Sequence record: NC_052659.1
Direction: 5' to 3' (one strand)
From: Escherichia phage nieznany
Length of the DNA: 64,000 bases
Shown: piece by piece, positions 1 to 64,000 of the stretch
Layout: each line of letters starts with the position of its first letter
Position numbering within the stretch: the stretch's first letter is position 1
Notes under the pieces: generated by a model
What the model saw: the letters and a program-made list of their open reading frames with translations, nothing else
Databases searched by the model: none
What the model was told of the DNA's origin: nothing
Program-made: the position numbers and the translations under genes

Positions 1-738
1 TTGGAATACGATATTGCTTCTCAAGGAGATAGCACAGAAGCTTTGATTAGTTATTGTGAAGACTCTGATGATATTCGTCGAACTTACGCTGGACACGTTG
101 TTGCTCCTTTAGATGTGCTCTACCTTCTTAAAATGAGTCATCGTTTTAAAAAGGATAGTCCTCACTTCTTTAAAACTATGAAAGATATTCATTTCATGCG
201 ATCACTAGGCGCAAAGATCCCAGAAAATCTTAAGAGTATTTATGAGTTGCGTGAGAAAGAAACATACACTTACTCTCATCCAAACTTAAACGTGAGAAGT
301 AAAGACTTCTTTAAAGGTGATGAGGTTCCGTATGTTTATGATCATGACTCTATTCATGAAGCAATCGCAGTAATGGATGCTCCAGCATATAAATCTTATA
401 TGAAAGATGGAAGTGAAGTTATGACCAGCAAAGAAAAGTTTTTTGCTCAACCAAAACATGTGCGCCTGTTAGGTGTTTATGAAGAAGCGTGTGTTTTGGC
501 TTTGGAACGTTCACAAATTCCTTTCGGTGAAGAGATCGGAGGTCCAACCCCTAAGCAAAGTTTTATGATGGCTTTATCTAAAGTTTGCACATCTATCACT
601 AGTGGTTGGTTTAGGGAATATGCTTGGGAGAACTTTTATATTGTTACTAAACTATATGAAAACATGGGTGAAAACGACTATGTTGAACGTTTTAAAGCTA
701 ATCGACATGTAGTTAAGCCTTTTGAAGGAGGTTATTAA
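1..738 (+). CDS. hypothetical protein (5' end may lie outside window)
   Basis: 245-codon ORF running from window edge; no recognisable motif. Confidence 0.45.
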   Translation: MEYDIASQGDSTEALISYCEDSDDIRRTYAGHVVAPLDVLYLLKMSHRFKKDSPHFFKTMKDIHFMRSLGAKIPENLKSIYELREKETYTYSHPNLNVRSKDFFKGDEVPYVYDHDSIHEAIAVMDAPAYKSYMKDGSEVMTSKEKFFAQPKHVRLLGVYEEACVLALERSQIPFGEEIGGPTPKQSFMMALSKVCTSITSGWFREYAWENFYIVTKLYENMGENDYVERFKANRHVVKPFEGGY

Positions 739-739
739 T

Positions 740-1135
740 ATGTGTGGATATCTTTCAGAAAGTTATTTCAAAGTGACGCATGAGGATTTAGAAAAAGCAC
801 GATTGAAATTGACAGCTATTATTGAATACTCTAATACTGTTGATCACAGATTAAAGACTACTAAAGTATCTGTTCCTTGTTGGTTAGGTTTACGGCATAA
901 AACAATGTCTCAACATGATCATGTTGTTCGAGAGATGCATGGTTGGTGTTGGTTTCACGATGTGGCTTTGCATTTTGGTTATATTACAGAAGAAGAACAT
1001 AGATTCTGTGAACTAACGTATCGTATTCCAACCCTTCACGATCTAGATTTGTGGAAGAAAGCAAACGAGATTTTTCTTACAGAAAGTGATTGGCGTAAAG
1101 TTATGGCTTGTCTTGAATGGAGGGGTAATGAGTAA
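740..1135 (+). CDS. hypothetical protein
   Basis: ATG at 740 preceded by GAAGGAGG; ORF track frame 722..1135. Confidence 0.45.
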   Translation: MCGYLSESYFKVTHEDLEKARLKLTAIIEYSNTVDHRLKTTKVSVPCWLGLRHKTMSQHDHVVREMHGWCWFHDVALHFGYITEEEHRFCELTYRIPTLHDLDLWKKANEIFLTESDWRKVMACLEWRGNE

Positions 1136-1811
1136 AACAGTTTTGTCTATGTTTGACGGATCTGGGATCATGGTGTTACGTTATGCTGAAGCAGGTCACA
1201 AGTGTTTTTGTGTAAACGCTGATGAAGGGGACCACGGTAAATACGAGGTTAGGATGGAGCACCCAAACATAACCTATGTGAATGCTTGGATAGATTCTAC
1301 ATTCAACCCTGAAGATCATGGAATACCTAAACCCGATATTATTTTTGGATTTCCACCTTGCACTATGTTAGCAGGTAGTGGTAGCAAACACGAACGCAGC
1401 ACAGAGGAATTAGATGAAGCTTTAGCTAATATTCGTGTAGTGGAAGCTTTGGGTAACAAATACAATGTTCCTTGGATGATTGAGAACCCAGTAGGTAAAC
1501 TTTCAACCTTATGGCGTAAACCCGATTTTTACTTTGATCCTTATGAGTATGGTGGGTATTTGTTTGAAGAGGAAGGAAGCTTTCATCCTAAAATGCCTAC
1601 CCGCGATGGGTATACAAAGAAAACTTGTATTTGGCACGGGAATGGTTTTGTTCAACCAGTGAAGAAACCAGTAGATCATATAGGCTGCTTCTGGGGTTGG
1701 AAAAGCTTAGGCGGAGCTAGTGCAAAAACAAAACAACTTAGATCACTAACCGCACGTGGTTTTGCTCGTGCAGTGTTTTTGTCTAACAATCTTCTAGATA
1801 AGGAGAAATAA
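1128..1811 (+). CDS. SAM-dependent methyltransferase, DNA cytosine-5 MTase-like (short)
   Basis: Motifs FDGSG (motif I-like), FPPCT (PC motif IV-like), ENP (ENV-like); ATG 1128 after GGAGGG, overlaps upstream stop. Confidence 0.4.
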   Translation: MSKTVLSMFDGSGIMVLRYAEAGHKCFCVNADEGDHGKYEVRMEHPNITYVNAWIDSTFNPEDHGIPKPDIIFGFPPCTMLAGSGSKHERSTEELDEALANIRVVEALGNKYNVPWMIENPVGKLSTLWRKPDFYFDPYEYGGYLFEEEGSFHPKMPTRDGYTKKTCIWHGNGFVQPVKKPVDHIGCFWGWKSLGGASAKTKQLRSLTARGFARAVFLSNNLLDKEK

Positions 1812-2464
1812 TGTCAAATTCCAAACCAGTAGTTGCTTATCAAGTAGATCGTAATGATGGTGAAGGAAGTGTTGTTATTTTCAGTACACACGGTCTTGAG
1901 GCTCGTCGAAAAGGTGCGTATCGTTTAGAATGTGAGTTTGAAGACTGCACAAGCCACCGTGTCAAACAATTTGATCAATATGCAGATAAAGGTTTTGTCC
2001 CTATCAAAGCCTTGCTGGAAGATGGTTGGTGGGTATATTCCGCTTTTGACTACTCAAAGTTGGAGGAGTCAGCTTCGTGCGCATCCGAGATCGAATATGA
2101 TGATTACTATGACACTCTCTACCTTCCAGAATGGCTTGTCTTTTCCCCTGATGAGAGAAGCGTCTGGAAAACTTGGGAAGAAATGGAGAGACATGCATAT
2201 AGCATCAATGAAGCCTTAGATCGTAAAGCTTGGTTTATTGAGGCAGTAAAGGCGGCATACCCTCAATTTTCATTCTGTGATTTCACTGGTGGCCCAGGGT
2301 ACATTACACATACAGCCTCTTTTGAGTTCCCTGGTTCACGTTATAAAGGTAACGTTTATTGGGATTGGGATGAAAATAAACAACCTTCGGCTCAAGACTT
2401 CCGTTGCTATGTTTGCCAAGGTGATCAAGAAGCCCTTGACAAATACCTACAAAGTCTGGTATAG
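1811..2464 (+). CDS. hypothetical protein
   Basis: 217-aa ORF, AAGGAG RBS, start overlaps upstream stop. Confidence 0.5.
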   Translation: MSNSKPVVAYQVDRNDGEGSVVIFSTHGLEARRKGAYRLECEFEDCTSHRVKQFDQYADKGFVPIKALLEDGWWVYSAFDYSKLEESASCASEIEYDDYYDTLYLPEWLVFSPDERSVWKTWEEMERHAYSINEALDRKAWFIEAVKAAYPQFSFCDFTGGPGYITHTASFEFPGSRYKGNVYWDWDENKQPSAQDFRCYVCQGDQEALDKYLQSLV

Positions 2465-2479
2465 TGCCAACATCTGAAC

Positions 2480-2510
2480 AAAGCCTCCTGTTTCAGGGGG
2501 CTTTTCTTTT
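2480..2510 (+). terminator. rho-independent terminator candidate
   Basis: GC hairpin GCCTCCTG..CAGGGGGC followed by TTTTCTTTT. Confidence 0.5.
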
Positions 2511-2522
2511 ATAGGAGGGAAT

Positions 2523-2996
2523 ATGTTTCAAGTAAATGTCAATGTGCATAATAGTTACTCTGATTGTGAGACGTGTGGCTATAATTCATCTAATGTTGTT
2601 CGTATTAGTGGCGATTTAGGAGAAGCTTCTTTTGGAGAAGAAGCAAGTTGCTTTAGTGGTATGGATGCAGAATGGAACGATATTGCACATTGGTTGGTGA
2701 GCAAACTAAAAGAAAAAGAGAAACCATTTCCTACTCTGCTTGATCGTTCTCTTGTAGAAGATGCAGGTAAAGCATATGCAGACTATGCGTATGCAGACGG
2801 GAAATATTTGGAAGATGATAAGGCTAACCATTTGCTTTATGTTTACTATGAAGCTGAATCTGCCTACGATAATTATTATAGCATGTCTAACATCCTACGT
2901 CTGTTTGCAGAGTTTGATATTTATTTCGAAGTAGAATTTTCAGAAGATGATACTTACGAATATGATTCTTATGATCCATTTGAGGAGGACGAATAA
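2523..2996 (+). CDS. acidic hypothetical protein
   Basis: 157-aa ORF after TAGGAGGG RBS; D/E/Y-rich C-terminus. Confidence 0.45.
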   Translation: MFQVNVNVHNSYSDCETCGYNSSNVVRISGDLGEASFGEEASCFSGMDAEWNDIAHWLVSKLKEKEKPFPTLLDRSLVEDAGKAYADYAYADGKYLEDDKANHLLYVYYEAESAYDNYYSMSNILRLFAEFDIYFEVEFSEDDTYEYDSYDPFEEDE

Positions 2997-3796
2997 TGCC
3001 AAGACGTGTATATTTTATTAGTGGTGCGGGACTAAGTGCTGACAGCGGAATCCAAACATTTCGCACAGAAACAGATTCTGGAAAGGCATTATGGGATGAA
3101 TACGATTTAACAGAAGTCTGTGACATTTTCAACTTCCGTGACGGTTATCAGCAAGAACAGGGTATTCCTGATGCTATGGGTGGCTTAGATGTGGAAGGAT
3201 ATAACCTCTACCGTAAAACTCACGACTTCTACAATAAACGTCGCGTGGAATTAGAGAAAGTTGACCCGAATCCAGCACATCTTCAGATTGGAGAATGGTT
3301 CGAAAAATACGGTGCAGAAAGGATTATTAACATTACTACTAACGTTGACGATCTATTAGAACGCGCTGGAATCGATAGAGAAGAAATATTGCACGTTCAT
3401 GGTTTCTTGCCAGAAGTTGTTGTTGATAACAAAATTATCAAAGATGTGGGTTACGCAGCTATTGATGTAGACGATTACAAATATGTGAAGCCTAATGTGG
3501 TGTTTTTTGGTGAGAATGCACCACTCTACACAGACATGTATCACAAACTGGATCAACTAACATCACAAGATATGGTTATCGTTGTAGGCTGCTCTAACCA
3601 AGTAATCAACTTCAACTGGGAACTCTTCCCTGCCCTGAATATTGGGGTTAAGATGGTTGTAGTTAACCCAGGTTTGAATTTTGTAGAACAAACTCTCTAC
3701 GAAGAACGTGGAGTGCTTGTCTACCGAGAGAAAGCAGGAACAGTCTTCAGTGATGAAGGCTTTATCAAAATGGTTGAAGACCATTTAAACAAATAA
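2996..3796 (+). CDS. Sir2-family (sirtuin-like) NAD-dependent protein
   Basis: FISGAGLSADSGIQTFR matches sirtuin GAGIS..GIP.FR NAD-binding motif; NITTNVDDLLERAG..HVHG matches sirtuin N.D.L..AG..LHG region. Confidence 0.65.
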   Translation: MPRRVYFISGAGLSADSGIQTFRTETDSGKALWDEYDLTEVCDIFNFRDGYQQEQGIPDAMGGLDVEGYNLYRKTHDFYNKRRVELEKVDPNPAHLQIGEWFEKYGAERIINITTNVDDLLERAGIDREEILHVHGFLPEVVVDNKIIKDVGYAAIDVDDYKYVKPNVVFFGENAPLYTDMYHKLDQLTSQDMVIVVGCSNQVINFNWELFPALNIGVKMVVVNPGLNFVEQTLYEERGVLVYREKAGTVFSDEGFIKMVEDHLNK

Positions 3797-3802
3797 ACCA
3801 CT

Positions 3803-3826
3803 CAAGGGGCTTCGGCCCCTTTCTTA
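3803..3826 (+). terminator. rho-independent terminator candidate
   Basis: GGGGCTTCGGCCCC hairpin followed by TTTCTT. Confidence 0.5.
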
Positions 3827-3839
3827 TTAGGAGAATAAA

Positions 3840-4112
3840 ATGACTGAAGAAATCCGTGATTACTACCTTGCACATTACGTTTACTACTTTGCTAATGCTA
3901 CACAAAAAGGGGAAGGTAATCTTTACTTGGCAACAGGACATGGAACAGGTGTTAGGAAATCAAATATTGATAATGCCTTGGCTCAAGTAGCTGCGGGGCT
4001 AGAAGATAAACTTCAAACACCTGTAGTTGCAGTGATGCAAAATATAAGTTACCTAGCAAGTTGTACTGAAACCGAATTTAACGCATCTGAAACGCAATCT
4101 AACGAAGAATAA
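3840..4112 (+). CDS. hypothetical protein
   Basis: 90-aa ORF after AGGAGAATAAA RBS. Confidence 0.4.
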   Translation: MTEEIRDYYLAHYVYYFANATQKGEGNLYLATGHGTGVRKSNIDNALAQVAAGLEDKLQTPVVAVMQNISYLASCTETEFNASETQSNEE

Positions 4113-4116
4113 AACA

Positions 4117-4148
4117 AAGGCACCCAAGTGGGTGCCTTTTCTATTTTA
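4117..4148. terminator. bidirectional terminator candidate at strand-switch point
   Basis: GGCACCCAAGTGGGTGCC hairpin flanked by A-run and T-run between converging blocks. Confidence 0.5.
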
Positions 4149-4181
4149 GAGCGTCTCTGTTCGATTTAGGTGGGTTCTAGC

Positions 4182-4412
4182 TTACTTGTGCAGTGCTCTC
4201 TCGTATAACTCAACAATCAATTCATCCTCTACTGTAATACGCGCCATTTGATCCGTCTTAAGAATTGTTGGTTGGTAGTGATGCATTTCACTATTAATAC
4301 TACAATCCCATTCATCATTACCTAAATACTCTCCTACATGAATCTTAACCATAAACGGAAACGGGTTATCTACCAAAAATGCCATACAACCTTCTTCGAT
4401 TTTATTTAACAC
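4182..4412 (-). CDS. hypothetical protein
   Basis: 76-aa ORF on minus strand. Confidence 0.4.
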   Translation of the reverse strand: MLNKIEEGCMAFLVDNPFPFMVKIHVGEYLGNDEWDCSINSEMHHYQPTILKTDQMARITVEDELIVELYERALHK

Positions 4413-4436
4413 ACGACCTCCTATTGCTACAGATAT

Positions 4437-4458
4437 GAAAAAACCCGCCGAAGCGGGT
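4437..4458 (-). terminator. rho-independent terminator candidate
   Basis: ACCCGCCGAAGCGGGT hairpin with T-run on minus strand. Confidence 0.45.
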
Positions 4459-4503
4459 TCTATTGCTACGATAGAATCACTATCCTATAGTATTGTTTCT
4501 GTG

Positions 4504-4785
4504 TCAAGCCTTAGCGTAGAAAAACTTCTCATATTCAGCTTTTGTTACGATTGTGGGGCAACCTTTTGTTCCATCCTCGATAACAGGGGCTTCTACCATT
4601 CTGGTGTTGAATAAGCAATAAGTTCCACGCATATAAATACCCAGTTTTGTTTGTACAATGTGCTCTTTACTTACGCTTGAAAACTTAATCTCACCATCGG
4701 AGTCTCTTATAGCAATAAGCGCATGTTCGGGCCAATCTTTTCCTTTTGCTCCTAAAGCATTATACAGTTCTTGAACGAGTTCCAT
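4504..4785 (-). CDS. hypothetical protein
   Basis: 93-aa ORF, RBS GGAGG upstream. Confidence 0.45.
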   Translation of the reverse strand: MELVQELYNALGAKGKDWPEHALIAIRDSDGEIKFSSVSKEHIVQTKLGIYMRGTYCLFNTRMVEAPVIEDGTKGCPTIVTKAEYEKFFYAKA

Positions 4786-4797
4786 ATTACCTCCTTA

Positions 4798-4998
4798 TTA
4801 AATAACAAATTTTTCTTCTTCTGGTTTATCGTAATCTGGAGAATAAACATGTGCAGGATTAAAACCTTTAAAATTTCCGCGACCTTTACGTGGACAATTG
4901 AATGTGCGAGCTTGATGATCCCCAAAAGATTTCCCACAATGCATACATTTAAAATCAGTGCGTTTAGTCATGCCGTATCTCCTTTTAAAAGGCTGCAC
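4798..4998 (-). CDS. small zinc-ribbon-like protein
   Basis: 66 aa with CxxC (CMHCGK) and C..RKGRG; basic. Confidence 0.4.
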   Translation of the reverse strand: MQPFKRRYGMTKRTDFKCMHCGKSFGDHQARTFNCPRKGRGNFKGFNPAHVYSPDYDKPEEEKFVI

Positions 4999-5134
4999 CT
5001 ATTGAAGATGCAGCTTTGATAGATTATTTAGATGAGTCTAAAATGTCTTTTACTTTTGCCGTGATAACGTCTTGATATTTGTTAATAAGATAGCCTACAA
5101 CTACACCTACGATAAATGAAACCATTATTTCTCC

Positions 5135-5743
5135 TTACTTAAGTGGTGAGAGAACAATCTCTCGGTTTTTTAAGAACCAAAGCATGTCATCTTGATCATA
5201 ATCTGATCCCTCTGTAGTAGAATTTTTGATAGAATCAAAAAACCAACGAGGTATACCAAAACAACTTCCAGATGACTGCACGTCTTTCTGTGACATTTTA
5301 AATGTGATTGGAAAATCACAATTATCAATCTCTCGAATATCTGCTGAAGATAAGATTGTAACTTCAACCAGTTCGTCGTTAGATGTAGTATCGTTGTCTT
5401 CCTGAATAATGTCAAATGCTTTTTGCACATCTTTTGCATCTAATGTTAAACCTGTGGCTTTCTGAAAAGCCGAAACAAAAATGAGAGCTTCTTCAGAGCA
5501 AGGGGCTTCCAGCAAATGAGCCATAATAGGTGACAAGCAAATGTTAAGATTTTTGTCATACCAACGAACAATCCACACAGGTGTTGATCCGTTTTGTTTG
5601 TCACGAGCCAAAATTGTAACGTGCTGACCCTCTTCTGGTATATGATACAAACCAGAAAAACCAGGGCCTGTAGTAGATTTTTTGACACGTGCTACATGTC
5701 CCACTTCTAAAGGATCTTTACCATCCCAAATCTTCTCTTCCAT
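5135..5743 (-). CDS. hypothetical protein
   Basis: 202-aa ORF with RBS. Confidence 0.5.
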   Translation of the reverse strand: MEEKIWDGKDPLEVGHVARVKKSTTGPGFSGLYHIPEEGQHVTILARDKQNGSTPVWIVRWYDKNLNICLSPIMAHLLEAPCSEEALIFVSAFQKATGLTLDAKDVQKAFDIIQEDNDTTSNDELVEVTILSSADIREIDNCDFPITFKMSQKDVQSSGSCFGIPRWFFDSIKNSTTEGSDYDQDDMLWFLKNREIVLSPLK

Positions 5744-5751
5744 ATAACCTC

Positions 5752-6015
5752 CTAAATAACATCTTTGAAATAGTGAATCACTTCAATATTATGATACAAA
5801 GTGCTTCGCTCTTTTGTGTACTCTGTTTTAGTAACAAACACTTTTGCAATACCGTACTTATGTGCTGGTAGGTTTGGATTAGTTTGCATAATTTCTTTCA
5901 CTACGCTTATAGTTTCGTGCTCGGATTCCCAATAAGTGAAGTAACCCTCACTATCAACGATTAAAGACTCGTTTTCAAGATCTACAAAACAGAAAAATAT
6001 TGACGGATGGCTCAT
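5752..6015 (-). CDS. hypothetical protein
   Basis: 87-aa ORF. Confidence 0.4.
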   Translation of the reverse strand: MSHPSIFFCFVDLENESLIVDSEGYFTYWESEHETISVVKEIMQTNPNLPAHKYGIAKVFVTKTEYTKERSTLYHNIEVIHYFKDVI

Positions 6016-6175
6016 TCTTTTTCTTCAACCTTCCTCAAAGCTTTTTGATCGAATATGGCGTGTTGCAATTCCCCGTTTTCATCGAACCAAGTTACTTTAC
6101 AAGATTCACCATAACTTTCTATTACTGTCATTTGTTTGTTTGCACCTTTAAGGCAAACCACATCACCTACTTGCA

Positions 6176-6625
6176 TCATGATTGAGTTCCTTTTTGTTTT
6201 TCAATAGCTGCACGAATTTCTGCTAAAGGTTCTGCTACCAAGTCTTCAACTTCTTGGATTTGTTCATTCATCACATCACGAACCATTTGAATACGCTCTT
6301 CAAGGGAAACAGCAAGTTCATCTGCATAAGCCATATTAAGAACGTGGTAGAAATTTTCTTGTGCACTTAAAGCACCAGATAACAAATAATCCTGATCTTC
6401 CTCTGGTAAAAGCATGTGTTGCTCATATTCAGCAAAAGTGTTTTTGTTAATCTCAAGCAAAGCACCCATCATAACATCATACTGATAATCTTTATGACCA
6501 GGATTGTTTAAAATAATATCTTCAAAGATATTAAGAAGAATCTTAGTAACAAAAGCATTGTTTTCGGCACCTTCCATCTGACGGATTACCGTGATTACTT
6601 CTTTTTCTTTAGCGTTTTGGCTCAT
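6176..6625 (-). CDS. hypothetical protein
   Basis: 149-aa ORF. Confidence 0.5.
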   Translation of the reverse strand: MSQNAKEKEVITVIRQMEGAENNAFVTKILLNIFEDIILNNPGHKDYQYDVMMGALLEINKNTFAEYEQHMLLPEEDQDYLLSGALSAQENFYHVLNMAYADELAVSLEERIQMVRDVMNEQIQEVEDLVAEPLAEIRAAIEKQKGTQS

Positions 6626-6815
6626 AGTGTTTCTCCTCTGATTCTATTTCGATATAGCCTGTGGTTTTGCACGGGTTACACTCGTAAATTTGACCTACAT
6701 CCGCCATAACATATCCTGCACCACCACAATAGGGGCAAGGCATAGGAGGACAAGGTATGGACGTAGTGATTGTTACGACATTATCAATTTCCAACATTTT
6801 CGCCATTATTACCAT
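6609..6815 (-). CDS. small Cys-rich (zinc-binding?) protein
   Basis: CPPMPCPYCGG ... CNPC motifs in 68 aa. Confidence 0.4.
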   Translation of the reverse strand: MVIMAKMLEIDNVVTITTSIPCPPMPCPYCGGAGYVMADVGQIYECNPCKTTGYIEIESEEKHYEPKR

Positions 6816-7057
6816 TCCGCTATTAACGTCAAACCAAGTGCATCGTTAAAACGCTCAACATTTGAGTATAGGTATGGAGGGGTTATTTGCTCTAAAATTT
6901 GTGCTGCTTCCACTTGGTGTTCTATGTTTTGAGAAGTTCGGGCATAAACTAAGACACCCATTTTATTCAAAATAAAAACAGAATCAGACCCATCCAGCTT
7001 ATCAACGGCTGCATACATTTTAGTCATATTTTCTCCTGGATTACCATTCAGCAACAA
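6809..7057 (-). CDS. hypothetical protein
   Basis: 82-aa ORF. Confidence 0.4.
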   Translation of the reverse strand: MLLNGNPGENMTKMYAAVDKLDGSDSVFILNKMGVLVYARTSQNIEHQVEAAQILEQITPPYLYSNVERFNDALGLTLIAEW

Positions 7058-7256
7058 GACTAGGATTCATAGCAAAAGCTTTGAAAGTTGTTATGTCATG
7101 ACTAACATTAAAACTAACACCTTTTACTTTCTCTAATATTTGAACTTTCGTCTCTCCGTCCCACGGTAGGATGATAACACCATCTTCTGTGATCAACCAC
7201 CAATGGTTCTCTCCATCTCGTGAATCTTTTGCTTTGTATAGAAAATTGGAACTCAT
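7041..7256 (-). CDS. hypothetical protein
   Basis: 71-aa ORF; TTGACA-N17-TTACAT promoter-like sequence upstream on minus strand. Confidence 0.4.
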   Translation of the reverse strand: MSSNFLYKAKDSRDGENHWWLITEDGVIILPWDGETKVQILEKVKGVSFNVSHDITTFKAFAMNPSLVAEW

Positions 7257-7457
7257 TCTTCCTCCTGTTCGGTATTATTCACCTGTGAGACACAATGTAA
7301 CACAAGTTTTGTGAGTTTGTCAAGGATCTAATTACATTCTACAGAAGAAGAGGGTTAATAACTATAGGAATAGTCTTACTATAGGTGCAATACTAGTTAA
7401 GAGTTAGATTGATAGGTAAGACTTATCTTAAACAGATAATTGATAGGTGAGTCACCA

Positions 7458-7520
7458 TTGACTTTTTCAAAAAAGTATGGTACCCTAAACATATGTTTAC
7501 GAGCGATAGCGAGTAGTAGA
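7458..7520 (+). repeat. about 60-bp repeated element (copy 1) with promoter-like TTGACT-N17-TACCCT and conserved CGAGCGATAGCGAGTA box
   Basis: Near-identical to 34420-34480. Confidence 0.45.
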
Positions 7521-7616
7521 TTTCTATATAATAATGTTTCATGTTACTCACGATAGTGAGGTATGAAACGTAAGTGAAGGTAGATAAACTATGATCATCT
7601 ATCTACCATCTATTAA

Positions 7617-7826
7617 TCAATATAGATCTAATGTTAGACTAACAGTTATCCAACAAACAATAGCAGTCCATATAACAAGTAATGATCTACAAACTACATC
7701 CCATTCGAATACATTGTATGTTAACCATTCTCCCATCACAACACAAGAACCTAACCAACATCCGACAATAACTATAATCCAATAAAAGAATCCTACAGTA
7801 GAGTATACAGCAAAAGCTTTTAACAT
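7617..7826 (-). CDS. small membrane protein
   Basis: 69 aa, hydrophobic segments; ATG overlaps upstream reading frame. Confidence 0.4.
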   Translation of the reverse strand: MLKAFAVYSTVGFFYWIIVIVGCWLGSCVVMGEWLTYNVFEWDVVCRSLLVIWTAIVCWITVSLTLDLY

Positions 7827-8239
7827 CTTTCCTCCAGAAGTTGTTCAACAGTTTGACGAGTATGATTGTCCCAGTAAACCTTAGTGAAGTCAAGAGTTCC
7901 TTGTTCGTTTCTCTTAGTTTCGAAGAAGTATCCGCCTTCTCTTTCTACTCTGTCTCTAATGTGCTCTATGAGGTGCTTTTTACAAGATGCTGATAAACAA
8001 TAGTCATACTCCCCACGAAGTAACGCTATAGCTGCAAGTCTGTTATCACCAACTTAAGATATTGTCCAAGAAAGCATACTACCTTCTATACCTAAAGGTG
8101 TTTGTCGAATGGAATATCCACCATGCCGACTGATAGAAATTATGGCAAGTGGTTCTCCTGTTAGAGATCTTCCTAATGCACCTTCTGTTGGACTTCCTTC
8201 AACAATACGTTTGAAAAAAGCTTTGATCTTACCTAACAT
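7820..8239 (-). pseudogene. reading frame interrupted by in-frame TAA (61 codons + TAA + 76 codons); pseudogene or readthrough candidate
   Basis: ORF 8054..8239 and a start-less 76-codon ORF (stop 7820-7822) are in the same frame separated only by TAA at 8054-8056. Confidence 0.35.
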
Positions 8240-8256
8240 AAGTCCCCCTTAAAAAC

Positions 8257-8391
8257 TTACTTGTTTAAAGTATCTCTTACTTGTTCTGCTTGACGTTTAG
8301 TAATAAAAGTCCCAACCGAAACGTTAAACTCATTGACTACAGAGAACGATCCATCACGGTTCTCACGAATATTAAACAATTTCTTACTCAT
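8257..8391 (-). CDS. small protein (44 aa)
   Basis: ATG preceded by GGAGGAGGTAGAA on minus strand; not in ORF track (<60 aa). Confidence 0.4.
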   Translation of the reverse strand: MSKKLFNIRENRDGSFSVVNEFNVSVGTFITKRQAEQVRDTLNK

Positions 8392-8587
8392 TTCTACCTC
8401 CTCCGATGCTTTGTGCCGTACCATCCCAAGCCATTAGAATATTTGCCAATAGTTCACGAGGCTCTTTAAACCAAACTTCCATTTCATCAAGAATCTCGTC
8501 CGTGTCGTAAGTATAACCTGGAACACCAAGTTCACATTTCTTAAGATAGCTTTCTAACCAGCGGTGATAATTCTTAACCCCATTCAT
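8384..8587 (-). CDS. hypothetical protein
   Basis: 67-aa ORF, start overlaps upstream stop. Confidence 0.35.
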   Translation of the reverse strand: MNGVKNYHRWLESYLKKCELGVPGYTYDTDEILDEMEVWFKEPRELLANILMAWDGTAQSIGGGRNE

Positions 8588-8960
8588 ACTGTGCTACCTT
8601 TTCTTTTACCCAATCTACACGATCTTTATCATAATGTTGAGTGCCAAGGAAAAGACCATTGTGGAAACTTTCCTCACCGAAAGGATAAATCGGATCTAAA
8701 CCATCTTCTTCAAATAACATTTTTAGTCTCTGTGATGTAGATTTCTTAGTTTCTGAGTTGTAGCTTGTGGTTATAAGCCAATCTTCCAAACAACGACACA
8801 AACCTTGACGAGAATCCCAAGGAAAAACACAATCTCCGACAGGAGCTTGTTCAGCCCATTTCAACCAGCCTTTAAAAAAGTTATACAGTATGTAGTCTTC
8901 AGTGTAATACATTATCTCCTCCTTTACGTATACAATAACACCCCGAAGAACGGGGTGCAA
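8574..8960 (-). CDS. hypothetical protein
   Basis: 128-aa ORF with GGAGGAG RBS. Confidence 0.5.
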   Translation of the reverse strand: MHPVLRGVIVYVKEEIMYYTEDYILYNFFKGWLKWAEQAPVGDCVFPWDSRQGLCRCLEDWLITTSYNSETKKSTSQRLKMLFEEDGLDPIYPFGEESFHNGLFLGTQHYDKDRVDWVKEKVAQYEWG

Positions 8961-8963
8961 CTG

Positions 8964-9575
8964 TTATTTAATCTGTTTGAAAATTTCGTTTGGAACGGTA
9001 CCGTTTAAAATACCTTCTACGATCTCCTGTGCAGATGTGTAAGAGAGTCCAAAAGAAGCTACGCCTAAAATTGCCTCCTTCAAAGGATCTGGCAGGGGTT
9101 CAAAATTACCTGCAACAAAGCCACCTGCACAAGCAGCGCCTTCATCATCCCAGAAAACAACTGCTACATCGTTACCATGCGAAGTTGTGCGATGTGCAAT
9201 AACTTCAACTTCGGTGCCTTCTTTAGGAACAGAATAAGAACTGTCCCAAGAATATCTTTCCAAATCAGGAACAAAGATAACCTTTTCACCTACTGGCGGC
9301 AGTTCACAACGATAATACCAAGAATTTTTTTCGTTCATTGTTTTATTTTCCTCCACGTCTTCAAAAGTAACGATCCAATCGTAGCCGTAAGAAAACGGAT
9401 ATTTTAGATCTAAAGAATAAGTTTGACCTAGATCGTCCTCAACAAGAACCATCCTGTCAAAGTTTGCGATGTTAGGATTATGTTTAATGATAGGGTATGT
9501 TTCCCCTACAGTAAATTGTCCCAAATGGTAAAGTTCATCTCTCCAAGTAATTTGGATATGAGTGCATTGAATCAT
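8964..9575 (-). CDS. hypothetical protein
   Basis: 203-aa ORF. Confidence 0.5.
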   Translation of the reverse strand: MIQCTHIQITWRDELYHLGQFTVGETYPIIKHNPNIANFDRMVLVEDDLGQTYSLDLKYPFSYGYDWIVTFEDVEENKTMNEKNSWYYRCELPPVGEKVIFVPDLERYSWDSSYSVPKEGTEVEVIAHRTTSHGNDVAVVFWDDEGAACAGGFVAGNFEPLPDPLKEAILGVASFGLSYTSAQEIVEGILNGTVPNEIFKQIK

Positions 9576-9579
9576 AAAA

Positions 9580-9852
9580 TCACCCCCAAGAAATATTTAT
9601 ATATCTTACAATGTTTGCACTGTCTAAAGCCATGTTTGCACCACACCCACGCTCGCGCCAGTAACTAACAATACCTTCACAGATACTTTCTTGTATCTTC
9701 TTATCACTTGGCATTTCTAGTATAAGACTTGGGTTGTGGATGTTTATGTTATAATATCCTTCCTCTGCGGCTTGAGCTACCAATTTACTTACTTTTTCAA
9801 AGTACGGGGAATTAGTGGCATCTGCCATTGTTTTTAAGGTTTGTCTATCCAT
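9580..9852 (-). CDS. hypothetical protein
   Basis: 90-aa ORF. Confidence 0.45.
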   Translation of the reverse strand: MDRQTLKTMADATNSPYFEKVSKLVAQAAEEGYYNINIHNPSLILEMPSDKKIQESICEGIVSYWRERGCGANMALDSANIVRYINISWG

Positions 9853-10250
9853 TATTCTGCCTCATCATAGAAGAAATCCAACTCTTGTTCCAGTTGTTTA
9901 ACTCGATCCTTAACCCACTGTACACGTTTTTCATTAAACATGCAACGTTTTTCCTTACACTCTTGCTCAAAAGATTTTGCTGTGTTAAATGGGAAAGTTG
10001 TATCTAAGCCAGCGTTTTCAAAACTGGCTAATTGCATACCATAAACAGAATATGCTAAAGAATGATCGGCTCGAAATTCATCACTTATATACATACGTAG
10101 ACCTCGGCATAAGCCAACATCAGCGTAACCACTTTCTCGTGGAAAGAGACGGAGGTGTTCTAACCAATTATTATAGAAATCTAAAAGAATCCTTTTACAC
10201 TTCAAATCAATTGTCATAAAAAGTTTCTCCTTCGTCGAACAAGTTGGCAA
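9852..10250 (-). CDS. hypothetical protein
   Basis: 132-aa ORF, stop/start overlap with neighbours. Confidence 0.5.
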   Translation of the reverse strand: MPTCSTKEKLFMTIDLKCKRILLDFYNNWLEHLRLFPRESGYADVGLCRGLRMYISDEFRADHSLAYSVYGMQLASFENAGLDTTFPFNTAKSFEQECKEKRCMFNEKRVQWVKDRVKQLEQELDFFYDEAE

Positions 10251-10617
10251 GATTGTTCACGGCAATCTGCGTGGAAAGAAGACAACTGTTTGCAGACACA
10301 TAAGCACGAGCTATTTTGTAAACATAGGCTTTCGTATTACAATTGTCCAGGATCGGAAGACTTTCGTCGATAGCATCTATAACACTAAACATCACATCTA
10401 AAACTTTAATGGTGAGTGTTGTATTTGTATCTTCGTAACCTTTTTCAATCCGACCTGAATAGAAAGCATAGTCCTCAACAGTTCGTCGTTTAAACTGCCG
10501 CATAAAATCGGAACCATCTGTAGCAGAATTGAACAAATTTTCAAAAAATACGTCCCATCCGGCAAAAAGGGCTGACAGCATGATTAAGTGATCTACAGAT
10601 TCATTTTCTTGTTTCAT
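10207..10617 (-). CDS. hypothetical protein
   Basis: 136-aa ORF. Confidence 0.5.
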   Translation of the reverse strand: MKQENESVDHLIMLSALFAGWDVFFENLFNSATDGSDFMRQFKRRTVEDYAFYSGRIEKGYEDTNTTLTIKVLDVMFSVIDAIDESLPILDNCNTKAYVYKIARAYVSANSCLLSTQIAVNNLANLFDEGETFYDN

Positions 10618-10625
10618 ATCCTCTC

Positions 10626-11303
10626 CTATTTAATGTTAAGTCTGGCACACAAACGAGAAACAGTTTTAGCATCCCATTTACCACCACGTGCTGTTGCTAT
10701 TTTCTTACTATTGAATTTTTCAGCAATAGTTTTGTAAGGTGTATTTAAATCTCTAAGGATCTCCAAGCGTTCACGGAATGTCTCTGCAAAAGCGTCTGCT
10801 TTAACAGAGTTGTATTCCATTTTTCCTTTTCTACGTGCAGCGGCAGTTTTAGGATTAGCACTACCTAATAAAACACCTTTACTTTTTGCTACAGCAAGAC
10901 CCTTTTTAATGCGATCAGCAATGCCTCTAACTTCTTGTTCAGCCAGAACAGATAGAAGTTGTATAACCATTTTATCTGCGTCTGGCATGATGGCTATCTT
11001 AACATCGATCATTTCTAGAAGAGTTGCTACGGAGGCGTTGTTACGACCCAAGCGGTCAACTTTAGCTACCAATAAAGTTGCTCCGGTAGCTTTACACATT
11101 TCAACCGCTTTAACCAGTTCCTTACGTTGCTTCCAATCGCCCTTACCCGAATAGTATTCAGAAAATTGACCAATAACTTCAGCATCAGGCACAGAGTCTA
11201 AGAAGTAACGGATATCGTTCTCTTGGCTCTCCATACCATATTGTGCCTCACCTTTTTTCTGTTTAGAAAGACGACTGTAAACAACAAACTTTTTCATAAC
11301 CAC
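10626..11303 (-). CDS. serine recombinase (resolvase/invertase family)
   Basis: N-terminal VVYSRLSKQ (catalytic Ser region), LLVAKVDRLGRN and LAEQEVRGIADRIKKGLAVAKSKG match resolvase/invertase conserved blocks; C-terminal HTH-like tail. Confidence 0.65.
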   Translation of the reverse strand: MVMKKFVVYSRLSKQKKGEAQYGMESQENDIRYFLDSVPDAEVIGQFSEYYSGKGDWKQRKELVKAVEMCKATGATLLVAKVDRLGRNNASVATLLEMIDVKIAIMPDADKMVIQLLSVLAEQEVRGIADRIKKGLAVAKSKGVLLGSANPKTAAARRKGKMEYNSVKADAFAETFRERLEILRDLNTPYKTIAEKFNSKKIATARGGKWDAKTVSRLCARLNIK

Positions 11304-11367
11304 TCCTAAACCATTGCTGTATTCTCACTTTACAAAACGAATAAACACTTGTCAAGGTATTTATTAT

Positions 11368-11580
11368 TTACAGCCATTCTACTCTTAAGCAGTATTCCTC
11401 GACATGTTGTTTACGCTTGTTTTTATCTATGTAAGTGTATTCAACAAATGTTCCAAGATAGTCCTTGTCTACATTGTGTGGGCTATTGATTGGACATTTA
11501 GTACGACAAACCCGTTGCCACTGACGAAGAATTACGGCTTTGTTTTTAGGATCAAAGGGATGAGGGTAATGTACCTTCAT
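11368..11580 (-). CDS. hypothetical protein
   Basis: 70-aa ORF. Confidence 0.4.
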   Translation of the reverse strand: MKVHYPHPFDPKNKAVILRQWQRVCRTKCPINSPHNVDKDYLGTFVEYTYIDKNKRKQHVEEYCLRVEWL

Positions 11581-11904
11581 TCACGCCTCCTGTTTTAGTC
11601 GAAAAATATTTTGAATAACTAGAGATGTATAGTTATCACTTAGTCCCATAAGTTCTACTTCCAAGTTTCGAATATCTTCTACTGTAGGAGGATATGTTGG
11701 TAAAAATGCTTGAGCATTACCAGATCCAACCTCATTGCTGTAAGCAGTTGTAAAATTGTAAGATACAAAACATGAAACACCTTTTTGTCGGTACCCGATT
11801 AATCGACGAATACACCAGATAAGAGCCAAACCTATGAGAACACCTCCTAAACCAGCTAACAAGAAGGATAAGTTCATAATAGCTTCGTTAACAACTGCTT
11901 GCAT
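11581..11904 (-). CDS. membrane protein
   Basis: 107 aa with hydrophobic helix LLAGLGGVLIGLALIWCI. Confidence 0.45.
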   Translation of the reverse strand: MQAVVNEAIMNLSFLLAGLGGVLIGLALIWCIRRLIGYRQKGVSCFVSYNFTTAYSNEVGSGNAQAFLPTYPPTVEDIRNLEVELMGLSDNYTSLVIQNIFRLKQEA

Positions 11905-11914
11905 TCTTTTCTCC

Positions 11915-12214
11915 TTAGTTATGTAAACCCAAATGTGCTACAACTTCTCTACGATAAGATAACTGCATAGCAATTTTATAGCCAGGATGAAAACCATTTA
12001 CATCAATGTCATCAAACCAAACCTCAAACGAACCGTGCTTAAGAGTCATTAAGTTGATATACCATTCGATAATATAATGATCGTCAGCAATACCTTCGAT
12101 GTAAAATTCTCGGCAACAGTGAGATAGGTCTTCACTTGTTTCACGTTTCCAGTCCTTGATAGCACCTTTCTCTTTGGCTTCATTCAAAATTTTGATCAGG
12201 TCTTCAACTTGCAT
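11915..12214 (-). CDS. hypothetical protein
   Basis: 99-aa ORF. Confidence 0.45.
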   Translation of the reverse strand: MQVEDLIKILNEAKEKGAIKDWKRETSEDLSHCCREFYIEGIADDHYIIEWYINLMTLKHGSFEVWFDDIDVNGFHPGYKIAMQLSYRREVVAHLGLHN

Positions 12215-12267
12215 ATCTATCTCCTTTGTGGTTAATCTTTATATTTTAAATATTGTACCGTCTTCTA

Positions 12268-12681
12268 TCAAATAGCCTCTTTCTCTAAAACAACTCTTTG
12301 GATCACAACATCTTCAATGTTTGCCAAACAATGACCCAAAGTCAATCCTGCCTTGAAAGGTGCTTGTAGTTTGGACTCGGCTTCTACGCGAATAGAATGT
12401 TCCGCTCCACACATCGTGTAATCTACACGGTAAACGTTTAAACCTAAGAACATAGATTCTTCTTCCTCACAACAAGGATTGAGTTCAGCCCATTCCCAAG
12501 CATCTCCTTCTAAAGCAAATGGAGTGTTGTAATTGAAGAAAGTGCAGCGCGGATACTCCCCGTTGAAAGAATCTTTCAACAAGATATATTTCTTACCGTT
12601 TGCGTGGAAGAGTTCTCCTTTGATAACCTTGCCTACAAGGATATCACTGTTAGTAGAACGGGTGCAGATAAACTTTTTCAT
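12268..12681 (-). CDS. hypothetical protein
   Basis: 137-aa ORF with RBS. Confidence 0.5.
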   Translation of the reverse strand: MKKFICTRSTNSDILVGKVIKGELFHANGKKYILLKDSFNGEYPRCTFFNYNTPFALEGDAWEWAELNPCCEEEESMFLGLNVYRVDYTMCGAEHSIRVEAESKLQAPFKAGLTLGHCLANIEDVVIQRVVLEKEAI

Positions 12682-12743
12682 GATTTTCTCCTCTTTGTTT
12701 TGATGAGATGATTATGACAAAGACAGATCCTTCTGTCAACGAT

Positions 12744-12983
12744 TTATTTCCACTCGCCTTGATGTTCTTTGATCTCGTAAGAGTAGTATTCGAACATGCT
12801 CATACAAACCACACCTGCCATTTCTAAACAAAGAGGTTTGTCATTATAGAAGGCACTTACTGCTCTTCCTGCTTTATGTGCTGCTTCTTCGGAATCACAA
12901 CCGCAAACGTTATGCACCCAAGGATCAGGGCCATCATATTTAAGACGTACAATCCACATGATCATTCTTCCATCTCGAACCAT
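12744..12983 (-). CDS. hypothetical protein
   Basis: 79-aa ORF. Confidence 0.4.
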   Translation of the reverse strand: MVRDGRMIMWIVRLKYDGPDPWVHNVCGCDSEEAAHKAGRAVSAFYNDKPLCLEMAGVVCMSMFEYYSYEIKEHQGEWK

Positions 12984-13189
12984 TCAGGGAACACTTTGTG
13001 GAAGACACGTGTTGTTTCTAAGAGAAATTCCAACTCTTTTTCCAAATCTGCGTTCCAACCGTTTATTTTAACACGGATTGCCAATGCACTTGCACGGCGA
13101 CTCAATTCTTGACAGATTGGATCACGCAGAACTATTGAGTCATAAAACTGACAAACAGCCTCAAGTTCATACCAGTTATAATCCGACAT
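12962..13189 (-). CDS. hypothetical protein
   Basis: 75-aa ORF. Confidence 0.4.
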   Translation of the reverse strand: MSDYNWYELEAVCQFYDSIVLRDPICQELSRRASALAIRVKINGWNADLEKELEFLLETTRVFHKVFPEWFEMEE

Positions 13190-13515
13190 TATTCATCCTC
13201 CTCTGCAATACGATCTCTTACCCAATTAATCCTGTCCACGTTCAGGTGACATACCTTTGCATCTGATTCTAAGACATATGCATCGTAGTTCTCATTGAAA
13301 GGGAGTTCTTGACTCAACCCTTTGTGGTAAAACTGTGCGTGCATTTCATCTGACAAGGTTGTTATAATGGGGTTGTAATTACCTCTGTGCACATAATCGA
13401 ACAAGTTGGCACACAAACCACAATCCCGCCGAAAAGGTTTACCATCAGGAGCACCAACATCAATCCATGCTAGATAAATTTTATAAAACTCCATCAAATC
13501 TTTACTTGTTTTCAT
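13189..13515 (-). CDS. hypothetical protein
   Basis: 108-aa ORF. Confidence 0.45.
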   Translation of the reverse strand: MKTSKDLMEFYKIYLAWIDVGAPDGKPFRRDCGLCANLFDYVHRGNYNPIITTLSDEMHAQFYHKGLSQELPFNENYDAYVLESDAKVCHLNVDRINWVRDRIAEEDE

Positions 13516-13859
13516 TATTTTACCTCGATCACGTTGATAAATACATCTTCACGACAATCTTTATCGTCCCCGTAGATTTGACCTAATCGTACACATGCGT
13601 TAAAGGCGGATTTTGCGGGAATTTGATATTTACGGACAGGACCATTGTCTTTTGTGTAGGAAACCTCAAAGAGACGAATAGTGTCATCCTCAATTACATG
13701 AAACCGACCACAATCCATAATCAAAGAGATACACAGGGTATCCCCTTCTTCGTCTGTAATATAAAACAAACCTGGATTATCTATAACTTGGGAAGCTAGA
13801 TACTGCTTACCCTCTTTAAGGAACTCGACAGAAGACTCTGCACATAAAAGTTTAATCAT
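13515..13859 (-). CDS. hypothetical protein
   Basis: 114-aa ORF. Confidence 0.45.
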   Translation of the reverse strand: MIKLLCAESSVEFLKEGKQYLASQVIDNPGLFYITDEEGDTLCISLIMDCGRFHVIEDDTIRLFEVSYTKDNGPVRKYQIPAKSAFNACVRLGQIYGDDKDCREDVFINVIEVK

Positions 13860-13920
13860 TTTTCTCTCCTTATCTGTGTTGATAATGTATGTATACCATA
13901 CATAAAAGAAATGTCAAAGT

Positions 13921-14121
13921 TTATCGACACAGATAGTTGTAACGATCCGCTTTATCCTCTGCTTCAGCAAAGTCAGCAATCAAGGAAGTTTTGAGTTCTT
14001 CCAACTCTTTCACCCAAGAGTCGTAATCGTTCTGTGTTTCTCCAATAGTTTGGAGAAAACAATCGTCGTAGCCAATAGACATGGCTAACTCGATAATACG
14101 TTCCAGTTTTTCTTCCATCAC
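13921..14121 (-). CDS. hypothetical protein
   Basis: 66-aa ORF. Confidence 0.4.
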   Translation of the reverse strand: MMEEKLERIIELAMSIGYDDCFLQTIGETQNDYDSWVKELEELKTSLIADFAEAEDKADRYNYLCR

Positions 14122-14480
14122 TTCTCTCCTTCTACAGACTTCTGTTTAACATAAAAGTAAGCACCACGAGCAAGATACAAATCATGTTCAATATCGCTCA
14201 CAGGAAAACCATCTGGATTTTTAAAACCGTCTTCTACAGCCAAAATGAGAGATCGTAAACTGATAGCTAACAACTCCATTTGATCTTGTAGTTTTCTATT
14301 TTCTGCATAAAGGTTTTTGCATTTTTGTTCTGCATTTTTCCATTGTTCTAATGCATGATCATAGTTTCGCATAAGGATAGCTTTTTCTTGTTCACGTTTA
14401 AAAGTTTCTTCACAAATGAAACCTGTGCCTAAACCAGTTTCTTCATCTTTGACAAACACTTCAACAAAATCTTTAGACAT
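14118..14480 (-). CDS. hypothetical coiled-coil protein
   Basis: Start moved to ATG at 14480 (AGGAGATAAT RBS), abutting the stop of upstream gene. Confidence 0.45.
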   Translation of the reverse strand: MSKDFVEVFVKDEETGLGTGFICEETFKREQEKAILMRNYDHALEQWKNAEQKCKNLYAENRKLQDQMELLAISLRSLILAVEDGFKNPDGFPVSDIEHDLYLARGAYFYVKQKSVEGEK

Positions 14481-14481
14481 A

Positions 14482-14745
14482 TTATCTCCTATTTGCTTTT
14501 GGATACTCCCAACCTTCTGGGAGATCTTCTTTACACATCCACTCAAAAGGCCAGCGACAATAACTATGCCACTTTCCATCGAGATATAAGCAATCTTCAT
14601 CCACTGGTCCACAAGGATTGATAACTACAACACACCCTTTTGCTCGCCAATATTGAACTATTTCGGGGTAAAAACAAGAAACGTCGGTCCACTCCCAGAT
14701 ACGTTCATCATTCAAACGATATGCTGCTGGCAATGTTTCTTCCAT
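14482..14745 (-). CDS. hypothetical protein
   Basis: 87-aa ORF. Confidence 0.45.
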   Translation of the reverse strand: MEETLPAAYRLNDERIWEWTDVSCFYPEIVQYWRAKGCVVVINPCGPVDEDCLYLDGKWHSYCRWPFEWMCKEDLPEGWEYPKANRR

Positions 14746-14749
14746 ATTA

Positions 14750-15196
14750 TTAAACCTCTGTCAAAGAGAAACGCCAATCCTTACTACTACCTACACCAAG
14801 GAAGATATAGTCTCCGGTACTAACGGAATATCCCCCAGCGGGAATCCAATCAGGAATCTCTGGCTTATGGCTGTAGCCATAACGCTCGCCACTCGAATCT
14901 GTTGCAATATAATTAACAAATTCAGGAACCTCTAAAGTTTCACCTTGATACTCTACACGCTTGAAGCCATCTTCCACTTCTTTCTCACCTTCTACCAGAG
15001 AAGCAAGAAGTTTGATGTGAGGGCAAGTGAAATCTTGTCCTGGATAACGTGAACGGATATCAGTTAACAATGCGATCACAGCATCAGATAACTCTTTATA
15101 ATCCTCATATCTTACAAATGTGCCTTCTGTCGGATCATCAGGACACAAACGCCAAACATCATTGCAGTTTACAGCATAATGTCGCACTTTAGTCAT
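14750..15196 (-). CDS. hypothetical protein
   Basis: 148-aa ORF. Confidence 0.5.
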   Translation of the reverse strand: MTKVRHYAVNCNDVWRLCPDDPTEGTFVRYEDYKELSDAVIALLTDIRSRYPGQDFTCPHIKLLASLVEGEKEVEDGFKRVEYQGETLEVPEFVNYIATDSSGERYGYSHKPEIPDWIPAGGYSVSTGDYIFLGVGSSKDWRFSLTEV

Positions 15197-15206
15197 AAAT
15201 ACCCCC

Positions 15207-15605
15207 TTATCGTTGCGTACAATCAGCTTCTAGAGTAAGAACATTCGTTATTGTTTTATCATTTTTTAGAAATGCAAACCAAGCTAAAGTGTCCCGATAT
15301 TCTGTGCGTAGCATAACCACTTCAGTAGTGCCAATAAATTGTTGTGAACCGTACATAGCACTACCATCTTTACTTTTTTCTCCTGTGTATTGCAGAATGC
15401 CACTCATCAAAGCACCACCTGAATTTTTAAGGATAAAGGAGTTATCTTTATTAATGACAACAGAAGCCATTTTCTTAGGACCAGAAATCACTTCACCTTT
15501 CAGATTTTTAACAACCACATCTGACACACACTCATAAACTTGAGACGCATTTGCTGTTCCAAGTGATGCAATGAGTAACAAGAAACCTACGATGATCTTT
15601 TTCAT
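15207..15605 (-). CDS. secreted protein with N-terminal signal peptide
   Basis: MKKIIVGFLLLIASLGTANA signal-peptide-like N-terminus. Confidence 0.5.
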   Translation of the reverse strand: MKKIIVGFLLLIASLGTANASQVYECVSDVVVKNLKGEVISGPKKMASVVINKDNSFILKNSGGALMSGILQYTGEKSKDGSAMYGSQQFIGTTEVVMLRTEYRDTLAWFAFLKNDKTITNVLTLEADCTQR

Positions 15606-15701
15606 ATAAACTCTCCTCTTTGTTTACCCGATGCGCCCCCTGTTGGGCAGAAAGGGTTGTACGCAAAATTTTTAGCTCCAATCGTCGGGTGTCCCGACTC
15701 C

Positions 15702-15908
15702 TTACGCTTTTAATGTTTTAACAGAATGACAAGCTTTGCAAACAATAACCGGAACAAGTTCATCTCCATTATCCGCATAAATCACTGTTTTCTTCATTCT
15801 GCCACCGCATGAACAATACTCTGTATGATCCGCAGGAATATTAAATATTCCGTAATCACTTTCATACTGTTTCTTACATATGGACACTGCTTTCGTAAAA
15901 CAAGACAT
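15702..15908 (-). CDS. small Cys-rich zinc-ribbon-like protein
   Basis: CSCGG ... CKAC motifs in 68 aa. Confidence 0.4.
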   Translation of the reverse strand: MSCFTKAVSICKKQYESDYGIFNIPADHTEYCSCGGRMKKTVIYADNGDELVPVIVCKACHSVKTLKA

Positions 15909-15910
15909 GC

Positions 15911-16132
15911 CTACTCCGCAAGAACCTTCACTTCGTCAGAGAAGAATACGTAATCACAACCTTCCCAAACATCTTCTTCAAACCACTCCCATCCCTCGAC
16001 TTTGGACATTTCTTCTATCGTAACAAAGAATGTTGTCATATCCTCACTAACAAGATGTGCTTCAACAACAAAAGGAATCTGAACATTCTCAAAACCAACA
16101 TAACCCAATACATCACAAACTCTAATTTTCAT
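15911..16132 (-). CDS. hypothetical protein
   Basis: 73-aa acidic ORF. Confidence 0.4.
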   Translation of the reverse strand: MKIRVCDVLGYVGFENVQIPFVVEAHLVSEDMTTFFVTIEEMSKVEGWEWFEEDVWEGCDYVFFSDEVKVLAE

Positions 16133-17771
16133 ATTATGCTCCTTTGTAGATTATGTTGGTGCGTTCACACTCTGCCACCAGCAAGCCAAGCTTTGTAAAA
16201 CTTCATTAGACGTAAGCTACTCAACGGAACATTTTTACTCTCTTGCATGATAATCTCCTCTCATCGTTAGCCATCTTTCATGGCAATCATCAATCACCAA
16301 CATCATACGATCAATCTTAGGGAATTACAATCGAATTATCATAGGGGATTCCTATCAATTATCCCCTATATACCGATTATTTTTGACACCCCACTCTTGT
16401 ATAAAAAGTAACCCAAAATATCTACGGGGAGAGATTATTTCGGGACACCCTGTTTCATGGCAATCATGGCAAGAATATCTAATAGAATCAATATCATATG
16501 GCAAAAATCATGGCGCATACGTAAGAAGTGCTTAACGCGAATTTTCGGGCCGTCAGGTCCACGCAGCGACAATTCCCAAATATCATGCGAATGAGAATAA
16601 TTATCATTCGTATTCAATGACTTATGCAAAGCTCATGCCAACGTAGCGACAAGGTGGGCCACTTGATTATAAATCACACAAACACTTATTTATCAATGGT
16701 TTGGCAACCTCATCATATGACGGAACAATGTCAACTAATCCCGCTCATGACAAGCAGACTATTATTTATATGAGAATGATTATTATTTAAACGTTTATTA
16801 ATATAAAAACTAGAATAAATCAAGATTATTCTGATTTTATTTACGTTTAAGAGAAGGTGCTCAACATATCGCGTAGCGATAGTATTCGCCCCCCAAAAGA
16901 TTAGCCTTTATTTTCTTGTATGTTTATACACTATGTGCACACTATGCAACCTGTCGCTATTCGCTCATGTTGCTACGTGCAATTATTCATCTTGCTAATG
17001 ATGATCACACTGAACGATAGTGATAACTCTTGTAATTACCACAATGATTATTGTTATTGCGCTAATGTTATGATCTTGGTAATTACATATAATGCTAATA
17101 ATAAGCCAGCGCAATAAGTGTAAGCGTCATTACGCTTGCAATTATTGCAAGCTACGCAGTAACAAGAAATAACCGTCACCGATGGTTATGATTGTTGGGG
17201 TGTAGTTGGCTTATTATTAGCTCGCTATGTGTCCGGCATAGCGTGCTAATGATGACTCTGTGAATGATTAGTTTTGTAATGATTTCATTCAGGCACTATT
17301 TTGCTAATAGTTATTATTTTAATGGTTTCGTTTGTTATTGTTCGTTAGTTGGTTGTTTTGTCATGTTATCGTTATTTTGCTTAGTATTCATCATGGTTTG
17401 ATTGTTTGTCGTTATCAATCATCTTGCTATTATTCCTTTGATTATGATTAGTTTGCTTATTGTTTTATGTTGTTTGTTGGTTAGTTGTTGCGAACTATTA
17501 TCAACATTATAGTTATGCACTTATATTGCATAGATAAACATGGATAGATGATAATGGTTATCATTGCACCAGAAAGGAGGTAAAAGGGTGTTTTTGATGG
17601 TTTGTTGTTGGTTGTTGATCGATTTTAACCGCTTTAAATGGCTCTCTAACAGCCTGTAACCCTGGGATGTATGGTTATTCGTTTGCTGGTTGATTAGCTC
17701 GATACCACGATTTATTCAGTTTTGTTCTGTGTCGGTTTTTCATAGGCGAAAGCTATCAACATTGTTCGGGC
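16133..17771. other. 1.6-kb gene-free region with repeated motifs and strong GT skew (17220-17700); candidate origin or non-coding locus
   Basis: No credible ORF; repeated CATGGCAATCAT and GTAGCGAC-type motifs; G+T-rich plus strand. Confidence 0.5.
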
Positions 17772-17808
17772 AAAAAGAAAGGGCGCTTGGTGCGCCCCTT
17801 GTTTTGTT
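17772..17808 (-). terminator. rho-independent terminator ending the leftward small-gene array (bidirectional shape)
   Basis: GGGCGCTTGGTGCGCCC hairpin flanked by A-run and T-run; same element recurs at 20124-20156. Confidence 0.55.
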
Positions 17809-17813
17809 GTCGA

Positions 17814-18047
17814 TTATAACGCTTCATAGATTGAGTAGATCCGGTTTGCCAGGTCATTACGAAAGCGGAATTTTTCATCACGTTTGATCATCAGATCCTT
17901 AAAACCATATTCTTTCAATGCTTCATTAACTTTATGGCGGCAAACGTTCATATTATCCTGCGCGTCACCAATAAACTTATTACTGTGATGCATTGCTTTG
18001 ATCTCTTCCTCTAATACCAGGGCAACTACTGCGATCATCTTTTTCAT
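17814..18047 (-). CDS. small protein
   Basis: 77-aa ORF; GGAAGAGGA RBS; GC hairpin in 5' leader. Confidence 0.45.
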   Translation of the reverse strand: MKKMIAVVALVLEEEIKAMHHSNKFIGDAQDNMNVCRHKVNEALKEYGFKDLMIKRDEKFRFRNDLANRIYSIYEAL

Positions 18048-18101
18048 GCGTCTATCCTCTTCCTATTGCGTTTAATGGGGCGTTACCGCCCCGCTTATGG
18101 T

Positions 18102-18338
18102 TTATTGATTGATGTTATGATGAAAGTTATTTTCTTCAATAGCTTTTAAAATAAAAGCCGTGATCGCTTTCGTGTCTACTTGTTCGAACGTATCAGAATA
18201 AGCCCAATAATAATCATCCCCTACTTTCGGCGGGTAAACCTGGACAAGGAGATCGCCACCTGGTTGATCTATAAGCTCAACATGCAAGCCGGATGATTCA
18301 GCGGTTTTAACGGCGTTTAATACTGTTGCAATACTCAT
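18102..18338 (-). CDS. small protein
   Basis: 78-aa ORF; GAAAGGAAAAG RBS; GC hairpin in leader. Confidence 0.45.
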   Translation of the reverse strand: MSIATVLNAVKTAESSGLHVELIDQPGGDLLVQVYPPKVGDDYYWAYSDTFEQVDTKAITAFILKAIEENNFHHNINQ

Positions 18339-18382
18339 AATCTTTTCCTTTCTGATGTGGGGCGTTGCCGCCCCTTTGTTGA

Positions 18383-18682
18383 TTAGATCGCTGTTTCCAG
18401 TAGTTCGGCTAACGTCTTACCGCCTGATAGTTGGTCTAACGTTTGCTCTTCTGGCAAGAAATTAGCTGATATTAAACCGACTTGATTCCCTTTGTGCCAG
18501 TTAGCCTGGCGGATGATTCCATCCTTTAAGGATTTTACCGCCATTGTGCAACCGTCGCCAAATGATTCATTTTTATGGTCCATCACTTCATAAGCGCCCA
18601 GTTTGCTGCTGTTAGGCACCATTAACGCGAACACATCACCAACAACCAGTTTTTCTACGGTAACAATAGCGATAGTTTCCAT
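18383..18682 (-). CDS. small protein
   Basis: 99-aa ORF downstream of promoter-hairpin module. Confidence 0.45.
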   Translation of the reverse strand: METIAIVTVEKLVVGDVFALMVPNSSKLGAYEVMDHKNESFGDGCTMAVKSLKDGIIRQANWHKGNQVGLISANFLPEEQTLDQLSGGKTLAELLETAI

Positions 18683-18700
18683 TTTATTTTCCTCATTATC

Positions 18701-18757
18701 GGCGGCACCATTGCCGCCCTACAAGATACATATTACCAGACTAAGCCGACTTGTCAA
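18701..18757 (-). promoter_or_regulatory. promoter (TTGACA..TAATAT) plus 5' leader stem-loop GGCGGCA-CCAT-TGCCGCC
   Basis: -35 complement at 18752-18757, -10 complement at 18730-18735, hairpin 18701-18718, then RBS. Confidence 0.5.
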
Positions 18758-18758
18758 A

Positions 18759-18869
18759 CTATTTTTTCTTTTTCTTTGCTTCCAACCGTCTAAGGTTACG
18801 GCTGGACTTATTACGCAAGGCGCTCAGATCGTCGTACCCTTTCCATGCTTGCATATCTTTCGGATTCAT
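18759..18869 (-). CDS. micro-protein (36 aa, basic C-terminus)
   Basis: ATG preceded by AAGGGGG; below ORF-track length cutoff. Confidence 0.3.
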   Translation of the reverse strand: MNPKDMQAWKGYDDLSALRNKSSRNLRRLEAKKKKK

Positions 18870-18878
18870 GTTACCCCC

Positions 18879-19040
18879 TTACTTGTTAGCCGGATCATAT
18901 ACCAGGACCGCGCCACTTGCTTTCACGCTTTCCGCTTCATAGTTGCGCAAATCGTTTTCTGTAAGATTGAGCGCGATCACTTCCTCGATCTCGATACCAG
19001 TGGCAAGGGCGATCTCTTTGATAATGTCTGCTATTTTCAT
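18879..19040 (-). CDS. small protein
   Basis: Internal ATG at 19040 chosen so as not to overlap neighbour. Confidence 0.35.
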   Translation of the reverse strand: MKIADIIKEIALATGIEIEEVIALNLTENDLRNYEAESVKASGAVLVYDPANK

Positions 19041-19050
19041 GGTGTGTACC

Positions 19051-19170
19051 TTATAAGATGATTGATAAGATAGTGACAACGAAAGCGATTATACTGATGG
19101 CAAATGTCATCTTTTTACCTTCGGATACTGCCGGATTCTCTACCGTGTATTCTACTGTGTACTTGCTCAT
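19051..19170 (-). CDS. micro membrane protein (39 aa)
   Basis: ATG after GAGAGGA RBS; hydrophobic C-terminus; downstream of promoter-like module at about 19194-19250. Confidence 0.3.
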   Translation of the reverse strand: MSKYTVEYTVENPAVSEGKKMTFAISIIAFVVTILSIIL

Positions 19171-19267
19171 CGTGTAATCCTCTCGTTTGCTTTGGGGACT
19201 ATTCCCGCCGCCCTATGAATTAAATATACACTATCTCAAAATGATTGCAAGCCTTTTTCTAAATTAT

Positions 19268-19552
19268 TTATGCAGTAAACAAACCATCATTTACAACGGC
19301 GGCGATGATCTCCCGTGCCATTGATTCAGGGAAAGGGGCGCTATAGTCCTGGCTTGTCTCGTCGGTGTCAGTGATACAATGATAAGCTAACGAGTAAAAG
19401 CCTTTACTAACTGTTTTCAGTGAGACGATGATCACTCGGTCAAGCTTATTGGTGAATGTTGCCGTTAATGTGTTACCCTCCTGCGTCATGTTGGACAAGT
19501 AAGCGAGATCATTAATCAGGGAAAACATTAGCACGGTGTTAGCTTTACTCAT
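19268..19552 (-). CDS. small protein
   Basis: Start at ATG 19552 after GAGGATG RBS. Confidence 0.45.
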   Translation of the reverse strand: MSKANTVLMFSLINDLAYLSNMTQEGNTLTATFTNKLDRVIIVSLKTVSKGFYSLAYHCITDTDETSQDYSAPFPESMAREIIAAVVNDGLFTA

Positions 19553-19568
19553 GATTGCATCCTCAAAG

Positions 19569-19617
19569 GGGCGCGGCACCATTGCCGCCCTACACGATAA
19601 CTATAACACAATGTAAA
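19569..19617 (-). promoter_or_regulatory. promoter-like sequence plus leader stem-loop (GGCACCATTGCC family)
   Basis: Hairpin 19569-19590; -35-like TTTACA complement at 19612-19617. Confidence 0.4.
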
Positions 19618-19623
19618 ACAGGA

Positions 19624-19830
19624 TCAACCTTTATTTTTCCACGGTGTCAGCTTGTTAATCATTGGTGATAAATAGCGTTTACCAACGTAAAACAGTACGC
19701 CAACTGATGCAACGGCGGCGACCTCATGCATAGCCGACGGGAAACGGGTATCATAATAAGATCCAATAATAGCGATAGCGGCAACGGCTGCAACGTCGAT
19801 AATGATTTTTTCTTGTTTTGCGGTGATCAT
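19624..19830 (-). CDS. small membrane protein
   Basis: 68 aa with hydrophobic core AAVAAIAIIGSYY. Confidence 0.45.
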   Translation of the reverse strand: MITAKQEKIIIDVAAVAAIAIIGSYYDTRFPSAMHEVAAVASVGVLFYVGKRYLSPMINKLTPWKNKG

Positions 19831-19852
19831 AATATTTACCTTTTTGTATGGT

Positions 19853-19909
19853 GGGGAACTATTCCCCGCCTGATGTAATACAGTTTAACAGGTCCGGTTA
19901 TGGTGTCAA
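19853..19909 (-). promoter_or_regulatory. promoter (TTGACA-N17-TAAACT) plus leader stem-loop GGGGAATAGTTCCCC
   Basis: -35 complement 19904-19909; hairpin 19853-19870. Confidence 0.5.
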
Positions 19910-19915
19910 CCGTTT

Positions 19916-20101
19916 TTAAAGATATTTTATGCTAATAACGTTTTCCGGTTTAACCTTGTTATAATGTGCATCAACATAGATCAAACCATCGTCAGAAAAG
20001 CCCAGGATCACGCCCTGCGCAATAAAACCGTATTCGTCACGGTAACGCACGGCTATTTTTAATGTTGCGCTGTACGCTGTTTTAAGCTCGTTTAAAATCA
20101 T
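19916..20101 (-). CDS. small protein
   Basis: 61-aa ORF. Confidence 0.4.
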   Translation of the reverse strand: MILNELKTAYSATLKIAVRYRDEYGFIAQGVILGFSDDGLIYVDAHYNKVKPENVISIKYL

Positions 20102-20123
20102 TTTTGTTTATCCTCTACATGTA

Positions 20124-20156
20124 AAAAGAAAGGGCGCTTGGTGCGCCCTTGTTATG
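20124..20156 (-). terminator. terminator candidate (second copy of AAAGAAAGGGCGCTTGGTGCGCCC element)
   Basis: Hairpin 20132-20148 with flanking T/A runs. Confidence 0.5.
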
Positions 20157-20303
20157 TTAATCCTCTAAATCCATCCAATTATATTTGTCACTCTTCCCGC
20201 GCTTTGTTTTATTACGCTTGTCGCCTTTGCGGATCACTTCCTCGTTCCAGGCCTTGCGGATCTTGGAAGATTGAATTTTTTCTGCGCGATTAGATGTATT
20301 CAT
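20157..20303 (-). CDS. micro-protein (48 aa, basic)
   Basis: ATG after GAAGAGGAAA RBS. Confidence 0.35.
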   Translation of the reverse strand: MNTSNRAEKIQSSKIRKAWNEEVIRKGDKRNKTKRGKSDKYNWMDLED

Positions 20304-20322
20304 TTTGTTTCCTCTTCATATG

Positions 20323-20376
20323 AGCGGCACCATTGCCGCTATATTGTTAATTTAAACTGTTTTGTAAAATTGTCAA
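20323..20376 (-). promoter_or_regulatory. promoter plus leader stem-loop
   Basis: Hairpin 20323-20340 (AGCGGCACCATTGCCGCT); -35 complement 20371-20376. Confidence 0.5.
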
Positions 20377-20382
20377 GGTTTA

Positions 20383-20736
20383 TCATTCATAAGAGCAAGC
20401 AAGGATCACGCCTGCAATATAAAGCCAATAATTTTCCCTTTCTCGTTGGATTTTATCATCGCGGCTATTCTCTTTAATGTATCCCCAGGATGTTAACAGG
20501 CGATCAATTTCCCAATATTCGAAAGCGATATTGATATCTGATGGCAAACCTTGTAACCATGATGCAAGTGCTTTAACAATACTATAATTAAAACGTGATT
20601 GGTTATCAGGGTACCAGTACTCGGAATTAAAACGGCGCATCAATTCCGCGATCTTCTCTTTTTCGGTTGTAATACCGTAATCATTAAAATCGATAGCGGC
20701 AAGGATGTACTCTTTAATTGCATTTTGTGCTTTCAT
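20383..20736 (-). CDS. small protein
   Basis: 117-aa ORF with AAGAGAGAAAG RBS. Confidence 0.5.
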   Translation of the reverse strand: MKAQNAIKEYILAAIDFNDYGITTEKEKIAELMRRFNSEYWYPDNQSRFNYSIVKALASWLQGLPSDINIAFEYWEIDRLLTSWGYIKENSRDDKIQRERENYWLYIAGVILACSYE

Positions 20737-20755
20737 GGTCTTTCTCTCTTTTTGA

Positions 20756-20812
20756 GCGGGAGCTATTCCCGCCCTACGTGTAACAGTTTACTGAAAATTA
20801 AATCCGTGTCAA
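20756..20812 (-). promoter_or_regulatory. promoter plus leader stem-loop
   Basis: Hairpin 20756-20772 (GCGGGAGCTATTCCCGC); -35 complement 20807-20812. Confidence 0.5.
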
Positions 20813-20815
20813 GCT

Positions 20816-21037
20816 TTATTTTGTTACTACCATTTGGTACCCTGTTTCAATGTTAGTAAATACTGTTATCCCGTCCTGGCGTTCACTCATTAGCATACAA
20901 GGCGCTAACATCCTTTCTACTGCCTTGCACTCGTTGTAAACGGCGGTTATATCTCCTGCGGCCTTGTCTTCTGTAGTAAATGTCTCGTTTACGTAAACCT
21001 GACCAGCAACAACGGCGACAATAGCAAAAGTGATCAT
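20816..21037 (-). CDS. small secreted or membrane protein
   Basis: Start at internal ATG giving MITFAIVAVVAGQVYV hydrophobic N-terminus. Confidence 0.4.
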   Translation of the reverse strand: MITFAIVAVVAGQVYVNETFTTEDKAAGDITAVYNECKAVERMLAPCMLMSERQDGITVFTNIETGYQMVVTK

Positions 21038-21116
21038 AATGTTTTTTCTCTTTATGTGTTTCGTTTCAATTAGTTGATAATACAGCAATTTGCAGATTAG
21101 TCTTTAGCAATTCATG

Positions 21117-21335
21117 CTATTTACTCACAACAATATCGAAAACAAATTTTTCTTTGTTGTCTAAGCTCACGTATCCGATTCGACCACGCAATCCGAGAGT
21201 AGTGCCGTATTCGTAACCATCAAGACCTTTAACCTTCCAATCCATGCCCATTAAAACCGCATTATATTTCTGACCAACTACAAAAGCGCCACCAGTTGAT
21301 TCAATGCAAACAACTTTAATTTTACGGATTGCCAT
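21117..21335 (-). CDS. small protein
   Basis: 72-aa ORF; upstream TTGACT-N16-TATAAT on minus strand (about 21378-21410). Confidence 0.45.
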   Translation of the reverse strand: MAIRKIKVVCIESTGGAFVVGQKYNAVLMGMDWKVKGLDGYEYGTTLGLRGRIGYVSLDNKEKFVFDIVVSK

Positions 21336-21412
21336 TTTCTTTCTCTCTTTCTGGTGATTGGTTTCTCTTCTCTATAGCGCCCATTATAAGGCGCTATAAC
21401 GAAAAGTCAACG

Positions 21413-21582
21413 ATTATTTTTTAAGGCTTAAAGTACCTAACTTGTCAGCATGACGTAGACCAGGGAAGATCCATTTTCCTGATTCATCTTTTACAGGGGC
21501 TTTAAGCGTAGCGCCCAGGTTGGCGGCGTTAACTTTACGTGCAACGTTGCGAGCGGCTTCACGGGTAGCGAAAGTGATCATG
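21413..21582 (-). CDS. micro-protein (55 aa)
   Basis: ATG with RBS; CGT/CTG-rich codons; below ORF-track cutoff. Confidence 0.4.
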
Positions 21583-21605
21583 ATATTTTCCTCTTCTCTT
21601 TGTTA

Positions 21606-21667
21606 GGCGGTGGACCATTCCGCCGCCTTGATGTAATACAGTTTACTCTTTTTCTTTCCCGTGTCAA
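21606..21667 (-). promoter_or_regulatory. promoter plus leader stem-loop
   Basis: Hairpin 21606-21627; -35 complement 21662-21667. Confidence 0.5.
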
Positions 21668-21676
21668 CAATCTTTT

Positions 21677-21904
21677 TCAGATTAATTCATCCAGGCATAA
21701 CAGGCGATCAACGTTGAGATCGGTCAGGCTGATGGTTGGCACCTGGTAGGATTCGATGTACTCGACGCTTGCATATTCCCCAAAATTAGCAATAGCCCAC
21801 TTATTCAAGATCTCACATACATCATTAATCTTTTTGTTTGTTACAACTGCAATAACCTGGGAAGTGCCAACGGTGCCGGATACGCGAACAATATTGATAG
21901 CCAT
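21677..21904 (-). CDS. small protein
   Basis: 75-aa ORF. Confidence 0.45.
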   Translation of the reverse strand: MAINIVRVSGTVGTSQVIAVVTNKKINDVCEILNKWAIANFGEYASVEYIESYQVPTISLTDLNVDRLLCLDELI

Positions 21905-21926
21905 AATCTTTAATCTCTCTGTTGTT

Positions 21927-21986
21927 GGCGGGAAACCACTTCCCGCCCTATGTGATACATCTTACACTAATTTTAAACGTTGTCAA
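21927..21986 (-). promoter_or_regulatory. promoter plus leader stem-loop
   Basis: Hairpin 21927-21947 (GGCGGGAAACCACTTCCCGCC); -35 complement 21981-21986. Confidence 0.5.
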
Positions 21987-21995
21987 CTGTTTTTA

Positions 21996-22235
21996 TTACA
22001 TTCCAACCATCGCGGCGCGGATCGCTGTAGTGCTATACTTGAAACCGTCTGGAGTTTTATCTTGTCCAGTTTGTTCCAGGAATAACATCATATCACGGGC
22101 AGCATCATTACGATTAGTATTAGCGGCGATAAATTCTTTCGCCAACCGATATAATGATTCATCGTTATTAATCCAAAGGCTTACATTCCAGTGAGTTTTA
22201 TTTTTGTGACCTAAGAACATTTTTGATTTAGCCAT
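21996..22235 (-). CDS. small protein
   Basis: 79-aa ORF. Confidence 0.45.
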   Translation of the reverse strand: MAKSKMFLGHKNKTHWNVSLWINNDESLYRLAKEFIAANTNRNDAARDMMLFLEQTGQDKTPDGFKYSTTAIRAAMVGM

Positions 22236-22259
22236 GATATTAATCTCTTTTTCAGTGAG

Positions 22260-22318
22260 GCGGGAAGTATTCCCGCTCTCTATGTAATACAGTTTACTCT
22301 TTTTATTCGTGCTGTCAA
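22260..22318 (-). promoter_or_regulatory. promoter plus leader stem-loop
   Basis: Hairpin 22260-22276 (GCGGGAAGTATTCCCGC); -35 complement 22313-22318. Confidence 0.5.
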
Positions 22319-22324
22319 TGCTTT

Positions 22325-22690
22325 TTATAAATCTTTTTTACGTTTAACATCGCTCGCATGACTGTATACAGTGATCCCATTGTCACGGCAAAAACGGGAA
22401 AGATACGCGCCGCGTGAAAACTCTTTACCTTCCATATTAATAACCTTGCTAAATTCTTCCAGGGCGACGGTATCAAAATGATCACCATAGCCATATTGAA
22501 ACGGAACGTTAACCACCTCGATCAGTTTACCGCCGATCTCAACGTCAACCATTAAAGAAAAATATGTGTTACCGTAAGACTGTTGAAACCAGCGACGGGC
22601 GCTAATGTGCACCGCTTCAATGCTGGATAATTCAATTTTAGCCGTGTTAGCCAGGGTAGCATAAGCGGAAACATTGATATTAATAGCCAT
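22325..22690 (-). CDS. small protein
   Basis: 121-aa ORF. Confidence 0.5.
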   Translation of the reverse strand: MAININVSAYATLANTAKIELSSIEAVHISARRWFQQSYGNTYFSLMVDVEIGGKLIEVVNVPFQYGYGDHFDTVALEEFSKVINMEGKEFSRGAYLSRFCRDNGITVYSHASDVKRKKDL

Positions 22691-22716
22691 GATGATAATC
22701 TCTCTTTTTGGTTAGT

Positions 22717-22769
22717 GGGAAGTATTCCCGATAAAAGTTATTATGCTTATACTATCACTCATTGTCAAT
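22717..22769 (-). promoter_or_regulatory. promoter plus degenerate leader stem-loop
   Basis: GGGAAGTATTCCC 22717-22729; -35 complement 22764-22769. Confidence 0.4.
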
Positions 22770-22787
22770 AGTATAAGACTAAAACTT

Positions 22788-22967
22788 TTAACGATAATCG
22801 TTATAGGCTTTATTGACCTGGCGAATGTAACATTCGAAAGCAAGATCAATGTATTCGTATTCACGCACATAATCACCATAGGTCACTACATACATTTTTA
22901 AAGTTTCCTCATAAGCCAGGAGGATCGAATCTAAACCTATAATCTCAGTTTTTGCAATGATAGCCAT
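22788..22967 (-). CDS. micro-protein (59 aa)
   Basis: ATG-initiated ORF downstream of promoter module; below ORF-track cutoff. Confidence 0.4.
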   Translation of the reverse strand: MAIIAKTEIIGLDSILLAYEETLKMYVVTYGDYVREYEYIDLAFECYIRQVNKAYNDYR

Positions 22968-22987
22968 GATGTTAACCTTTTATTGTT

Positions 22988-23044
22988 GGCGGCACCATTG
23001 CCGCCCTACGTGATAAACTATACCAGAAGTTTAAACAGTGTCAA
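22988..23044 (-). promoter_or_regulatory. promoter plus leader stem-loop
   Basis: Hairpin 22988-23005 (GGCGGCACCATTGCCGCC); -35 complement 23039-23044. Confidence 0.5.
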
Positions 23045-23050
23045 CCGTTT

Positions 23051-23413
23051 TTATTCGTAAATTTTACCGCTTTCGGCCCATACCATAACGCGGCGCATAC
23101 TATCCCAAGTGTTTTGATCCAAGTTTAAGCCGTGCAACTCTTCGGTACTTCCCAGACCAGGTACCGCTTTGTTGTAAGTCGCATATAAGCGCCCTTGATA
23201 CTCATACGCCAGAGTAAGATCCGTTTGAATCATCTTTTTAAGCATAGCATTAAGCATCATATTAGCGGCATGTTGATCACGTTTTAGCGGTAACATGTCA
23301 ATAAGGGCGCGATAAGCTGAAACATGAATATCAACCGTTTCACGTGGTAAATTTTTCATATCATCGCGGAAAGATACCAGATTAAACATGATAGTATTGA
23401 TTTGCTTGCTCAT
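23051..23413 (-). CDS. small protein
   Basis: 120-aa ORF. Confidence 0.5.
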   Translation of the reverse strand: MSKQINTIMFNLVSFRDDMKNLPRETVDIHVSAYRALIDMLPLKRDQHAANMMLNAMLKKMIQTDLTLAYEYQGRLYATYNKAVPGLGSTEELHGLNLDQNTWDSMRRVMVWAESGKIYE

Positions 23414-23434
23414 TGTGTTACCCTTTTTTGTTTT

Positions 23435-23495
23435 GGCGGGGAAGTATTCCGCCGCCCTATGTGATACATCTTATCAGATTAAAAAACGTTGTCAA
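23435..23495 (-). promoter_or_regulatory. promoter plus leader stem-loop
   Basis: Hairpin 23435-23456; -35 complement 23490-23495. Confidence 0.5.
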
Positions 23496-23503
23496 GAATA
23501 TTT

Positions 23504-23599
23504 TTAGAAAATAATAGCCGCTACTACAACCCAAAATGGAACGGCTAGAATGATAGCGTTAATCGTTCCAACCGTCAAGCTATTTTCTTTATTAATCAT
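23504..23599 (-). CDS. micro membrane peptide (31 aa)
   Basis: ATG after AAGAGG; entirely hydrophobic core; has its own promoter-hairpin module. Confidence 0.3.
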   Translation of the reverse strand: MINKENSLTVGTINAIILAVPFWVVVAAIIF

Positions 23600-23627
23600 T
23601 GTAAGCCTCTTGCATAATTTCACTATG

Positions 23628-23685
23628 AGCGGCACCATTGCCGCCCTACGTGGTAAATATTATGCCAGTGGCGGCGATATGTCAA
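23628..23685 (-). promoter_or_regulatory. promoter plus leader stem-loop
   Basis: Hairpin 23628-23647; -35 complement 23680-23685. Confidence 0.5.
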
Positions 23686-24248
23686 AGACTATTTTCAAAG
23701 TTTTCTAGTGCGATCCTTTTTTCTTCCTCTGTCGGCTGATAATCAGGAAAAGCATCAACACACAACAACGGCGGGATCTCTTCGTACTCTTCCTCTTCCG
23801 TTGTCTCCTCGTCTTCCTCCTGGGCTATGGCTGCAATTTTGGCTAATTTTCTTTCAGCTTGAATCAATTTACCATCAAGTACGTTTTTTGCCATGTTGTA
23901 AGCGGTCCAGGTGATGCGCTTACTTTCCAGGGCCTGATCGAGCGCCGCTATCTTGCTGGGGTATTCATCCAGGACACGAAAAGCTGGATCAACTTTGTAC
24001 AAAGGATTATCTTTCGCGCCGTCGCTCGCATCTTCCGCACTGGATAAATCAGCGTTACCATTTGCCAGCCAGCCAGGGCGCACATAACGCGCTTTTACGT
24101 TGCCGTTACTACGTGCTAATCTGTTACCTATTTGCTCACCACTATATCCCGTGGATTCATCGATAAGATGATCGGGAATGATGCGCGGATCATCTGCTTC
24201 ATGTTTTACCCAAGACTGGATCACATATTCGCGGCCCATATTAACCAC
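23682..24248 (-). CDS. hypothetical protein with acidic linker
   Basis: 188-aa ORF, largest in the array. Confidence 0.5.
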   Translation of the reverse strand: MVNMGREYVIQSWVKHEADDPRIIPDHLIDESTGYSGEQIGNRLARSNGNVKARYVRPGWLANGNADLSSAEDASDGAKDNPLYKVDPAFRVLDEYPSKIAALDQALESKRITWTAYNMAKNVLDGKLIQAERKLAKIAAIAQEEDEETTEEEEYEEIPPLLCVDAFPDYQPTEEEKRIALENFENSL

Positions 24249-24498
24249 CTTTTTTCAACAATTGGCATACTTTAAAAAGACTTGCTGAATCCTTGCAAGG
24301 GTAGAAAGATGTACGATAATCACGTACGCCAACCTTGAGGATCTCGATGTTCTCGCATGTTGTTTGATCAAAGATATTTATTTCATCACGCCCCCTTATA
24401 TAAACATAGTGGGGATGTATTAACGCATATTTTGCTAATCTGTAAAAAGCGTTATCTTTGAACGCGATCACGTGACCTTTTAATTTGATGTAAAACAT
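24241..24498 (-). CDS. small protein
   Basis: 85-aa ORF, AAGGTGG RBS. Confidence 0.45.
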   Translation of the reverse strand: MFYIKLKGHVIAFKDNAFYRLAKYALIHPHYVYIRGRDEINIFDQTTCENIEILKVGVRDYRTSFYPCKDSASLFKVCQLLKKGG

Positions 24499-24515
24499 TC
24501 TACCACCTTACAAAT

Positions 24516-24571
24516 AGCGGGAACTATTCCCGCTTTATGTAACATATTAACAAATTATTCGTTAATGTCAA
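24516..24571 (-). promoter_or_regulatory. promoter plus leader stem-loop (a second -35-like TGTCAA at 24614-24619)
   Basis: Hairpin 24516-24534 (AGCGGGAACTATTCCCGCT); -35 complement 24566-24571. Confidence 0.45.
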
Positions 24572-24574
24572 GCC

Positions 24575-24847
24575 TTAAAGCAAAAACGCTACATCTTGCG
24601 CTTTTAATGTAGTGTCAACCATTTTCGGGCTTTTATAATCAACAAAGCGCGCGGTTTTTTCAATAGCAAAACCGAGATAATCTTGTTTATTGAATTTACA
24701 TTCTTTCTTAAATGTTTCCCGCGCCACGGTGATCGCTGCGTCCAGGGATAAACGCCCGTCAATATTGATATTAGCGAAAGATCCGCCACCGCTCATAGGT
24801 TTACCAGTTGTGCCAGCTACGATCATTGTTGCGCTATATGATGCCAT
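24575..24847 (-). CDS. small protein
   Basis: 90-aa ORF. Confidence 0.45.
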   Translation of the reverse strand: MASYSATMIVAGTTGKPMSGGGSFANINIDGRLSLDAAITVARETFKKECKFNKQDYLGFAIEKTARFVDYKSPKMVDTTLKAQDVAFLL

Positions 24848-24872
24848 GATGATAATCTCTCTTCTGTTACGA

Positions 24873-24932
24873 GCGGGAAACCACTTCCCGCCCTATGTGA
24901 TACATCTTATCAGGTTGTTGTTTGTTGTCAAT
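24873..24932 (-). promoter_or_regulatory. promoter plus leader stem-loop
   Basis: Hairpin 24873-24891; -35 complement 24927-24932. Confidence 0.5.
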
Positions 24933-24937
24933 AGTTT

Positions 24938-25135
24938 TTATTCTATTCCTGCAATTTGATTAACGCGCTTGCATTTTGTAGCGTGCTGGTCTTCTGTAAT
25001 GACTCCCATTTCTAACAGGGAATCAATGAAAGATAAAACCGTTTCATGATCATCCTGGGGGTGACTGAACTCAGTAAAACCGTTTACCACTACGTTGATT
25101 TGTCCAGCTTTCGCCACAATGTGCAATGTTGCCAT
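24938..25135 (-). CDS. small protein
   Basis: Start at internal ATG 25135 with GGAG RBS, downstream of hairpin 25154-25172. Confidence 0.45.
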   Translation of the reverse strand: MATLHIVAKAGQINVVVNGFTEFSHPQDDHETVLSFIDSLLEMGVITEDQHATKCKRVNQIAGIE

Positions 25136-25153
25136 GATCTTAACTCCAAATAG

Positions 25154-25213
25154 TGAGCGGCACCATTGCCGCCCTACAAGATGAATACTACGCCGCCGTC
25201 TGGTTAACGTCAA
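25154..25213 (-). promoter_or_regulatory. promoter (TTGACG -35) plus leader stem-loop; first module of leftward array
   Basis: Hairpin 25154-25172 (GAGCGGCACCATTGCCGCC); -35 complement 25208-25213. Confidence 0.45.
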
Positions 25214-25321
25214 CCATTTTTCAATCTTTTTTATTTTCTTTTTGCTTGCTATATATAAAGAAAAGGGCTATTATCTTTCTACCGCGCCAACCAGGGCGCA
25301 CAACAAAGAAAGGGCGATACC

Positions 25322-25585
25322 ATGACAACTACATTACACCTTATGCACTCATTGGGCTGGCAAGGCGGCACGGTGCACCAGGTAGCAAGCGCAACGGGCT
25401 TAAAGGTTGAAACAGTTCTCAACCTGGGCGATCATAGGGTGGAAGAAATAGATCATTTTGATACGTTCGCAAATGGTTATCTATGGGCTTGCAGTGGCGG
25501 CGGGGAAAGCAAGATACCACCAGGGGCGCGGGGCGATATGTATTTTTGGTTAGGTGTCCTATCCTGGCAAGAAAACAAAAAATAA
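25322..25585 (+). CDS. hypothetical protein (uncertain)
   Basis: 87-aa GC-rich ORF on plus strand, isolated among minus-strand genes. Confidence 0.3.
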   Translation: MTTTLHLMHSLGWQGGTVHQVASATGLKVETVLNLGDHRVEEIDHFDTFANGYLWACSGGGESKIPPGARGDMYFWLGVLSWQENKK

Positions 25586-25587
25586 TC

Positions 25588-25616
25588 TTGACAAGCCCAG
25601 GGATCGGGCTTATACT
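25588..25616 (+). promoter_or_regulatory. sigma70-like promoter TTGACA-N17-TATACT
   Basis: -35 25588-25593, -10 25611-25616; followed by about 110-nt GC-rich non-coding segment. Confidence 0.45.
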
Positions 25617-25974
25617 GTTTTACATACAGAAGAGGAAGCGCCACCCCCACGGCGTAAAGGCGGGGCTAACATACCAGGGGGCACTGGTTGGAAGGTTGAT
25701 CGCCGGTAGGCTGGGCGCTATATATTTGTAAAGAAATGTAAAGATAAAATAATCGCTTGCTTTCCTAGCTGGATCTGTTATTCTTATTACATGGCGAGGG
25801 GACACGGGAGCGCGAGACAAACACCGCCCCTGCGCGTCATTCTCTAAATGAGATTGATTCTTATTTAATAAGGTAAATGACAATCATTCTCATTTATAAA
25901 CTTAAATGCGAATCATTATCATTTGCATTTCCATATGAGAACTCTTCTCATTTTCACCTGCATAAAAATTTTTG

Positions 25975-26155
25975 TAAACTTTAAATTTTGCTTTTGTACT
26001 TTCATTTTTGTAAAAGCAAAAAAACTTTAAATACTGTGGGCGCGCAAAATTTTTAAAATTTTCCTTGACTTTTGAGTTTTGTTTTGTATCTAACATTTTA
26101 AGATAATTTTCCTAAACTTTAAATTTTGGTTTTCAACTTTCACTTTTGTAAATTC
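25975..26155. repeat. two direct repeats of about 43 bp (25975-26016 and 26113-26155) in AT-rich intergenic DNA
   Basis: TAAACTTTAAATTTTG(C/G)TTTT..ACTTTCA.TTTTGTAAA repeated; AAACTTTAAA motif four times. Confidence 0.45.
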
Positions 26156-26302
26156 TTAAAAAGTTTAAATAATTTGAGGGATTTTTGAGATAAAAGATAG
26201 TGGGAATTTGATATAACCTTTAATCTTATTGGTAAACCTTCAGGAACCCACTCAGATCGAATCCTAGTGATGCAAACTGAAAAAGACAAGGGTTTGTATA
26301 GG

Positions 26303-26340
26303 ACAAAATAACAGGCTCTCTACGGTGCTGTAGGAGCCTT
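26303..26340 (-). terminator. terminator candidate downstream of NADAR gene
   Basis: Imperfect hairpin GGCTCTCTAC..GTAGGAGCC with T-rich flank on minus strand. Confidence 0.4.
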
Positions 26341-26394
26341 ATTTCTGGGCTACAAAGTGACACCTTTGTTCTAAAAATGAAAAAAGTTAAAATA

Positions 26395-26937
26395 TCACAA
26401 ATATCGTCTTTGCGGTATTTTGTCTGGGAAAAGTATTTCGATCAGTTTATTATGATATTTGCCTAAAAGATTCTGCCCTTTCCAGGTAGCAGGGTTTAGC
26501 ACCCCTGGTTCATACATTCCCATTCCAATACCGTAAACCTTATCGTAAGGACTTGCTTCAACAAACGTTTTGTATTGGTAAAGGTGTAAGTCTGCATACA
26601 AATCTGGATTCTGTACATATTTCAAGCATAAGCCTCGCATAACAATACGCTCACGGTTCTCTTCCCACATATCATTATTAAAACCAGATACCGCTCGACC
26701 CATACGTTTGTAGTATGCTTGTTTCCTCTCGTTGTCACGTATAGTTGAGTGATCAAGGATAGCTGCTGCAATCGCATGATCCTTGAACAGCAAAGCCTTA
26801 CGCCACATCATATATTGCTCAACACAACAGAAAGTCTCATTGTAACCTGGTTCAGTTTCTGTAAAGGGTGCAATATACCAATTACTAAACACATCTTTAT
26901 GTGAAAAGAAGAATACATATTCATCAGTTATTCTCAT
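26395..26937 (-). CDS. NADAR-domain (YbiA/DUF1768-like) protein
   Basis: N-terminal FFFSHKDVFSNWY..F and EQYMMWRKALLF match NADAR conserved blocks. Confidence 0.6.
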   Translation of the reverse strand: MRITDEYVFFFSHKDVFSNWYIAPFTETEPGYNETFCCVEQYMMWRKALLFKDHAIAAAILDHSTIRDNERKQAYYKRMGRAVSGFNNDMWEENRERIVMRGLCLKYVQNPDLYADLHLYQYKTFVEASPYDKVYGIGMGMYEPGVLNPATWKGQNLLGKYHNKLIEILFPDKIPQRRYL

Positions 26938-27149
26938 TTTTTCATGCCTTCTAAAACTTTAGCTTGCCCGTCTTGAAAAGCTTTCATCAGAACTATCTTA
27001 AGATTGACTTCCAAACGTTCTTCATCCTCTCTATAACAATCCAACACTGCTTTAAGTTCATCATAGTGGTTCAGAATAGGTTTAAAGATTTCATGATCTG
27101 CTAAACGTGCCATAGTTTCTCCTTTGTTAGTCCATCCACCAGTAGCCAT
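26934..27149 (-). CDS. hypothetical protein
   Basis: 71-aa ORF. Confidence 0.45.
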   Translation of the reverse strand: MATGGWTNKGETMARLADHEIFKPILNHYDELKAVLDCYREDEERLEVNLKIVLMKAFQDGQAKVLEGMKK

Positions 27150-27492
27150 AAACTGCGTCTGCGTCGATGAGTTTGTGTTTGTTGTTCCGCATGTAGTCTA
27201 AGATAAGTAGACGTTTATTGTATCTGGAGAGATTATGACCCTCTTTTCCGCCATAGTCAAAATATTTTGCAAGATCTTTACACTCAAACAAAATCAGTTC
27301 GGGAGTTTCTTCACACTGGTCTGTCTGGTACACTTGACGAATGATCATGTATACATCGTCGTCTTCCGCTAAATGCTCTACTGGTCCACATCCAGCAGGA
27401 ACAAATTCATAGTCCCATCTGATCAGATGTTTCTCTACTGCTTCAAAGAAATCCATCCTTTCATTGCGCATAATTTGAACGTCAACTAACAT
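27127..27492 (-). CDS. hypothetical protein
   Basis: 121-aa ORF. Confidence 0.45.
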   Translation of the reverse strand: MLVDVQIMRNERMDFFEAVEKHLIRWDYEFVPAGCGPVEHLAEDDDVYMIIRQVYQTDQCEETPELILFECKDLAKYFDYGGKEGHNLSRYNKRLLILDYMRNNKHKLIDADAVYGYWWMD

Positions 27493-28946
27493 GTTTCCTC
27501 CTCTCTCATTATTCCACCTGCTTGGTTGATAGCACTTAAGACGATAGCCAAATCCTCGCGCAGGAAGGTTTCACTATGACCATCTTTCATGTGCAAGCGT
27601 TCTACACAGCCAATAGACGGTAGAATCTGATCAGTCTTAGACTTTAGCTTACTCTCTAACGCCCTGCAAGCTTGGTAGGACGGCAGATCGAACAATGCTA
27701 TACGGCGCATAGAGTAATTGTTGTTTGCATTCTGCCCTTTGATCCTGATATCACTGTCCTTTGCAATCCCCAACTTGTAAGCTCCCGTGTCTTCTCCGTA
27801 CTCATCAAGAATAATATTGATGTAAAATTCTTGCATATTTCTGTTCTTACAGCCTGGACAACCTTTCCCATTGAGATAATCGGTAGGTGTGATCGTTTGC
27901 TCTCCATGCTCCCTACATAGATATTTAAACTTGCTGTTATTGCTTACCTTATCAATGAATCCTATAAATTGATCCCCTCGTTCCTGGCAAGCTTTGGTCA
28001 TACGGTAGGCCCATTGTTCAGGAGTGTAATGATAATATTTAGAACAACGGCAAGGAAGGCCACCCCTTTTCAAATGACTCATCTTCATCTCAAATTTATT
28101 ATCGCATAAGCCTTCTTTACAATAATCATCCTCTGCACATATAGGACATTCTACAATCCAGTAAACCTGACGACCTAATCTATCTACTCTATCGCTACGA
28201 TAATATTTACGCTCTACATTATCAGGACAAGCTTTTATAAAATCTTCAACATGTTGTTTATCCTCCATAGTATTCCTTTGTTTCGTCATTTCTCTTTGAC
28301 AACTGTAGCATCCAGTCCCTTGTTTAGCACTGTTTACAGTGGTAGTGCACCATTGACCATGAACCTTACACTCACAAATCAACTTAGTGCGGGAACCGTT
28401 CCACGGTTCCACATAGCCTCTAACAATCCAGGGTTTTTCTTTATAAGCTTCTTCTACTTCTTCTTTATGTTTCTCCCATGCAATCGATGTTCTTTCTCTG
28501 TTTGCTTCTCCCATACACTTCCTGCATCCACTCCCGTTTTTCGCAGAAGATATAGAAGTAGACCTCCACTCCCCATGTAAAGCACAACAACAAACCAGTT
28601 TAGTATTCCATCCTTTCCATTCTCCGTGCCATCCTGTAACAGTCCAAAACTTACCTGCCTGATTGTAAGTGGTTTGCACTTCTTCTTTATATTGCTCCCA
28701 GGTTTTTGATTTGTTTATAGATACTGCTTTACTTATAATCTCCCTACCGCATTCTGGACAACCCCTCCCTAGTTTAGCGGTATTTATGCTTGTTGTTTTC
28801 CATTCTCCATGCAGAGCACAGATGCATCTAAGTTTAGTTTTATTGCCGTTCCACGGCTCAATATAATCTACAACAGTCCAAGACTTACCTTGATAAGCTT
28901 GTTTTATATCTGTTTTATATTGTTCCCAAGTGACTATTTTTGGCAC
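27486..28946 (-). CDS. multi-repeat zinc-ribbon protein with C-terminal T5orf172 / GIY-YIG-like domain
   Basis: Three to four tandem repeats of about 60 aa (WEQYK..KL.C.C..HGEW.TT...AK.G.GC..C); C-terminal FYINIILDEYG..AYKLGIAKD..R resembles T5orf172 motif. Confidence 0.5.
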   Translation of the reverse strand: MPKIVTWEQYKTDIKQAYQGKSWTVVDYIEPWNGNKTKLRCICALHGEWKTTSINTAKLGRGCPECGREIISKAVSINKSKTWEQYKEEVQTTYNQAGKFWTVTGWHGEWKGWNTKLVCCCALHGEWRSTSISSAKNGSGCRKCMGEANRERTSIAWEKHKEEVEEAYKEKPWIVRGYVEPWNGSRTKLICECKVHGQWCTTTVNSAKQGTGCYSCQREMTKQRNTMEDKQHVEDFIKACPDNVERKYYRSDRVDRLGRQVYWIVECPICAEDDYCKEGLCDNKFEMKMSHLKRGGLPCRCSKYYHYTPEQWAYRMTKACQERGDQFIGFIDKVSNNSKFKYLCREHGEQTITPTDYLNGKGCPGCKNRNMQEFYINIILDEYGEDTGAYKLGIAKDSDIRIKGQNANNNYSMRRIALFDLPSYQACRALESKLKSKTDQILPSIGCVERLHMKDGHSETFLREDLAIVLSAINQAGGIMREEETC

Positions 28947-29007
28947 ACCTCCCCCTTTAGCTATTAGTGCGAGCCTACAACAAAAGAATAACTAAAATCC
29001 CTCCATA

Positions 29008-29032
29008 ACAAATGCCCCTTGCGGGGCATCTT
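29008..29032 (-). terminator. terminator candidate
   Basis: ATGCCCCTTGCGGGGCAT hairpin with T-rich flanks. Confidence 0.45.
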
Positions 29033-29034
29033 TA

Positions 29035-30174
29035 TTAGAACACGCTACCAAGTGTAGTGGAACGTTGTGTTACAGGCTCCAGCACCACTCGCAAAGTGTT
29101 TCCTGGTGTAGTGCTCATAACCAGAATCTTACCACCTTCAATCAGATCACAAGTTAGACCATCAGCCGTTGCACATAGATCAATATGTGGATCACCATCT
29201 TCATCCAGGATAACATAACTGTTGGTTTCCATTGCTTCCACTTCATCATCTTTCAAACTTTGTAGATAGATGTTCAGGGAACAAGCACCCGACAAAAACT
29301 TAGTAGGGGTGAAGTCGTGCCAGTTATTGATCCAATTCACCTTCAAGGTTTTGCCATTAGCTACGATAGAAGCCACATTCCATTTAGCATCGTTCCCTAA
29401 AGAAATACCCATCATTTCAAGACATTCTTTAAAAGTCATTTTTGGATAGAAATTCAATTCTTCTACAATGCCTTGAATAACATCGAAAGACAACTCTGTG
29501 CTAACATCCCATAAACGTTGGAAGTTATCTACGTGCTTTTTATTTACCAAGTTCTTATCCAAGTAATCTAACATAGTTTCACTAGACAGTTTATCGTAAT
29601 TGAAACTGTAGTAGATACGACTAGGACGGTTTACAAAATATTCCGAGATATAACCACTATTTTTAGTGAGGATGTAAAGTTTATTCCCACTTCCTGTTCC
29701 ATCCAACAAGGTCAACAGTGCTTCCTGATCTTCTTTCTTAGCGTACACTTTATCAAATTCGTCAAATAAAACAACAGCACGATCTGTAATTTTACTCATA
29801 AATTCTAAGAAGCCAGCATCTGTGTAAGGCTGTGTAACCAAAATGGTTGGAATACCTAAACCTTCTGTGGACATTAGAGACATGCTAATCAGTTTAGCTA
29901 ACATCGTCTTACCACTGCCTTTTGTCCCTGTCAGTAACACCCCAGTATTTTTACCTTCTTTACTACGACGAGCAAATGTTTTAATAACATGTGCGGCGCG
30001 ATTTTTAGTTTCCCCATAAAGAGTGTTCGGAAGAGAGAAACTTTCACCACGCACTAAAGAGTAGTTACCGTGCGGATCGCAGTTGACAACCCAAACTCCA
30101 GCAGGAAGTTTATTAGCTTCAACGCCATATTCCTTATTTACAACAGCTACATCTCCAAAAATAGTGTATTTCAT
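29035..30174 (-). CDS. AAA+ family ATPase
   Basis: Walker A GTKGSGKT and Walker B VVLFDEFD. Confidence 0.6.
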   Translation of the reverse strand: MKYTIFGDVAVVNKEYGVEANKLPAGVWVVNCDPHGNYSLVRGESFSLPNTLYGETKNRAAHVIKTFARRSKEGKNTGVLLTGTKGSGKTMLAKLISMSLMSTEGLGIPTILVTQPYTDAGFLEFMSKITDRAVVLFDEFDKVYAKKEDQEALLTLLDGTGSGNKLYILTKNSGYISEYFVNRPSRIYYSFNYDKLSSETMLDYLDKNLVNKKHVDNFQRLWDVSTELSFDVIQGIVEELNFYPKMTFKECLEMMGISLGNDAKWNVASIVANGKTLKVNWINNWHDFTPTKFLSGACSLNIYLQSLKDDEVEAMETNSYVILDEDGDPHIDLCATADGLTCDLIEGGKILVMSTTPGNTLRVVLEPVTQRSTTLGSVF

Positions 30175-30530
30175 TAGAACGTTTCTCCTTTTAAAATAAT
30201 TACTGTAAACTTTGCAGTTTTTTCACTCTTAATATTCTTGACTAATAAGTATTCTCCTCCAGGGGCATCTTTGTATTGTTTAATAGCTACTATTTCATTT
30301 TTGCAAGTAGCTATAATCGAATAAAAAGGACGTTCCGTGTTATCTTCTTTTCCCGTATATGCCTCAACATCTTTACACTCTTCTAGAACACCATTCCCAG
30401 GTGTATAGTAAAACTTGTTGCCTGTGATCACAACATCTTTACCAATATCTGTTTTAACTGCTACAAATTTTTGAGCGTAAGTGGTGAAGCTTACGGTAGC
30501 CAGCAATGTGGCTAAGATTAGTTTTTTCAT
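30174..30530 (-). CDS. secreted protein with signal peptide
   Basis: Start at MKKLILATLLATVSFTTYAQ (internal ATG 30530) after GGAGGG RBS. Confidence 0.5.
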   Translation of the reverse strand: MKKLILATLLATVSFTTYAQKFVAVKTDIGKDVVITGNKFYYTPGNGVLEECKDVEAYTGKEDNTERPFYSIIATCKNEIVAIKQYKDAPGGEYLLVKNIKSEKTAKFTVIILKGETF

Positions 30531-30541
30531 AAACTTCCCTC

Positions 30542-30706
30542 CTATTCCCACAACATACAAATCGCAGCGACAAACATATTAGCAATAGCCGCACCAAGAA
30601 CTATAAACATCGCCAGTTCAGAACAATATTCACCAACCAAAGGGGATACTATTGCACAGAGTAACCCCAATGTCAAACACAAGTTGATGATGAAGTTTAA
30701 AATCAT
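30542..30706 (-). CDS. micro membrane protein (54 aa)
   Basis: ATG after GGAGAG; hydrophobic throughout. Confidence 0.3.
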   Translation of the reverse strand: MILNFIINLCLTLGLLCAIVSPLVGEYCSELAMFIVLGAAIANMFVAAICMLWE

Positions 30707-30715
30707 ATTCTCTCC

Positions 30716-30907
30716 TTACAACCAACCTTTTGCCTGATAGCCTTTAGAAAATCCATCTTCCCATTCTTCGAATTCCTTTTTGTGTGTCATTGGACAATAT
30801 GGATTTACTTTATTAAACATACCAAACTTGAACCCTGCGGTATACCCCTTCTTAAAAGCTATTGATTCTAAAGAGATCATATTCTTTCTCCTCTTAGAAC
30901 TCGACAA
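30716..30907 (-). CDS. hypothetical protein
   Basis: 63-aa ORF. Confidence 0.4.
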   Translation of the reverse strand: MSSSKRRKNMISLESIAFKKGYTAGFKFGMFNKVNPYCPMTHKKEFEEWEDGFSKGYQAKGWL

Positions 30908-31145
30908 TGATTTTGTCTAAGTGTTCTGCTTCAACTTGGGATAATGTTAACACCTGCACCAAACCTCTGTCAATACCAATTTTAATGACTTGCAAATAAT
31001 CACCAAAAAGATCTGATAAAGAAATAGCATGTTCCGTAACTACAATAACTTCATTACCTTTAGTGTATTCTTTCCACACCCGACCACATTTATAAATGTA
31101 ATCTTTTTGATCTTCAGTAATCATTTTAGGTTTGATACTTAGCAT
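30894..31145 (-). CDS. hypothetical protein
   Basis: 83-aa ORF. Confidence 0.45.
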   Translation of the reverse strand: MLSIKPKMITEDQKDYIYKCGRVWKEYTKGNEVIVVTEHAISLSDLFGDYLQVIKIGIDRGLVQVLTLSQVEAEHLDKIIVEF

Positions 31146-31501
31146 TAAAGACTCCCGTATTCTGGTTCAATATTATGTTTACGACAAATAGTATCCCAAC
31201 GTTCATTACCAAAACTTCTTCCATGTAGAGCGTTAAATGCGAAATGCTCTGCCAACCACAATACTACATCATCAGGATCTGTGTCAAGAGGAATTCTAAA
31301 CTCTCGATCATAACGCATACGCAGAATAAAATCCTTATCATCTTCAAGGAGATACATGTGACTTTTAGCCCGTGATGCCAAATCAAAGAAAGGAGGCTCG
31401 TCTTTCCAAACGTGACGCTCAACTTCAACACCATGATCAACTACCAGAGTAGCGATCACCTCTCTCATTTCTTTACTAAACATATTACCTCCATTAACCA
31501 A
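31145..31501 (-). CDS. hypothetical protein
   Basis: 118-aa ORF. Confidence 0.5.
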   Translation of the reverse strand: MVNGGNMFSKEMREVIATLVVDHGVEVERHVWKDEPPFFDLASRAKSHMYLLEDDKDFILRMRYDREFRIPLDTDPDDVVLWLAEHFAFNALHGRSFGNERWDTICRKHNIEPEYGSL

Positions 31502-31682
31502 TTAGTTCAACCGATTTGCAAATGTAGATCCAAACTGGAGTGAGCATAAGAGCTATACCGAATGCACAATTCCACTTAATTCCCATTTCCTCTATTAGAG
31601 ACATGATTAAGCCAACAGCACTAATAATCAGATAGATCCCTAAGAAAGCCATTGTGAAGAATTCAGACATATTTAGCTCCAA
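31494..31682 (-). CDS. small membrane protein
   Basis: 62 aa, two hydrophobic segments. Confidence 0.4.
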   Translation of the reverse strand: MELNMSEFFTMAFLGIYLIISAVGLIMSLIEEMGIKWNCAFGIALMLTPVWIYICKSVELIG

Positions 31683-32032
31683 AGATTATCAAAATAATTA
31701 GCGAATAAAAGACGGCCTTCTAATCGTGCCTTCCTTTGATCTTCAGCATACACGATTTCTGGATTACCACTATCAATAAAAGCATTCTCCATCTTTTCTA
31801 AAATATTTAACCACTCTCTTCTACCTGTCTCCTCTTCTTCATCTGTATACGGCGCACTTCTATTTGGATACAAAACACGCATCAGTTTAGTTGGGATCAT
31901 GACAAACGTGCTATTGTTTGCCTTCTCACGGAAGGCTTTAATTCCTGCATAGATTACCTTCCCCAAAGCTGCATCCAAATCCATCAGGTCACTTTCTTCT
32001 ATTTGAATTTCATCGTGTACAATTTTCATCAT
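31673..32032 (-). CDS. hypothetical protein
   Basis: 119-aa ORF. Confidence 0.5.
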   Translation of the reverse strand: MMKIVHDEIQIEESDLMDLDAALGKVIYAGIKAFREKANNSTFVMIPTKLMRVLYPNRSAPYTDEEEETGRREWLNILEKMENAFIDSGNPEIVYAEDQRKARLEGRLLFANYFDNLWS

Positions 32033-32313
32033 GCCTTCTCCCGATCTGCATCCAATTTCAACAAGAAGGTTGCATACTCTTCTGAGCCTTGATGCAAGAA
32101 CATACGATAAGAACTTACCAGTTTCTTCGTTGTCGTATAACGTTCCATTTCCCCAACAACACCTCCACCTAGTGTGTAGAGCACAATACCTTCAACTCCA
32201 ACATGGGTTACTACTTCAACCAAATCTCTGTTATCCCAATAGTAGTTAGGTGACACAATAAGATCTCCCACTGCCAGTTTAATGTTTGCTACTTCGTCTT
32301 GTGAATAGTACAT
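32029..32313 (-). CDS. hypothetical protein
   Basis: 94-aa ORF. Confidence 0.45.
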   Translation of the reverse strand: MYYSQDEVANIKLAVGDLIVSPNYYWDNRDLVEVVTHVGVEGIVLYTLGGGVVGEMERYTTTKKLVSSYRMFLHQGSEEYATFLLKLDADREKA

Positions 32314-32325
32314 TTTGTTCTCCTC

Positions 32326-32619
32326 TCACATTAAGACACGTTTTGTATCGATAGGTGCATTATCAAACATGTTAAGAACATTGTCAAGCAGTTTTACTAA
32401 TTCATTTGTAATTTGTTCTTTTGAACGGGAGGAAGTGAGCACTTTGCTTTCACCAACGATATGCATAACTTTTATAGGGGCATCTAAAATAATGTTGTGT
32501 TGACGATCCTCTTCAAAAGAAGCCAACCATTTCTCATTGTTACCGTGCAAGGCTACAATCACACCAAAACCGTTAATTGTTTCAGAAATATTCTTAGTTG
32601 CTAAAGTAATGTTCATCAT
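32326..32619 (-). CDS. hypothetical protein (first gene of leftward block)
   Basis: 97-aa ORF. Confidence 0.45.
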   Translation of the reverse strand: MMNITLATKNISETINGFGVIVALHGNNEKWLASFEEDRQHNIILDAPIKVMHIVGESKVLTSSRSKEQITNELVKLLDNVLNMFDNAPIDTKRVLM

Positions 32620-32674
32620 CTACCTCTCTTGTTAATGTTCATACATGATACCTGAAAATAATTTCAGATCAAGT

Positions 32675-32702
32675 ATTGACATACTTTTTAATCTTGTTAA
32701 GA
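32675..32702 (+). promoter_or_regulatory. sigma70-like promoter TTGACA-N16-TAAGAT for rightward block
   Basis: Located in divergent intergenic region 32620-32733. Confidence 0.5.
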
Positions 32703-32733
32703 TCAACTCCTACCAAACAAAAGGAGAAAACAA

Positions 32734-33177
32734 ATGCAAAACATCCAAAACATCAAACTGACTTGGCCCGAAGCTAAAGAAGCAATGAAGGAAGGTAGAC
32801 GTGTTGAGCACCGCCATTTTTGTGGTGGCGAATGGTTTGAGATGCGAGATGGTGTTATTCTCGACGAACAAGGTTATAACATGGAAACTTGGTTCAGAGG
32901 GGAAGCTTGGCAGGAAGAGGGTTGGTCTGTAATTGAAAAAGAAGACAGTAAGGAAGAAGGCGTGTTGTCTAATGTAGAACGCGAGATGAGGGAAACAAAG
33001 ATACCTGCTTTGGATTTTGTATACCTGGAAGAACTTGTGGCAGCATCTTTTGTAGCAGGAAACCTTTGGAATACACCTGTTAGCCGACTGGAGAACCAAA
33101 ATAACCCGTCTACTCGTAATCACAAGCTTTATAAGGGTAAAGGCCACAACAAATTAAAGAAAGGAAAGAAGAAATGA
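32734..33177 (+). CDS. DUF2829 / Tad2-like domain protein with Lys-rich tail (tentative)
   Basis: N-terminal W.EAKEAMKEGRRV..RHFCGGEWFEM..G..DEQGY...W resembles DUF2829 pattern; recalled similarity only. Confidence 0.35.
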   Translation: MQNIQNIKLTWPEAKEAMKEGRRVEHRHFCGGEWFEMRDGVILDEQGYNMETWFRGEAWQEEGWSVIEKEDSKEEGVLSNVEREMRETKIPALDFVYLEELVAASFVAGNLWNTPVSRLENQNNPSTRNHKLYKGKGHNKLKKGKKK

Positions 33178-33320
33178 TCTACAAAAACAAGTTCACTGGT
33201 TGTCTTCGTAAATTTATCGATAAGAAAGGGTATGTTTCTCTTGACAACGGGGCTACATGGATAGAGAATGGCGCTTCAGAACAATTGATTAAAGCTTTGC
33301 CTTACTACGAGGAGGTTTAA
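33174..33320 (+). CDS. micro-protein (48 aa)
   Basis: ATG overlapping upstream stop (ATGA). Confidence 0.35.
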   Translation: MIYKNKFTGCLRKFIDKKGYVSLDNGATWIENGASEQLIKALPYYEEV

Positions 33321-33644
33321 ATGTCAAACAGTCTGTTTAGCGTGTCAATTGCACCACGTGTCAATATCCGTTGTCAGTTTGTTACTTTACCTGGTGTAAC
33401 GCATATCACATTAGAATACGATCCTCGCTCACGAGACAACCCAATCACAGGGAAAATTGATTGTGCTTATGGAGACTTTGTTATGGATCACCAAACCCTC
33501 TTATGCTGTGTGCAACGCTTACAGGCAGGATCTTTATACATCTTTAAGAAAACAGTGTTCCAAGAGATTGCTCAAGCAGTTGAAAGCGGTATGGAGACTC
33601 TTAACGTTATGATTGAAGCAGCCAACCAGAAGGAGGTTTTATGA
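33321..33644 (+). CDS. hypothetical protein
   Basis: 107-aa ORF, GAGGAGG RBS. Confidence 0.45.
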   Translation: MSNSLFSVSIAPRVNIRCQFVTLPGVTHITLEYDPRSRDNPITGKIDCAYGDFVMDHQTLLCCVQRLQAGSLYIFKKTVFQEIAQAVESGMETLNVMIEAANQKEVL

Positions 33645-33898
33645 CACTTTATCACGTAACCACTGAAGGCGATACCGAAGGTCGTACTACGAAAGATTTA
33701 GGGTATGTTGAAGCAGATTCCCCTGAACACGCAATTAATTATTTGCATTCCATCGGTAAATATGCGACTTATGAATATACTATCTACAAGGTTGAAGTTA
33801 GCCCTATACAAGTGGCAACTCCTATGGTAGAGTTGAAACATCTTAAGGCAAAAGTAAGACCTGGTATAGTGTCCGATTACAAAGGGGAAGTAAAGTGA
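33641..33898 (+). CDS. hypothetical protein
   Basis: 85-aa ORF, coupled start. Confidence 0.45.
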   Translation: MTLYHVTTEGDTEGRTTKDLGYVEADSPEHAINYLHSIGKYATYEYTIYKVEVSPIQVATPMVELKHLKAKVRPGIVSDYKGEVK

Positions 33899-34107
33899 GT
33901 GGATGGATTAAAGTATCTGGTACCGAGGATGTTCCTATCGGAGAGTGGCTTGTAATCATGGCAAACGGCAAGAAGGGATTCTGTGAAGTTAACAAAACAC
34001 GCAATGGCACGATAGCTGTTATCAATGGTCATTTTTATTTTGACTTGGCACCTGTGATCGCATACCATGCACTACCAACATATAAAGAGGAGATTAACAA
34101 TGGCTAA
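33895..34107 (+). CDS. hypothetical protein
   Basis: 70-aa ORF. Confidence 0.45.
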   Translation: MSGWIKVSGTEDVPIGEWLVIMANGKKGFCEVNKTRNGTIAVINGHFYFDLAPVIAYHALPTYKEEINNG

Positions 34108-34423
34108 CAAAGAACCACATGTATACACTGCACTGGTAAAGCACTTGAACAAAGAACGTAACAAGATCATTGCAGATTATCGTAAATTTAAACGTAGTAG
34201 TCTAAATCGTAAATACATGCCACATGCAGCTTTTGACGCTACACGTGCAGTATTTCGTGCAAAGATTGCGGAAATGGATAATCTGCTTAAGCTTGCACGA
34301 TTATCTATTCAGGCATCCAAAGTAACAGGGGTCACTCACTTCTTTGACTTCGATACTAAAGCACTATATGCACCAGAAGCAGGTGAACAATTGATTTCTC
34401 TACTTACCAAAAATAAGTGTTGA
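34100..34423 (+). CDS. hypothetical protein
   Basis: Start at ATG 34100 after AAGAGGAG RBS. Confidence 0.45.
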   Translation: MANKEPHVYTALVKHLNKERNKIIADYRKFKRSSLNRKYMPHAAFDATRAVFRAKIAEMDNLLKLARLSIQASKVTGVTHFFDFDTKALYAPEAGEQLISLLTKNKC

Positions 34424-34480
34424 CTTTTTTCAAAAAATATGCTACCCTAACCCCGAAGGGTCGAGCGATAGCGAGTATAG
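34420..34480 (+). repeat. about 60-bp repeated element (copy 2) with promoter-like TTGACT-N17-TACCCT and CGAGCGATAGCGAGTA box
   Basis: Near-identical to 7458-7520. Confidence 0.45.
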
Positions 34481-34592
34481 ATTATGTAATAGATTAATCT
34501 CTATCGTTAGATGTTCGAAGAACAGAGATTTAAGTACTTGTTCTTATCGGTAGATGATCGTAAGATCAAGAACAATAATAGGAGAGTGTGTT

Positions 34593-34790
34593 ATGTTAGT
34601 CAGTGAAATACTACCTGACTCTAATGGTAATCAGATCACTGTTGATTGGTTTCCTGGTACTGGTACACTAGATCTAACTGCTGAATGGTCTGGTGATATT
34701 TATGGAGAAGGTGTATTATCATTATCTACAGAACAAATGATCATCCTTCGTGACTTCTTAATTAGTTTAGATCTAGGAGAAAACAAATGA
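34593..34790 (+). CDS. hypothetical protein
   Basis: Start at ATG 34593 after TAGGAGAG RBS. Confidence 0.4.
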   Translation: MLVSEILPDSNGNQITVDWFPGTGTLDLTAEWSGDIYGEGVLSLSTEQMIILRDFLISLDLGENK

Positions 34791-35056
34791 GTAAGACTTC
34801 TATCGAGTTTATCGAGAAATCCCCTGTTCCAAAATTATATCGTTTAGATGAAATTGAACCTATGTCTGTTTTCTACTACTACGATTCAGAAGTAAGTGAA
34901 CAAGAACGGGACTACTACTTAGCTACAGATACAGGTGCAGTGTGCTTAACAGGTTCTCGTGCAGGAGAATACATTGTGACTAGTCGTTTTAATGAAGCAG
35001 ACTACTGTTGGGCTAAGGTTGAAACTAAGATTGTCATCAACATCACTAATCATTAA
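34787..35056 (+). CDS. hypothetical protein
   Basis: 89-aa ORF. Confidence 0.45.
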   Translation: MSKTSIEFIEKSPVPKLYRLDEIEPMSVFYYYDSEVSEQERDYYLATDTGAVCLTGSRAGEYIVTSRFNEADYCWAKVETKIVINITNH

Positions 35057-35078
35057 GACTAATCTGACAAAGAGTTAC

Positions 35079-35107
35079 TTGACATGTGCAAAGCTCTTTG
35101 TGTAGAA
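35079..35107 (+). promoter_or_regulatory. promoter TTGACA-N18-TAGAAT with -35 embedded in 8-bp inverted repeat
   Basis: ACAAAGAG (35067-35074) and CTCTTTGT (35094-35101) flank the -35 hexamer. Confidence 0.45.
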
Positions 35108-35138
35108 TAAAGATTCACTTACTAAGGAGATTTTATAA

Positions 35139-35336
35139 ATGGCTACAAAGAAACAGAAAATGAAATGTCTTACTCTCACTGAACTGGGTCAAGCTTCCAA
35201 CTGCGTTACTGTTGGTAAGATTTATTCTACAGTTCTTGATAAAGACAACAACAGTTTTACTTTCAAAGATGATAACGGAAACCCTCAAGTTGGAATCTAC
35301 CCTTCCTGTGCTTTTGGTACTTGGGAAAAAGTGTAA
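35139..35336 (+). CDS. hypothetical protein
   Basis: 65-aa ORF after TAAGGAGA RBS. Confidence 0.45.
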   Translation: MATKKQKMKCLTLTELGQASNCVTVGKIYSTVLDKDNNSFTFKDDNGNPQVGIYPSCAFGTWEKV

Positions 35337-35379
35337 CTAATTAGAGGGTATACTTGTAAACAAGATTAAGGAGGCATTT

Positions 35380-35553
35380 ATGGGAGATAAACAAAGTAAC
35401 ATCCGTTACGCGCTTTATGGAAGAATGGGTGCAGATTGTGAATGGATGCTTCTGTCGCAACGTATACCCTCTTACAAAGAGGCTCTTGAAAAAAGAGACT
35501 ACTACAAACAAACATGGCGTTTTGTCATTTGTAAACACTATTTGGAGGCGTGA
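35380..35553 (+). CDS. micro-protein (57 aa)
   Basis: ATG after TTAAGGAGG; preferred over overlapping track ORF 35417..35641. Confidence 0.4.
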   Translation: MGDKQSNIRYALYGRMGADCEWMLLSQRIPSYKEALEKRDYYKQTWRFVICKHYLEA

Positions 35554-35861
35554 TGAGTACATTATCATTAGCAGTTACGGTGCACCAGTATTACGAAGAA
35601 GCTGTAAAAGATTCAGAAAATCCATCTACATTAGTATTTGAAGATCGGACTGGTCTTAAATGGGTAGAATCTTGTGGTGAACTTTACTTTTGGTATCCAC
35701 AAGGTTGCACAAGTAATTCTAATTTGTATAGTTATGAACTGGAGTATCGTGCGCCTGTAGACGAAGATGATAATTACATCATGTATTATGTTAATAATGG
35801 TTGCGGTGAAATGTTTAATGTAGTATTCTCTAAAGCCTTGAAGTCCGACGAGGAGATGTGA
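35553..35861 (+). CDS. hypothetical protein
   Basis: ATG 35553 after GGAGG, overlapping upstream stop. Confidence 0.45.
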   Translation: MSTLSLAVTVHQYYEEAVKDSENPSTLVFEDRTGLKWVESCGELYFWYPQGCTSNSNLYSYELEYRAPVDEDDNYIMYYVNNGCGEMFNVVFSKALKSDEEM

Positions 35862-36220
35862 TGAGAAAAGTGCTGTTTGCCTTGCTGTTATTAGCCTCTG
35901 CTGGTGTTTTTGCTCGTGACGGCTTTAAGGTTGGGGCAGATCGCACTAAATTCTTCACATGGTTCGGAGGTGAAGCACTTTACCAAGACGGTAAAGATAA
36001 AATAAAATGTAAGTATGTAGAAACATTAAAAGGTGTGGATGATTGGGGTGATGCTTATCAAGCAACAGGCTTCTCTTGTAAGAAACACCTTTACATTGTA
36101 GTAAAAGAGTTTCAAGATATAAATAAACAACTTTTTATTTTAGTAGATCCTAGCAAATTTGATGAACGGACAGCTTATGAAGTTGACATGTTCTTAGAAT
36201 ACAAGAAGGAGGAAAAATGA
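35858..36220 (+). CDS. secreted protein with signal peptide
   Basis: MMRKVLFALLLLASAGVFA N-terminus. Confidence 0.5.
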   Translation: MMRKVLFALLLLASAGVFARDGFKVGADRTKFFTWFGGEALYQDGKDKIKCKYVETLKGVDDWGDAYQATGFSCKKHLYIVVKEFQDINKQLFILVDPSKFDERTAYEVDMFLEYKKEEK

Positions 36221-36579
36221 GAGAAATGATTGTAGATGTTGTTATTAATGGTCAACGTTATGTGCCTGTTGTAGAGAAAGCTGAACCAGATGCTTTAGAT
36301 GTTGTTTTTGAAGACGATGATCTTGGAACTGTTACTGTGCGTGAATATTTCAGACGACTGCTCTCTACACTTTGGGAAGAAGAAGACAGTTTCAGTGGAA
36401 AACGCCCTTTCGGTAACTCTTGCTGGCAGTTCGATTTGATTATTGGTTTGATCGATGCTGGCTACCTGGAAGGTAAAGTTTATCGTGATGAAGATGGTGG
36501 TATAGAAGATACCGACTATGATCGTGAAGAAGCAGATAAACTCATCCAGGGTCTGATCGCACGTATGTGTTTAGGTTAA
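36217..36579 (+). CDS. hypothetical acidic protein
   Basis: 120-aa ORF, AAGGAGG RBS. Confidence 0.45.
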   Translation: MREMIVDVVINGQRYVPVVEKAEPDALDVVFEDDDLGTVTVREYFRRLLSTLWEEEDSFSGKRPFGNSCWQFDLIIGLIDAGYLEGKVYRDEDGGIEDTDYDREEADKLIQGLIARMCLG

Positions 36580-36580
36580 T

Positions 36581-36949
36581 ATGAAGGTATTAAACTTTTA
36601 CCATTTAGGCAAAACAATCCCAGATGGTGCTGTTTATATTGGTAGAGCAATGCCACATATGGGACTAAAAGCCTCTAAGTTTGCAAACCCTTTTAAGTTA
36701 AAAGATGATGAACCACGAGGATCAACTATACAAAGGTATAAAGAGTGGTTGTGGGAGCAAATTCGTTGTGGTAAGATCACTCTTGAAGATTTATTAGAGT
36801 TAGAAGGGAAAGATTTAGTTTGCTTCTGCTCCCCTCAACCTTGTCATGGAGATGTATTGATAGCAGCCGTGGCCTGGGCTAGAAAAGAGTGGGACAAAAG
36901 GCATCCTACTTATGTAGACAATTATTGGATTTGGGAGGAGAATTTTTGA
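36581..36949 (+). CDS. DUF4326-like protein
   Basis: YIGR..GL..S.FANPF ... LVCFCSPQPCHGDVL pattern. Confidence 0.4.
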   Translation: MKVLNFYHLGKTIPDGAVYIGRAMPHMGLKASKFANPFKLKDDEPRGSTIQRYKEWLWEQIRCGKITLEDLLELEGKDLVCFCSPQPCHGDVLIAAVAWARKEWDKRHPTYVDNYWIWEENF

Positions 36950-37299
36950 AAAATATTATTGATGTAGATGTGTTTGGTATCACAACACTACAAGACAAAC
37001 AAGCAACATTGTATTACCATAAAAAAGAGGACCAAGCTTACATCTACATCGGGGCAGAAAAGTTTGGTGTCGGAGATATGGTTTTAAATGTTGAAGGAGA
37101 TCTCCCTTTAGAACAAAAGTTGAAAGTTTTTCGTTTCACAGGAGATGTTAAACTAGACGGCGTTATCGCAATCCTACAAGAAGACCATTATTATATGGTA
37201 ACTTTCGTTACTCCTGCTTTCTCTGGTCTTAATGGAGAAGAAGCTCTTAATGATGTTATTATCTTAAAGATTGGTAATGCTCTAAACGATGTAAACTAA
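36946..37299 (+). CDS. hypothetical protein
   Basis: TTG start after GGGAGGAG RBS; track ORF 36889 shortened. Confidence 0.4.
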   Translation: MKNIIDVDVFGITTLQDKQATLYYHKKEDQAYIYIGAEKFGVGDMVLNVEGDLPLEQKLKVFRFTGDVKLDGVIAILQEDHYYMVTFVTPAFSGLNGEEALNDVIILKIGNALNDVN

Positions 37300-37306
37300 A
37301 GGGGGA

Positions 37307-37822
37307 GTGAGTATGTTCTTTGATGCAAATTCTCTTTTTGTATCTACAGCAGGGCAGTCTGCTGTTAATGCAGAATTTGAGGAAAGAGAAGAATGGATTG
37401 ATAATCACAACTACGATCCAAGTAATTTAAACTGGTGCAGTTTGGATGTTGGTAATCTTAGTAGAGATAATGCACTTAGAGCATACTACTCTGTATATAC
37501 TGTTGACAATCTTTATCAATACTACGTGTTTCGTAGTCTTATTGTTAATCTTAATTTAGCTGGACGTTTAAAGAACAATAAGGCATTCACATTGGGACAT
37601 TATATTCCCTTCCGTAAAGGTGGTGTGCATTTTCCATGTAATTGGATTATTCAAACACGAAAAGAAAACAGTTTAGCAGGAGACACCATGCCAAGATTTA
37701 AAGATAAGTGGACATGGGAAAAACAAATGGGATACATTAATGCACATTTGCCACCTAATCTAAAAGAACCTTACGCCAGCAGAGCTAAGGAAATGATGAG
37801 GATTGTCAAGAGTTTTTATTAA
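37307..37822 (+). CDS. hypothetical protein
   Basis: 171-aa ORF, GGGGGAG RBS. Confidence 0.45.
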   Translation: MSMFFDANSLFVSTAGQSAVNAEFEEREEWIDNHNYDPSNLNWCSLDVGNLSRDNALRAYYSVYTVDNLYQYYVFRSLIVNLNLAGRLKNNKAFTLGHYIPFRKGGVHFPCNWIIQTRKENSLAGDTMPRFKDKWTWEKQMGYINAHLPPNLKEPYASRAKEMMRIVKSFY

Positions 37823-37836
37823 GAGAGGAGAAATAC

Positions 37837-39429
37837 GTGTCTACACAATTGAGTTTTACACCTACCGACGAACAATACGCTATTGAAAGTGGGTATCAAG
37901 AAAATCGTTTCGTTACAATTCAAGCTAAATCTGGATCAGGTAAAACGTCAACACTGTATATGTTGGCTAATGGCACAAATGATAGTATTCTATACTTGGC
38001 ATTTAACAAAAGTATGGCAGAGGAAGCTCGACGTAAAATGCCACCTAATGTTATGTGCCGAACGCTACATTCTATCTGTTATCAGCGTCTTCCACAAAAC
38101 CTTCGACACAAATTATCTCGTCCAGAAGGTCAATATGTTAACGTAGCTGGAACTGGTAGTGAGATTGCCAAAAAATTCAAGATTCAGAACTTGATTGATA
38201 AGAATGGTAAAGTGCTACTGACTCGTGCAATGATTGGGTTAATGGTAAAACAAACTTTAGCTAAATATGAGTTTTCTGACGATGAACATATTGGACATAA
38301 ACATTTTCCTAAAGTGCATATGTCAGATCTTAAACGTAAAAACATCAACGAACAAAAACTTATTAACGAAGTTGTTAAATATGCGAAGCAACTTTGGCGT
38401 GAGCGTATTGATCCTAAATCAGAAACCATTATGACTCATGACACCTATGTGAAACTCTTTGAATTGAGTAAAGAAGATTTAGGATACGATATTATTTTTG
38501 GAGATGAATTCCAGGATGTTAACCCTGCATTCCTGTCTATCCTTCGCAATGCTAAATCGGCTAAACGTATTGTTGTTGTGGGTGATGAATTTCAGAGTAT
38601 TTATCAGTTCCGTGGAAGCCAGAACATGATGAAGCAAACAGCTACATATGGGGTTGAGTTGCCTCTGACAGCTTGTTTTCGCTTTGGTCCTAAAGTTGCG
38701 GACATTGCTAATGCGATCCTTTCTGATCGCTCACCTCTGAAGCATCCGCTGGTAGGAAAAGGTTATGATACTGTCACTGGAAGTTTTCATTCTGATGTGG
38801 TAGATTATAGTAAACCTTACACCATTATTTTCCGTAAAAATTTGACTCTGTTGCTCGAAGCTATGGACCGAATTGCTAACGGAGAAGAAATTATTATTAA
38901 CGTAGATACCAAAGACTTCATTTCTATGGTTGATAGTGTTAATGCTTTACGTAGAGGTGATTTGGACAAAGTTAAGCATGAGACAGTTCTACCTTACACT
39001 TCTTGGGAAGAATTTGTAGAGTGTGCAGAATCAGATCCTGATGCAAAACGACTTTTAAACATTGTTGTTTCTGGTAAAGCTAATAATATTGCATACACTC
39101 TACGTATGCACCGTAACTCTCCAACGGCTAAAGTTACTTTAACTACAGCCCATAAATCAAAAGGTTTGGAGTGGGATCAGGTTATTGTTGCAAATGACTT
39201 CCCTTCCAATTATGATAAGAAGGGTGAGTGGGTAGGTCTTGAAGAATCAGAACGAAATCTTCTGTATGTTGCACATACACGTTGTATTAAATGTCTGCAA
39301 TGGAACCGGACTGTTCAAGAGATTTTAGACATGCATCGTTTAGGTAAGAGCACGGCTCCTGTATCCGAAGAAGATAAGCTCATAGCTGCCCTTGCTCGTA
39401 AGATTAATCAAATCAGAGAGGATCGTTAA
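37837..39429 (+). CDS. superfamily 1 DNA helicase (UvrD/RecD-like)
   Basis: Walker A AKSGSGKTS; motif II-like GDEFQ; GTG start after AGAGGAG. Confidence 0.6.
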   Translation: MSTQLSFTPTDEQYAIESGYQENRFVTIQAKSGSGKTSTLYMLANGTNDSILYLAFNKSMAEEARRKMPPNVMCRTLHSICYQRLPQNLRHKLSRPEGQYVNVAGTGSEIAKKFKIQNLIDKNGKVLLTRAMIGLMVKQTLAKYEFSDDEHIGHKHFPKVHMSDLKRKNINEQKLINEVVKYAKQLWRERIDPKSETIMTHDTYVKLFELSKEDLGYDIIFGDEFQDVNPAFLSILRNAKSAKRIVVVGDEFQSIYQFRGSQNMMKQTATYGVELPLTACFRFGPKVADIANAILSDRSPLKHPLVGKGYDTVTGSFHSDVVDYSKPYTIIFRKNLTLLLEAMDRIANGEEIIINVDTKDFISMVDSVNALRRGDLDKVKHETVLPYTSWEEFVECAESDPDAKRLLNIVVSGKANNIAYTLRMHRNSPTAKVTLTTAHKSKGLEWDQVIVANDFPSNYDKKGEWVGLEESERNLLYVAHTRCIKCLQWNRTVQEILDMHRLGKSTAPVSEEDKLIAALARKINQIREDR

Positions 39430-39681
39430 ATGGCAGGGTATCACATAACAAATATTAAGAAGCAACCTTATGGCAGTATAGAAAAGATTAAAGAGGAAGT
39501 AGAAGAACTTTTTGATGCTGTTGAACAGGATTGCAAAATAATGCAACTTGTTGAATTGTCAGATATTATAGGTGCTGTCGAGGGAGTTTTAGAACAACAG
39601 TTCCCAGGTACGACTTTACAAGATTTGATCATTATGTCAAACATTACTAAACGTGCGTTTCGCACAGGAGGAAGGTCATGA
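39430..39681 (+). CDS. MazG-like nucleotide pyrophosphohydrolase (small all-alpha NTP-PPase)
   Basis: KIKEEVEELFDAVEQD EExxE-type motif. Confidence 0.45.
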   Translation: MAGYHITNIKKQPYGSIEKIKEEVEELFDAVEQDCKIMQLVELSDIIGAVEGVLEQQFPGTTLQDLIIMSNITKRAFRTGGRS

Positions 39682-40235
39682 ACACAGGTGTGATTGCCGA
39701 AGCCATCCAGAGTTATGGACGCTTTGCTGAAATGTTAGATGTTCCTTATTTAGTGGATGCAGATATTTTGGCATTCACACTGCCACCTGGCAAAGAAGAT
39801 GCTCCTTTGGGGCATCCTAATGGGAAGTTTTATGTTGCCAGTGCCGAGCAATCATTCTTGCAAATGGAAAAGGATGGCTACGAGTTTATCGCTGGTCATC
39901 CCTACATGGCCCTGACACCATGTTACCGCACAGAGGAAGTGTTGGATGATTCTCACTTCAACATCTTCTTGAAGCTGGAGTTGATTGAGTTCTATCCCAG
40001 CTTTGGTGAAGTGAAAGAGTATGCCGAAGAAATGCGATACTTCTTCTGGACCTACTACAAAGTCCAAACAAGAATTGTAGAAACAGAAATAGGGCTTGAC
40101 GTGGAAGACATGAATGGTTTAGAATTAGGGTCATTCGGAACAAGATTGTCCCCACAAGGTCATCCATATATTTATGCAACAGCCATAGCCGAACCTCGTG
40201 CATCTATGGCAATTAACAGGAGGAATCATGATTAA
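39678..40235 (+). CDS. hypothetical protein
   Basis: 185-aa ORF. Confidence 0.45.
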   Translation: MNTGVIAEAIQSYGRFAEMLDVPYLVDADILAFTLPPGKEDAPLGHPNGKFYVASAEQSFLQMEKDGYEFIAGHPYMALTPCYRTEEVLDDSHFNIFLKLELIEFYPSFGEVKEYAEEMRYFFWTYYKVQTRIVETEIGLDVEDMNGLELGSFGTRLSPQGHPYIYATAIAEPRASMAINRRNHD

Positions 40236-41613
40236 TAAATTTGCCCGTAAACAGGAAGTTGCTGAAGCAGCACGTCGCGCTGGTGTGTATGACAAATTGT
40301 GTGAAGGTATTGTGAAGGTGTATGGCTGGGAGGGAGAAGATGATCCAACCTGTTCAGGTGATTTTGCAATGAACGATATGACCTTCCCATATATTTCCTA
40401 CAATGCCTCCACTGGTGAAATAAACGGTGTAACCAGCACCAGTGTTGATCGTTATCCAGATGCAGAACAAACCACAGGAGGTTACATGTTAGATCTGATT
40501 CTTAAGAAATCAGGGTTATTGGGAATCGAAGACGTTTTCGTAGATGCAGATAGTTTATCATTAGGAGATGTTGTTAAACTACTGGTAGACTTTAGATTTG
40601 CAACAGGTAAAAGCTTCTGGAAGCCAGAAGATGCTGAACGTTTGAAGACAATCGATCCAAGTATGTATGAACTGCCACAATATAAAGATAAACAATTCCG
40701 CAAGGTTATCTTCTTTGATCGTCAAGCAGGCTTAGATGCAATGCATATTGAAGTTGGGGATTTACCACGCCCACACTCTGCTGCTACTGGTGATCGCGGC
40801 CTTGTAGAAGTCACGGCTCAAGAATTTAAAAATATGTTTGCTGCGAAATACGATGAAGCTGCGCCTGTGCCAAGTATTGAGGAGCAAGAGGAAGAACAGT
40901 TTGTAGCGGAAGATACTGCATTTGAATATCTGCCGAACACAGGTGTTATGCCTTCAGAAGATTTCGTGCAGGTTCGCTTCAACAATGGTCAAACAGATGT
41001 TGCTAAGGGAACAGTATTCACTTGGAATATCGACAATCTGGAAGAGTGGGCGATTAAAGAATACTTCATTCTCCCGCGCACGGCAAAATACAACTATAAT
41101 AATGGTGGACACCGCCCTTGTGGTGGTCACGTAGAAGTTCTCTTTCGTGACGGAACTACGGATAGTGGATCGGCTACGCATTTCACTTGGGGTCATGTTG
41201 GATATGATCGGGATATTGTTGGTTGGCTTCCAACTAACAACCCTAAACCACGTTACCGTAAGCCTCGTAAGAAGCCTCCGGTAGGTAAGAAGAGTGTCGT
41301 TCGTGTCCTCTACACTACGCAACAGACCTACACATTTAAAAATGTGGTAGACGTGCAAGTAACCGAGGAGCGAGTTTATATCCAATATGATCGTGAAGTT
41401 ACAGAGGGTATCAAAGAATCGGTTACTACCGAAATTGAAAATAAGCTTGTTATGGCAATCATTGTGGAAGAAAGTAAAGTAGAGAACGGTAAAGCCTATA
41501 CTGTTCGTGATAGCTTCTTGCGTAATATCGATGGAACCTGGGATTACAATGGACACGATGGGACCGCTGTGAAGAACGGTAAGATCATGGGAAGACAATT
41601 CCTCTCCAAATGA
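40228..41613 (+). CDS. hypothetical protein (461 aa)
   Basis: ATG 40228 after AGGAGG; long ORF with no recognised motif. Confidence 0.5.
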   Translation: MINKFARKQEVAEAARRAGVYDKLCEGIVKVYGWEGEDDPTCSGDFAMNDMTFPYISYNASTGEINGVTSTSVDRYPDAEQTTGGYMLDLILKKSGLLGIEDVFVDADSLSLGDVVKLLVDFRFATGKSFWKPEDAERLKTIDPSMYELPQYKDKQFRKVIFFDRQAGLDAMHIEVGDLPRPHSAATGDRGLVEVTAQEFKNMFAAKYDEAAPVPSIEEQEEEQFVAEDTAFEYLPNTGVMPSEDFVQVRFNNGQTDVAKGTVFTWNIDNLEEWAIKEYFILPRTAKYNYNNGGHRPCGGHVEVLFRDGTTDSGSATHFTWGHVGYDRDIVGWLPTNNPKPRYRKPRKKPPVGKKSVVRVLYTTQQTYTFKNVVDVQVTEERVYIQYDREVTEGIKESVTTEIENKLVMAIIVEESKVENGKAYTVRDSFLRNIDGTWDYNGHDGTAVKNGKIMGRQFLSK

Positions 41614-41623
41614 TAAAACTTAA

Positions 41624-41648
41624 AGGCGCACTTTGCGCCTTTTTTGAT
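41624..41648 (+). terminator. rho-independent terminator
   Basis: AGGCGCACTTTGCGCCT hairpin followed by TTTTTTG. Confidence 0.5.
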
Positions 41649-41716
41649 TTCCCTCAAAGCTTTTTTCGGTTGGAAGAGGTAGAATAATAGTTCTACTCAC
41701 AAAATAAGGATTAATA

Positions 41717-42589
41717 ATGAAAGATTTGTACCAAGATGTTTTTTCTTTTTTAGATCGCACTTCAGAAACATACACTAGAGAGAATGCAAACAAACCTTCC
41801 CACCTCGTTAACACGCATAGGGATCTCTTGGCGGGGATTTTAAGCAAACATATGGCAATGACACAGATACTGCCAAAAAACTTGTCAGAATGGCATACAG
41901 AAGGTTTTGGACATATTCACGACTTGGATTATCTGCTCTCTCCTCTTACAAACTGTTGTCTTGTTAATTATCAAGATATGTTAGAGAATGGTTTTAAGAT
42001 CGGTGCTGCACAGATAGAAAAACCAAAATCTATTGGAGTAGCTACTACCGTGCTAACTCAAATCATCCAAGCTGTTGCCTCCAGTCAGTATGGAGGTCAG
42101 ACGTGTGCGCACATTGATAAAGGTCTTAGTCCTTATGTTGAAGCTAGTTTCCTTAAAAACATGGAGATAACCAAACGTCGCTACGGTTGTTATGCAAGGA
42201 AAGAAGCCCTAGAAATGACCGAACAAGATGTATATGACGCTATGCAAACTCTTTTGTATCAGGTTAACACTTTAATGAGTGTTAATGGACAATCTCCTTT
42301 TATTACAATCAGTATGGGTCTGGATACCTCTGTTTTTGGCAGAATGATCACAGCTAACTATCTTAAAGTGCATAGTAACGGTCTAGGTAAAGATCATGTA
42401 ACGCCTGTATTCCCTAAAGTTATTTTCTTTTTACAAGAAGGTGTTAACATGAAACCTAGTGATCCTAACTACGACCTTAAGCAACAAGCTTTGGCATGTT
42501 GTGCTGATCGTATTTATCCAGATTTTATTTCTGTTCCTTTGAACAAAGAAGTTACGGGGTCAGCAGATGGCACTGTTACGAGTATGGGT
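41717..42589 (+). CDS. nrdD: anaerobic ribonucleoside-triphosphate reductase NrdD, exon 1
   Basis: N-terminal half of class III RNR; frame ends in stop shortly after proposed 5' splice site (..TSMG). Confidence 0.65.
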
Positions 42590-43360
42590 AAACTATAACT
42601 GCTCATGTAAAATCTGCCTAAACGGGGGAACTCTCAACAGAGACAATCCCGTGCTAAACGTAACAGAACTCCCAACACAGAAGAAGGGGGGTACTGATAT
42701 GAGAAAACAAATTCGTGATTTTGAAGGGTATGAAATTGACGAGCTTGGAAATGTTTATTGTACCAGGTATAAGGATGAAAGAATCCTTCGCTCGTGGGAA
42801 GAAATAAACACAGGATACCAACTTGTCAGAATACGTAAAAACAAGAAAACTGTTTGCTTTCGGGTGCACAGACTTGTAGCTGAAGCGTTTTTACCCAATC
42901 CAGACAATTTACCTTATGTGAAGCATAAAGGTGACAATAGGAAAGACAACAGTGTATACAATCTTGAGTGGGGATCTTGTCCAGACAACACGCAAGAGGG
43001 TTACGATAATAACTGTTATGCTTTCTACACAAGGTGTCACAGTGTAAAAGCTACTCATAAGGCTACTGGTGAAGTTTTTTACTTTAAAAGTCTGAGATGT
43101 TGTGCTGACGCTTTAGGGTTGGACAGAAAAAGAATATCTGCAATCTTAAAGCAAGGAGCACCAAATAATTATGATTATGAGTTCTGTTACGAAATGCCTA
43201 ACGACTAGCTGTGATGAATGTAGCAGCGTAGGGTGTAAGCCTATGACACCCCAAATGGTAGACATGCTTTAAGCATGAAGATATAGTCTGATCTGCATGG
43301 TGACATGCAGCAGCACGTAATGGTGCGGGAGTGGCCTTGCGAGCCACTTTGAACATAATG
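42590..43360 (+). mobile_element. group I intron (putative) interrupting nrdD, carrying HNH homing endonuclease ORF
   Basis: Exon 1 ends with T; intron ends with G before TGT(Cys); splicing restores frame giving ..TSMG-CRSFLSYY.. and about 604-aa NrdD. Confidence 0.5.
42699..43208 (+). CDS. HNH homing endonuclease (intron-encoded)
   Basis: GYEIDELGNVY ... VHRLVAEAF ... KHKGDNRKDNSVYNLEW HNH family pattern; own RBS. Confidence 0.6.
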   Translation: MRKQIRDFEGYEIDELGNVYCTRYKDERILRSWEEINTGYQLVRIRKNKKTVCFRVHRLVAEAFLPNPDNLPYVKHKGDNRKDNSVYNLEWGSCPDNTQEGYDNNCYAFYTRCHSVKATHKATGEVFYFKSLRCCADALGLDRKRISAILKQGAPNNYDYEFCYEMPND

Positions 43361-44302
43361 TGTAGAAGTTTCTTGTCATACTATGCAACAGAGCAAGGAG
43401 AAAAATATGATGGACGATTCAACCTTGGAGTAGTTTCTATCAACTTGCCTCTGATTGCTGCGGAAGCGAGAAGTAAAGGAGAATCTTTCACCGATCTTCT
43501 TAATAAACATATGGAGATAGCCTACGATGCTCACATGCTACGTGTAAACCGTATCAGACATACCAAAGCATCTGAAAACCCTATTCTTTTCATGGAAGGG
43601 GCTTTAGCGCGTTTAAATGCCAACGATGAAATTGGTGCTTTGTTTGAAGGTGGTTATGCTTCTATTAGTATTGGTTATGTAGGTCTTGCCGAAGCTTTGG
43701 AAATCCTTTATCCAGAGGAAAAAGATAAAAAGGAACTAGGTAAAAACATTCTGCAACATATGAAAGATGTGTGTGCTGTGTTTAAAGAACGATCTAAGTT
43801 GGCATTTAGTCTTTATGGAACTCCAGCAGAATCCTTGTGCTATAAATTTGCAACAGCTTTAAATGAAAAATATCCAGGTCTGGTAGAAAGAGACTATCTT
43901 ACTAATTCTTTTCATCAACCTGTATGGTTGGTAACAAATCCTTTTGAAAAATGGGATTATGAAGCAGGTTTTGCACAGATTAGCAATGGTGGTAACATAA
44001 GTTATGTCGAAACACCAAACTTAAAGAATAACTTAGAAGCTTTGGAGACTTTAGTAGACTACGCTTATGAACATATTCACTATTTTGGTATTAATCAGCC
44101 CGTGGATCAATGCTTTAAGTGTGGTTTTCATGGAGAATTTAAGGCAACGGCTAAAGGGTTTGAGTGTCCTAATTGTGGCAACCATGAAGAAGAAACTATT
44201 TCTGTAGTTAGACGTGTATCAGGGTATCTTTCTGCCCCTAATTCACGGCCTTATAACAAAGGTAAAATGCAGGAAGTTTTGCAAAGGGAGAAACATCTTT
44301 GA
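43361..44302 (+). CDS. nrdD: anaerobic ribonucleoside-triphosphate reductase NrdD, exon 2
   Basis: C-terminal Zn ribbon CFKCG..CPNCG and glycyl-radical motif RRVSGYL. Confidence 0.65.
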   Translation, partial: CRSFLSYYATEQGEKYDGRFNLGVVSINLPLIAAEARSKGESFTDLLNKHMEIAYDAHMLRVNRIRHTKASENPILFMEGALARLNANDEIGALFEGGYASISIGYVGLAEALEILYPEEKDKKELGKNILQHMKDVCAVFKERSKLAFSLYGTPAESLCYKFATALNEKYPGLVERDYLTNSFHQPVWLVTNPFEKWDYEAGFAQISNGGNISYVETPNLKNNLEALETLVDYAYEHIHYFGINQPVDQCFKCGFHGEFKATAKGFECPNCGNHEEETISVVRRVSGYLSAPNSRPYNKGKMQEVLQREKHL

Positions 44303-44769
44303 ATTTTGCAGGATATGAACCTGTAGATCTTATTAATGGTGAGGGAGTTAGGTGCTCCCTCTGGGTTAGTGGTTGTAGCCACGGTTGTCGTGGCTGTTTT
44401 AACCAAAAAGCCTGGTCTTATTCTTATGGGAAACCGTTTACTGACGAAAATGTAGAGCAAGTTTTAAAAGATTTGTCAAGACCATTTGTAAAAGGTTTAA
44501 CAATTTTAGGAGGAGAACCATTAGATCCGCAGAATATTCACAATGTTAAAAGCCTTATAGAAAAGGTTAGAGACGTTTATGGGTCAAGCAAAGATATAAT
44601 GGTGTATACAGGATATACTTTTGAGGAAGTGCCTTTGTATATTAAAAATCTTGTTGACATTATTGTAGACGGAAAGTACGAAATAAACAATCCAACTACA
44701 AAACCTTTCAGAGGGTCAGATAATCAAAGATTATGGACCAAAACGGCAAGTGGTTGGCAATCAGATTAA
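44299..44769 (+). CDS. nrdG: anaerobic RNR activating protein NrdG (radical SAM)
   Basis: CSHGCRGC Cx3Cx2C cluster; TTG start overlapping nrdD stop. Confidence 0.6.
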   Translation: MNFAGYEPVDLINGEGVRCSLWVSGCSHGCRGCFNQKAWSYSYGKPFTDENVEQVLKDLSRPFVKGLTILGGEPLDPQNIHNVKSLIEKVRDVYGSSKDIMVYTGYTFEEVPLYIKNLVDIIVDGKYEINNPTTKPFRGSDNQRLWTKTASGWQSD

Positions 44770-44782
44770 CTTAGGAGGTTTC

Positions 44783-44974
44783 ATGGTTACATATTTTGCT
44801 GTAGGGGATAGAGTAGGGACGGCAGGAGAACTTTTGAAGAACAGTGATCGGGACGTTAAGGACATTCTTGCAACCCTTGTGGATATTTTACAAAGAAAAG
44901 AGTTGCTTTCTGATCGAGATGTTGCTAAATTACTTGATATCGGAGGAGATGAACTTCAAAGACTTCCATTTTAA
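44783..44974 (+). CDS. hypothetical protein
   Basis: ATG after AGGAGG. Confidence 0.4.
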   Translation: MVTYFAVGDRVGTAGELLKNSDRDVKDILATLVDILQRKELLSDRDVAKLLDIGGDELQRLPF

Positions 44975-44989
44975 GTGAGGAGATAAGTA

Positions 44990-45595
44990 ATGCAACATAG
45001 TGTAGTAGTCAACATGCCGAATAGTGGGGATAAATCTTTTGGTGTTCCTGCTAAAAAAGTATGGAAAGCCCATTTTCATCTTACTTTATCTAACGTTAGT
45101 TCTGAAGAGTTGATGAAAGCAGCTAAGATTATTGGTGCCAAATGCACAACAATTGATTTACATCGGGATACAAAGTCTCAACGTGATCGTATGTTAACAA
45201 AGTATCAAAGCGATCTCGACACTACTTTAATGTTGCAGTGTGTAGAAAAACTTGAGAATGCAGGTTTCAATGTTGTTCGTTACAAACTGGAACGAATGTT
45301 TAAACATGTTGCCTGTGTTCTTTTCATGGATCTAAGTAAAGAAAATTATGGAGAAGTTCACATTAAGACTTCAGCAAGTGATCCCGAAGTAGAAACAAAC
45401 TTCTTCCGTATTTCTTCTAATGCTGAAGAAATTGATTACCGATTTTATAATGCTCGCTTATATTCCGCAGAAGATAAGTTGCGTTTCAATGAAGCGTATG
45501 ATATGCTCTTGAACAGTGGGATACAGATAAAAGGCTACCACATAGAACAAGTTGTGGTAGATAGTAACTTAAATCTTGATGCGTGGTGGGCCTAG
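44990..45595 (+). CDS. hypothetical protein
   Basis: 201-aa ORF after GAGGAGA RBS. Confidence 0.45.
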   Translation: MQHSVVVNMPNSGDKSFGVPAKKVWKAHFHLTLSNVSSEELMKAAKIIGAKCTTIDLHRDTKSQRDRMLTKYQSDLDTTLMLQCVEKLENAGFNVVRYKLERMFKHVACVLFMDLSKENYGEVHIKTSASDPEVETNFFRISSNAEEIDYRFYNARLYSAEDKLRFNEAYDMLLNSGIQIKGYHIEQVVVDSNLNLDAWWA

Positions 45596-45596
45596 T

Positions 45597-46253
45597 ATGA
45601 CAATAAAACATATCTCTTTTGATGTATGGAATACTCTTATTTCTGCCAATCAAAACTATGCAGATGCACGTACGCACACTATTGCTACATATGGTAGAAT
45701 GTCTGAACGTGCGGCAAAAGAAGCGTATAAAGATGCCAAAGAAATTATGGATAATGCTGCACTAAATGGGTGTGCAGAAGGTGTAGCATATGCATGGAAT
45801 ATGTTGGGAAGAAAGATAGGTTTAACCCCTGTAGAATCTGCACAAATGCGTTTTGAATGTGAGCAATGGTTTCTTAAATTTCCTCCACATATCGCTTTAG
45901 ATTTGCCAGTTTGTTTGCTATACTTGTCTGGTAAATATGATCTTAGTATTAAAAGCAATACTAATTTTATATCTGGGGATATTTTGCGTCGTGCTTGTAT
46001 GTTCGACAGTTGGAATTGTTTTGAATTTATGCATTTTTCAGACGAACATCTGTTATGTAAACCAGATCCTAGATTCTTTGTTAGGACCGCCACATATTCA
46101 AGCATTCCTTTGAAGGCTGAAGAGATTTTACATGTTGGGGACAGCGAAGAATTTGATGGTAAATGTGTTGACATAGGGATTAACTTCTGTCATATTAAGA
46201 ACCCTAACGACTTACTAGAGAAACTTAAAAGAGGAGAAATTGTAAATGCGTAA
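45597..46253 (+). CDS. HAD-superfamily hydrolase-like protein (non-canonical motif I)
   Basis: ISFDVWNTL in place of DxDGT, and C-terminal HVGDSEEFD (GDxxxD). Confidence 0.4.
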   Translation: MTIKHISFDVWNTLISANQNYADARTHTIATYGRMSERAAKEAYKDAKEIMDNAALNGCAEGVAYAWNMLGRKIGLTPVESAQMRFECEQWFLKFPPHIALDLPVCLLYLSGKYDLSIKSNTNFISGDILRRACMFDSWNCFEFMHFSDEHLLCKPDPRFFVRTATYSSIPLKAEEILHVGDSEEFDGKCVDIGINFCHIKNPNDLLEKLKRGEIVNA

Positions 46254-47073
46254 TCAAACTCAAATTTTTGCAAATAAATTTGATGACCTGGAAACTGCTA
46301 CTTTTGATATCAAAGATTATTCAAAATTGAAATTTGGTAGTAACCAAGCTGCGCGTCGTATGGGTAAAGAATTGGCACTTCAGTTTTTTGCTCAAGTGGC
46401 AATGAAACATATTGGGGAACAATTTGTTATCATTCCTTCTCCTTATAACCATGTGCATAATGCTGCAACAATGATGACAGATCATTTTATTAATTACTTT
46501 AATATGTTGCAAGCACAATATGATCAAGGTTGTTCAGCAGAACTGGATATTATTCATCGTAAAGTTAGCTATATCAACGATTATGGTTTCTTGGATAAAG
46601 CTAGTCGTAAGAAACTTATTGATGGGGATACATTCTACTGCAACAAAGAATTCTGGGGTGATAAGAAGCTTGTGTTCATTGATGATGTAAATATCACTGG
46701 AACTCATGAAGACAAACTGATTGAGATTCTTGATGAAAATCAAGTTAAAAATGATGTTTACTTCTTGTATTTTGCAAAATATGAAGGTAATCAAGCAGAT
46801 ACTGAAGCTAAACTGAATTTTAACTACATCAATACACCAGAAGCGTTTGTTAAAATGATTAATGAAGAACGTGATGCACAGTGTCTTGTTCGTCCTATTA
46901 AGTATCTTATGGGCCAAAATCACGAAGACTTCAAAATCATTCTTAGCCAATTGCCACACTACTATGTAGAGCAACTTTTCTTCGGATGTTTGGGAGAAGG
47001 TTACAACCGAATTTCAAAGTATGCTGAAAACTTTGAATTCTTGGATCGTTACACAAAACAACACATTCTGTAA
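46246..47073 (+). CDS. phosphoribosyltransferase (type I PRTase)-like protein
   Basis: KLVFIDDVNITGT matches PRTase PRPP-binding motif. Confidence 0.5.
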   Translation: MRNQTQIFANKFDDLETATFDIKDYSKLKFGSNQAARRMGKELALQFFAQVAMKHIGEQFVIIPSPYNHVHNAATMMTDHFINYFNMLQAQYDQGCSAELDIIHRKVSYINDYGFLDKASRKKLIDGDTFYCNKEFWGDKKLVFIDDVNITGTHEDKLIEILDENQVKNDVYFLYFAKYEGNQADTEAKLNFNYINTPEAFVKMINEERDAQCLVRPIKYLMGQNHEDFKIILSQLPHYYVEQLFFGCLGEGYNRISKYAENFEFLDRYTKQHIL

Positions 47074-47086
47074 TAAGGAGCTAAAA

Positions 47087-47560
47087 ATGCTTAAAATGAA
47101 AACAGGTAATCTTATTGATGCCGCTAAAGCAGGTGAAGTAACTGTTATTGCTCATTGTTGCAATTGTATGTGTAATATGGGGGCAGGAATTGCTCCGCAA
47201 ATTAAACGAGCATTCCCTTATGCATATGCGGCAGATTTAGACACAACGGCTGGTGATCAAAGTAAGTTAGGTTCTTTTAGTTTAGGGGTGCCAGACGAAC
47301 AATCAGACCCTTTGGTATATAATCTATACGGGCAATACCGTTACGGATACAATGCTAAAGGTCGTCAGTTGGACTATGATGCACTTTACGATGCACTAAT
47401 AGCTATGGCTAATGATTTGCTTCTCCGTGACCAAAAATGTAAGATCGGCTTACCTATGATTGGCGCTGGATATGCTGGAGGTAATTGGGCTATCATCCAA
47501 GTGATGATTGAAGAAACTTTAGTAAAAACAGGTCACGATGTGACTATTTATAAACTTTAA
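47087..47560 (+). CDS. macro-domain (ADP-ribose binding/processing) protein
   Basis: HCCNCMCNMGAGIA resembles macro-domain N..N..GgGv.A motif; start at ATG 47087 after AAGGAG. Confidence 0.55.
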   Translation: MLKMKTGNLIDAAKAGEVTVIAHCCNCMCNMGAGIAPQIKRAFPYAYAADLDTTAGDQSKLGSFSLGVPDEQSDPLVYNLYGQYRYGYNAKGRQLDYDALYDALIAMANDLLLRDQKCKIGLPMIGAGYAGGNWAIIQVMIEETLVKTGHDVTIYKL

Positions 47561-47572
47561 GAGGAGATTAGT

Positions 47573-47794
47573 ATGGGTGTTTTTGCAGGTATTGTTGCAG
47601 TGGTAAGCTTTTTTGTTATTGCTTTTATGCTTAGTTTGATTCCAGCTTGGTTACTGTTGCTGGCTTACAACTATGTTGCTGAAGTTATGGGTCATGCAGA
47701 TATCACTGTCCCAGTAACCTTCTGGACCGTGGTTTGTGTTTCGTTTATTCTGGCAGTATTACGAGGAATCTTTTCCTCTCATTCAACAAAATAA
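47573..47794 (+). CDS. small membrane protein
   Basis: 73 aa, two hydrophobic helices. Confidence 0.45.
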   Translation: MGVFAGIVAVVSFFVIAFMLSLIPAWLLLLAYNYVAEVMGHADITVPVTFWTVVCVSFILAVLRGIFSSHSTK

Positions 47795-47797
47795 GTG

Positions 47798-47856
47798 TTG
47801 ACATAGTTCTTAAAAAGAGTAAGATATATCACATGAAGCGGGGAATAGTTCCCCGC
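47798..47856 (+). promoter_or_regulatory. promoter (TTGACA..TAAGAT) plus leader stem-loop GCGGGGAATAGTTCCCCGC upstream of TerC gene
   Basis: Same stem-loop family as the leftward early array, here on plus strand; hairpin 47838-47856. Confidence 0.5.
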
Positions 47857-47873
47857 AAAGAGAGGAGAAAAGA

Positions 47874-48848
47874 ATGCAACTCGGTTTCCCAGTTATTGAT
47901 GTAGTTGTTTTAGTTGGTATTTTGGCATTGTCTATTGGTATCGATTTCTTTGGTCATAAAGAGAATAAAGAAATTGGAATTAAATCTGCTTTGCTTTGGT
48001 CTGTTTTTTGGATTGCTTTAGCTTTAGGATATTACGCATTCATTTGGGTAGAACATGGTAAAGAGTTTGCCGCGCTTTTCCTAAGTGGCTATGTGTTGGA
48101 AAAGAGTCTTTCTGTAGATAACCTGATGGTGTTCATGGCAATTTTTGCAAGCTTTGGAATTAAGAGCACACATCTCCAACATAAGATTTTACTTTGGGGG
48201 ATTGCAGGAGCCATTGTCTTCCGAGGTATTTTTGTTGCAGCAGGGACCGCTTTGTTTAACCTTCATTGGTCGGTCCAAGTGTTGTTCGGTTTGATTGTAG
48301 CTTGGTCTGCCGTGGCTATCATCAAAGGTGGTGACGAAGAAGAGGATATTGATTACTCTAAGCATTGGGCTGTTCGTTTAGTAGGTAAAGTTCTGCCTGT
48401 GCACAATGCACTAGATGGTGAAAAGTTCATTACCATTAAGAATGGTATTAAATATGCAACTCCTGCTCTTCTTTGTGTGTTTGTTATTGAGCTTACAGAT
48501 ATTGTCTTCTCTTTTGATTCAGTTCCGGCTGTGATCGGTGTGACACAAGAACCTCTGCTAGTTTATTCTGCAATGCTGATGGCTGTTCTTGGTTTACGTG
48601 CACTTTTCTTTGTGTTAAGTGTAGCTGTGAAATATCTGGTTCACTTAGAGAAAGCTGTTGCTGTGGTTCTGGTGTTTGTTGGTGCTAAACTTATGTATCA
48701 CCCGTTCGGTGAAACACTTCATGCCAAGTGGTCATTCCTCCCGCATGATATTTCCCCTAACGTAAGTCTGATGATTGTTCTAGGCACATTATCTCTTGGT
48801 GTTATTGCAAGCTTTATCTTCCCTGAAAAAGAAGAAGCTACTGTTTAA
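47874..48848 (+). CDS. TerC-family integral membrane protein
   Basis: 324 aa, multiple TM helices, conserved acidic residues in helices typical of TerC. Confidence 0.55.
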   Translation: MQLGFPVIDVVVLVGILALSIGIDFFGHKENKEIGIKSALLWSVFWIALALGYYAFIWVEHGKEFAALFLSGYVLEKSLSVDNLMVFMAIFASFGIKSTHLQHKILLWGIAGAIVFRGIFVAAGTALFNLHWSVQVLFGLIVAWSAVAIIKGGDEEEDIDYSKHWAVRLVGKVLPVHNALDGEKFITIKNGIKYATPALLCVFVIELTDIVFSFDSVPAVIGVTQEPLLVYSAMLMAVLGLRALFFVLSVAVKYLVHLEKAVAVVLVFVGAKLMYHPFGETLHAKWSFLPHDISPNVSLMIVLGTLSLGVIASFIFPEKEEATV

Positions 48849-48853
48849 TAAAT

Positions 48854-48880
48854 GAGCCTCCTTCGGGAGGCTATTTTATA
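48854..48880 (+). terminator. rho-independent terminator
   Basis: AGCCTCCTTCGGGAGGCT hairpin followed by ATTTTAT. Confidence 0.5.
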
Positions 48881-48890
48881 GGAGAGACTT

Positions 48891-49241
48891 ATGAGTAATT
48901 TTGATGAAATTCAAGAACTTGTTTGGGATTTATCTGGTGATGTGGATTACGTTTTAGATTATCTTTCAAAAGTTTACCCTGGGGTAAGCGTTATGATCGT
49001 GACCAAAGATCCAATTAATTTGCCTCCTAATGTGGTAGCTTGTTGTGGGAGTGGTTCAGGGGAAGTGGAGCCTGTATCCCGTTGGGAATTAACTAAAGCT
49101 GTTTCAAAACGAAACGGTGAAGTTTTGAATATTGATATCGAGCAAATATGGACTTCTCCAGCAGCTAAATGGAATGATCCGAATGGTTGGGACTTGTTCT
49201 TCTGGGATAATGAAACTGATGATGAGGTATTTTTAAAATGA
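48891..49241 (+). CDS. hypothetical protein
   Basis: 116-aa ORF. Confidence 0.45.
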   Translation: MSNFDEIQELVWDLSGDVDYVLDYLSKVYPGVSVMIVTKDPINLPPNVVACCGSGSGEVEPVSRWELTKAVSKRNGEVLNIDIEQIWTSPAAKWNDPNGWDLFFWDNETDDEVFLK

Positions 49242-49424
49242 AATACTTGTTGGTTGTGTTTGAAAATATTTGTTTTGCAATAGGGTTGTTTGTTGTAATT
49301 TTTGTATTGACAAGCGTAATCAACGGCAGTAAAGTGAGTTTATACCGAGATGGAGAGCAACTTTATTGCTTCTCTGGAGATTTCAAACACAGATGTATTA
49401 ATAGCCAAAACGAGGAAAGCAAAT

Positions 49425-49862
49425 ATGAAAAAACTAGCCCTGATTTTAATTGGTTGTATCTTTTTAACAGCTTGCGAGGATGAGACAAATCCTGCACAAT
49501 ACCAACAACCTCCTCAACAATACGCTCAACAAGGATCTGACGGAGATACAACTATTATCAACAATGGTGGCGGTTCTAGTAGTAGCGGTGTTGGTGAGTT
49601 TGCTACAGGTATGTTGTTAGGGCATATGATGAGTGGCGGTAGTAATCGTAGCAGTGGGGATTATAACGATAACAGAACGATTATTAATAAGCATTATAAT
49701 ACACCTAAACCGAAAACTAATTTTTATGGTAAGCCTAAACAAGAGATAAAAACTTATGAAAAGCCGAGACAAACTTTTAAAACAAATAGTAGCTATACAA
49801 CTCGTAAATCTTACAATAGCCCTTTAAGTAAAAAGAGTTCATCTCGTAGCAAGCGACGTTAA
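49425..49862 (+). CDS. lipoprotein (Gly/Ser/Asn-rich)
   Basis: MKKLALILIGCIFLTAC signal peptide with lipobox; start moved to ATG 49425. Confidence 0.5.
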   Translation: MKKLALILIGCIFLTACEDETNPAQYQQPPQQYAQQGSDGDTTIINNGGGSSSSGVGEFATGMLLGHMMSGGSNRSSGDYNDNRTIINKHYNTPKPKTNFYGKPKQEIKTYEKPRQTFKTNSSYTTRKSYNSPLSKKSSSRSKRR

Positions 49863-49876
49863 TAAGGAGAAAAACA

Positions 49877-50470
49877 ATGACAATTTCTATTCGTACTTCC
49901 ATTACAGGTGTTAAAAGTTTGCCTAATGCTTTGCAAATCACACGTGCTTTGAGGGATACGTTCTCTGCTGTGGATGAGCATAAGATGCTCGATAATCTCT
50001 CAAATTGGCCCTATTTTCATTATTTTAAAAATGAAGACGACGAGTTTATAGACGCTGTTTCTTACGGTTATGATTTCGGTAAGGAGGTTTCTCCTGAAGA
50101 ATTTGTAGTTATGGTGTTCCCAAACGGTTTGCCTACTCGCAGTAAACGTAAAAAAGGACCAAAAAACAAGAAACGTGCTACTAATAAAGCTACCATTTTC
50201 TTTACTGATGGCACACAATATACGATTAAAGATTTTGAAGAGGTATCTTATACAGCAGGTGGGAATCTTTCTTTCTACACCATCAAAAAACAAAACTCTA
50301 CGTTCAGCCATGTTTCTAACATGATTGAAATGTTAGTAGAAGATATTGAAAGCGTAGCTGTGTTAGGTATGCATAAAAGCTTTTTAATTACAAATATTTC
50401 AGATTTCAGTGCACGTTTATCTGGTCCTGATTTTGAAACCACGACCACGCATTTCACTTTTAAGGTGTAA
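49877..50470 (+). CDS. hypothetical protein
   Basis: 197-aa ORF, TAAGGAGA RBS. Confidence 0.45.
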   Translation: MTISIRTSITGVKSLPNALQITRALRDTFSAVDEHKMLDNLSNWPYFHYFKNEDDEFIDAVSYGYDFGKEVSPEEFVVMVFPNGLPTRSKRKKGPKNKKRATNKATIFFTDGTQYTIKDFEEVSYTAGGNLSFYTIKKQNSTFSHVSNMIEMLVEDIESVAVLGMHKSFLITNISDFSARLSGPDFETTTTHFTFKV

Positions 50471-50473
50471 GTT

Positions 50474-51064
50474 ATGTATACCGAGAGAGACTTGCAACTC
50501 TTGTGGTGGGAAGTGATGCAGGAAATAAAAGAAGATTTTCCTGTTTACTACAACATGTTACGTGAAGCAGGATATAAAGCTTGTGTTAGAAACAAAGTGA
50601 ATAACTCTTTCGGTTGGTGCAACTACCGAGATAAAATTGTTGTTGTAAATTGGCACTTGCATAAGAACTCTACAAGAGATATGATCGTGGATACAATGAA
50701 GCACGAAATTGCTCATGCTATTGATGGTTGTATGGGTAAGTTTAGTAGACACGGTGCTCATTGGCAAAAACTGGCAGCAGAGTTAGGGGCTAATCCTAAA
50801 GCCACTTCCAAAGAGCCGTTGAACCACGAATATAAATATGTTCTTGTTCTGGTAGATAGGTTTGCGACAAGATGTGTTAGAGGTTATAATCGTAAACCTA
50901 ATCGCATGTACCCAGGTAAGCAACCTAATATGTGGTTGAAATCAGATAAAGAAGGGACCGAAGGAAAATTATGGTTGTATAAATGGGACGATTGGGTTAA
51001 AGTAGCTAAAGAGTACGGTGTTTCACCATATATAAGAGATGCAGAAGAGGAGAATGAAGAATGA
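50474..51064 (+). CDS. SprT-like zinc metalloprotease domain protein
   Basis: MKHEIAHAI HExxH plus downstream HGAHWQ. Confidence 0.5.
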   Translation: MYTERDLQLLWWEVMQEIKEDFPVYYNMLREAGYKACVRNKVNNSFGWCNYRDKIVVVNWHLHKNSTRDMIVDTMKHEIAHAIDGCMGKFSRHGAHWQKLAAELGANPKATSKEPLNHEYKYVLVLVDRFATRCVRGYNRKPNRMYPGKQPNMWLKSDKEGTEGKLWLYKWDDWVKVAKEYGVSPYIRDAEEENEE

Positions 51065-52173
51065 CAAGTCCATTTTTAAAAGCAGCTACTGGCGGTCAGA
51101 AGAAGCCTGAAATGAGCGTATTTGCTGCAACAACAGATGCAAGTAAATCTGTATTCGCTCCAAGCGTGTTAGATGCCAGTCCTGTTTATGCACCAGCGGC
51201 ACCGCAAGAAGTTCCAGTTTTGCCTTCTATGACCCGACAAGAGATCGAAGAGATTGGGGCAGAGGCAGGAACAACCTTGCGTTCCTTGAATGCCGAGGTA
51301 TTAAAACATCAACGTAGTAATCAAGGCGATCAGATGAGTGAACGACTCACAGCTTTGATTAAACAGGCAAAACAACTTGATCCAAACTCTATTAAACAAA
51401 GCAAGGGTATTACTAAACTCATTAAAAAAGTTATGGGTATGAAAGAAGATCTGTTTGGGGAGTTTGATAATGTTAATAACCGTATTGAAGAGTTGGTAAA
51501 AAACCTTCAAATGGATATTCGCAAAGAAGAAGATTCCTTGGTATATCTTGAAAAGCTACATCAAGCTATTGGACAATATGCTGCAAGTTTGAACCGAGAT
51601 ATGCAGCTTCTAACAGCAACCTATGAAAAAGAAGAACAAGCTTTGGCTGCTCTTCCAGAAGATGCAGTAGAACAGCGACAAGTGATCCGAGATACTTTGG
51701 ATCTTCTGGAGATTCGTATTGCAGATTTAAAAGCATTGCGCCTACTGTGTGTCCAAATGGGACCGCGTGTACAAGGTATGCAAAAAGTTTCTGCAAGCTT
51801 AATGCGATCTGCGCGTAACATAGTAAATAATGTTATTCCTGCTTACTCTGCTAACTTCTCAATGTATATCGAGAGCTTACGTCAAATGAAAGCAGCAGAG
51901 ACGCAGAATAACGTTCTTGATGAATTTAACCTGGCAATTAAACTGGGTAGCGATCTTGCCACACAGAATCAGATCGAAGCAGCAGCACTGGCTAACCGTC
52001 AAGTGTTGGATATTGAAACTCTGCGTCACGATCAGGAAAACTTGGTTAAGATGTTGGAAGAAACTAACCGCATCAATACGGAAGCCCGTGCTGCTCGTGT
52101 TGATTATATTAATGAAGTTCAATCTTTGGAAGACGGGATGGTAGCTGCTGTGAAACGAGGGCTTGGTAAATGA
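51061..52173 (+). CDS. coiled-coil protein, possibly TelA-like (unverified)
   Basis: 370 aa, size and helical character compatible with TelA family; no motif-level proof. Confidence 0.4.
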   Translation: MTSPFLKAATGGQKKPEMSVFAATTDASKSVFAPSVLDASPVYAPAAPQEVPVLPSMTRQEIEEIGAEAGTTLRSLNAEVLKHQRSNQGDQMSERLTALIKQAKQLDPNSIKQSKGITKLIKKVMGMKEDLFGEFDNVNNRIEELVKNLQMDIRKEEDSLVYLEKLHQAIGQYAASLNRDMQLLTATYEKEEQALAALPEDAVEQRQVIRDTLDLLEIRIADLKALRLLCVQMGPRVQGMQKVSASLMRSARNIVNNVIPAYSANFSMYIESLRQMKAAETQNNVLDEFNLAIKLGSDLATQNQIEAAALANRQVLDIETLRHDQENLVKMLEETNRINTEARAARVDYINEVQSLEDGMVAAVKRGLGK

Positions 52174-52370
52174 GAATCCGTATCTATATAATTGATGAGG
52201 ACATTGGTGTCCGTTATGATGACGAAAAACGATTCGCGCCGATGGGAGGCATATATCCCCCAAGTGTTCTAGCAGTTTGTCGTGATTGTTATATTTATGA
52301 AGGTTGTCGTAACTTCCGTAAATTCGAACTCCTTGCAGATATTGACTTCAATGAGGAGGAGGAGGAGTAA
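52170..52370 (+). CDS. small acidic protein
   Basis: 66-aa ORF, Cys pairs and poly-E tail. Confidence 0.4.
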   Translation: MRIRIYIIDEDIGVRYDDEKRFAPMGGIYPPSVLAVCRDCYIYEGCRNFRKFELLADIDFNEEEEE

Positions 52371-52543
52371 TGAAAATATTACGAGTGAATATTGAAACTG
52401 CTTGGTGTGGATGCAATGAGGTTGTGGATATCGAAATTGAAGATGATATGTCTCAAGAGGATATAGAAGATCTTGCACACGAAACCTTTCAGGACTATTG
52501 TAATTACGGGTTCCATATTTTAGAGGAGGAAGAGGATGTTTAA
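52370..52543 (+). CDS. micro-protein (57 aa, acidic)
   Basis: ATG overlapping upstream stop; CGC pair. Confidence 0.35.
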   Translation: MKILRVNIETAWCGCNEVVDIEIEDDMSQEDIEDLAHETFQDYCNYGFHILEEEEDV

Positions 52544-52739
52544 CTACGATAACGACCCTAATATTATCCAGTTAACCCGACAAGAACTGATCACAATCAT
52601 TGAAGATGCTTTTATTGATGGCTGGAATACACAAGACAATGATTGGGGTGGACCCGAAGCTTTTCTGGAACATCATAAAGCTTATGGAGAATTTTGTGAA
52701 ACCACTGTAGCTCTTGATAATCTGAAGGAGGGTTTGTAA
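52536..52739 (+). CDS. hypothetical protein
   Basis: 67-aa ORF. Confidence 0.4.
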   Translation: MFNYDNDPNIIQLTRQELITIIEDAFIDGWNTQDNDWGGPEAFLEHHKAYGEFCETTVALDNLKEGL

Positions 52740-53302
52740 TGGGTTGTTTTAGCTTTTTGTGCAAAGAATCGGGCAAAGCTGCCCTTTCTACTTCTTTCGA
52801 CGGATCACCTTGTTATCTCTTTCTTTTGAAGGACGGTGTTGTTATTGAAGAGATGTATGGCAACTATGATAGTTATGGTTGTGTTTTCTCTGGAAAGGAG
52901 GATGAAAATGGCGTTCGTGAACGGTTCGAATGGGCTATGGATTGGGGTAAGGTTTGTGATTTAATGCATTCCTCGAATCCAAGGGATGGTATCGCTATGG
53001 TGCTGGAAGAGTATTTTACAGGTGAAATCCCTACAGAACAATCTGACGGAGATCCTAACCAAGGTTGGGGTGATGGCGAAGAAGATCCAGATTGTTTTTT
53101 CAGCACAGAAAAGAATAAGTTTAAACGTGTTGACAACCCTTATCACAAAGTGCATAATACTCTCATTGAAACAGAAGATGACAAGATGGAAATTGAAGAA
53201 GATGATCCTCTTGTAACACTTCCTATAAGTGAGTTACAAAAGATCACTAAGGAAGCTTACGATTTGGGCTTCAAAATTGGTAGAGGAGGTATGCGTGTTT
53301 AG
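52739..53302 (+). CDS. hypothetical protein
   Basis: 187-aa ORF. Confidence 0.45.
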   Translation: MGCFSFLCKESGKAALSTSFDGSPCYLFLLKDGVVIEEMYGNYDSYGCVFSGKEDENGVRERFEWAMDWGKVCDLMHSSNPRDGIAMVLEEYFTGEIPTEQSDGDPNQGWGDGEEDPDCFFSTEKNKFKRVDNPYHKVHNTLIETEDDKMEIEEDDPLVTLPISELQKITKEAYDLGFKIGRGGMRV

Positions 53303-53573
53303 ATTCAATATTCAAGAAGAAAAAAGTCAGGATTTACCTATTGCTTTCGAAGATCTTGACGTAGGGGCCACATTCATGTATTATGATGCCTATGAAGACG
53401 CAGGGTTGGATACCTACCGTAACTTGGTGTTCATTAAAAATTCCACAAACAGTGCGATTTGTATTAATGGATCACTAGCACAACGAGGCTATACTCATTG
53501 CATCCCACCAGATACAAATATGGTGGAAGTAGATTTAGAAGTTACCAATATTACACTTAAGAAGGAGAAATAA
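53295..53573 (+). CDS. small protein, paralog A (flanks vWA gene)
   Basis: GTG start; shares ..DLDVG.TF.Y..A..E.GLD.. and EV.L.VT.ITLK with ORF 54595..54864. Confidence 0.45.
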   Translation: MFRFNIQEEKSQDLPIAFEDLDVGATFMYYDAYEDAGLDTYRNLVFIKNSTNSAICINGSLAQRGYTHCIPPDTNMVEVDLEVTNITLKKEK

Positions 53574-53574
53574 T

Positions 53575-54369
53575 ATGTCCGAGAAAATCAGCCTGAAAAA
53601 ACGTCAAGAAAACCTTGCTTTCTCTCTGAAAAAGAATAAGAACCTGAATGAAGGTAAGATTGTTCTTCGTGTAGCATGTGCTCTAGATATTTCTGGTAGT
53701 ATGCATGGTCTATATTCTAGTGGGGTAGTGAGTGATTTTGTAGGTAAACTGCTTCCTTTTGGTATGCTGTTCGACGATAATCAACAAATTGATATGTGGG
53801 CCTTCAATACGAGTTCCCAAGAGCTTACTCCAGCAACAGCAGACGTTTACGATGACTATGTTGGTAAATGTATGCGTAATGTTCGTATCGGAGGTGGAAC
53901 AAATTACGCCCCTGTAATGGCAGATATCTACGATGAGTATTTTGGCACTGTTACCAAATATATTACCACTAAACAAGTGGTACAAGAGGAGGCTCCAAAG
54001 AAAGGCTTCTTTAATCGTCTGCTTGGTAAAACTGAAACAGTGTCTGTAGAGCGTGAAAAAGTTGTAGCTGTATCTGAACCAGGTGCTGACGTTACCCCTG
54101 GTGTTGTATTCTTCCAGACGGATGGTGAGAATGGTGATCCTAGTGCTGTTCGTCGTCTTATTGAAGAGAATAAGAATAAACCTATTTATTGGTTCATGGT
54201 TGGCGTTGGTAATGAGAAGTTTGGCTTCCTGAAAGAACTGGCAAATGCTTATGATAATGTTGGTTTTATTGGCATTAAAGATTTAGACTTGACAGATTCA
54301 GAGCTTTATGACAAACTCTTATCTGAAGAGTTCGGAGAGTGGGTTGTTAAAGTAGGTGCTAAAAAATGA
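53575..54369 (+). CDS. von Willebrand factor A domain protein (TerY-like)
   Basis: MIDAS motif ALDISGSM; N-terminal EKISLKK shared with TerD gene. Confidence 0.55.
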   Translation: MSEKISLKKRQENLAFSLKKNKNLNEGKIVLRVACALDISGSMHGLYSSGVVSDFVGKLLPFGMLFDDNQQIDMWAFNTSSQELTPATADVYDDYVGKCMRNVRIGGGTNYAPVMADIYDEYFGTVTKYITTKQVVQEEAPKKGFFNRLLGKTETVSVEREKVVAVSEPGADVTPGVVFFQTDGENGDPSAVRRLIEENKNKPIYWFMVGVGNEKFGFLKELANAYDNVGFIGIKDLDLTDSELYDKLLSEEFGEWVVKVGAKK

Positions 54370-54614
54370 TCGACGAGCTTGCCTCTCAAGTCGTAGAAAA
54401 TTATTGGCGCGAGAGAGAAGCTTTCATTATGCGCAGTCTCAAAGAGTATTTCATTGGGACTGTGCGAATGGAAGATATTGTAAGTAGAGTAGAGATTCAT
54501 GTATGGCCCGATTATGAAGAATGGGTTGACAAAGAAAATGAAAATGCTATAATTCTTCGTATATACAAACCGGAGATAACATTAGGAGGAAGAAGTGTTA
54601 AACTTCGAAATTGA
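54366..54614 (+). CDS. hypothetical protein
   Basis: 82-aa ORF. Confidence 0.4.
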   Translation: MIDELASQVVENYWREREAFIMRSLKEYFIGTVRMEDIVSRVEIHVWPDYEEWVDKENENAIILRIYKPEITLGGRSVKLRN

Positions 54615-54864
54615 TGAGCAAAAAGTAAATAAACGATGCCTTACCATTAAAGATTTGGATGTAGGAGATACTTTCGTCTATGAAAATGCATTTGACGAAA
54701 ATGGTTTAGACCTTAGTGAAATCATTGTTTATTTAAAAGTAGATGATGGGGAAAATGATTATTCTGCTGTAGAACTAAACCATCATGCACAATTAGTATC
54801 AATCCAAAACACATCTAAGCTTTTGGAAGTAGAATTGACTGTAACTGGTATTACACTTAAATAA
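54595..54864 (+). CDS. small protein, paralog B
   Basis: GTG start; paralogous to 53295..53573. Confidence 0.45.
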   Translation: MLNFEIDEQKVNKRCLTIKDLDVGDTFVYENAFDENGLDLSEIIVYLKVDDGENDYSAVELNHHAQLVSIQNTSKLLEVELTVTGITLK

Positions 54865-54879
54865 TAGAGGAGACAAAAG

Positions 54880-55482
54880 ATGACTGATAAAATTTCCCTG
54901 AAAAAAGGCTCTAGCGAAAAAATTTCCCTGAAGAAAGTTGCTCCGGCTCTGAAAGAACTGCGCCTGGAATTCTCTTGGAAATCTGATTCTAAACTGGATC
55001 TGGATGTAAGTGCACTGGTTTGTCGTCACAATGCCGCTGGCAATCCTGAAATGCTGTCTGCACGTCATCTGGTTTGCTATGCTAACAAGTTTGATCCTGA
55101 ACGTTCTACCTTCGCTGGTGACGATGTTCGTGATGGGACTGGCAGCATGGAGCAGATTGATATTACTCTGGCTAAAATCTCTCCTGATGCACAAGAGATT
55201 GCCTTTGTTCTGACCATTGATGATGATACAGGTCTGAAACGTTTTGGTCATGCTTCTGAAGGTATGCTTAAAATCTTCGACTCCGAGCGTAATGTGGAAA
55301 TTCTGGATTTTGACTTCCTGGCTCCTGAAGTAGCTGGCAACACAATCTGCCACGTGGCTTCCCTGGTTCGTGAAGATGGAGAATGGAAGCTGAAAGCATA
55401 TGGTGTAGGTAAAGCTGGTCTGGATATTTGCGATGTGGTGATGGCCTTCGGTGGTAAAAAAGAATGGTATGAATGTCCATAA
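54880..55482 (+). CDS. TerD-domain protein
   Basis: KISLKK..LKELRLEFSWK..LDLDVSALV ... IAFVLTIDD pattern typical of TerD family; strongly CTG/CGT-biased codons. Confidence 0.7.
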   Translation: MTDKISLKKGSSEKISLKKVAPALKELRLEFSWKSDSKLDLDVSALVCRHNAAGNPEMLSARHLVCYANKFDPERSTFAGDDVRDGTGSMEQIDITLAKISPDAQEIAFVLTIDDDTGLKRFGHASEGMLKIFDSERNVEILDFDFLAPEVAGNTICHVASLVREDGEWKLKAYGVGKAGLDICDVVMAFGGKKEWYECP

Positions 55483-55500
55483 TAATTAACAAATGATTTT

Positions 55501-55528
55501 GAGGGGGAGAAGTCCCCCCTCTTGCAAT
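55501..55528 (+). terminator. rho-independent terminator
   Basis: GAGGGGGAGAAGTCCCCCCTC hairpin followed by T-rich tract. Confidence 0.5.
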
Positions 55529-55582
55529 AAAGCCTCTATCGTGTTATACTAGAAGTTCGTTAACTTAAAAAGGAGGCAAAAT

Positions 55583-56104
55583 TTGCTGATAAAAAACTTT
55601 GTAACAGTTGCGTTACTATCCTTAACTGCTTTTACATTTACACCTGTTGTGGCGAAAGCCGAAGCTGCAAACGTAAAAACCGCTAAAGTAGTTCACAAAT
55701 GTACAAAGCAATATAATGATAAAATTCTATTAGCTTGTGCAATTTACGCAGAAGGTCGCGGTCTGGGTAAAAAAGGAATGAATGCCGTTGGGAATGTGGT
55801 AATCAACAGAAGAAATGATGCCTACTTCCCTAACACAGTCAAGGGAGTCTTGTTCCAGAAAGGGCAATTCTCATATGCGAAAACTTTTAACGTGACAGAG
55901 AAAGATAAGTGGCAGGAAGCAAAAGCAATAGCGGAGCGTTTACTTTATTTAGAGAAACATTTTCCTGAATTGCGGTCTGTTTTAGATGTTACTAAAGGTG
56001 CTCTATACTTCAAGAAACGGAATATAAGGACACACTGGGAGCGTGATATGCGTCTTGTTTATCGAGATAAAGTGCATGGTTTCTATCTACCAAAGGGGAG
56101 TTAA
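55583..56104 (+). CDS. SleB-like cell-wall hydrolase (Hydrolase_2 family) with signal peptide
   Basis: LACAIYAEGRG..GMNAVGNVVINRRNDAYFPNTVKGVLFQKGQFS matches SleB-type conserved block; TTG start after AAAGGAGG. Confidence 0.6.
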   Translation: MLIKNFVTVALLSLTAFTFTPVVAKAEAANVKTAKVVHKCTKQYNDKILLACAIYAEGRGLGKKGMNAVGNVVINRRNDAYFPNTVKGVLFQKGQFSYAKTFNVTEKDKWQEAKAIAERLLYLEKHFPELRSVLDVTKGALYFKKRNIRTHWERDMRLVYRDKVHGFYLPKGS

Positions 56105-56105
56105 A

Positions 56106-56390
56106 ATGCAAGAAGATAATACTGTTGTTGTAGCAAGTTACCTGGTTGTCGGTCTTACCGAAGAGGACGTATACTACACCCGTAAACATTTGGAAGCATA
56201 CGCTACTTTGTTTATGGAAGATGAAAAGGATGTAGATAAATATAGCATTGATATGATCAACGACAGTATTTATCCTTGTATGGTTCTTAAAGTAGATGCT
56301 GTGCTGTGGGAGCGTTTTGCAAGGACTCATGATGCTGTAGAATGCTCCGCAGTAATGTCTCAAAACAACATTTTAGGGGAGATTCACTGA
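56106..56390 (+). CDS. hypothetical protein
   Basis: ATG 56106 after GGGGAG. Confidence 0.45.
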   Translation: MQEDNTVVVASYLVVGLTEEDVYYTRKHLEAYATLFMEDEKDVDKYSIDMINDSIYPCMVLKVDAVLWERFARTHDAVECSAVMSQNNILGEIH

Positions 56391-56620
56391 TGGGAGAAGT
56401 CATTGAAGTAAATTTTCGCACTAAACAAAAAGTGCAAAAATATGTTGTTATTAAAAACATTTGCGTTGTCTGCTTCAATACTGTAATATACGATTCACGA
56501 CGCGGAGAAAACGAAAATGAACCTTACATTGAAATTTCTAAGAACAAAGGTCAATGTATTTGTAAGAACTGTGCAGTAGCTATTAAGGAGGTTGTAAATG
56601 AAAACGCTTGGGACCAATGA
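56390..56620 (+). CDS. small Cys-rich protein
   Basis: CVVCFN ... CICKNC motifs; ATG overlapping upstream stop. Confidence 0.4.
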   Translation: MGEVIEVNFRTKQKVQKYVVIKNICVVCFNTVIYDSRRGENENEPYIEISKNKGQCICKNCAVAIKEVVNENAWDQ

Positions 56621-56789
56621 AACTGGCGAGATCTCTCTTCAAGAAGTGACAAACGACAAGCTGATTAAACTACGGGATGTAGCTCGTGACCATCTCCAAG
56701 AATCTTTTAAAGAATATATGGAAGCACGAGATCGTGTCATCCAAATCCAACAAGAAATGATTAAACGTGGGATTGTAGCTGACAGTTAA
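56598..56789 (+). CDS. hypothetical protein
   Basis: 63-aa ORF. Confidence 0.4.
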   Translation: MKTLGTNETGEISLQEVTNDKLIKLRDVARDHLQESFKEYMEARDRVIQIQQEMIKRGIVADS

Positions 56790-56805
56790 TATAACGGAGG
56801 GGAGA

Positions 56806-57369
56806 ATGATTTATTATATTACTCCCTATCTGACAGGAAATATCGGCAAGGCTATCAATGAAGCTATTGCCGTTCTTCCAGATGATAGTTGGGTGTGCTT
56901 AAGAGATACCGATACAATGTTCCTCCTGCCTGATCAACCATCTATGCTTGAAGAGCTTATTATGTCAAACCCGCCTTTTGATGTAATAGGTGCAACTTGT
57001 AACAGGTTAGGTAGTGGTTATCAGCTTTTCTCTAACCAAATTAACGATGATCCAAATATTCTAAACCATATAGAATATGCTAAGATTGCAAGAGAATATC
57101 ATAAAGTGAGTGTTGAAGAAGTTCCTTTCGGAACACCTCTGGCAGGTTTCTTTTTGCTTTTTAGAAAATCATTGTGGAATGAAATTCCTTTCGAAGAAAA
57201 ATCTATCCAATTCGACCTAATTTTCTCTCGCACTTTACATGAAAAAGGAAAAAGGTTAGGATTGATGCGGGGAATGTATCTGTTTCACATTTACAGATTA
57301 GGTCAAACAAATCCTCAACGGTCTATACATCATTTATTACACTGTCACGATCACAGTAAAACTATCTAG
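56806..57369 (+). CDS. glycosyltransferase-like protein (GT-A-like, tentative)
   Basis: DTD acidic motif (WVCLRDTDTMFL) after hydrophobic strand. Confidence 0.35.
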   Translation: MIYYITPYLTGNIGKAINEAIAVLPDDSWVCLRDTDTMFLLPDQPSMLEELIMSNPPFDVIGATCNRLGSGYQLFSNQINDDPNILNHIEYAKIAREYHKVSVEEVPFGTPLAGFFLLFRKSLWNEIPFEEKSIQFDLIFSRTLHEKGKRLGLMRGMYLFHIYRLGQTNPQRSIHHLLHCHDHSKTI

Positions 57370-57377
57370 GAGAGAAA

Positions 57378-58061
57378 ATGGAAAATATTAAAATCGGAGT
57401 GGGTGTTATCACTGTAGGTGTCCGTCCACTTAAAGACTATCTTGTAACAGATCCACATGCAGATTTTCGAGTATTCAACGATCCAGATCGTAAAGGTGTA
57501 GCTTACGCCAGGAATGAACTTATGCACCAGTTTTATGAAGAAGGTTATGATTATTGGTTTATTTTTGACGACGATTGCTACCCAATCATGGAGGGATGGG
57601 AAACATATTTTGTAGATCAAGCTGTCTCTGGAGGATGGGATTTCTTTGGTATGCCGGAGTATTTCAAAGATAAAGTTGTTGGGAGTAAAGGAGAAGTTAT
57701 TCTCTGGGAACTTGCAATGTGTCAATTTGCAATGTATTCTCGTGCCGTTGTTGAGAAGATGGGTTATTTCCGCCCTTACACTCACGGCTATGGTTTTGAA
57801 GATGCTGAATGGGTACACCGTTTGAAAGCTGCTGGTTTGAATCAGGGCATTCAGGCAATACCTTGTCCACTTCATATCATGGCTTATATCCACCCAGACG
57901 ATGTTTTTGGAAACAATCCTATGCCTTTTGCTAATCTGACAAAAGAAGAGAAAGAAGCTGCTATTGGCATTAACTGGGAAGAATATAAAGCGTCTTTAGA
58001 AGATATTAAAAATGGGAAAATCCGAATTTCTTATGAGGAGGCACTGGCACATGTCAAATAA
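57378..58061 (+). CDS. glycosyltransferase-like protein (GT-A-like, tentative)
   Basis: DYWFIFDDDCYP DxD-type motif. Confidence 0.4.
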   Translation: MENIKIGVGVITVGVRPLKDYLVTDPHADFRVFNDPDRKGVAYARNELMHQFYEEGYDYWFIFDDDCYPIMEGWETYFVDQAVSGGWDFFGMPEYFKDKVVGSKGEVILWELAMCQFAMYSRAVVEKMGYFRPYTHGYGFEDAEWVHRLKAAGLNQGIQAIPCPLHIMAYIHPDDVFGNNPMPFANLTKEEKEAAIGINWEEYKASLEDIKNGKIRISYEEALAHVK

Positions 58062-58998
58062 AAAATGGACTAAACTGAAAATTGATGCAAAACCTCACAG
58101 TGGTTGTGATTATCATCGTATTGTTATACCATTTAACAACAATAATCTTCAACCTAAGAAAGATGTTGTTGTGTTTAACCGTATTCACTCTAAAGGTGCA
58201 GAATATGTTTTGTCCCTGAAACGTCAAGGTGTTAAGATTGTTGTAGATTTAGATGATTTCTACCAACTTAATCCAGAACATTATTTAGCAAGTCTATACG
58301 AGTCAAACACCCATTCTATTGTAGCTATGGTTAAGCTTGCTGATGTGGTCATTGTGACTACGGAATACTTGGCATATAAGATCCGTCACTTAAATAGGAA
58401 TGTTGTTGTGATCCGAAATGCACTTCCTTTTGATAGCGGACAATTCACTTTGTCAAATGATCGTTCATCCGGTACCCCTGTCGTATGGGCTGGCGGTGCT
58501 AGTCACGAACCCGACTTACGACTAGTCTCTAATACTTTCGACGATGACCTTCTTACTATTGCGGGATATGAGGCATCACAGAGCATCACGGGACAAGAGT
58601 GGATTAAGATTCGCAGAAATTTACCAAATGCCAAATATAAAGCCGCTGTAAAAGATTTAGATAATTACATGAGTGTTTACGAGGGTCATGCTATTGCTAT
58701 AGCTCCTCTGGTAGATAACGATTTTAATAATTGTAAAAGTAATCTCAAAATCTTGGAAGCTGGGGCAAAAGGTATTCCAATTGTTTGTTCTAAGGTATTA
58801 CCTTATTTTAACCCTGTAGATGCTCGCGCTGTTGCTTACGCAGAGAATAAAGCAGAATGGCATTACGAAATTGTTAAGCTTCTTCGCAATCCGAACTATC
58901 GGGAAGATCGTGGCTTGTTCTTAGCGGAACATGTTCGAACACATTATAATCTGGCAGATGCAAACGAATTGCGACGCCAGGTTATTGAAAGTTTGTAG
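58051..58998 (+). CDS. glycosyltransferase, GT-B-like C-terminal domain (paralog 1)
   Basis: NxKSNLKILEAGAKGIPIVCS resembles GT4-type E-x7-E region; paralogous to next gene. Confidence 0.45.
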   Translation: MSNKKWTKLKIDAKPHSGCDYHRIVIPFNNNNLQPKKDVVVFNRIHSKGAEYVLSLKRQGVKIVVDLDDFYQLNPEHYLASLYESNTHSIVAMVKLADVVIVTTEYLAYKIRHLNRNVVVIRNALPFDSGQFTLSNDRSSGTPVVWAGGASHEPDLRLVSNTFDDDLLTIAGYEASQSITGQEWIKIRRNLPNAKYKAAVKDLDNYMSVYEGHAIAIAPLVDNDFNNCKSNLKILEAGAKGIPIVCSKVLPYFNPVDARAVAYAENKAEWHYEIVKLLRNPNYREDRGLFLAEHVRTHYNLADANELRRQVIESL

Positions 58999-59005
58999 GT
59001 GAAGT

Positions 59006-59950
59006 ATGGGACAAATAATTCTTGACAATCGTAACGGAATCAATTATAGTGTCTGCGATTTCCATAGGGTAGTGCTGCCTTACTCAAGGCAGTTCTCTTC
59101 ACAACCTAAATACAACGTTTTCGTTTTTAACGGAGTGCCAACAAAAGGTAAAGAGGGCTTTTTAGCCCTTAAAAACCTGGGCTTTAAAATGGTTATGGAT
59201 TTGGATGACTCTTTAGTTATTCCAAAAGGACACATGTTAGAAGGTATTTTTGAATCAGGTATTCGTGAACATTTAAAATGGTTTTTAGAGCACAGTGATC
59301 TTGTTACAACTACGACACCTGCCTTGCAAGTTGAACTTTCACAATACAATGATAATGTGCACATAATCCCTAATGGACTTCCTTACGATGAAGGTCAATT
59401 TGTGTTGACCCGTGATCGCTACTCCAAAACTCCATTAGTCTGGGCTGGAAGTGAAACACATAAACAAGATTTGGCTATCTTGCCCGATTTTGGTAAAGAT
59501 CTTACAATATGTGGTTTTCGTAGGGATTCTGAAGTTTTAAGTAGTCGTGAATGGTCTTTAATCAGGGAAAATGTAGCACCAACTTGTGTTTATGAAGGTG
59601 TAAGACCATATGCCAACTACATGGAATCTTACGATGGTCATCAAATCAGTCTTGCACCATTGATCGATAACGTGTTTAATAATGCAAAAAGCAATCTTAA
59701 AATTCTTGAGGCAGGTGCTAAGGGTTTACCTTTAATCTGCTCTCCTCGTGAGAATTATCATACACAAGAGTTTAAAGATTTGTTATTCTTTGCTGAAACA
59801 CCTTCCGAGTGGAAAGATATTACGGAATACTTATTAAGTGCTCCCGATGTTTGCATGGAGAAAGGATTAGCATTAGCTAAGTATGTCAGGACTCATTATC
59901 ACATTGATGTGTTGAATGAGCGTCGTAGACTTTTATTTGAGGAGCTATAA
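59006..59950 (+). CDS. glycosyltransferase, GT-B-like (paralog 2)
   Basis: NAKSNLKILEAGAKGLPLICS; collinear similarity with 58051..58998. Confidence 0.45.
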   Translation: MGQIILDNRNGINYSVCDFHRVVLPYSRQFSSQPKYNVFVFNGVPTKGKEGFLALKNLGFKMVMDLDDSLVIPKGHMLEGIFESGIREHLKWFLEHSDLVTTTTPALQVELSQYNDNVHIIPNGLPYDEGQFVLTRDRYSKTPLVWAGSETHKQDLAILPDFGKDLTICGFRRDSEVLSSREWSLIRENVAPTCVYEGVRPYANYMESYDGHQISLAPLIDNVFNNAKSNLKILEAGAKGLPLICSPRENYHTQEFKDLLFFAETPSEWKDITEYLLSAPDVCMEKGLALAKYVRTHYHIDVLNERRRLLFEEL

Positions 59951-60228
59951 TGATTAACACTTTTGATTTTGAATACACCACTCGTAACGGGAAAGCCTTG
60001 GTTGTGGAGGTGGATTACTATTATGAAGAACCTAATCCACTTTCTCGTGAAAGCGATTGGGATTACCACGGAGGGCTTTTAATTGACGGTATTCGTTTTT
60101 ATGAAGGATCTACAGAAGTTTTTGAAAAAGATTTAAATGTAACTGTAGCAGAAATTGCTTTCCAATTTAGAAAGCACATGGAAGAACTAGAAGCAGAATA
60201 TATGATGGAGACTAACGAACCATTTTAA
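59950..60228 (+). CDS. hypothetical protein
   Basis: 92-aa ORF. Confidence 0.4.
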   Translation: MINTFDFEYTTRNGKALVVEVDYYYEEPNPLSRESDWDYHGGLLIDGIRFYEGSTEVFEKDLNVTVAEIAFQFRKHMEELEAEYMMETNEPF

Positions 60229-60240
60229 CAGGAGAACAAA

Positions 60241-62019
60241 GTGTCGCACATTATAACTAAATATGGATTTGATGTTGATCTTAGCAAGGAAGGGCATACA
60301 GGTTGTCCGCGCTGCATGAAAAATGGCAAGGATCGCTCTCGTAATAACCTGATGGTTTATGGATTAGATTCTAATGGAGAGCATAAAGGTGCTAAGTGCT
60401 TTGCGTGTGAATACACTATTCCTAGCGTAGAATGGTTACGAGAAAATGGTGAAGTTTTAGAAGAAGAGGAGGAGATTGTGGGTTCGGAATTTAATAAACA
60501 GATTCATCGTAAAATTGTTCAAGAAACATCAACCAACCCACGTGGTTATCGAGGCATTAAAGAAAAAGTTTCATCTTTCTATGGTGTTCGTTATGAATAC
60601 CGTCAGGAAGGGGATCAGATGGTAGTAGAAAGTTGTTTATATCCAACTACTATCGGTAAAGAATTGGTTGGTTTTAAGCGTCGTATTCATCCTAAAGATT
60701 TCAGTAAACCTATTGGTCAAGTAGGTAAAGATGTAGATCTTTTTGGACAAATTCGTTTTGCAGACCGTTCTCATACTGTGGTAATTACAGGTGGTGAACA
60801 CGATGCTCTGGCAGCTTATCAAATGCTGTCTGAAAACTTGGACAACAAATATGAACTTCCAGCAGTAGTTAGTGGCACAACTGGTGAAACCAGTATGTAT
60901 AAACAAGTTCAGGCACAATACCCTTTCTTTGAAAAATTTAAGAAGATTATTGTTTGCATGGATAATGACAAAGCAGGTAATGAGGCATTTGAAAATATTG
61001 TTAAGGTGCTGCCTCGTAACAAAGTCTACCGTATGCAGATGGATCTTAAGGATGCCAATCAGTATCTGGAAGAAGGTCGTGCAAAAGATTTCGTAAAAGC
61101 TTTTTGGAGTGCTCGTCTATACACCCCAGCAGGTGTTTATGCTTCTAATGTCTTGTATGAAGCTGCATTAGAATGCTTGGAATCCAAGATGATTACCTTG
61201 CCTCCTTTTATGCGTGTTGCTGCAAATATGCTGGGTGGTGGTTTAGTAGAGGAAGAGATTACAGTCATCCTGGCAAAGACCAGTATCGGTAAAACTTTGA
61301 TGGTGAACGAGATCACCAAACATATTATTGTTGCGCACCCAGAACATACCCTAGGTATTCTGTCCTTGGAAGCAACTTATAAGAAATATTCTCGTAACCT
61401 GTTGTCCTCGTTCCTGCATATTCCTCTACACAGGAAAACACCGGAAGAGAAATTTCAAATCTTGGAAGAGAATAAAGAAAAAATCCTAGATTTTTACGAA
61501 AGAGAAGATGGATCACCACGTTTTTATGTGTGTGATGATCGTGGAGCAGATGTGGAGTCTATCAAAGAAAAAGTTTTGGAGATGATCATCTATTTTGGAG
61601 TAACAATTCTTGTTATCGACCCTTATTCTGATTTGCTTTCTGGTATGGATGTTCAAGCCCAGGAAGAGTTAGCAACATGGTTGAAGCGCATCATGAAAGA
61701 GTATGCTATAACTATTATCGTCATCTCACACGTTAAGAAATCGGCTAATGGTGGCAATGAACACTTAACAGAGGACGATGCAATGGGTAGTAGTTTCTTG
61801 GCTAAAGGTGCTGGTATTACCTTGGCTTTGGAACGAGATAAAGCCGCTGAAGACCCTGTAGAACGCAATACGACTCATTGCTTTATCCTAAAAAACCGTG
61901 AGTTCTCGGAAACTGGTCCGGCAGGGCAGTTTTACTATGACATTAGAACTGCAACTCTGCATGACAAAGAGCAGTATTTCAACAATCCTGCTAATTTGCC
62001 TACGGATAGCAACTACTAA
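60241..62019 (+). CDS. bifunctional DNA primase-helicase (T7 gp4-like)
   Basis: N-terminal Zn ribbon CPRC..CFAC; TOPRIM-like region; Walker A-type AKTSIGKT; GTG start. Confidence 0.7.
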   Translation: MSHIITKYGFDVDLSKEGHTGCPRCMKNGKDRSRNNLMVYGLDSNGEHKGAKCFACEYTIPSVEWLRENGEVLEEEEEIVGSEFNKQIHRKIVQETSTNPRGYRGIKEKVSSFYGVRYEYRQEGDQMVVESCLYPTTIGKELVGFKRRIHPKDFSKPIGQVGKDVDLFGQIRFADRSHTVVITGGEHDALAAYQMLSENLDNKYELPAVVSGTTGETSMYKQVQAQYPFFEKFKKIIVCMDNDKAGNEAFENIVKVLPRNKVYRMQMDLKDANQYLEEGRAKDFVKAFWSARLYTPAGVYASNVLYEAALECLESKMITLPPFMRVAANMLGGGLVEEEITVILAKTSIGKTLMVNEITKHIIVAHPEHTLGILSLEATYKKYSRNLLSSFLHIPLHRKTPEEKFQILEENKEKILDFYEREDGSPRFYVCDDRGADVESIKEKVLEMIIYFGVTILVIDPYSDLLSGMDVQAQEELATWLKRIMKEYAITIIVISHVKKSANGGNEHLTEDDAMGSSFLAKGAGITLALERDKAAEDPVERNTTHCFILKNREFSETGPAGQFYYDIRTATLHDKEQYFNNPANLPTDSNY

Positions 62020-62020
62020 G

Positions 62021-62040
62021 GGCTTCGGCCCTTTTATTAA
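62021..62040 (+). terminator. rho-independent terminator
   Basis: GGGCTTCGGCCC followed by TTTTATT. Confidence 0.5.
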
Positions 62041-62049
62041 AAATACCTG

Positions 62050-62078
62050 TTGACAACTTTGCGGAAGGGACTTATACT
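62050..62078 (+). promoter_or_regulatory. sigma70-like promoter TTGACA-N17-TATACT
   Basis: Immediately downstream of terminator, upstream of ORF 62112. Confidence 0.5.
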
Positions 62079-62111
62079 TGTCTCATCAACCAAACAAGAG
62101 GAGAAGTAAAA

Positions 62112-62543
62112 ATGCGTATGACAATCGATCTGAATGCAAAAGTTAAAGCTGCTGGTGCTCTGGGTGCTGGTGTTATTAAACACAAACAAGCGTTGGCATT
62201 TGCCATCCCACATATGATTGTTGAGGATCATCCTGAAGAGTTTGCTGTAAAAGTTGTTGAGAACAATGTCTCTGTTATTGAACATCTTCCAACTGGACGT
62301 TCTTACCGTGTTGTTTCTTCTAAAGGTTTCCGTTTCGATGTAAGCCCTTCTTTCACAAAAGGTGCTGGTCGTAGTAAAGTGGGTATTCTTTCTTACAAAT
62401 ATTATATCGATAAAGTTGCAGATGGTGTTGCATTCTGTCGTGTAAGTGAAGGTAAAGTAGATATCATCTTTAAAAATACCAAAAACATGGTTATTTCTGA
62501 CGATGGTAAAGTTGACCTCACTATTGAGTTCGCTAACAACTAA
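62112..62543 (+). CDS. hypothetical protein
   Basis: 143-aa ORF, AGAGGAGAAG RBS. Confidence 0.45.
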   Translation: MRMTIDLNAKVKAAGALGAGVIKHKQALAFAIPHMIVEDHPEEFAVKVVENNVSVIEHLPTGRSYRVVSSKGFRFDVSPSFTKGAGRSKVGILSYKYYIDKVADGVAFCRVSEGKVDIIFKNTKNMVISDDGKVDLTIEFANN

Positions 62544-62552
62544 GGAGGACTA

Positions 62553-63347
62553 TTGAGCAAGTTGAACACACTTGATCAATATTACACTAACCCCGCTTAT
62601 GCGGGGTTCTTATGTGATAAGATCAAAGAAATTTTTGGAGAGGAAGCTAACTACGTAGAACCATCTGCGGGAGAAGGAGCTTTCTCTTCTTGTTTTAAAA
62701 ACATAACTTCTTTTGATATTGATCCTAAGTTTGAAGATTGTATTGAGGCAGATTTTTTAGCTCAATCTGTAGAGTCTGTTGGTAGTGTAACTGCTTTTGT
62801 CGGTAATCCTCCGTTTGGAAAAAATGCTAGTCTTGCCATTAAGTTCTTTAACCATTGTGCTGAAATGTTGGATAACGAAGGTGGTATTTGTTTTATCTTG
62901 CCTCGCACATTTCAAAAAATCTTTTTTGCACACAAACTAAATCCCCACATGCATCTTCTTTACGAAGAAGAATGTCCAAAAGGATCTTTTATTCTTCATG
63001 GAGAACCTTGGGATGTTCCTTGTGTATTCCAGATATGGACTAAACGCAACGAGAAGCGTTCTCCCGTTGTTTTAGGAGAAAATCGACTATTCGTATTAGG
63101 CAACAGTAAAGACTACGACATAGCCGTTAGGAGAGCGGGAGCAAGTGCAGGTAAAGTGTTATCAGAAGAAGATTCTTTATCTGAAGCATCTACCTATTTT
63201 TTAAAAGCCTTGACTTCTGATCTTAAAACGCGTATCATTGAGGCTTACCCGTTACTTAAAGCTGAAGCTAGTAAAACTGCGGGAGTAAGAAGTTTAAGTT
63301 TAAAAGAACTTCAGTGGGTTCTGGAGAACATTAGAAAGGAGGAATAG
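62553..63347 (+). CDS. N6-adenine-type DNA methyltransferase
   Basis: EPSAGEGAF (SAM-binding) and VGNPPFG motif; TTG start after TAAGGAGG. Confidence 0.55.
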   Translation: MSKLNTLDQYYTNPAYAGFLCDKIKEIFGEEANYVEPSAGEGAFSSCFKNITSFDIDPKFEDCIEADFLAQSVESVGSVTAFVGNPPFGKNASLAIKFFNHCAEMLDNEGGICFILPRTFQKIFFAHKLNPHMHLLYEEECPKGSFILHGEPWDVPCVFQIWTKRNEKRSPVVLGENRLFVLGNSKDYDIAVRRAGASAGKVLSEEDSLSEASTYFLKALTSDLKTRIIEAYPLLKAEASKTAGVRSLSLKELQWVLENIRKEE

Positions 63348-64000
63348 TGAGTAAGTTTACATGGGATATTGAAGCAAACGGATTGTTGAATAATGACACT
63401 ATTGATTATTTAGCTAGTCCTTATCGTCTCAAAGACACATTTCAAATGCACTGTATTGTCTTAGAGAACCATGAAACAGGAGAAATAGTAGCTTTCCACG
63501 ATGGCCCTAAATACATTTTTGATGGTCGTCCTTATGAAGAGTCAGATGATAAATATACATATGTTCTTAAAGAATATGTGGCGCAAGATTACACACATTT
63601 TCAACTAAAAGATTTCCCAGATTTTATTAATCATGAAGGTTATTTTAAAGACAAGCCTGAATATTTGGTTGAAATGGCTGTGGCACACAACGGTATCAAC
63701 TATGACTGGTTGGCTACAAAACTGTTTTATGGATTAGATTACAGTGTTAAATATAACACGTGGGGTAAAAGCAAGGTAAAACTTATTGACTCCTTAATTT
63801 TGAGTAAAGTGTTAAACCCAGATCGAAAGATTGAGGGCAAATCAGGACATAGTTTGGCAGCACTTTCTCGAAAGGCAGGTGGGGATGTAAAAATAGATTT
63901 CCGTAAAGAGATTCCAGAAGAAGATCGATTTAAGACTTTTGCTGCGGATATGCTTTATTACTGTATCTATGACAACAAAGCCAATACGAGCGTATATAAT
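63347..64000 (+). CDS. family A DNA polymerase (T7 gp5-like), N-terminal 3'-5' exonuclease part; continues beyond window
   Basis: Own translation from GTG 63347: ..WDIEANGLL.. ..VAHNGINYDW.. ..IDSLILSKV.. matches T7 DNAP exonuclease motifs. Confidence 0.65.
   Translation, partial: MSKFTWDIEANGLLNNDTIDYLASPYRLKDTFQMHCIVLENHETGEIVAFHDGPKYIFDGRPYEESDDKYTYVLKEYVAQDYTHFQLKDFPDFINHEGYFKDKPEYLVEMAVAHNGINYDWLATKLFYGLDYSVKYNTWGKSKVKLIDSLILSKVLNPDRKIEGKSGHSLAALSRKAGGDVKIDFRKEIPEEDRFKTFAADMLYYCIYDNKANTSVYN

Follow-up and report, generated by a model that had tools for sequence, protein, structure and literature searches.

The gene at positions 47087..47560 (+ strand) of the window, that is, the whole 64,000-nucleotide stretch of DNA analysed here, encodes a stand-alone macrodomain protein, which is assigned by its sequence to the ALC1-like/TARG1-like class, SCO6735 (glutamine) subtype. 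Comparison with characterised relatives gives roughly an even chance, in our estimate, that the protein acts like AdfM and reverses DarT2's ADP-ribosylation of phage DNA. Its adjacency to Ter-like genes looks, from sequence comparison across phages, like inherited gene order with no common job.

The gene is an exact open reading frame of 157 codons plus stop, as the sequence-only reading had it, with its own ribosome-binding site (AAGGAG, 47076..47081, +, read from the sequence and annotated as an RBS in ESCO13) 5 nt 5' of the ATG. A longer in-frame ORF from 47021 overlaps the PRTase gene, and its start is unused in GenBank records. The 8 kb around the gene are 99% identical to the Phapecoctavirus genomes DIJ07P1, ESCO13 and phAPEC8_ev052 and match 75 phage records (66 of the 75 over at least 80% of the length). 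The window is part of a ~150-kb E. coli myovirus of the genus Phapecoctavirus (phAPEC8/ESCO13-like), subfamily Stephanstirmvirinae. In public records the coding sequence is labelled 'phosphatase', 'putative phosphatase' or 'macro domain-containing protein', and the gene belongs to a known, already annotated phage family. Rfam detected no structured RNA in the window, the split nrdD included.

The Pfam match of the protein to Macro (PF01661) is borderline, scoring 22.1 bits where the cut-off is 22. Despite this threshold-level score, the PDB, fold and PHROG evidence places the protein unambiguously in the macrodomain superfamily, whose three-layer alpha/beta/alpha fold holds ADP-ribose in a pocket made by the GxG loop and the glycine-rich phosphate loop. 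It matches phrog_335 at 9.5e-55, and a search of protein databases returned 262 homologues. With the single sequence as query, phmmer against the PDB retrieved SCO6735 of Streptomyces coelicolor (5e3b, 6e-13), BT1257 (2fg1, 1e-8), and TARG1 and Taq DarG (2e-6), while a profile of 43 family sequences retrieved BT1257 (1.5e-21), SCO6735 (1.9e-18) and TARG1 (1.7e-17). The AlphaFold2 model (pLDDT 93.8, pTM 0.90) gave TARG1 as the first Foldseek match in the PDB (E 7e-12, TM 0.79/0.88), followed by BT1257, the DarG proteins of Taq and Mtb, Poa1p and SCO6735; the top 50 matches are macrodomains, bar rank 34 (a designed serine hydrolase). The macro-domain identity proposed from the letters alone is therefore borne out by PDB, profile, AlphaFold2 and Foldseek results that agree with one another, and the subtype by HMM and structure is TARG1/ALC1-like.

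Four segments of the protein carry the predicted active-site residues. The motif I21-A-H23-C-C-N26-C (47147..47167, +) contains the family-invariant H23 and N26, which align with H24 and N27 of SCO6735; the Asn of this H-x-x-N motif positions the glutamine of the subtype. Loop 1, M31-G32-A33-G34 (47177..47188, +), is the macrodomain GxG ADP-ribose-binding loop, and its G32 and G34 are conserved in every protein compared. In the motif N79-L-Y-G-Q83 (47321..47335, +), profile alignment sets Q83 at the position of TARG1 K84, DarG K80 and SCO6735 Q85. The phosphate-binding loop 2, G121-L-P-M-I-G-A-G-Y-A130-G-G-N-W134 (47447..47488, +), carries A130, which aligns with the catalytic D125 of TARG1. 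Across 43 homologues, H23, N26, G34, Q83, G121, P123, G126, G132 and W134 are invariant, and the glycine loops G32-x-G34 and G126-x-G128-x-x-x-G132 are conserved. Because Q83 lies opposite K84 and A130 opposite D125, the Lys/Asp dyad of TARG1 is absent, as it is in SCO6735 and BT1257 (their 'NMIGQ' against 'NLYGQ' here). The protein is accordingly not TARG1 proper, although human TARG1/OARD1 is its top structural match.

SCO6735 and BT1257, the best solved relatives by sequence, have the glutamine subtype in common with the phage protein, but they are cellular proteins with only ~28% identity to it. In SCO6735, Q85 is the equivalent of K80 in Taq DarG; hydrolysis of thymidine-linked ADP-ribosylated DNA is lost with Q85A and almost lost with N27S, and the wild-type enzyme removes T-ADPr from DarT-modified DNA, rescues E. 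coli from DarT and acts on protein substrates too (PMC9411070). TARG1-like macrodomains are T-/U-ADPr hydrolases across kingdoms, and SCO6735, like TARG1 and DarG, reverses uracil ADP-ribosylation of RNA (PMC13036486). The substrates of SCO6735 are T-ADPr on DNA, U-ADPr on RNA and Glu-ADPr on protein. Since the N, Q and Gly-loop residues essential in SCO6735 are kept, the phage protein is predicted to be catalytically competent. Among the differences, V25 of SCO6735 is replaced by Cys24 and K34, a DNA-binding residue of SCO6735, by Ala33, the latter counting against an AdfM-like role.

The same residues bear on whether the protein could simply bind ADP-ribose without catalysis, or act as a sponge that sequesters, for instance, cyclic-ADPR immune signals. 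Some macrodomains bind their ligand only, and phage sponges against Thoeris exist. However, the residues that SCO6735 needs for catalysis (N, Q, Gly loops) do not vary within the family, and both family members that have been tested are enzymatic or dependent on catalytic residues, which makes a mere sponge very improbable.

The sequence-only reading had also raised the DarG type of macrodomain. In kind this holds: PDB, Foldseek and DarG-model matches group the protein with TARG1, DarG and SCO6735, all reversers of thymidine-linked DNA ADP-ribosylation. Both PADLOC (DarG, 1.6e-10) and NCBIfam gave DarG matches, but these cover the macro part only; of the 329/338 model positions only 1-147 are matched, and the NCBIfam score of 34.9 bits is far below the 250 bits set as the equivalog cut-off. 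The protein is not the DarG antitoxin of DarTG2, since at 157 aa it lacks the C-terminal DarT-binding domain, Gln83 replaces the catalytic Lys, and no darT is adjacent, the neighbours being a PRTase_3 gene and a 73-aa membrane ORF. It is, as judged from its sequence, DarG-like in chemistry, yet no DarG. PhiKZ AdfM (gp104), a lysine-type macrodomain of a chimallivirus, removes T-ADPr in vitro (PMC13309987). DarG and PhiKZ AdfM share with the phage protein the macrodomain class and the proposed removal of T-ADPr from ssDNA, but use a catalytic Lys (K80 in DarG, K78 in PhiKZ AdfM) where it has Gln. ICP1 AdfB contains no macrodomain and is irrelevant as a relative.

Two phage relatives within phrog_335 suggest what the protein may do. 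In a transposon screen, tk.4 was the single T4 gene needed on DarTG2 hosts and was named AdfM, a genetic result from a preprint (bioRxiv 10.1101/2025.11.20.689424). The phage protein and T4 Tk.4 are 37% identical over 124 aa (E 7e-22), share a stand-alone architecture (157 and 155 aa) and have the H-x-C-N-C, M-G-x-G, N-L-Y-x-Q and P-x-I-G-A-G motifs in common. They differ in the 'mobile' loop, which is shorter in T4, and in their neighbours (tk/vs/regB in T4, HAD/PRTase_3/TerC here), and the anti-DarTG2 phenotype was demonstrated in T4 only. The two phages resemble each other further as E. coli myoviruses that carry a NADAR (AdfN in T4) and a macrodomain (AdfM in T4) and have no NARP pathway. 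The NADAR-domain protein gene of the present phage lies at 26395..26937 (- strand; Pfam NADAR, 3.4e-35), and by tblastn its product shares 57% identity with the NADAR of the BASEL phage EmilieFrey, which is a Justusliebigvirus-type relative of the present phage. AdfN-Bas60, a NADAR reported from Bas60-62, was shown to neutralise DarT1 and to rescue phages on DarTG1 (PMC11825919). The NADAR of the present phage is a likely functional companion of the macrodomain protein.

The other relative is Adpp (KNV71_gp137) of Vibrio phage Gary, encoded between Adps and Namat, which converts ADPR-1''-phosphate to ADPR, so that NARP1 can restore NAD+ once a RES-domain NAD+ phosphorylase has attacked, according to a preprint in which the anti-aRES activity needed all three NARP1-AP genes and macro genes occurred in only 15% of 859 NARP1 operons (bioRxiv 10.64898/2026.01.28.702374). 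With 41% identity over its full length (161 columns, E 4e-36) and the same family and motifs, Adpp, not AdfM, is the closest characterised relative by sequence, a point against the AdfM-like role. In the main rival explanation, the protein may be an Adpp-like phosphatase that turns aRES-made ADPR-1''-P into ADPR, either as detoxification or to feed NAD+ recovery. Besides the identity to a biochemically tested enzyme, support comes from the 'phosphatase' label in public records, from family members located within Adps/Namat (NARP1-like) pairs, or next to them, in Thalassavirus, Pakpunavirus and Otagovirus, and from a NadV/Namat-like gene within 8 kb in 28 of 80 IMG/VR loci. However, a search at E<0.1 found no homologue of Adps, Namat, NadV or Prs either in the window or in anhysbys, a complete Phapecoctavirus genome, and none is annotated; the NARP1 and NARP2 genes, looked for across the whole phage genome, are absent, so the partners that flank Adpp and that the anti-aRES effect required are missing. 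NARP3 offers no link either, being a PnuC/NadR pair unrelated to the genes of the macro region. In loop 1, Adpp has Arg (MGRG) and the present protein Ala. The low share of NARP1 operons with a macro gene, together with the 2,981 phage records that hold the family, indicates that most members play a NARP1-independent role. We consider the Adpp-like function possible, though distinctly less probable than the AdfM-like one, which is favoured because the phage has no NARP1/NARP2 genes and carries a NADAR homologous to AdfN-Bas60. The enzyme may well act on both T-ADPr and ADPR-1''-P.

The family itself is widespread. By tblastn, relatives occur in 2,981 of 50,697 phage records (~6%), and carriers of phrog_335 include T4-like, KVP40-like, rV5-like, FelixO1-like, Pakpuna-/Otago-virus and T5-like Vibrio phages, in agreement with a published survey in which 41% of myoviruses encode macrodomains (PMC9503650). 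A neighbour-joining tree, which carries no support values, shows a star-like phage radiation as sister to SCO6735/BT1257, in which the clade of the window joins neither T4 Tk.4 nor Adpp, a further point against the AdfM-like role. The tree, the ranking of PDB matches of each protein and the comparison of motifs all fail to separate an AdfM branch from an Adpp branch, and the Arg, Ala or Ser in loop 1 does not track gene context among family members.

Other NAD+-consuming functions of the phage provide a further alternative, in which the macrodomain would do housekeeping by clearing O-acetyl-ADP-ribose (OAADPr) or ADP-ribosyl adducts of Sir2, or the ADPR-1''-P or Appr>p of RNA repair, an idea that Iyer et al. 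(2021 and 2022) put forward from comparative evidence. The phage has a gene for a SIR2 protein (2996-3796, Pfam 1.4e-20) and others for an RNA ligase, for a phosphoesterase and for a tRNA nucleotidyltransferase; KVP40-like phages have the macro gene 2-3 kb from SIR2, HAD_SAK_2 and Thg1, and Erwinia-type phages carry it close to an RNA ligase. However, the SIR2 gene is 44 kb distant in the window, no Tpt1/KptA gene was seen, and the phenotypes measured for the family concern counter-defence only, so that housekeeping appears rather unlikely.

Around the macro gene, the sequence-only reading had placed the PRTase/HAD genes on one side and TerC on the other within a Ter-like block, and this arrangement was recovered. 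Upstream lie a HAD hydrolase (45576-46253, +) and a ComF-like PRTase_3 (46246-47073, +), both identified with Pfam/PHROG. Downstream are a 73-aa predicted membrane protein (47573..47794, +, phrog_16065), TerC (47874-48848, +, Pfam TerC), an SprT-like gene between TerC and TelA, TelA (51061-52173), a vWA-TerF-like gene (53575-54369) and TerD (54880-55482). The HAD and PRTase_3 genes overlap by 8 nt, and gaps of 13 nt and 12 nt separate the macro gene from PRTase_3 and from the 73-aa ORF, respectively. The 79-nt gap before TerC contains a promoter-like site in the consensus scan (TTGACA-16-TAAGAT, 47798-47825, +), and a strong hairpin with a T-run follows TerC (48855-48872, +). These signals in the sequence suggest that TerC is a transcription unit apart from the macro gene, which would be transcribed with the upstream genes. 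Consensus sites for promoters and terminators were not enriched over shuffles, so the operon structure is a putative one.

This position had led to the suggestion that the macro domain processes an ADP-ribose-derived or ribosylated metabolite of the module. On this view it would be a component of the HAD-PRTase_3 (Ter 'biosynthetic') module, and the product it processes might be a Ter-system signal. The tight packing of the macro gene with HAD, PRTase_3 and the 73-aa ORF, with TerC set off behind its promoter-like site, speaks for such a module, and the 13-nt gap and probable co-transcription leave room for a common function, which counts against independence. In Stephanstirmvirinae-like loci the order (201-aa protein, HAD, PRTase_3, macro, 73-aa ORF, TerC ... 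TelA ... vWA ... TerD) is held in Phapecoctavirus, Justusliebigvirus and metagenomic relatives at ~49-65% macro identity, and the 73-aa ORF travels with the macro gene; persistence of the order at ~50-65% macro identity speaks for the module, as does a parallel order in Otagovirus-like phages (L027, PN09), where Prs-like, NAPRTase-like, macro, SLOG, TelA, vWA-TerF, TerC and TerD genes follow one another with a non-orthologous, NAMPT-type PRTase.

However, outside the subfamily the linkage dissociates both ways. The macro gene occurs without HAD/PRTase_3 within 8 kb in relatives of the L005/L017 and L022 types. Conversely, the 7-9 kb around the HAD-PRTase_3 pair contain no macro gene in three other lineages, represented by Xanthomonas phage XaC1, by Rhizobium phages and by Brevundimonas phage Marchewka, and TelA/Ter blocks lack it in PBECO4 and CcrBL9; the family HMM detected no macro-family ORF in those HAD-PRTase_3 and TelA loci, while positive controls were found. 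Phage records with PRTase_3 number 155 and those with the macro family 2,981, and ~95% of family members are in phages without any PRTase_3. Among the best 80 IMG/VR loci, which are not phylogenetically independent, PRTase_3+HAD accompanied the macro gene in only 5, against 28 with NadV/Namat-like genes (within 8 kb), 24 with Prs/Adps-like genes, 23 with SIR2 and 16 with NADAR, and most loci have neither PRTase_3/HAD nor Ter genes. The pocket of a macrodomain binds the ADP moiety, which a PRPP-derived nucleoside does not have. The components described for the Ter system are PRTases, HAD, TerB/D, TerC, TelA and TerF, with no macro listed (Iyer et al., PMC7824862). Since the dissociation runs both ways, processing of a Ter-module metabolite is unsupported and is rejected as the main explanation; membership in the module seems quite improbable. 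Equally improbable is a three-enzyme nucleotide/ADP-ribose pathway of HAD, PRTase_3 and macro, set by phages ahead of the Ter-like block, which could be a NARP-like variant of NAD+/ADPR salvage or a maker and eraser of a Ter signal; it is hinted at because the PRTase-macro-Ter order occurs twice with non-orthologous PRTases, the ComF-like PRTase_3 here and Adps/Namat-like genes in Otagovirus-type phages, and because macro-HAD pairing recurs in the NAD+ clusters of KVP40-like phages. From the distribution of its sequence relatives, we read the macro gene as belonging to a phage toolkit for NAD+/ADP-ribose conflict whose placement varies, and not to the Ter system.

The alternative raised from the sequence alone, an independent counter-defence factor, fits best, as the family is common to T4 Tk.4/AdfM (anti-DarTG2) and Gary Adpp (anti-aRES). 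For the present protein we infer the substrate and the anti-DarT2 role from these relatives. In the proposed mechanism, the macrodomain would bind ADP-ribose and cut the C1'' bond of the distal ribose, freeing ADP-ribose. As an early counter-defence, this would remove the ADP-ribose that host DarT2 attaches to thymidines of single-stranded phage DNA and would restore phage replication. The protein would be an AdfM-like mimic of an orphan antitoxin, partner of the phage NADAR (AdfN-like, anti-DarT1), and would probably be independent of the adjoining HAD/PRTase_3 and Ter genes.

The locus cautions that function is not readable from adjacency within a single phage subfamily. Two different roles are now claimed for a single macrodomain family, phrog_335, one directed against DarT2 and the other as an ADPR-1''-P phosphatase that serves NARP1, and the present gene, from a NARP1-less phage yet nearer to Adpp in sequence, provides a handy test of whether the family is bifunctional or diverged. 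If the AdfM-like role is true, the phAPEC8-like coliphages, which are therapeutic candidates, would be equipped with two enzymes that together counter both types of DarTG, with the NADAR for guanine-linked and the macrodomain for thymine-linked DNA ADP-ribosylation, and this would aid the prediction of host range on DarTG-bearing E. coli.

The proteins encoded by the Phapecoctavirus genomes were compared with those of relatives (loci L003 and L011 of other phages), and the three genes at window 45576-47560 were set against the Ter genes at 47874-55482. HAD (45576-46253), PRTase_3 (46246-47073) and the macrodomain protein (47087-47560), with identities of 50-52%, 63% and 52-65%, respectively, are much more diverged than TerC, TerD and TelA (88-89%, 85% and 74-75%). 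In these sequence comparisons, HAD, PRTase_3 and the macro protein show an arms-race-like mode of evolution, while the Ter proteins do not. The SprT-like metallopeptidase gene lies just 5' of TelA and overlaps its start (both genes within 50474-52173, + strand), and in a distant relative whose TelA is 48% identical (L022, 12735-15015) one additional ORF separates the two genes. The closeness of SprT-like gene and TelA is conserved within the phage Ter-like block.

As annotated in Justusliebigvirus, the macro gene product is extended by about 95 aa at its N-terminus (L015 7833-8567, phage Bas62), and in L011 a separate 184-aa ORF is found between PRTase_3 and the macro gene (7457-8011). Pfam gave no match for the Bas62 extension or for the L011 ORF; part of the extension is covered by the phrog_335 profile, the family of the window protein. 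Just 5' of HAD there is a 201-aa 'hypothetical' protein (44990-45595, + strand, phrog_22504), which is kept in relatives at 57-80% identity. PADLOC models of the AbiEi antitoxin cover it nearly end to end (4.7e-13), and no match was obtained in Pfam or NCBIfam. Alongside the macro gene, this may be a further counter-defence gene of an orphan-antitoxin-like type.

HAD and PRTase_3 also form a conserved two-gene unit in unrelated phage families, namely in XaC1 (L013), a Rhizobium phage (L014) and a Brevundimonas phage (L104), and no Ter genes were found near the pair in these three loci. In Rhizobium phages, an NMN adenylyltransferase/Nudix gene is located two genes from the pair, and in XaC1, genes for RNA ligase, tRNA nucleotidyltransferase and Nudix are nearby. 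In view of these non-Ter neighbourhoods, the function of the pair in phages may therefore not be related to Ter. Compact TelA/vWA-TerF/TerC/TerD blocks were detected in Otagovirus-like and Caulobacter jumbo phages (L027; Pseudomonas phage PN09, L096; Caulobacter phage CcrBL9, L103), in which NAD+ salvage or reconstitution genes, either Adps/Namat-like or NadM plus NAMPT, lie within 3-10 kb of the Ter block. These loci give a hint that Ter and NAD+ genes recurrently lie near each other in phage genomes.

Further upstream, nrdD (anaerobic ribonucleotide reductase) is divided into two ORFs (41717-44302, + strand). The 5' part (41717-42598) matches positions 1-263 of the NRDD profile and the 3' part (43331-44302) positions 263-562, with an HNH/I-HmuI-like endonuclease ORF (42567-43208, +) between them. 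In ESCO13 and anhysbys nrdD is unbroken (1,815 nt); the insert in the window is about 771 nt, and Rfam identified no group I intron at the split. The interruption may be caused by insertion of a free-standing homing endonuclease.

Elsewhere in the window, a NADAR-domain protein (26395-26937, - strand, Pfam 3.4e-35) shares 57% identity with the NADAR of BASEL phage EmilieFrey. AdfN-Bas60, the NADAR reported from Bas60-62, neutralises DarT1 (PMC11825919), and the window NADAR is probably the anti-DarTG1 factor of this phage. The phage also encodes a SIR2-family protein (2996-3796, + strand, Pfam 1.4e-20) and, elsewhere in its genome, a DprA/SLOG-like protein. Together, the SIR2, NADAR, macro and DprA/SLOG-like proteins are an NAD+/ADP-ribose toolkit without NAD+ salvage genes.

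Follow-up and report, generated by a model that had tools for sequence, protein, structure and literature searches.

The locus comprises a TerD-domain gene and, upstream of it on the same strand, genes for the other components of a Ter system (Table 1). It is situated in a window (the whole stretch of DNA that was analysed, 64,000 nucleotides) from a phAPEC8-like myovirus (Phapecoctavirus, Stephanstirmvirinae). When positions 50000–60000 of the window were compared by megablast, Escherichia phage ESCO13 (NC_047770.1) matched over the full length with 99.7% identity, and 63 more near-full-length matches were obtained, from phAPEC8-like and phi92-like phages. The genome of ESCO13 (149,813 bp, 256 ORFs), of which the window represents the reverse complement in this region, was used as the whole-genome codon background. 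Weights for the codon adaptation index (CAI) were derived from E. coli K-12, using 24 of its ribosomal-protein genes, while 39 ordinary K-12 genes served as a second reference.

Elsewhere in the window, the gene nrdD (anaerobic ribonucleotide reductase; 41717–44302) is split into an N-terminal half (41717–42598) and a C-terminal half (43331–44302). Between both halves lie an ORF for an HNH/I-HmuI-like endonuclease (42567–43208) and a match to a group I intron (43071–43310; 39.7 bits, below the Rfam gathering score of 50, E 2.5e-8). Since nrdD of ESCO13 is uninterrupted (604 aa), the window phage differs from ESCO13 by the insertion of a mobile intron and a homing endonuclease.

Table 1. Features of the TerD locus and of the Ter gene cluster, in window coordinates.
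Feature	Position	Strand	Remarks
HAD-like hydrolase, weak match	45576–46253	+	E 0.0014, under the Pfam cut-off
ComF-like phosphoribosyltransferase (PRTase_3)	46246–47073	+	
Macro-domain ORF	47021–47560		between the PRTase and TerC genes; weak Pfam Macro match
TerC-family membrane protein gene	47874–48848	+	
TelA-family gene	51061–52173	+	unremarkable codon usage (CAI 0.40)
Second strong sigma-70-type promoter match	53130–53158	+	11/12; precedes the small-ORF paralogue and the vWA gene
Small-ORF paralogue	53295–53573	+	phrog_11278; immediately precedes the vWA gene; start as annotated in ESCO13
vWA-TerF-like gene	53575–54369	+	CAI 0.505 (relatives 0.55–0.72); CTG 8/21; CGT/CGC 8/8
Sigma-70-type promoter, predicted	54526–54553	+	TTGACA-16 nt-TATAAT with TG extension, 12/12
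Small ORF	54595–54864	+	89 aa; phrog_11278; CTG 0/12; GC3 0.20; CAI 0.38
Shine-Dalgarno GAGGAG	54867–54872	+	7 nt before the TerD ATG; read from the sequence
TerD-domain gene	54880–55482	+	ATG 54880, TAA 55480–55482; 200 aa; Pfam TerD match; codon-usage outlier
GC-rich hairpin GAGGGGG/CCCCCUC, predicted	55501–55521	+	−14.7 kcal/mol; 19 nt past the TerD stop codon

In this cluster, TerD is accompanied by TerC, TelA, a TerF-type vWA protein, PRTase_3 and the weak HAD-like match, which is the association characteristic of a Ter system, and the order of the Ter genes is the same in phi92 and in metagenomic relatives. Ter systems have been described in jumbo phages and also in 'certain other related smaller tailed phages' by Iyer, Anantharaman, Krishnan, Burroughs and Aravind (2021; PMC7824862), and enzymes of the PRTase class for the biosynthesis of nucleotide derivatives were described for Ter systems in the same work. 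The jumbo-phage systems share the component set of TerD, TerC, TerF-type vWA, TelA and PRTase with the phage studied here. In contrast, the present carrier is a 150-kb non-jumbo coliphage, and codon usage and expression level lie outside the scope of that paper. The PHROGs families to which TerD (phrog_5698), the vWA protein (phrog_5359) and the small ORFs (phrog_11278) belong all lack an assigned function. None of the PADLOC defence models matched TerD, vWA, TelA, TerC, PRTase or HAD. The Macro-domain ORF was the sole match, to the DarG model (E 2.6e-10), and judging from its sequence it may encode a Ter-cluster-associated enzyme that removes ADP-ribose.

The phage TerD protein matches the Pfam TerD profile (PF02342) with 98.9 bits (cut-off 25.3), whereby residues 5–179 cover profile positions 3–177 of 187. 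Phmmer aligned it end to end with Klebsiella TerD 2KXT (E 1.5e-15) and also matched 3IBZ (2.9e-14). Residues D40, D42, D82, G86, G88 and E91 are invariant among the aligned phage and plasmid TerD/TerE proteins. The phage protein shares the PF02342 domain with TerD/TerE of the enterobacterial terZABCDE(F) tellurite-resistance operon (PDB 2KXT/2KXV), at a protein identity of about 30%, and the DxD and GD...G.G..E positions are invariant in the alignment. In Klebsiella TerD, the Ca2+-binding residues reportedly consist of the DxD motif and the motif GDN(R/L)TG(E/A)GDGDDE. In the phage clade, DVR--DGTGxxE replaces DNRTGEGDGDDE, with the loss of two or three acidic residues; here, the GDGDDE stretch has become GTGxxE with a two-residue deletion. 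As in the phage, TerD of the terZABCDE(F) operon co-occurs with TerC and with a TerF-type vWA protein. The phage, a lytic carrier, differs in possessing a single TerD instead of the TerZ/A/D/E/F paralogue set.

According to the original prediction, nearly all leucine codons of the TerD gene are CTG, unlike those of its neighbours, and the counts bear this out. Of the 19 Leu codons, 18 are CTG and one is CTT, while TTA, TTG, CTA and CTC do not occur. Across the 256 ORFs of ESCO13, CTG accounts for only 14% of Leu codons (TTA 25%, CTT 24%, TTG 22%), and the CTG excess in TerD is accordingly strong (binomial P = 1.2e-14). No other ORF with at least six Leu codons in the 64-kb window uses CTG for more than 50% of them. 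Among the neighbours, CTG takes 0/5 Leu codons in ORF 54366–54614 and 2/16 in the hydrolase gene (55583–56104), none in the small ORF and a minority in the vWA gene (Table 1). The exclusive use of CGT (7/8) and CGC (1/8) for arginine, with AGA, AGG, CGA and CGG absent, had been predicted as well and is correct; however, its contrast with the genome is weak (CGT plus CGC 58%, AGA plus AGG 26% in the 256 ORFs; binomial P = 0.013), because CGT is already the commonest Arg codon of the phage. Codons with zero use in TerD include ATA, AGA, AGG, TTA, TTG, CTA, TCA, CGA, CGG and CCC. The GC3 value of TerD is only 0.36, compared with about 0.31 genome-wide; thus, the codon bias is not a GC effect or a GC island. 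It is also specific to the gene rather than regional, because the ORF located 15 nt upstream has the opposite usage. The quantitative codon analysis therefore found a strong difference between TerD and its flanking genes.

The codon adaptation index against E. coli, one of the checks proposed with the prediction, placed the window copy of TerD first among the 256 phage ORFs (CAI 0.704, z = 3.9), while the ESCO13 copy has a value of 0.683. The mean over all phage ORFs is 0.393 (sd 0.081), compared with 0.706 for the E. coli ribosomal-protein genes and 0.427 for the 39 ordinary E. coli genes. TerD is followed by the major capsid protein (MCP; 0.693), the head decoration protein (0.667), gp236 (0.657), the SSB-like gp244 (0.633) and the tail sheath (0.541), so that its CAI falls within the range of the abundant proteins of this genome and of the host ribosomal-protein genes. 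When the TerD protein was redrawn 100,000 times with genome-average synonymous frequencies, the mean CAI was 0.405 (sd 0.031) and the maximum 0.559, and the observed value exceeds this null simulation with z = 9.6. In terms of per-codon likelihood, the ribosomal-protein pattern describes TerD better than that of ordinary E. coli genes does, by 0.15 bits/codon.

A host-free check was carried out by principal component analysis of RSCU for 134 ORFs of at least 120 codons. The first component (17% of variance) follows CAI (r = 0.78) but is uncorrelated with GC3 (r = −0.14), and it is driven by CGT, CTG, GGT, GCT and TCT versus AGA, TTA, ATA and AGG. TerD lies at its extreme, and next in order come the genes for the SSB-like protein, the capsid protein, gp236, vWA-TerF and the sheath. 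In its codon table, TerD resembles the MCP and decoration genes and the E. coli ribosomal-protein genes (CTG, CGT, GGT, GCT and TCT; no ATA, AGA or CTA). In the two-codon families (Asn, Ile, Tyr, Asp, Gln), the adaptation of TerD falls short of that of the capsid gene, which indicates that the signal leans heavily on Leu and on the avoidance of rare codons. TerD is outside the ten lowest values of the effective number of codons (Nc), which is a poor detector of the TerD signal because the two-codon families of this gene are unbiased.

According to Lucks et al. (2008; PMC2266997), structural genes of coliphages favour the codons that their host prefers. The same pattern of a few host-codon genes against an AT-rich phage background is seen here for the MCP, decoration and sheath genes. 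In contrast to that pattern, the top gene in the present genome is the non-structural TerD, situated in the replication/auxiliary block behind a sigma-70-type promoter, and it is adapted mainly in Leu, Arg and the four-codon families, less so in those with two codons. The phenomenon of translational selection on abundant phage proteins is well known, and the new element is the gene singled out by it.

Two further genes stand out in the same ranking. The ORF at 62112–62543 (143 aa, ESCO13 gp236, phrog_9938, no Pfam match), with the fourth-highest CAI of the genome, is located between the primase-helicase gene and the genes of gp237 and DNA polymerase. Its codon ranking suggests that the uncharacterised gp236 is probably another very abundant protein. 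The gene of ESCO13 gp244 (46539–47426 of that genome, beyond the window) is annotated as a hypothetical protein and uses CTG for 10/16 Leu codons. Its C-terminus matches the single-strand DNA-binding protein families of phages, and gp244 is probably the phage SSB, at present unannotated.

The codon bias is retained in every TerD orthologue examined. The CAI values (with CTG per Leu codons) are 0.639 (15/21) in phi92, 0.748 (20/21) in Citrobacter phage Tr1, 0.662 (9/17) in Klebsiella phage FKP3 and 0.706 (14/18) in phiWec181, while the genes flanking these orthologues range from 0.24 to 0.55. In two metagenomic relatives, whose TerD is 52–54% identical to the phage protein, TerD again tops the locus in both CAI and CTG share (8/20 and 9/20 CTG versus about 10% elsewhere). 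Synonymous differences between the lineages amount to a pS of about 0.55–0.82, corresponding to a dS of approximately 1 or more, or saturation. The pS of TerD (0.53–0.62) compares with 0.59–0.82 for the neighbouring genes and is the lowest of the compared genes in three of the four lineage comparisons; in the fourth, with FKP3, TerD and the hydrolase gene share the lowest value. Selection must maintain a bias that, against an AT-rich background, outlasts the saturation of synonymous sites. Within the Ter neighbourhood, the vWA-TerF gene is the second most codon-adapted gene (CAI about 0.50–0.72 across relatives), the codon usage of TelA is average in every genome scored, and that of TerC does not stand out in phi92 or in one metagenomic relative.

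The surroundings of TerD also contain predicted signals for expression. The site at 54526–54553 is the sole perfect sigma-70-type consensus in the 64-kb window, where 0.07 would be expected by chance, and it is situated about 40 nt ahead of the small ORF and 327 nt ahead of TerD. An identical perfect site is present in phiWec181; however, this conservation is not independent evidence, because the flanking coding stretch itself is 85% identical to phiWec181. In phi92, Tr1 and FKP3, the vWA gene and TerD are not separated by an ORF, and a promoter-like site (TTGACT/TTGACA...TAAAAT/TAGAAT) lies directly 5′ of TerD. Just 15 nt lie between the stop codon of the small ORF and TerD with its Shine-Dalgarno sequence, and the small ORF is probably co-transcribed with TerD despite its opposite codon usage. 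The predicted hairpin downstream of TerD is likely a terminator or an mRNA-stabilising stem. It has no clean T run, and its folding energy is modestly better than that of shuffled sequences (z = −1.8). GC-rich hairpins of differing sequence occupy the same position after the TerD stop codon in phi92, Tr1 and FKP3, and the energies across lineages range from −13.6 to −14.7 kcal/mol (z = −1.7 to −3.9 versus shuffles).

The perfect promoter could be read by the host RNA polymerase at time zero, which leads to the alternative that TerD is translated right after infection, before the phage tRNAs accumulate, and avoids the codons of these tRNAs without being specially abundant. Indeed, TerD contains no AGA or ATA and few GGA, ACA, CAA and CCA codons, i.e. 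the codons matched by the phage tRNAs listed for ESCO13, which include Arg-TCT, Ile, Thr-TGT, Gly-TCC, Gln-TTG and Pro-TGG (the 64-kb window itself holds no tRNA genes). However, none of the ESCO13 tRNAs is for Leu, and independence from phage tRNAs therefore cannot explain the preference for CTG over TTA, TTG and CTT. Furthermore, the late capsid genes share the bias of TerD, while the small ORF immediately before it, probably part of the same transcript, has a strong AT bias. The presumably early block, which is rich in small genes and promoters, has a mean CAI of 0.400 and a CTG share of 0.15, the same as the rest of the genome. All four transcriptional blocks of the genome are indistinguishable (mean CAI 0.39–0.41, CTG share 0.13–0.16), which shows that the TerD effect belongs to the gene and not to an expression-time class. 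Timing class was therefore rejected as the main cause, and we regard this alternative as unlikely.

Much less probable is a non-translational constraint on the codons, imposed by an antisense gene, an RNA structure or a DNA motif. An ORF on the minus strand (54799–55353, 184 aa) does overlap most of TerD, but an open antisense frame is expected in a gene without TTA, CTA and TCA codons, and the TerD domain match belongs to the plus-strand frame. This ORF was thus rejected as a gene and is considered a by-product of the missing codons. Moreover, the same codon class is found in the unrelated capsid, decoration and SSB-like genes, and no Chi site is present in or near the TerD gene.

The other origin suggested by the original prediction, recent acquisition from an enterobacterial host or plasmid whose codon usage would still be visible, is refuted by sequence comparison as far as the searched collections allow, although CTG and CGT/CGC are the commonest Leu and Arg codons of E. 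coli and ter operons are common on enterobacterial plasmids (a TerD-family match in 2,317 records by tblastn of 72,556 plasmids). The proposed nucleotide BLAST of the TerD gene against bacteria (blastn, 11-nt words) was negative for all 5,426 complete E. coli genomes searched, and the best protein identity to TerD/TerE of enterobacterial plasmids is only about 31%. In a search of 5.8 billion proteins, all those more than 44% identical to TerD were on phage-like contigs. The GC3 of plasmid terD/terE is 0.54–0.58, with about 0.5 or more in the rest of the plasmid operon, well above that of the phage gene, and the ordinary E. coli pattern describes TerD no better than the phage average (−0.06 bits/codon). 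TerD is present in 131 phage records, compared with 130 that match the surrounding 10 kb, and it is syntenic in essentially all of these approximately 130. Synteny extends to the more distant metagenomic relatives, in which the bias likewise persists over saturated synonymous divergence: the gene order in two metagenomic contigs is TelA, vWA-TerF, small ORF, TerD, cell-wall hydrolase, primase-helicase and DNA polymerase, with TerC upstream on one of them. A host-like codon island in a phage is, on its own, no evidence of horizontal transfer.

Combined, these results favour, with a probability of roughly 0.8, TerD as a long-resident core gene in which translational selection has moulded and preserved the synonymous codons, as in the most heavily made phage proteins. 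Since its usage is shared with the capsid genes and kept in distant relatives, TerD is probably a very abundant phage protein and not a recent host gene. The very high expression that the original prediction had offered as one of two alternatives is supported, indirectly, by the capsid codon class, by the bias kept in orthologues and by the promoter, ribosome-binding site and hairpin. A literature search returned no expression, proteome or functional data for TerD of phAPEC8-like or phi92-like phages, and no transcriptome or proteome of infection by Phapecoctavirus or Justusliebigvirus.

Under translational selection, the following mechanism seems plausible. Host RNA polymerase would probably transcribe a short unit consisting of the sigma-70-type promoter, the small ORF, the strong ribosome-binding site, TerD and the hairpin. 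The most abundant tRNAs of the host would decode TerD efficiently, with selection keeping the matching synonymous codons, and the codon usage suggests that TerD would be translated at a very high level. Such a protein would be required stoichiometrically rather than catalytically, and TerD may thus represent the bulk soluble component of a phage Ter system made up of TerC, TelA, vWA-TerF, TerD, PRTase and the weak HAD-like protein. We infer from the present analysis that TerD is a high-abundance Ter component, as is vWA-TerF to a smaller extent.

The function of Ter systems is poorly understood, and the codon usage flags TerD, and secondarily vWA-TerF, as the components needed in bulk, while TelA, TerC and PRTase look like proteins of ordinary level. 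A stoichiometric TerD would be more in keeping with a structural or buffering protein than with a catalyst or a signalling component. It has been proposed that phage Ter systems act in the competition with superinfecting phages (Iyer et al. 2021, PMC7824862). More speculatively, and following published proposals, these systems might remodel the cell envelope during infection or guard it, for instance from superinfecting phages. As a tentative extension, TerD could be made in capsid-like amounts from the first minutes of infection, by way of host RNA polymerase, and serve as the bulk Ter effector that seals the cell against superinfecting phages or envelope damage. On the same, equally speculative reading, TerD might act for example as a Ca2+ or metal buffer or as a sub-membrane layer, built together with the moderately codon-adapted vWA-TerF. 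If this is true, a stoichiometric mode of action would also apply to the TerD-type proteins of bacterial Ter systems, in whose operon terD and terE again show the strongest codon adaptation. In the ter operon of a Klebsiella plasmid (1999–6570 of the sequence examined), terB, terD and terE have a CAI of 0.60, compared with 0.28–0.50 for the others, namely terZ (0.45), terA (0.40), terC (0.50) and the ATP-grasp and HAD genes.

The arrangement upstream of TerD occurs twice in the cluster. A duplicated cassette (53130–53573 and 54526–54864) consists of a strong sigma-70-type promoter followed by an ORF of about 90 aa, and each copy immediately precedes a Ter gene, either vWA-TerF or TerD. The two ORFs are paralogues, because both match phrog_11278. 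In phi92, an 89-aa ORF is kept ahead of the vWA gene.

Follow-up and report, generated by a model that had tools for sequence, protein, structure and literature searches.

A mobile module of two GT-A and two GT-B glycosyltransferases in a Phapecoctavirus and its possible part in virion glycosylation

Four consecutive genes of a Phapecoctavirus (phAPEC8-like) encode two GT-A glycosyltransferases (GTs) and a duplicated GT-B enzyme, a conserved set that is also found as a mobile module in very different phages. The stretch analysed is 64 kb long (the window). All four proteins are predicted to be soluble, cytoplasmic, nucleotide-sugar-dependent (Leloir) glycosyltransferases that would together form a glycan-building module, for which RmlABCD, encoded elsewhere in the genome, would make the rhamnose donor. 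Because the module is paired with a phage dTDP-L-rhamnose pathway, the most likely activity is the stepwise assembly, by enzymes acting in succession, of a short and probably rhamnose-containing glycan on an acceptor other than DNA. That acceptor would be a virion protein, or several of them, much as in the virion glycosylation of mycobacteriophage Che8, and we put the probability of stepwise glycosylation of virion proteins at roughly 0.4.

The glycosyltransferase locus

The four glycosyltransferase-like genes that the sequence-only reading had proposed are all present where it placed them, on the + strand: ORF1 (56806-57369, 187 aa) belongs to the GT-A family 'GTA1', ORF2 (57378-58061, 227 aa, pI 4.9) to the GT-A family 'GTA2', ORF3 (58051-58998, 315 aa, pI 8.5) is a GT-B protein paralogous to ORF4, and ORF4 (59006-59950, 314 aa, pI 5.6) is a GT4-like GT-B protein with a CgeB/YkvP-type (PF13524) C-terminal motif. 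RefSeq already annotates each of the four as "glycosyltransferase". Spacing within the cluster is tight, with an 11-nt overlap of ORF2 and ORF3 (a second possible ATG for ORF3 lies upstream at 58012, the RefSeq start being the equivalent of 58051), and the stop codon of ORF4 overlaps the start codon of the following gene as ATGA. That following gene is a 92-aa ORF (59950-60228, + strand; phrog_4240, which has no assigned function) and it stands between the cluster and the primase-helicase gene (60241-62019), so that the cluster does lie upstream of the primase-helicase, only not directly, as had been supposed. Only Stephanstirmvirinae-type contigs keep the 92-aa ORF 3' of the GT-B gene, and the temperate-phage modules lack it; it is lineage context and lies outside the mobile module. 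No + strand terminator was found, sigma-70-like promoters lie upstream, and to judge from these signals the GT genes appear to be co-transcribed with the primase-helicase gene. Throughout the Stephanstirmvirinae the cluster sits in the replication region, away from the late structural genes.

A SleB-like hydrolase gene (55583-56104; Pfam Hydrolase_2, E = 2e-17) is present as proposed, but three small ORFs separate it from ORF1, with which it had been thought to adjoin. Of two DNA methyltransferases said to be nearby, one methyltransferase-like gene was found (62553-63347, N6-adenine type, NPPF motif); the cytosine-5-like enzyme has no counterpart in a motif scan of the window, no ORF of which carries the PCQ + ENV set.

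Two unrelated GT-A enzymes

ORF1 and ORF2 are mutually unrelated GT-A enzymes, and the DxD motifs ascribed to them are invariant within each family. D34-x-D36 of ORF1 is conserved in all of 22 family sequences, together with N66-R67-L68, A113-G114, an LLFRKSLW stretch and H161xYR; in ORF2 the corresponding set across 14 family sequences is D64-D65-D66, E141 and D142, along with R45, F61-I-F before D64, Y138-G139, I171 and D175 (H172 and P173 are nearly invariant). Both proteins fall only in PHROG families labelled 'glycosyltransferase' (phrog_2456 for ORF2, at E = 7e-79), and a structural model of ORF1 has the single Rossmann-like alpha/beta/alpha fold of GT-A enzymes. ORF1 matches no relevant Pfam or NCBIfam model, its family comprising ~1000 clusters at 50% identity; with SpsA bearing bound dTDP as a structural neighbour, the modelled protein is best described as a minimal stand-alone GT-A glycosyltransferase. 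ORF2 is, on its conserved motifs, a putative acidic GT-A glycosyltransferase for which NCBIfam returns nothing and Pfam returns weak matches, all below cut-offs: among the 14 family members TAGT is hit by 13, Glyco_transf_7C by 7 and GT2 by 6, and the best Pfam score of ORF2 itself is 19.2 bits for TAGT against a cut-off of 27.5.

A paralogous GT-B pair

ORF3 and ORF4 are 42% identical (E = 2e-78) and have in common the motif N[CA]KSNLKILEAGAKG.P..CS, which bears out the earlier suggestion of a paralogous pair. Two Rossmann domains separated by an interdomain cleft, the GT-B arrangement, are seen in a structural model of ORF4. ORF3 matches phrog_7162 at E = 7e-149 and has all invariant columns of the GT-B family alignment (A1), while scoring below threshold for Pfam Glyco_trans_1_4 and Glyco_trans_1_2 (PF13692 21.4, PF13524 19.2); ORF4, the C-terminal motif of which (KSNLKILEAGAKG) is of the CgeB/YkvP type, barely passes PF13524, with 25.2 against a cut-off of 25.0. 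The canonical E-x7-E motif of GT4 enzymes is absent from both proteins, which read [AC]-K-S-N-L-K-I-L-E at this place: of the two Glu residues only the second (E235) is retained, Ala or Cys standing in place of the first beside an invariant K228. In our reading the motif would resemble the PF13524 type of CgeB more than that of classical GT4 enzymes.

In structural comparisons the GT-B proteins have among their best neighbours PglA, WlaC, PimA, WbnH, WaaG and TarM, as well as the small-molecule GTs BshA, MshA, TreT and sucrose-phosphate synthase, and GT4-type enzymes rank above the T4 DNA GTs; the neighbours of ORF4 include CgeB-like GTs of a cyanophage and of giant viruses. The four proteins are glycosyltransferases, two of the GT-A type and two forming a GT-B pair, as the sequence-only reading had it. 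The GT-B family is seen in at least 567 viral contigs.

A mobile module

The GT genes are a mobile module that moves horizontally among phages, small temperate ones included, and the surroundings of its copies are varied. A Serratia HK97-like prophage has the order lysis genes, GTA1-GTA2-GTB, HNH, terminase; a P22/Sf6-like contig has TerL, GTB, GTA2, portal; lambdoid contigs run from the Q antiterminator through GTA2-GTB to holin and lysozyme; a Pseudomonas prophage has an Ig-domain structural protein, GTA2-GTB, terminase, portal and protease; and in Cellulophaga phi18:2 a GT with a GTA1 domain lies between portal, minor capsid and Methyltransf_24 genes on one side and prohead protease and major capsid genes on the other. 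In these unrelated small phages (Serratia, Pseudomonas, P22-like, lambdoid and phi18:2) the copies adjoin or lie within head and packaging genes; the window differs from them, its cluster being in the replication region. In environmental phages, a hexapeptide acyltransferase at 28 loci and a SAM methyltransferase at 14 flank GT-B relatives that precede TerL. A position next to the terminase is also typical of DNA-modification genes, which counts against a virion acceptor. In bacteria, distant relatives occur as domains within giant multi-GT fusions (GT2 + GT4 + GT2 + PF13524-like).

Supply of dTDP-L-rhamnose

The window is 99.5-99.7% identical to phages ESCO13 (99.5%) and Ro121lw, the latter being its closest relative. 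ESCO13 encodes a full RmlABCD pathway to dTDP-L-rhamnose, every member of which scores above its NCBIfam equivalog cut-off: RmlA (gp087) with 459.5 bits against 360.65, RmlB (gp088) with 429.8 against 365.1, RmlC (gp086) with 224.3 against 155.75 and RmlD (gp085) with 238.0 against 224.05. RmlA is 100% identical between ESCO13 and Ro121lw. The operon lies beyond the 64-kb window, and these nearly identical relatives are the ground for placing it in the genome analysed here; its product is likely to be the sugar donor of the GTs. In one viral contig (L037) a gene for an RmlB-like SDR is inserted between GTA1 and GTA2.

A possible virion acceptor

The nearest functional precedent is found in mycobacteriophages. 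The HMM of the ORF2 family matches the N-terminal domain of Wee gp104 at E = 6e-15 (BLASTP 8.5e-14), and ORF2 has tblastn matches in ~350 Mycobacterium phage genomes. In phage Wee, gp104 belongs to the cassette that includes gp108, an ortholog (86% identity) of gp110 of the cluster-F mycobacteriophage Che8, and a layout of GTs, a small ORF and HNH at the genome end is common to the cassettes of Che8 and Wee. Che8 gp110 is reported to be essential for capsid glycosylation (PMC12363180), and the glycans on the capsid and tail-tube subunits of Che8 reportedly shield the particle from antibodies (Freeman et al. 2023, as cited in PMC12363180 and PMC12619734). Against Che8 gp108 (a GT2 + sugar-O-methyltransferase fusion), gp109 and gp110 themselves ORF2 shows no more than the similarity general to GT-A enzymes, and none of ORF1, ORF3 and ORF4 significantly matches a GT of Che8 or Wee.

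The likeness between the two systems extends to organization: each has 2-4 soluble phage GTs in a cluster, the GT content of which varies among close relatives; glycan-tailoring methyltransferases accompany both; and the temperate copies of the present module likewise come with a small ORF, HNH and terminase. They differ in that the three Che8 GTs belong to GT-A-type Pfam families only (GT2, GT25), whereas the present module is built around GT-B, resides among the replication genes of a lytic E. coli myovirus of 150 kb that makes its own dTDP-rhamnose, and belongs to a phage group for which a glycosylated virion protein has not been reported. The separation of the cluster from the late structural genes also speaks against a virion acceptor. 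A 2026 cryo-EM study of phi92, with atomic models of most virion components, never mentions glycan, sugar, glycosyl, extra or additional density, or post-translational; and no obvious Ser/Thr-rich C-terminal tails are present in the capsid, decoration, sheath and tube proteins of ESCO13.

Alternative acceptors

Multi-step glycosylation of modified DNA bases was the first proposal for this cluster. The GTs would put rhamnose and other sugars on hydroxylated bases of phage DNA for nuclease evasion, and this could be only sparse, sequence-specific or condition-dependent; we consider it improbable. The cluster does lie among DNA-metabolism genes, upstream of the primase-helicase, the N6-adenine methyltransferase-like gene and DNA polymerase I, as do the genes of known systems (T4 alpha-GT/beta-GT, TAGT, the 5mYOX-associated GTs, and the arabinosyl-5-hydroxycytosine systems of RB69 and DLP3), which likewise use several GT-A and GT-B enzymes sequentially and in some cases phage-made nucleotide sugars. 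The T4 GTs have a GT-B fold related to the present one, and the ORF2 family has its weak, TAGT-like signals (best E = 3.4e-4), together with phrog_842 ('beta-glucosyl-HMC-alpha-glucosyltransferase'); the R...DDD...ED pattern of ORF2 is similar to R...DDD...EDY/F, the signature by which DNA-modifying GT-As of phages are known (10.1101/2023.12.21.572611). Environmental-phage GT-B relatives lie near ParB-like/methyltransferase-type genes and terminase, neighbours that Pyle et al. describe for DNA GTs too (10.1101/2023.12.21.572611), and Olsen et al. (2020) proposed that hydroxymethylated nucleotides are rhamnosylated (PMC7552041). However, phage DNA glycosylation as it is known requires a base hydroxylase- or hydroxymethylase-type enzyme (PMC13326640; 10.1101/2023.12.21.572611), and in ESCO13 (whole annotation, and Pfam models run on 10 unannotated proteins of medium size) neither a ThyA-type hydroxymethylase/5hodCMP synthase nor a TET/JBP dioxygenase was detected. 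The scan of the 10 proteins yielded only the ThyX-like gp098, NT5C, PRTase_3, SprT and DUFs; a highly divergent dioxygenase among the many hypothetical proteins of ESCO13 could escape such a search. The window also lacks the C5-methyltransferase motif set, and GT contigs without a 5mYOX or ThyS neighbour were judged less likely DNA modifiers by Pyle et al. (10.1101/2023.12.21.572611). Restriction resistance is not seen either: in published digests HincII (GTYRAC) cuts the DNA of ESCO13, of other Phapecoctavirus and of Justusliebigvirus, and the sole resistant phages in that collection, which includes ESCO13 and ESCO5, are the T-even-type Mosigvirus ESCO10, Dhakavirus ESCO47 and Tequatrovirus ESCO58 (PMC10269720). 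Phages of the phi92 type in the BASEL collection, from a genus with the same GT families and with RmlA, proved 'exceptionally susceptible' to restriction-modification (RM) systems (PMC8594841). The TAGT match of ORF2, which misses the cut-off, spans only ~36 residues about its DxD motif, in structural comparison GT4-type enzymes come ahead of the T4 DNA GTs, members of the ORF2 family are strongly acidic, with pI values of 4.7-5.3, small temperate phages carry the module with no base-modification genes nearby, and rhamnose or dTDP donors are not mentioned in PMC13326640 or 10.1101/2023.12.21.572611. Sparse or site-specific rhamnosylation of DNA by way of an as yet undescribed hydroxylation route is very improbable, and modification of a host surface glycan or of a phage protein fits the evidence better than DNA glycosylation.

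The host envelope is an acceptor that we think unlikely, though less so than DNA. Soluble GTs using dTDP-rhamnose could modify Und-PP-linked intermediates or the LPS core at the cytoplasmic face of the membrane and so alter or block surface glycans, with superinfection exclusion or the masking of the phage's own ECA and LPS receptors on infected cells and debris as the possible gain; Und-PP-GlcNAc is the first intermediate common to ECA and O-antigen synthesis. PglA, WlaC, PimA, WbnH, WaaG and TarM act on lipid-linked or membrane acceptors, the distant bacterial relatives sit in giant multi-GT fusions, an architecture that we associate with polysaccharide assembly, and the apparent early/middle co-transcription with replication genes suits host takeover. 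The moron-like position that the module occupies in temperate phages would fit lysogenic conversion and recalls the phage GTs of GtrABC-type seroconversion, which change host surface glycans; but Gtr systems are membrane proteins (the GtrA flippase, the bactoprenol GT GtrB and a serotype-specific membrane GT), whereas hydropathy indicates no membrane span in any of these four soluble proteins (maximal 19-residue Kyte-Doolittle values 0.76-1.65), and the ESCO13 annotation lists no flippase, GtrA/GtrB-type bactoprenol-GT or initiating transferase. The BASEL study names ECA and LPS-core glucose as receptors of Vequintavirinae and relatives (PMC8594841), and the authors of the ZCKP1 study proposed that phage glycan genes alter the surface polysaccharides of infected cells and hinder superinfection (PMC6141743). 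Yet the ORF2 homolog in a mycobacteriophage virion cassette and the ORF1-family domain in a capsid-gene module point to the particle and not to the host surface, and in several small phages the genes lie inside the late structural operon. A different acceptor again, whether an RNA, a host protein (effector-like) or a small, nucleoside-like metabolite made by adjacent Ter-associated genes (PRTase, HAD-type hydrolase and phosphatase, TerC/TerD/TelA/vWA), is more doubtful than either. A Ter-type block of TelA (51061-52173), vWA (53575-54369) and TerD (54880-55482) does lie directly upstream of the GT cluster and in ESCO13 extends further upstream to TerC and a PRTase_3 protein (144 bits); Ter clusters were reportedly predicted by Anantharaman, Iyer and Aravind in 2012 to make a nucleoside-like metabolite, and small-molecule GTs with GT4-like folds rank high among the structural matches. 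The temperate copies of the module, however, have no Ter genes nearby and the Ter linkage is therefore specific to the present lineage; four GTs with tailoring enzymes suggest an oligosaccharide and not a single glycoside, and no specific candidate for such an acceptor was found.

Implications

Glycosylation of virion proteins, the reading that we prefer, has parallels among other proteinaceous shells. The capsid and fibril glycans of chlorovirus and mimivirus contain rhamnose, and the B. subtilis spore crust involves SpsA, CgeB and the Rml homologs SpsI-L. The common features are a self-encoded 6-deoxyhexose pathway and the decoration of a protein shell by a GT-A enzyme and a CgeB/YkvP-type GT-B enzyme; ORF4 passes the CgeB-type PF13524 and SpsA neighbours ORF1 structurally, a likeness at the level of fold and family only, the sequence relationship not being close. 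To our knowledge, virion glycosylation has yet to be reported for a phage that infects Gram-negative bacteria, which weighs against this reading. The cluster and its own dTDP-rhamnose pathway would be the first self-sufficient virion-glycosylation system in such phages, a proposal that we make tentatively. If virion proteins are indeed the acceptor, both core families, the Pfam-less minimal GT-A of the ORF1 type and the widespread phage GT-B, would be dedicated enzymes of virus-particle glycosylation that a mobile module has carried into widely differing phages.

The gene cluster and its neighbourhood

In the segment 55500-62100 the window shares 99.7% identity with Escherichia phage vB_EcoM-Ro121lw and 99.5% with ESCO13, both phAPEC8-like myoviruses of ~150 kb in the genus Phapecoctavirus, subfamily Stephanstirmvirinae; at least 80% of the segment is covered in 69 phage records. 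The ORF listing of the window bears out four plus-strand reading frames where the sequence-only reading had placed them: ORF1 (56806-57369), ORF2 (57378-58061), ORF3 (58051-58998) and ORF4 (59006-59950). They are tightly packed: ORF2 runs 11 nt into ORF3, and the stop codon of ORF4 shares bases with the start codon of a 92-aa ORF. All four products match, with very strong scores, PHROG families labelled glycosyltransferase (GT), so that the claim of four sugar transferases holds as well: these are four real glycosyltransferases. "Glycosyltransferase" is already the RefSeq label of all four genes in ESCO13, ESCO5, Schickermooser and ZCKP1; as a label, the finding was thus already on record. Records named 'Campylobacter phage' B15 (MG065650), A110a (MG065689), A150 (MG065639), A145 (MG065645) and C3 (MG065656), with C. 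jejuni as listed host, match the cluster at the level of E. coli Phapecoctavirus and Justusliebigvirus phages (98.3% DNA identity for B15), and their host labels are probably wrong or due to contamination.

ORF1, a GT-A protein, has no relevant Pfam match, and its family is a large one that lacks a curated model. ORF2, likewise of the GT-A type, and ORF3 have sub-threshold Pfam matches only; ORF4, which forms a paralogous GT-B pair with ORF3, barely passes PF13524 (25.2 bits against a cut-off of 25.0). None of the four matches NCBIfam, and PDB sequence and family-profile searches yielded nothing useful for ORF1 or ORF2 and only weak C-terminal GT4 matches for the GT-B profile; Foldseek structure comparison was made against the BFVD library. 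In the ORF2 family, FIFDDD, YGxED and the greater part of IHPDD are fully or almost fully invariant, and its members have weak Pfam matches to TAGT (13 of 14), Glyco_transf_7C (7) and GT2 (6). ORF1 and ORF2 are not paralogs, as profile-profile comparison of the two families found no relationship. Nor is there evidence that one GT-B paralog is a dead partner, in the manner of the GtfA/GtfB-type pairs: ORF3 and ORF4 both keep every invariant residue of the family. The predicted isoelectric points are 6.1, 4.9, 8.5 and 5.6 for ORF1 to ORF4, none of which has a hydrophobic segment.

No convincing plus-strand terminator was found from ~52.8 kb to the end of the primase-helicase gene, and a perfect σ70 consensus promoter (TTGACA, a 16-nt spacer, TATAAT and an extended -10 TG) lies at 54526-54553, upstream of the TerD/SleB/GT/primase gene string; the cluster thus looks, on these sequence signals, to be co-transcribed with the early/middle replication genes. 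Further σ70 promoter matches (11 of 12) lie at 53130, at 59022 (within ORF4) and at 62050. A block of Ter-type genes directly upstream of the cluster, 51061-55482 (ESCO13 gp205-gp225, locus L001 9491-19983), includes genes for TelA-like (51061-52173), vWA/TerY-like (53575-54369) and TerD-like (54880-55482) proteins, and in ESCO13 it extends further upstream to TerC, a PRTase_3 protein (144 bits), a hydrolase and a phosphatase. It resembles Ter-associated modules for which Anantharaman, Iyer and Aravind reportedly predicted a 'nucleoside-like metabolite' as the product. Two of its small ORFs, 53229-53573 (114 aa) and 54595-54864 (89 aa), are paralogous to each other at 33% identity (E = 3e-13). 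Each immediately precedes the gene of a protein that begins with 'ISLKK' (vWA and TerD-like, respectively), a pattern which suggests that a two-gene unit was duplicated in tandem. The SleB-like cell-wall hydrolase at 55583-56104 (Pfam Hydrolase_2) has an apparent N-terminal signal peptide (MLIKNFVTVALLSLTAFTFTPVVAKA); because its gene belongs to the early/middle region, and the lysozyme (gp082) and Rz-like spanin (gp279) annotated in ESCO13 lie far away, the main endolysin may be another protein, its annotation notwithstanding.

A mobile module

Judged from gene order across phages, the GT genes form a mobile module. The order ORF1-ORF2-GT-B-GT-B is found in Phapecoctavirus and phi92; some related contigs (L031-L033) lack the ORF2 type, and Klebsiella phage KP13-26 has the ORF1 type with a single GT-B. 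An HK97-like Serratia prophage carries the same three families in the same order, with the lysis cassette on one side and HNH/terminase on the other. An ORF2-type gene with a GT-B lies between the Q antiterminator region and holin/lysozyme in lambdoid contigs, between large terminase and portal in a P22/Sf6-like contig, and right after a gene for an Ig-domain structural protein, ahead of terminase, portal and protease, in Pseudomonas prophages. In the Pseudomonas sp. App30 prophage that protein (L009 8645-9271, 208 aa; phrog_215, 'structural protein with Ig domain') is encoded directly upstream of the ORF2-type and GT-B genes and terminase, and could be a decoration protein or a substrate of the glycosylation. 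The small ORFs that flank the cluster were rejected as parts of the module, being specific to the Stephanstirmvirinae lineage.

GT-B relatives are encoded in at least 567 IMG/VR contigs. The recurrent neighbours in their large clade at ~30% identity are large terminase (35 loci), a hexapeptide-repeat acyltransferase (28), a ParB-like/methyltransferase-type protein (26) and a SAM methyltransferase (14); distant bacterial relatives are domains within giant multi-GT fusions. The environmental GT-B clade (L044-L109) has a conserved ~162-aa protein encoded upstream at 51 loci, with no Pfam or PHROG match (for example, L078 29-517), and a conserved ~140-aa protein immediately downstream at 40 loci, which matches only phrog_2859, a family with no assigned function (for example, L107 2026-2448). 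These could be further components of the module or its acceptors.

The sugar donor

The RmlA, RmlB, RmlC and RmlD proteins of the dTDP-L-rhamnose pathway in ESCO13 all exceed NCBIfam equivalog cut-offs, and RmlA of Ro121lw is 100% identical to that of ESCO13; the operon lies beyond the 64-kb window. A functional tie of the module to 6-deoxyhexose nucleotide sugars is supported by the gene order of a 24-kb viral contig, in which an ORF1-type and an ORF2-type gene are separated by an inserted gene for an RmlB-like SDR (L037 7943-9013), of the NDP-sugar dehydratase/epimerase type and scoring 142 bits against the phage RmlB. From these associations we infer that the enzymes transfer rhamnose. Partial RmlA matches occur in three Stephanstirmvirinae, DIJ07P2 (OZ035771; 18% of the query), Eryne (PQ529420; 45%) and AV125 (OR352955; 92%). 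The GT cluster is intact in DIJ07P2 at least, though its RmlA match is partial, so that the phage pathway may be dispensable where the host provides dTDP-rhamnose.

The acceptor

The dTDP-rhamnose pathway of Phapecoctavirus and phi92-like phages had already been noted by Olsen et al. (2020), whose guess was that it serves the rhamnosylation of hydroxymethylated nucleotides (PMC7552041); the sequence-only reading also raised glycosylation of modified bases. What points to DNA is weak or non-discriminating: the cluster adjoins replication genes, ORF2 has sub-threshold matches to TAGT and phrog_842 and an R...DDD...ED motif, and the GT-B proteins are structurally related to the T4 glycosyltransferases. 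Known glycosylation of phage DNA first requires a hydroxylated base, made by way of a ThyA homolog or a TET/JBP-type dioxygenase (PMC13326640; Pyle et al. preprint 10.1101/2023.12.21.572611). A search for such an enzyme in ESCO13, by whole-genome annotation and a Pfam scan of ten mid-sized unannotated proteins, found none; the scan returned only ThyX-like, NT5C, PRTase_3, SprT and DUF matches. The cytosine-5-like methyltransferase proposed earlier did not stand up, since a motif scan found no window ORF with the PCQ and ENV motifs. The N6-adenine type did: 62553-63347 encodes a 264-aa gamma-class-like protein with VEPSAGEGAF and NPPF motifs, which matches phrog_5172 and phrog_799 ('DNA methyltransferase', E = 1e-10) and is labelled hypothetical in RefSeq. 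In an APEC phage collection that includes ESCO13, HincII cut all phage DNAs but those of three T-even-type phages (PMC10269720), and phi92-like BASEL phages, among them PaulScherrer, EmilieFrey and JohannJBalmer, are exceptionally susceptible to restriction-modification systems (PMC8594841). The genus of these three carries the same GT families and RmlA, with individual matches in all three. Given these facts, it is very unlikely that a glycan replaces or decorates any base in bulk, and the published guess is probably wrong for bulk DNA; that the transferases serve a sparse or site-specific DNA modification is improbable.

ESCO13 does encode, beyond the window at 41640-43256 (locus L002), a divergent ThyX-like protein of 332 aa (Pfam Thy1, 33 bits over part of the model), the sole thymidylate-synthase-type enzyme found in that genome; its gene adjoins those for an NT5C-type 5'-deoxynucleotidase and nrdAB. 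That it might hydroxylate a base is pure speculation.

We favour virion proteins, at a probability of about 0.4, as the acceptor of a glycan that the four transferases would assemble stepwise, probably from phage-made dTDP-L-rhamnose. ORF2 has tblastn matches in ~350 Mycobacterium phage genomes, and the HMM of its family matches the N-terminal GT-A domain of Wee gp104 (E = 6e-15), whose cassette also comprises an APH-like kinase and gp108 and directly precedes the terminal HNH gene. Wee gp108 shares 86% identity with Che8 gp110, which is reported to be essential for capsid glycosylation; capsid and tail-tube glycans of mycobacteriophages are reported to shield particles from antibodies (Freeman et al. 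2023, as cited in PMC12363180 and PMC12619734). Che8 gp108 is a GT2 domain fused to a sugar-O-methyltransferase domain. The ORF1 family supplies the C-terminal domain of gp39 of Cellulophaga phage phi18:2 (the N-terminal domain is a TOD1/MUCI70-like GT), whose gene adjoins a Methyltransf_24 gene and lies between portal/minor capsid genes on one side and prohead protease/major capsid genes on the other. Thus, two of the three families have relatives in particle-glycosylation contexts. Against a virion acceptor, the cluster sits with replication rather than structural genes in the window, the Che8 and Wee transferases show no similarity to ORF1, ORF3 or ORF4, a 2026 cryo-EM study of phi92 mentions neither glycans nor unexplained density, and the capsid, decoration, sheath and tube proteins of ESCO13 have nothing distinctive in the way of Che8-like Ser/Thr-rich C-terminal tails; a terminase-adjacent position is, moreover, also common for DNA-modifying genes. 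Host envelope glycans come next in probability, followed by a sparse DNA modification, and some further acceptor is the least probable of all. A Gtr-type seroconversion system was rejected, there being no membrane proteins among ORF1-ORF4.

Implications

The gene labels had been published before, as had the Rml pathway; the new points are the evidence for turning away from DNA, a definition of the mobile module, its links to virion-glycosylation contexts, and two large phage GT families that lack curated models. That the bulk-DNA guess is probably wrong bears on predicting sensitivity to restriction systems. Phapecoctavirus and Justusliebigvirus are broad-host-range coliphages, repeatedly isolated for therapy or biocontrol of APEC, UPEC, EHEC and Klebsiella; the GT system is conserved in therapeutically used coliphages, and the cluster at 56806-59950 offers a clean genetic target. 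If these genes remodel the host envelope, they would give a lytic phage a means of masking receptors or of excluding superinfection; if virions bear a self-made rhamnose-containing glycan, antibody recognition, pharmacokinetics and host range could change, as in the glycosylated mycobacteriophages.
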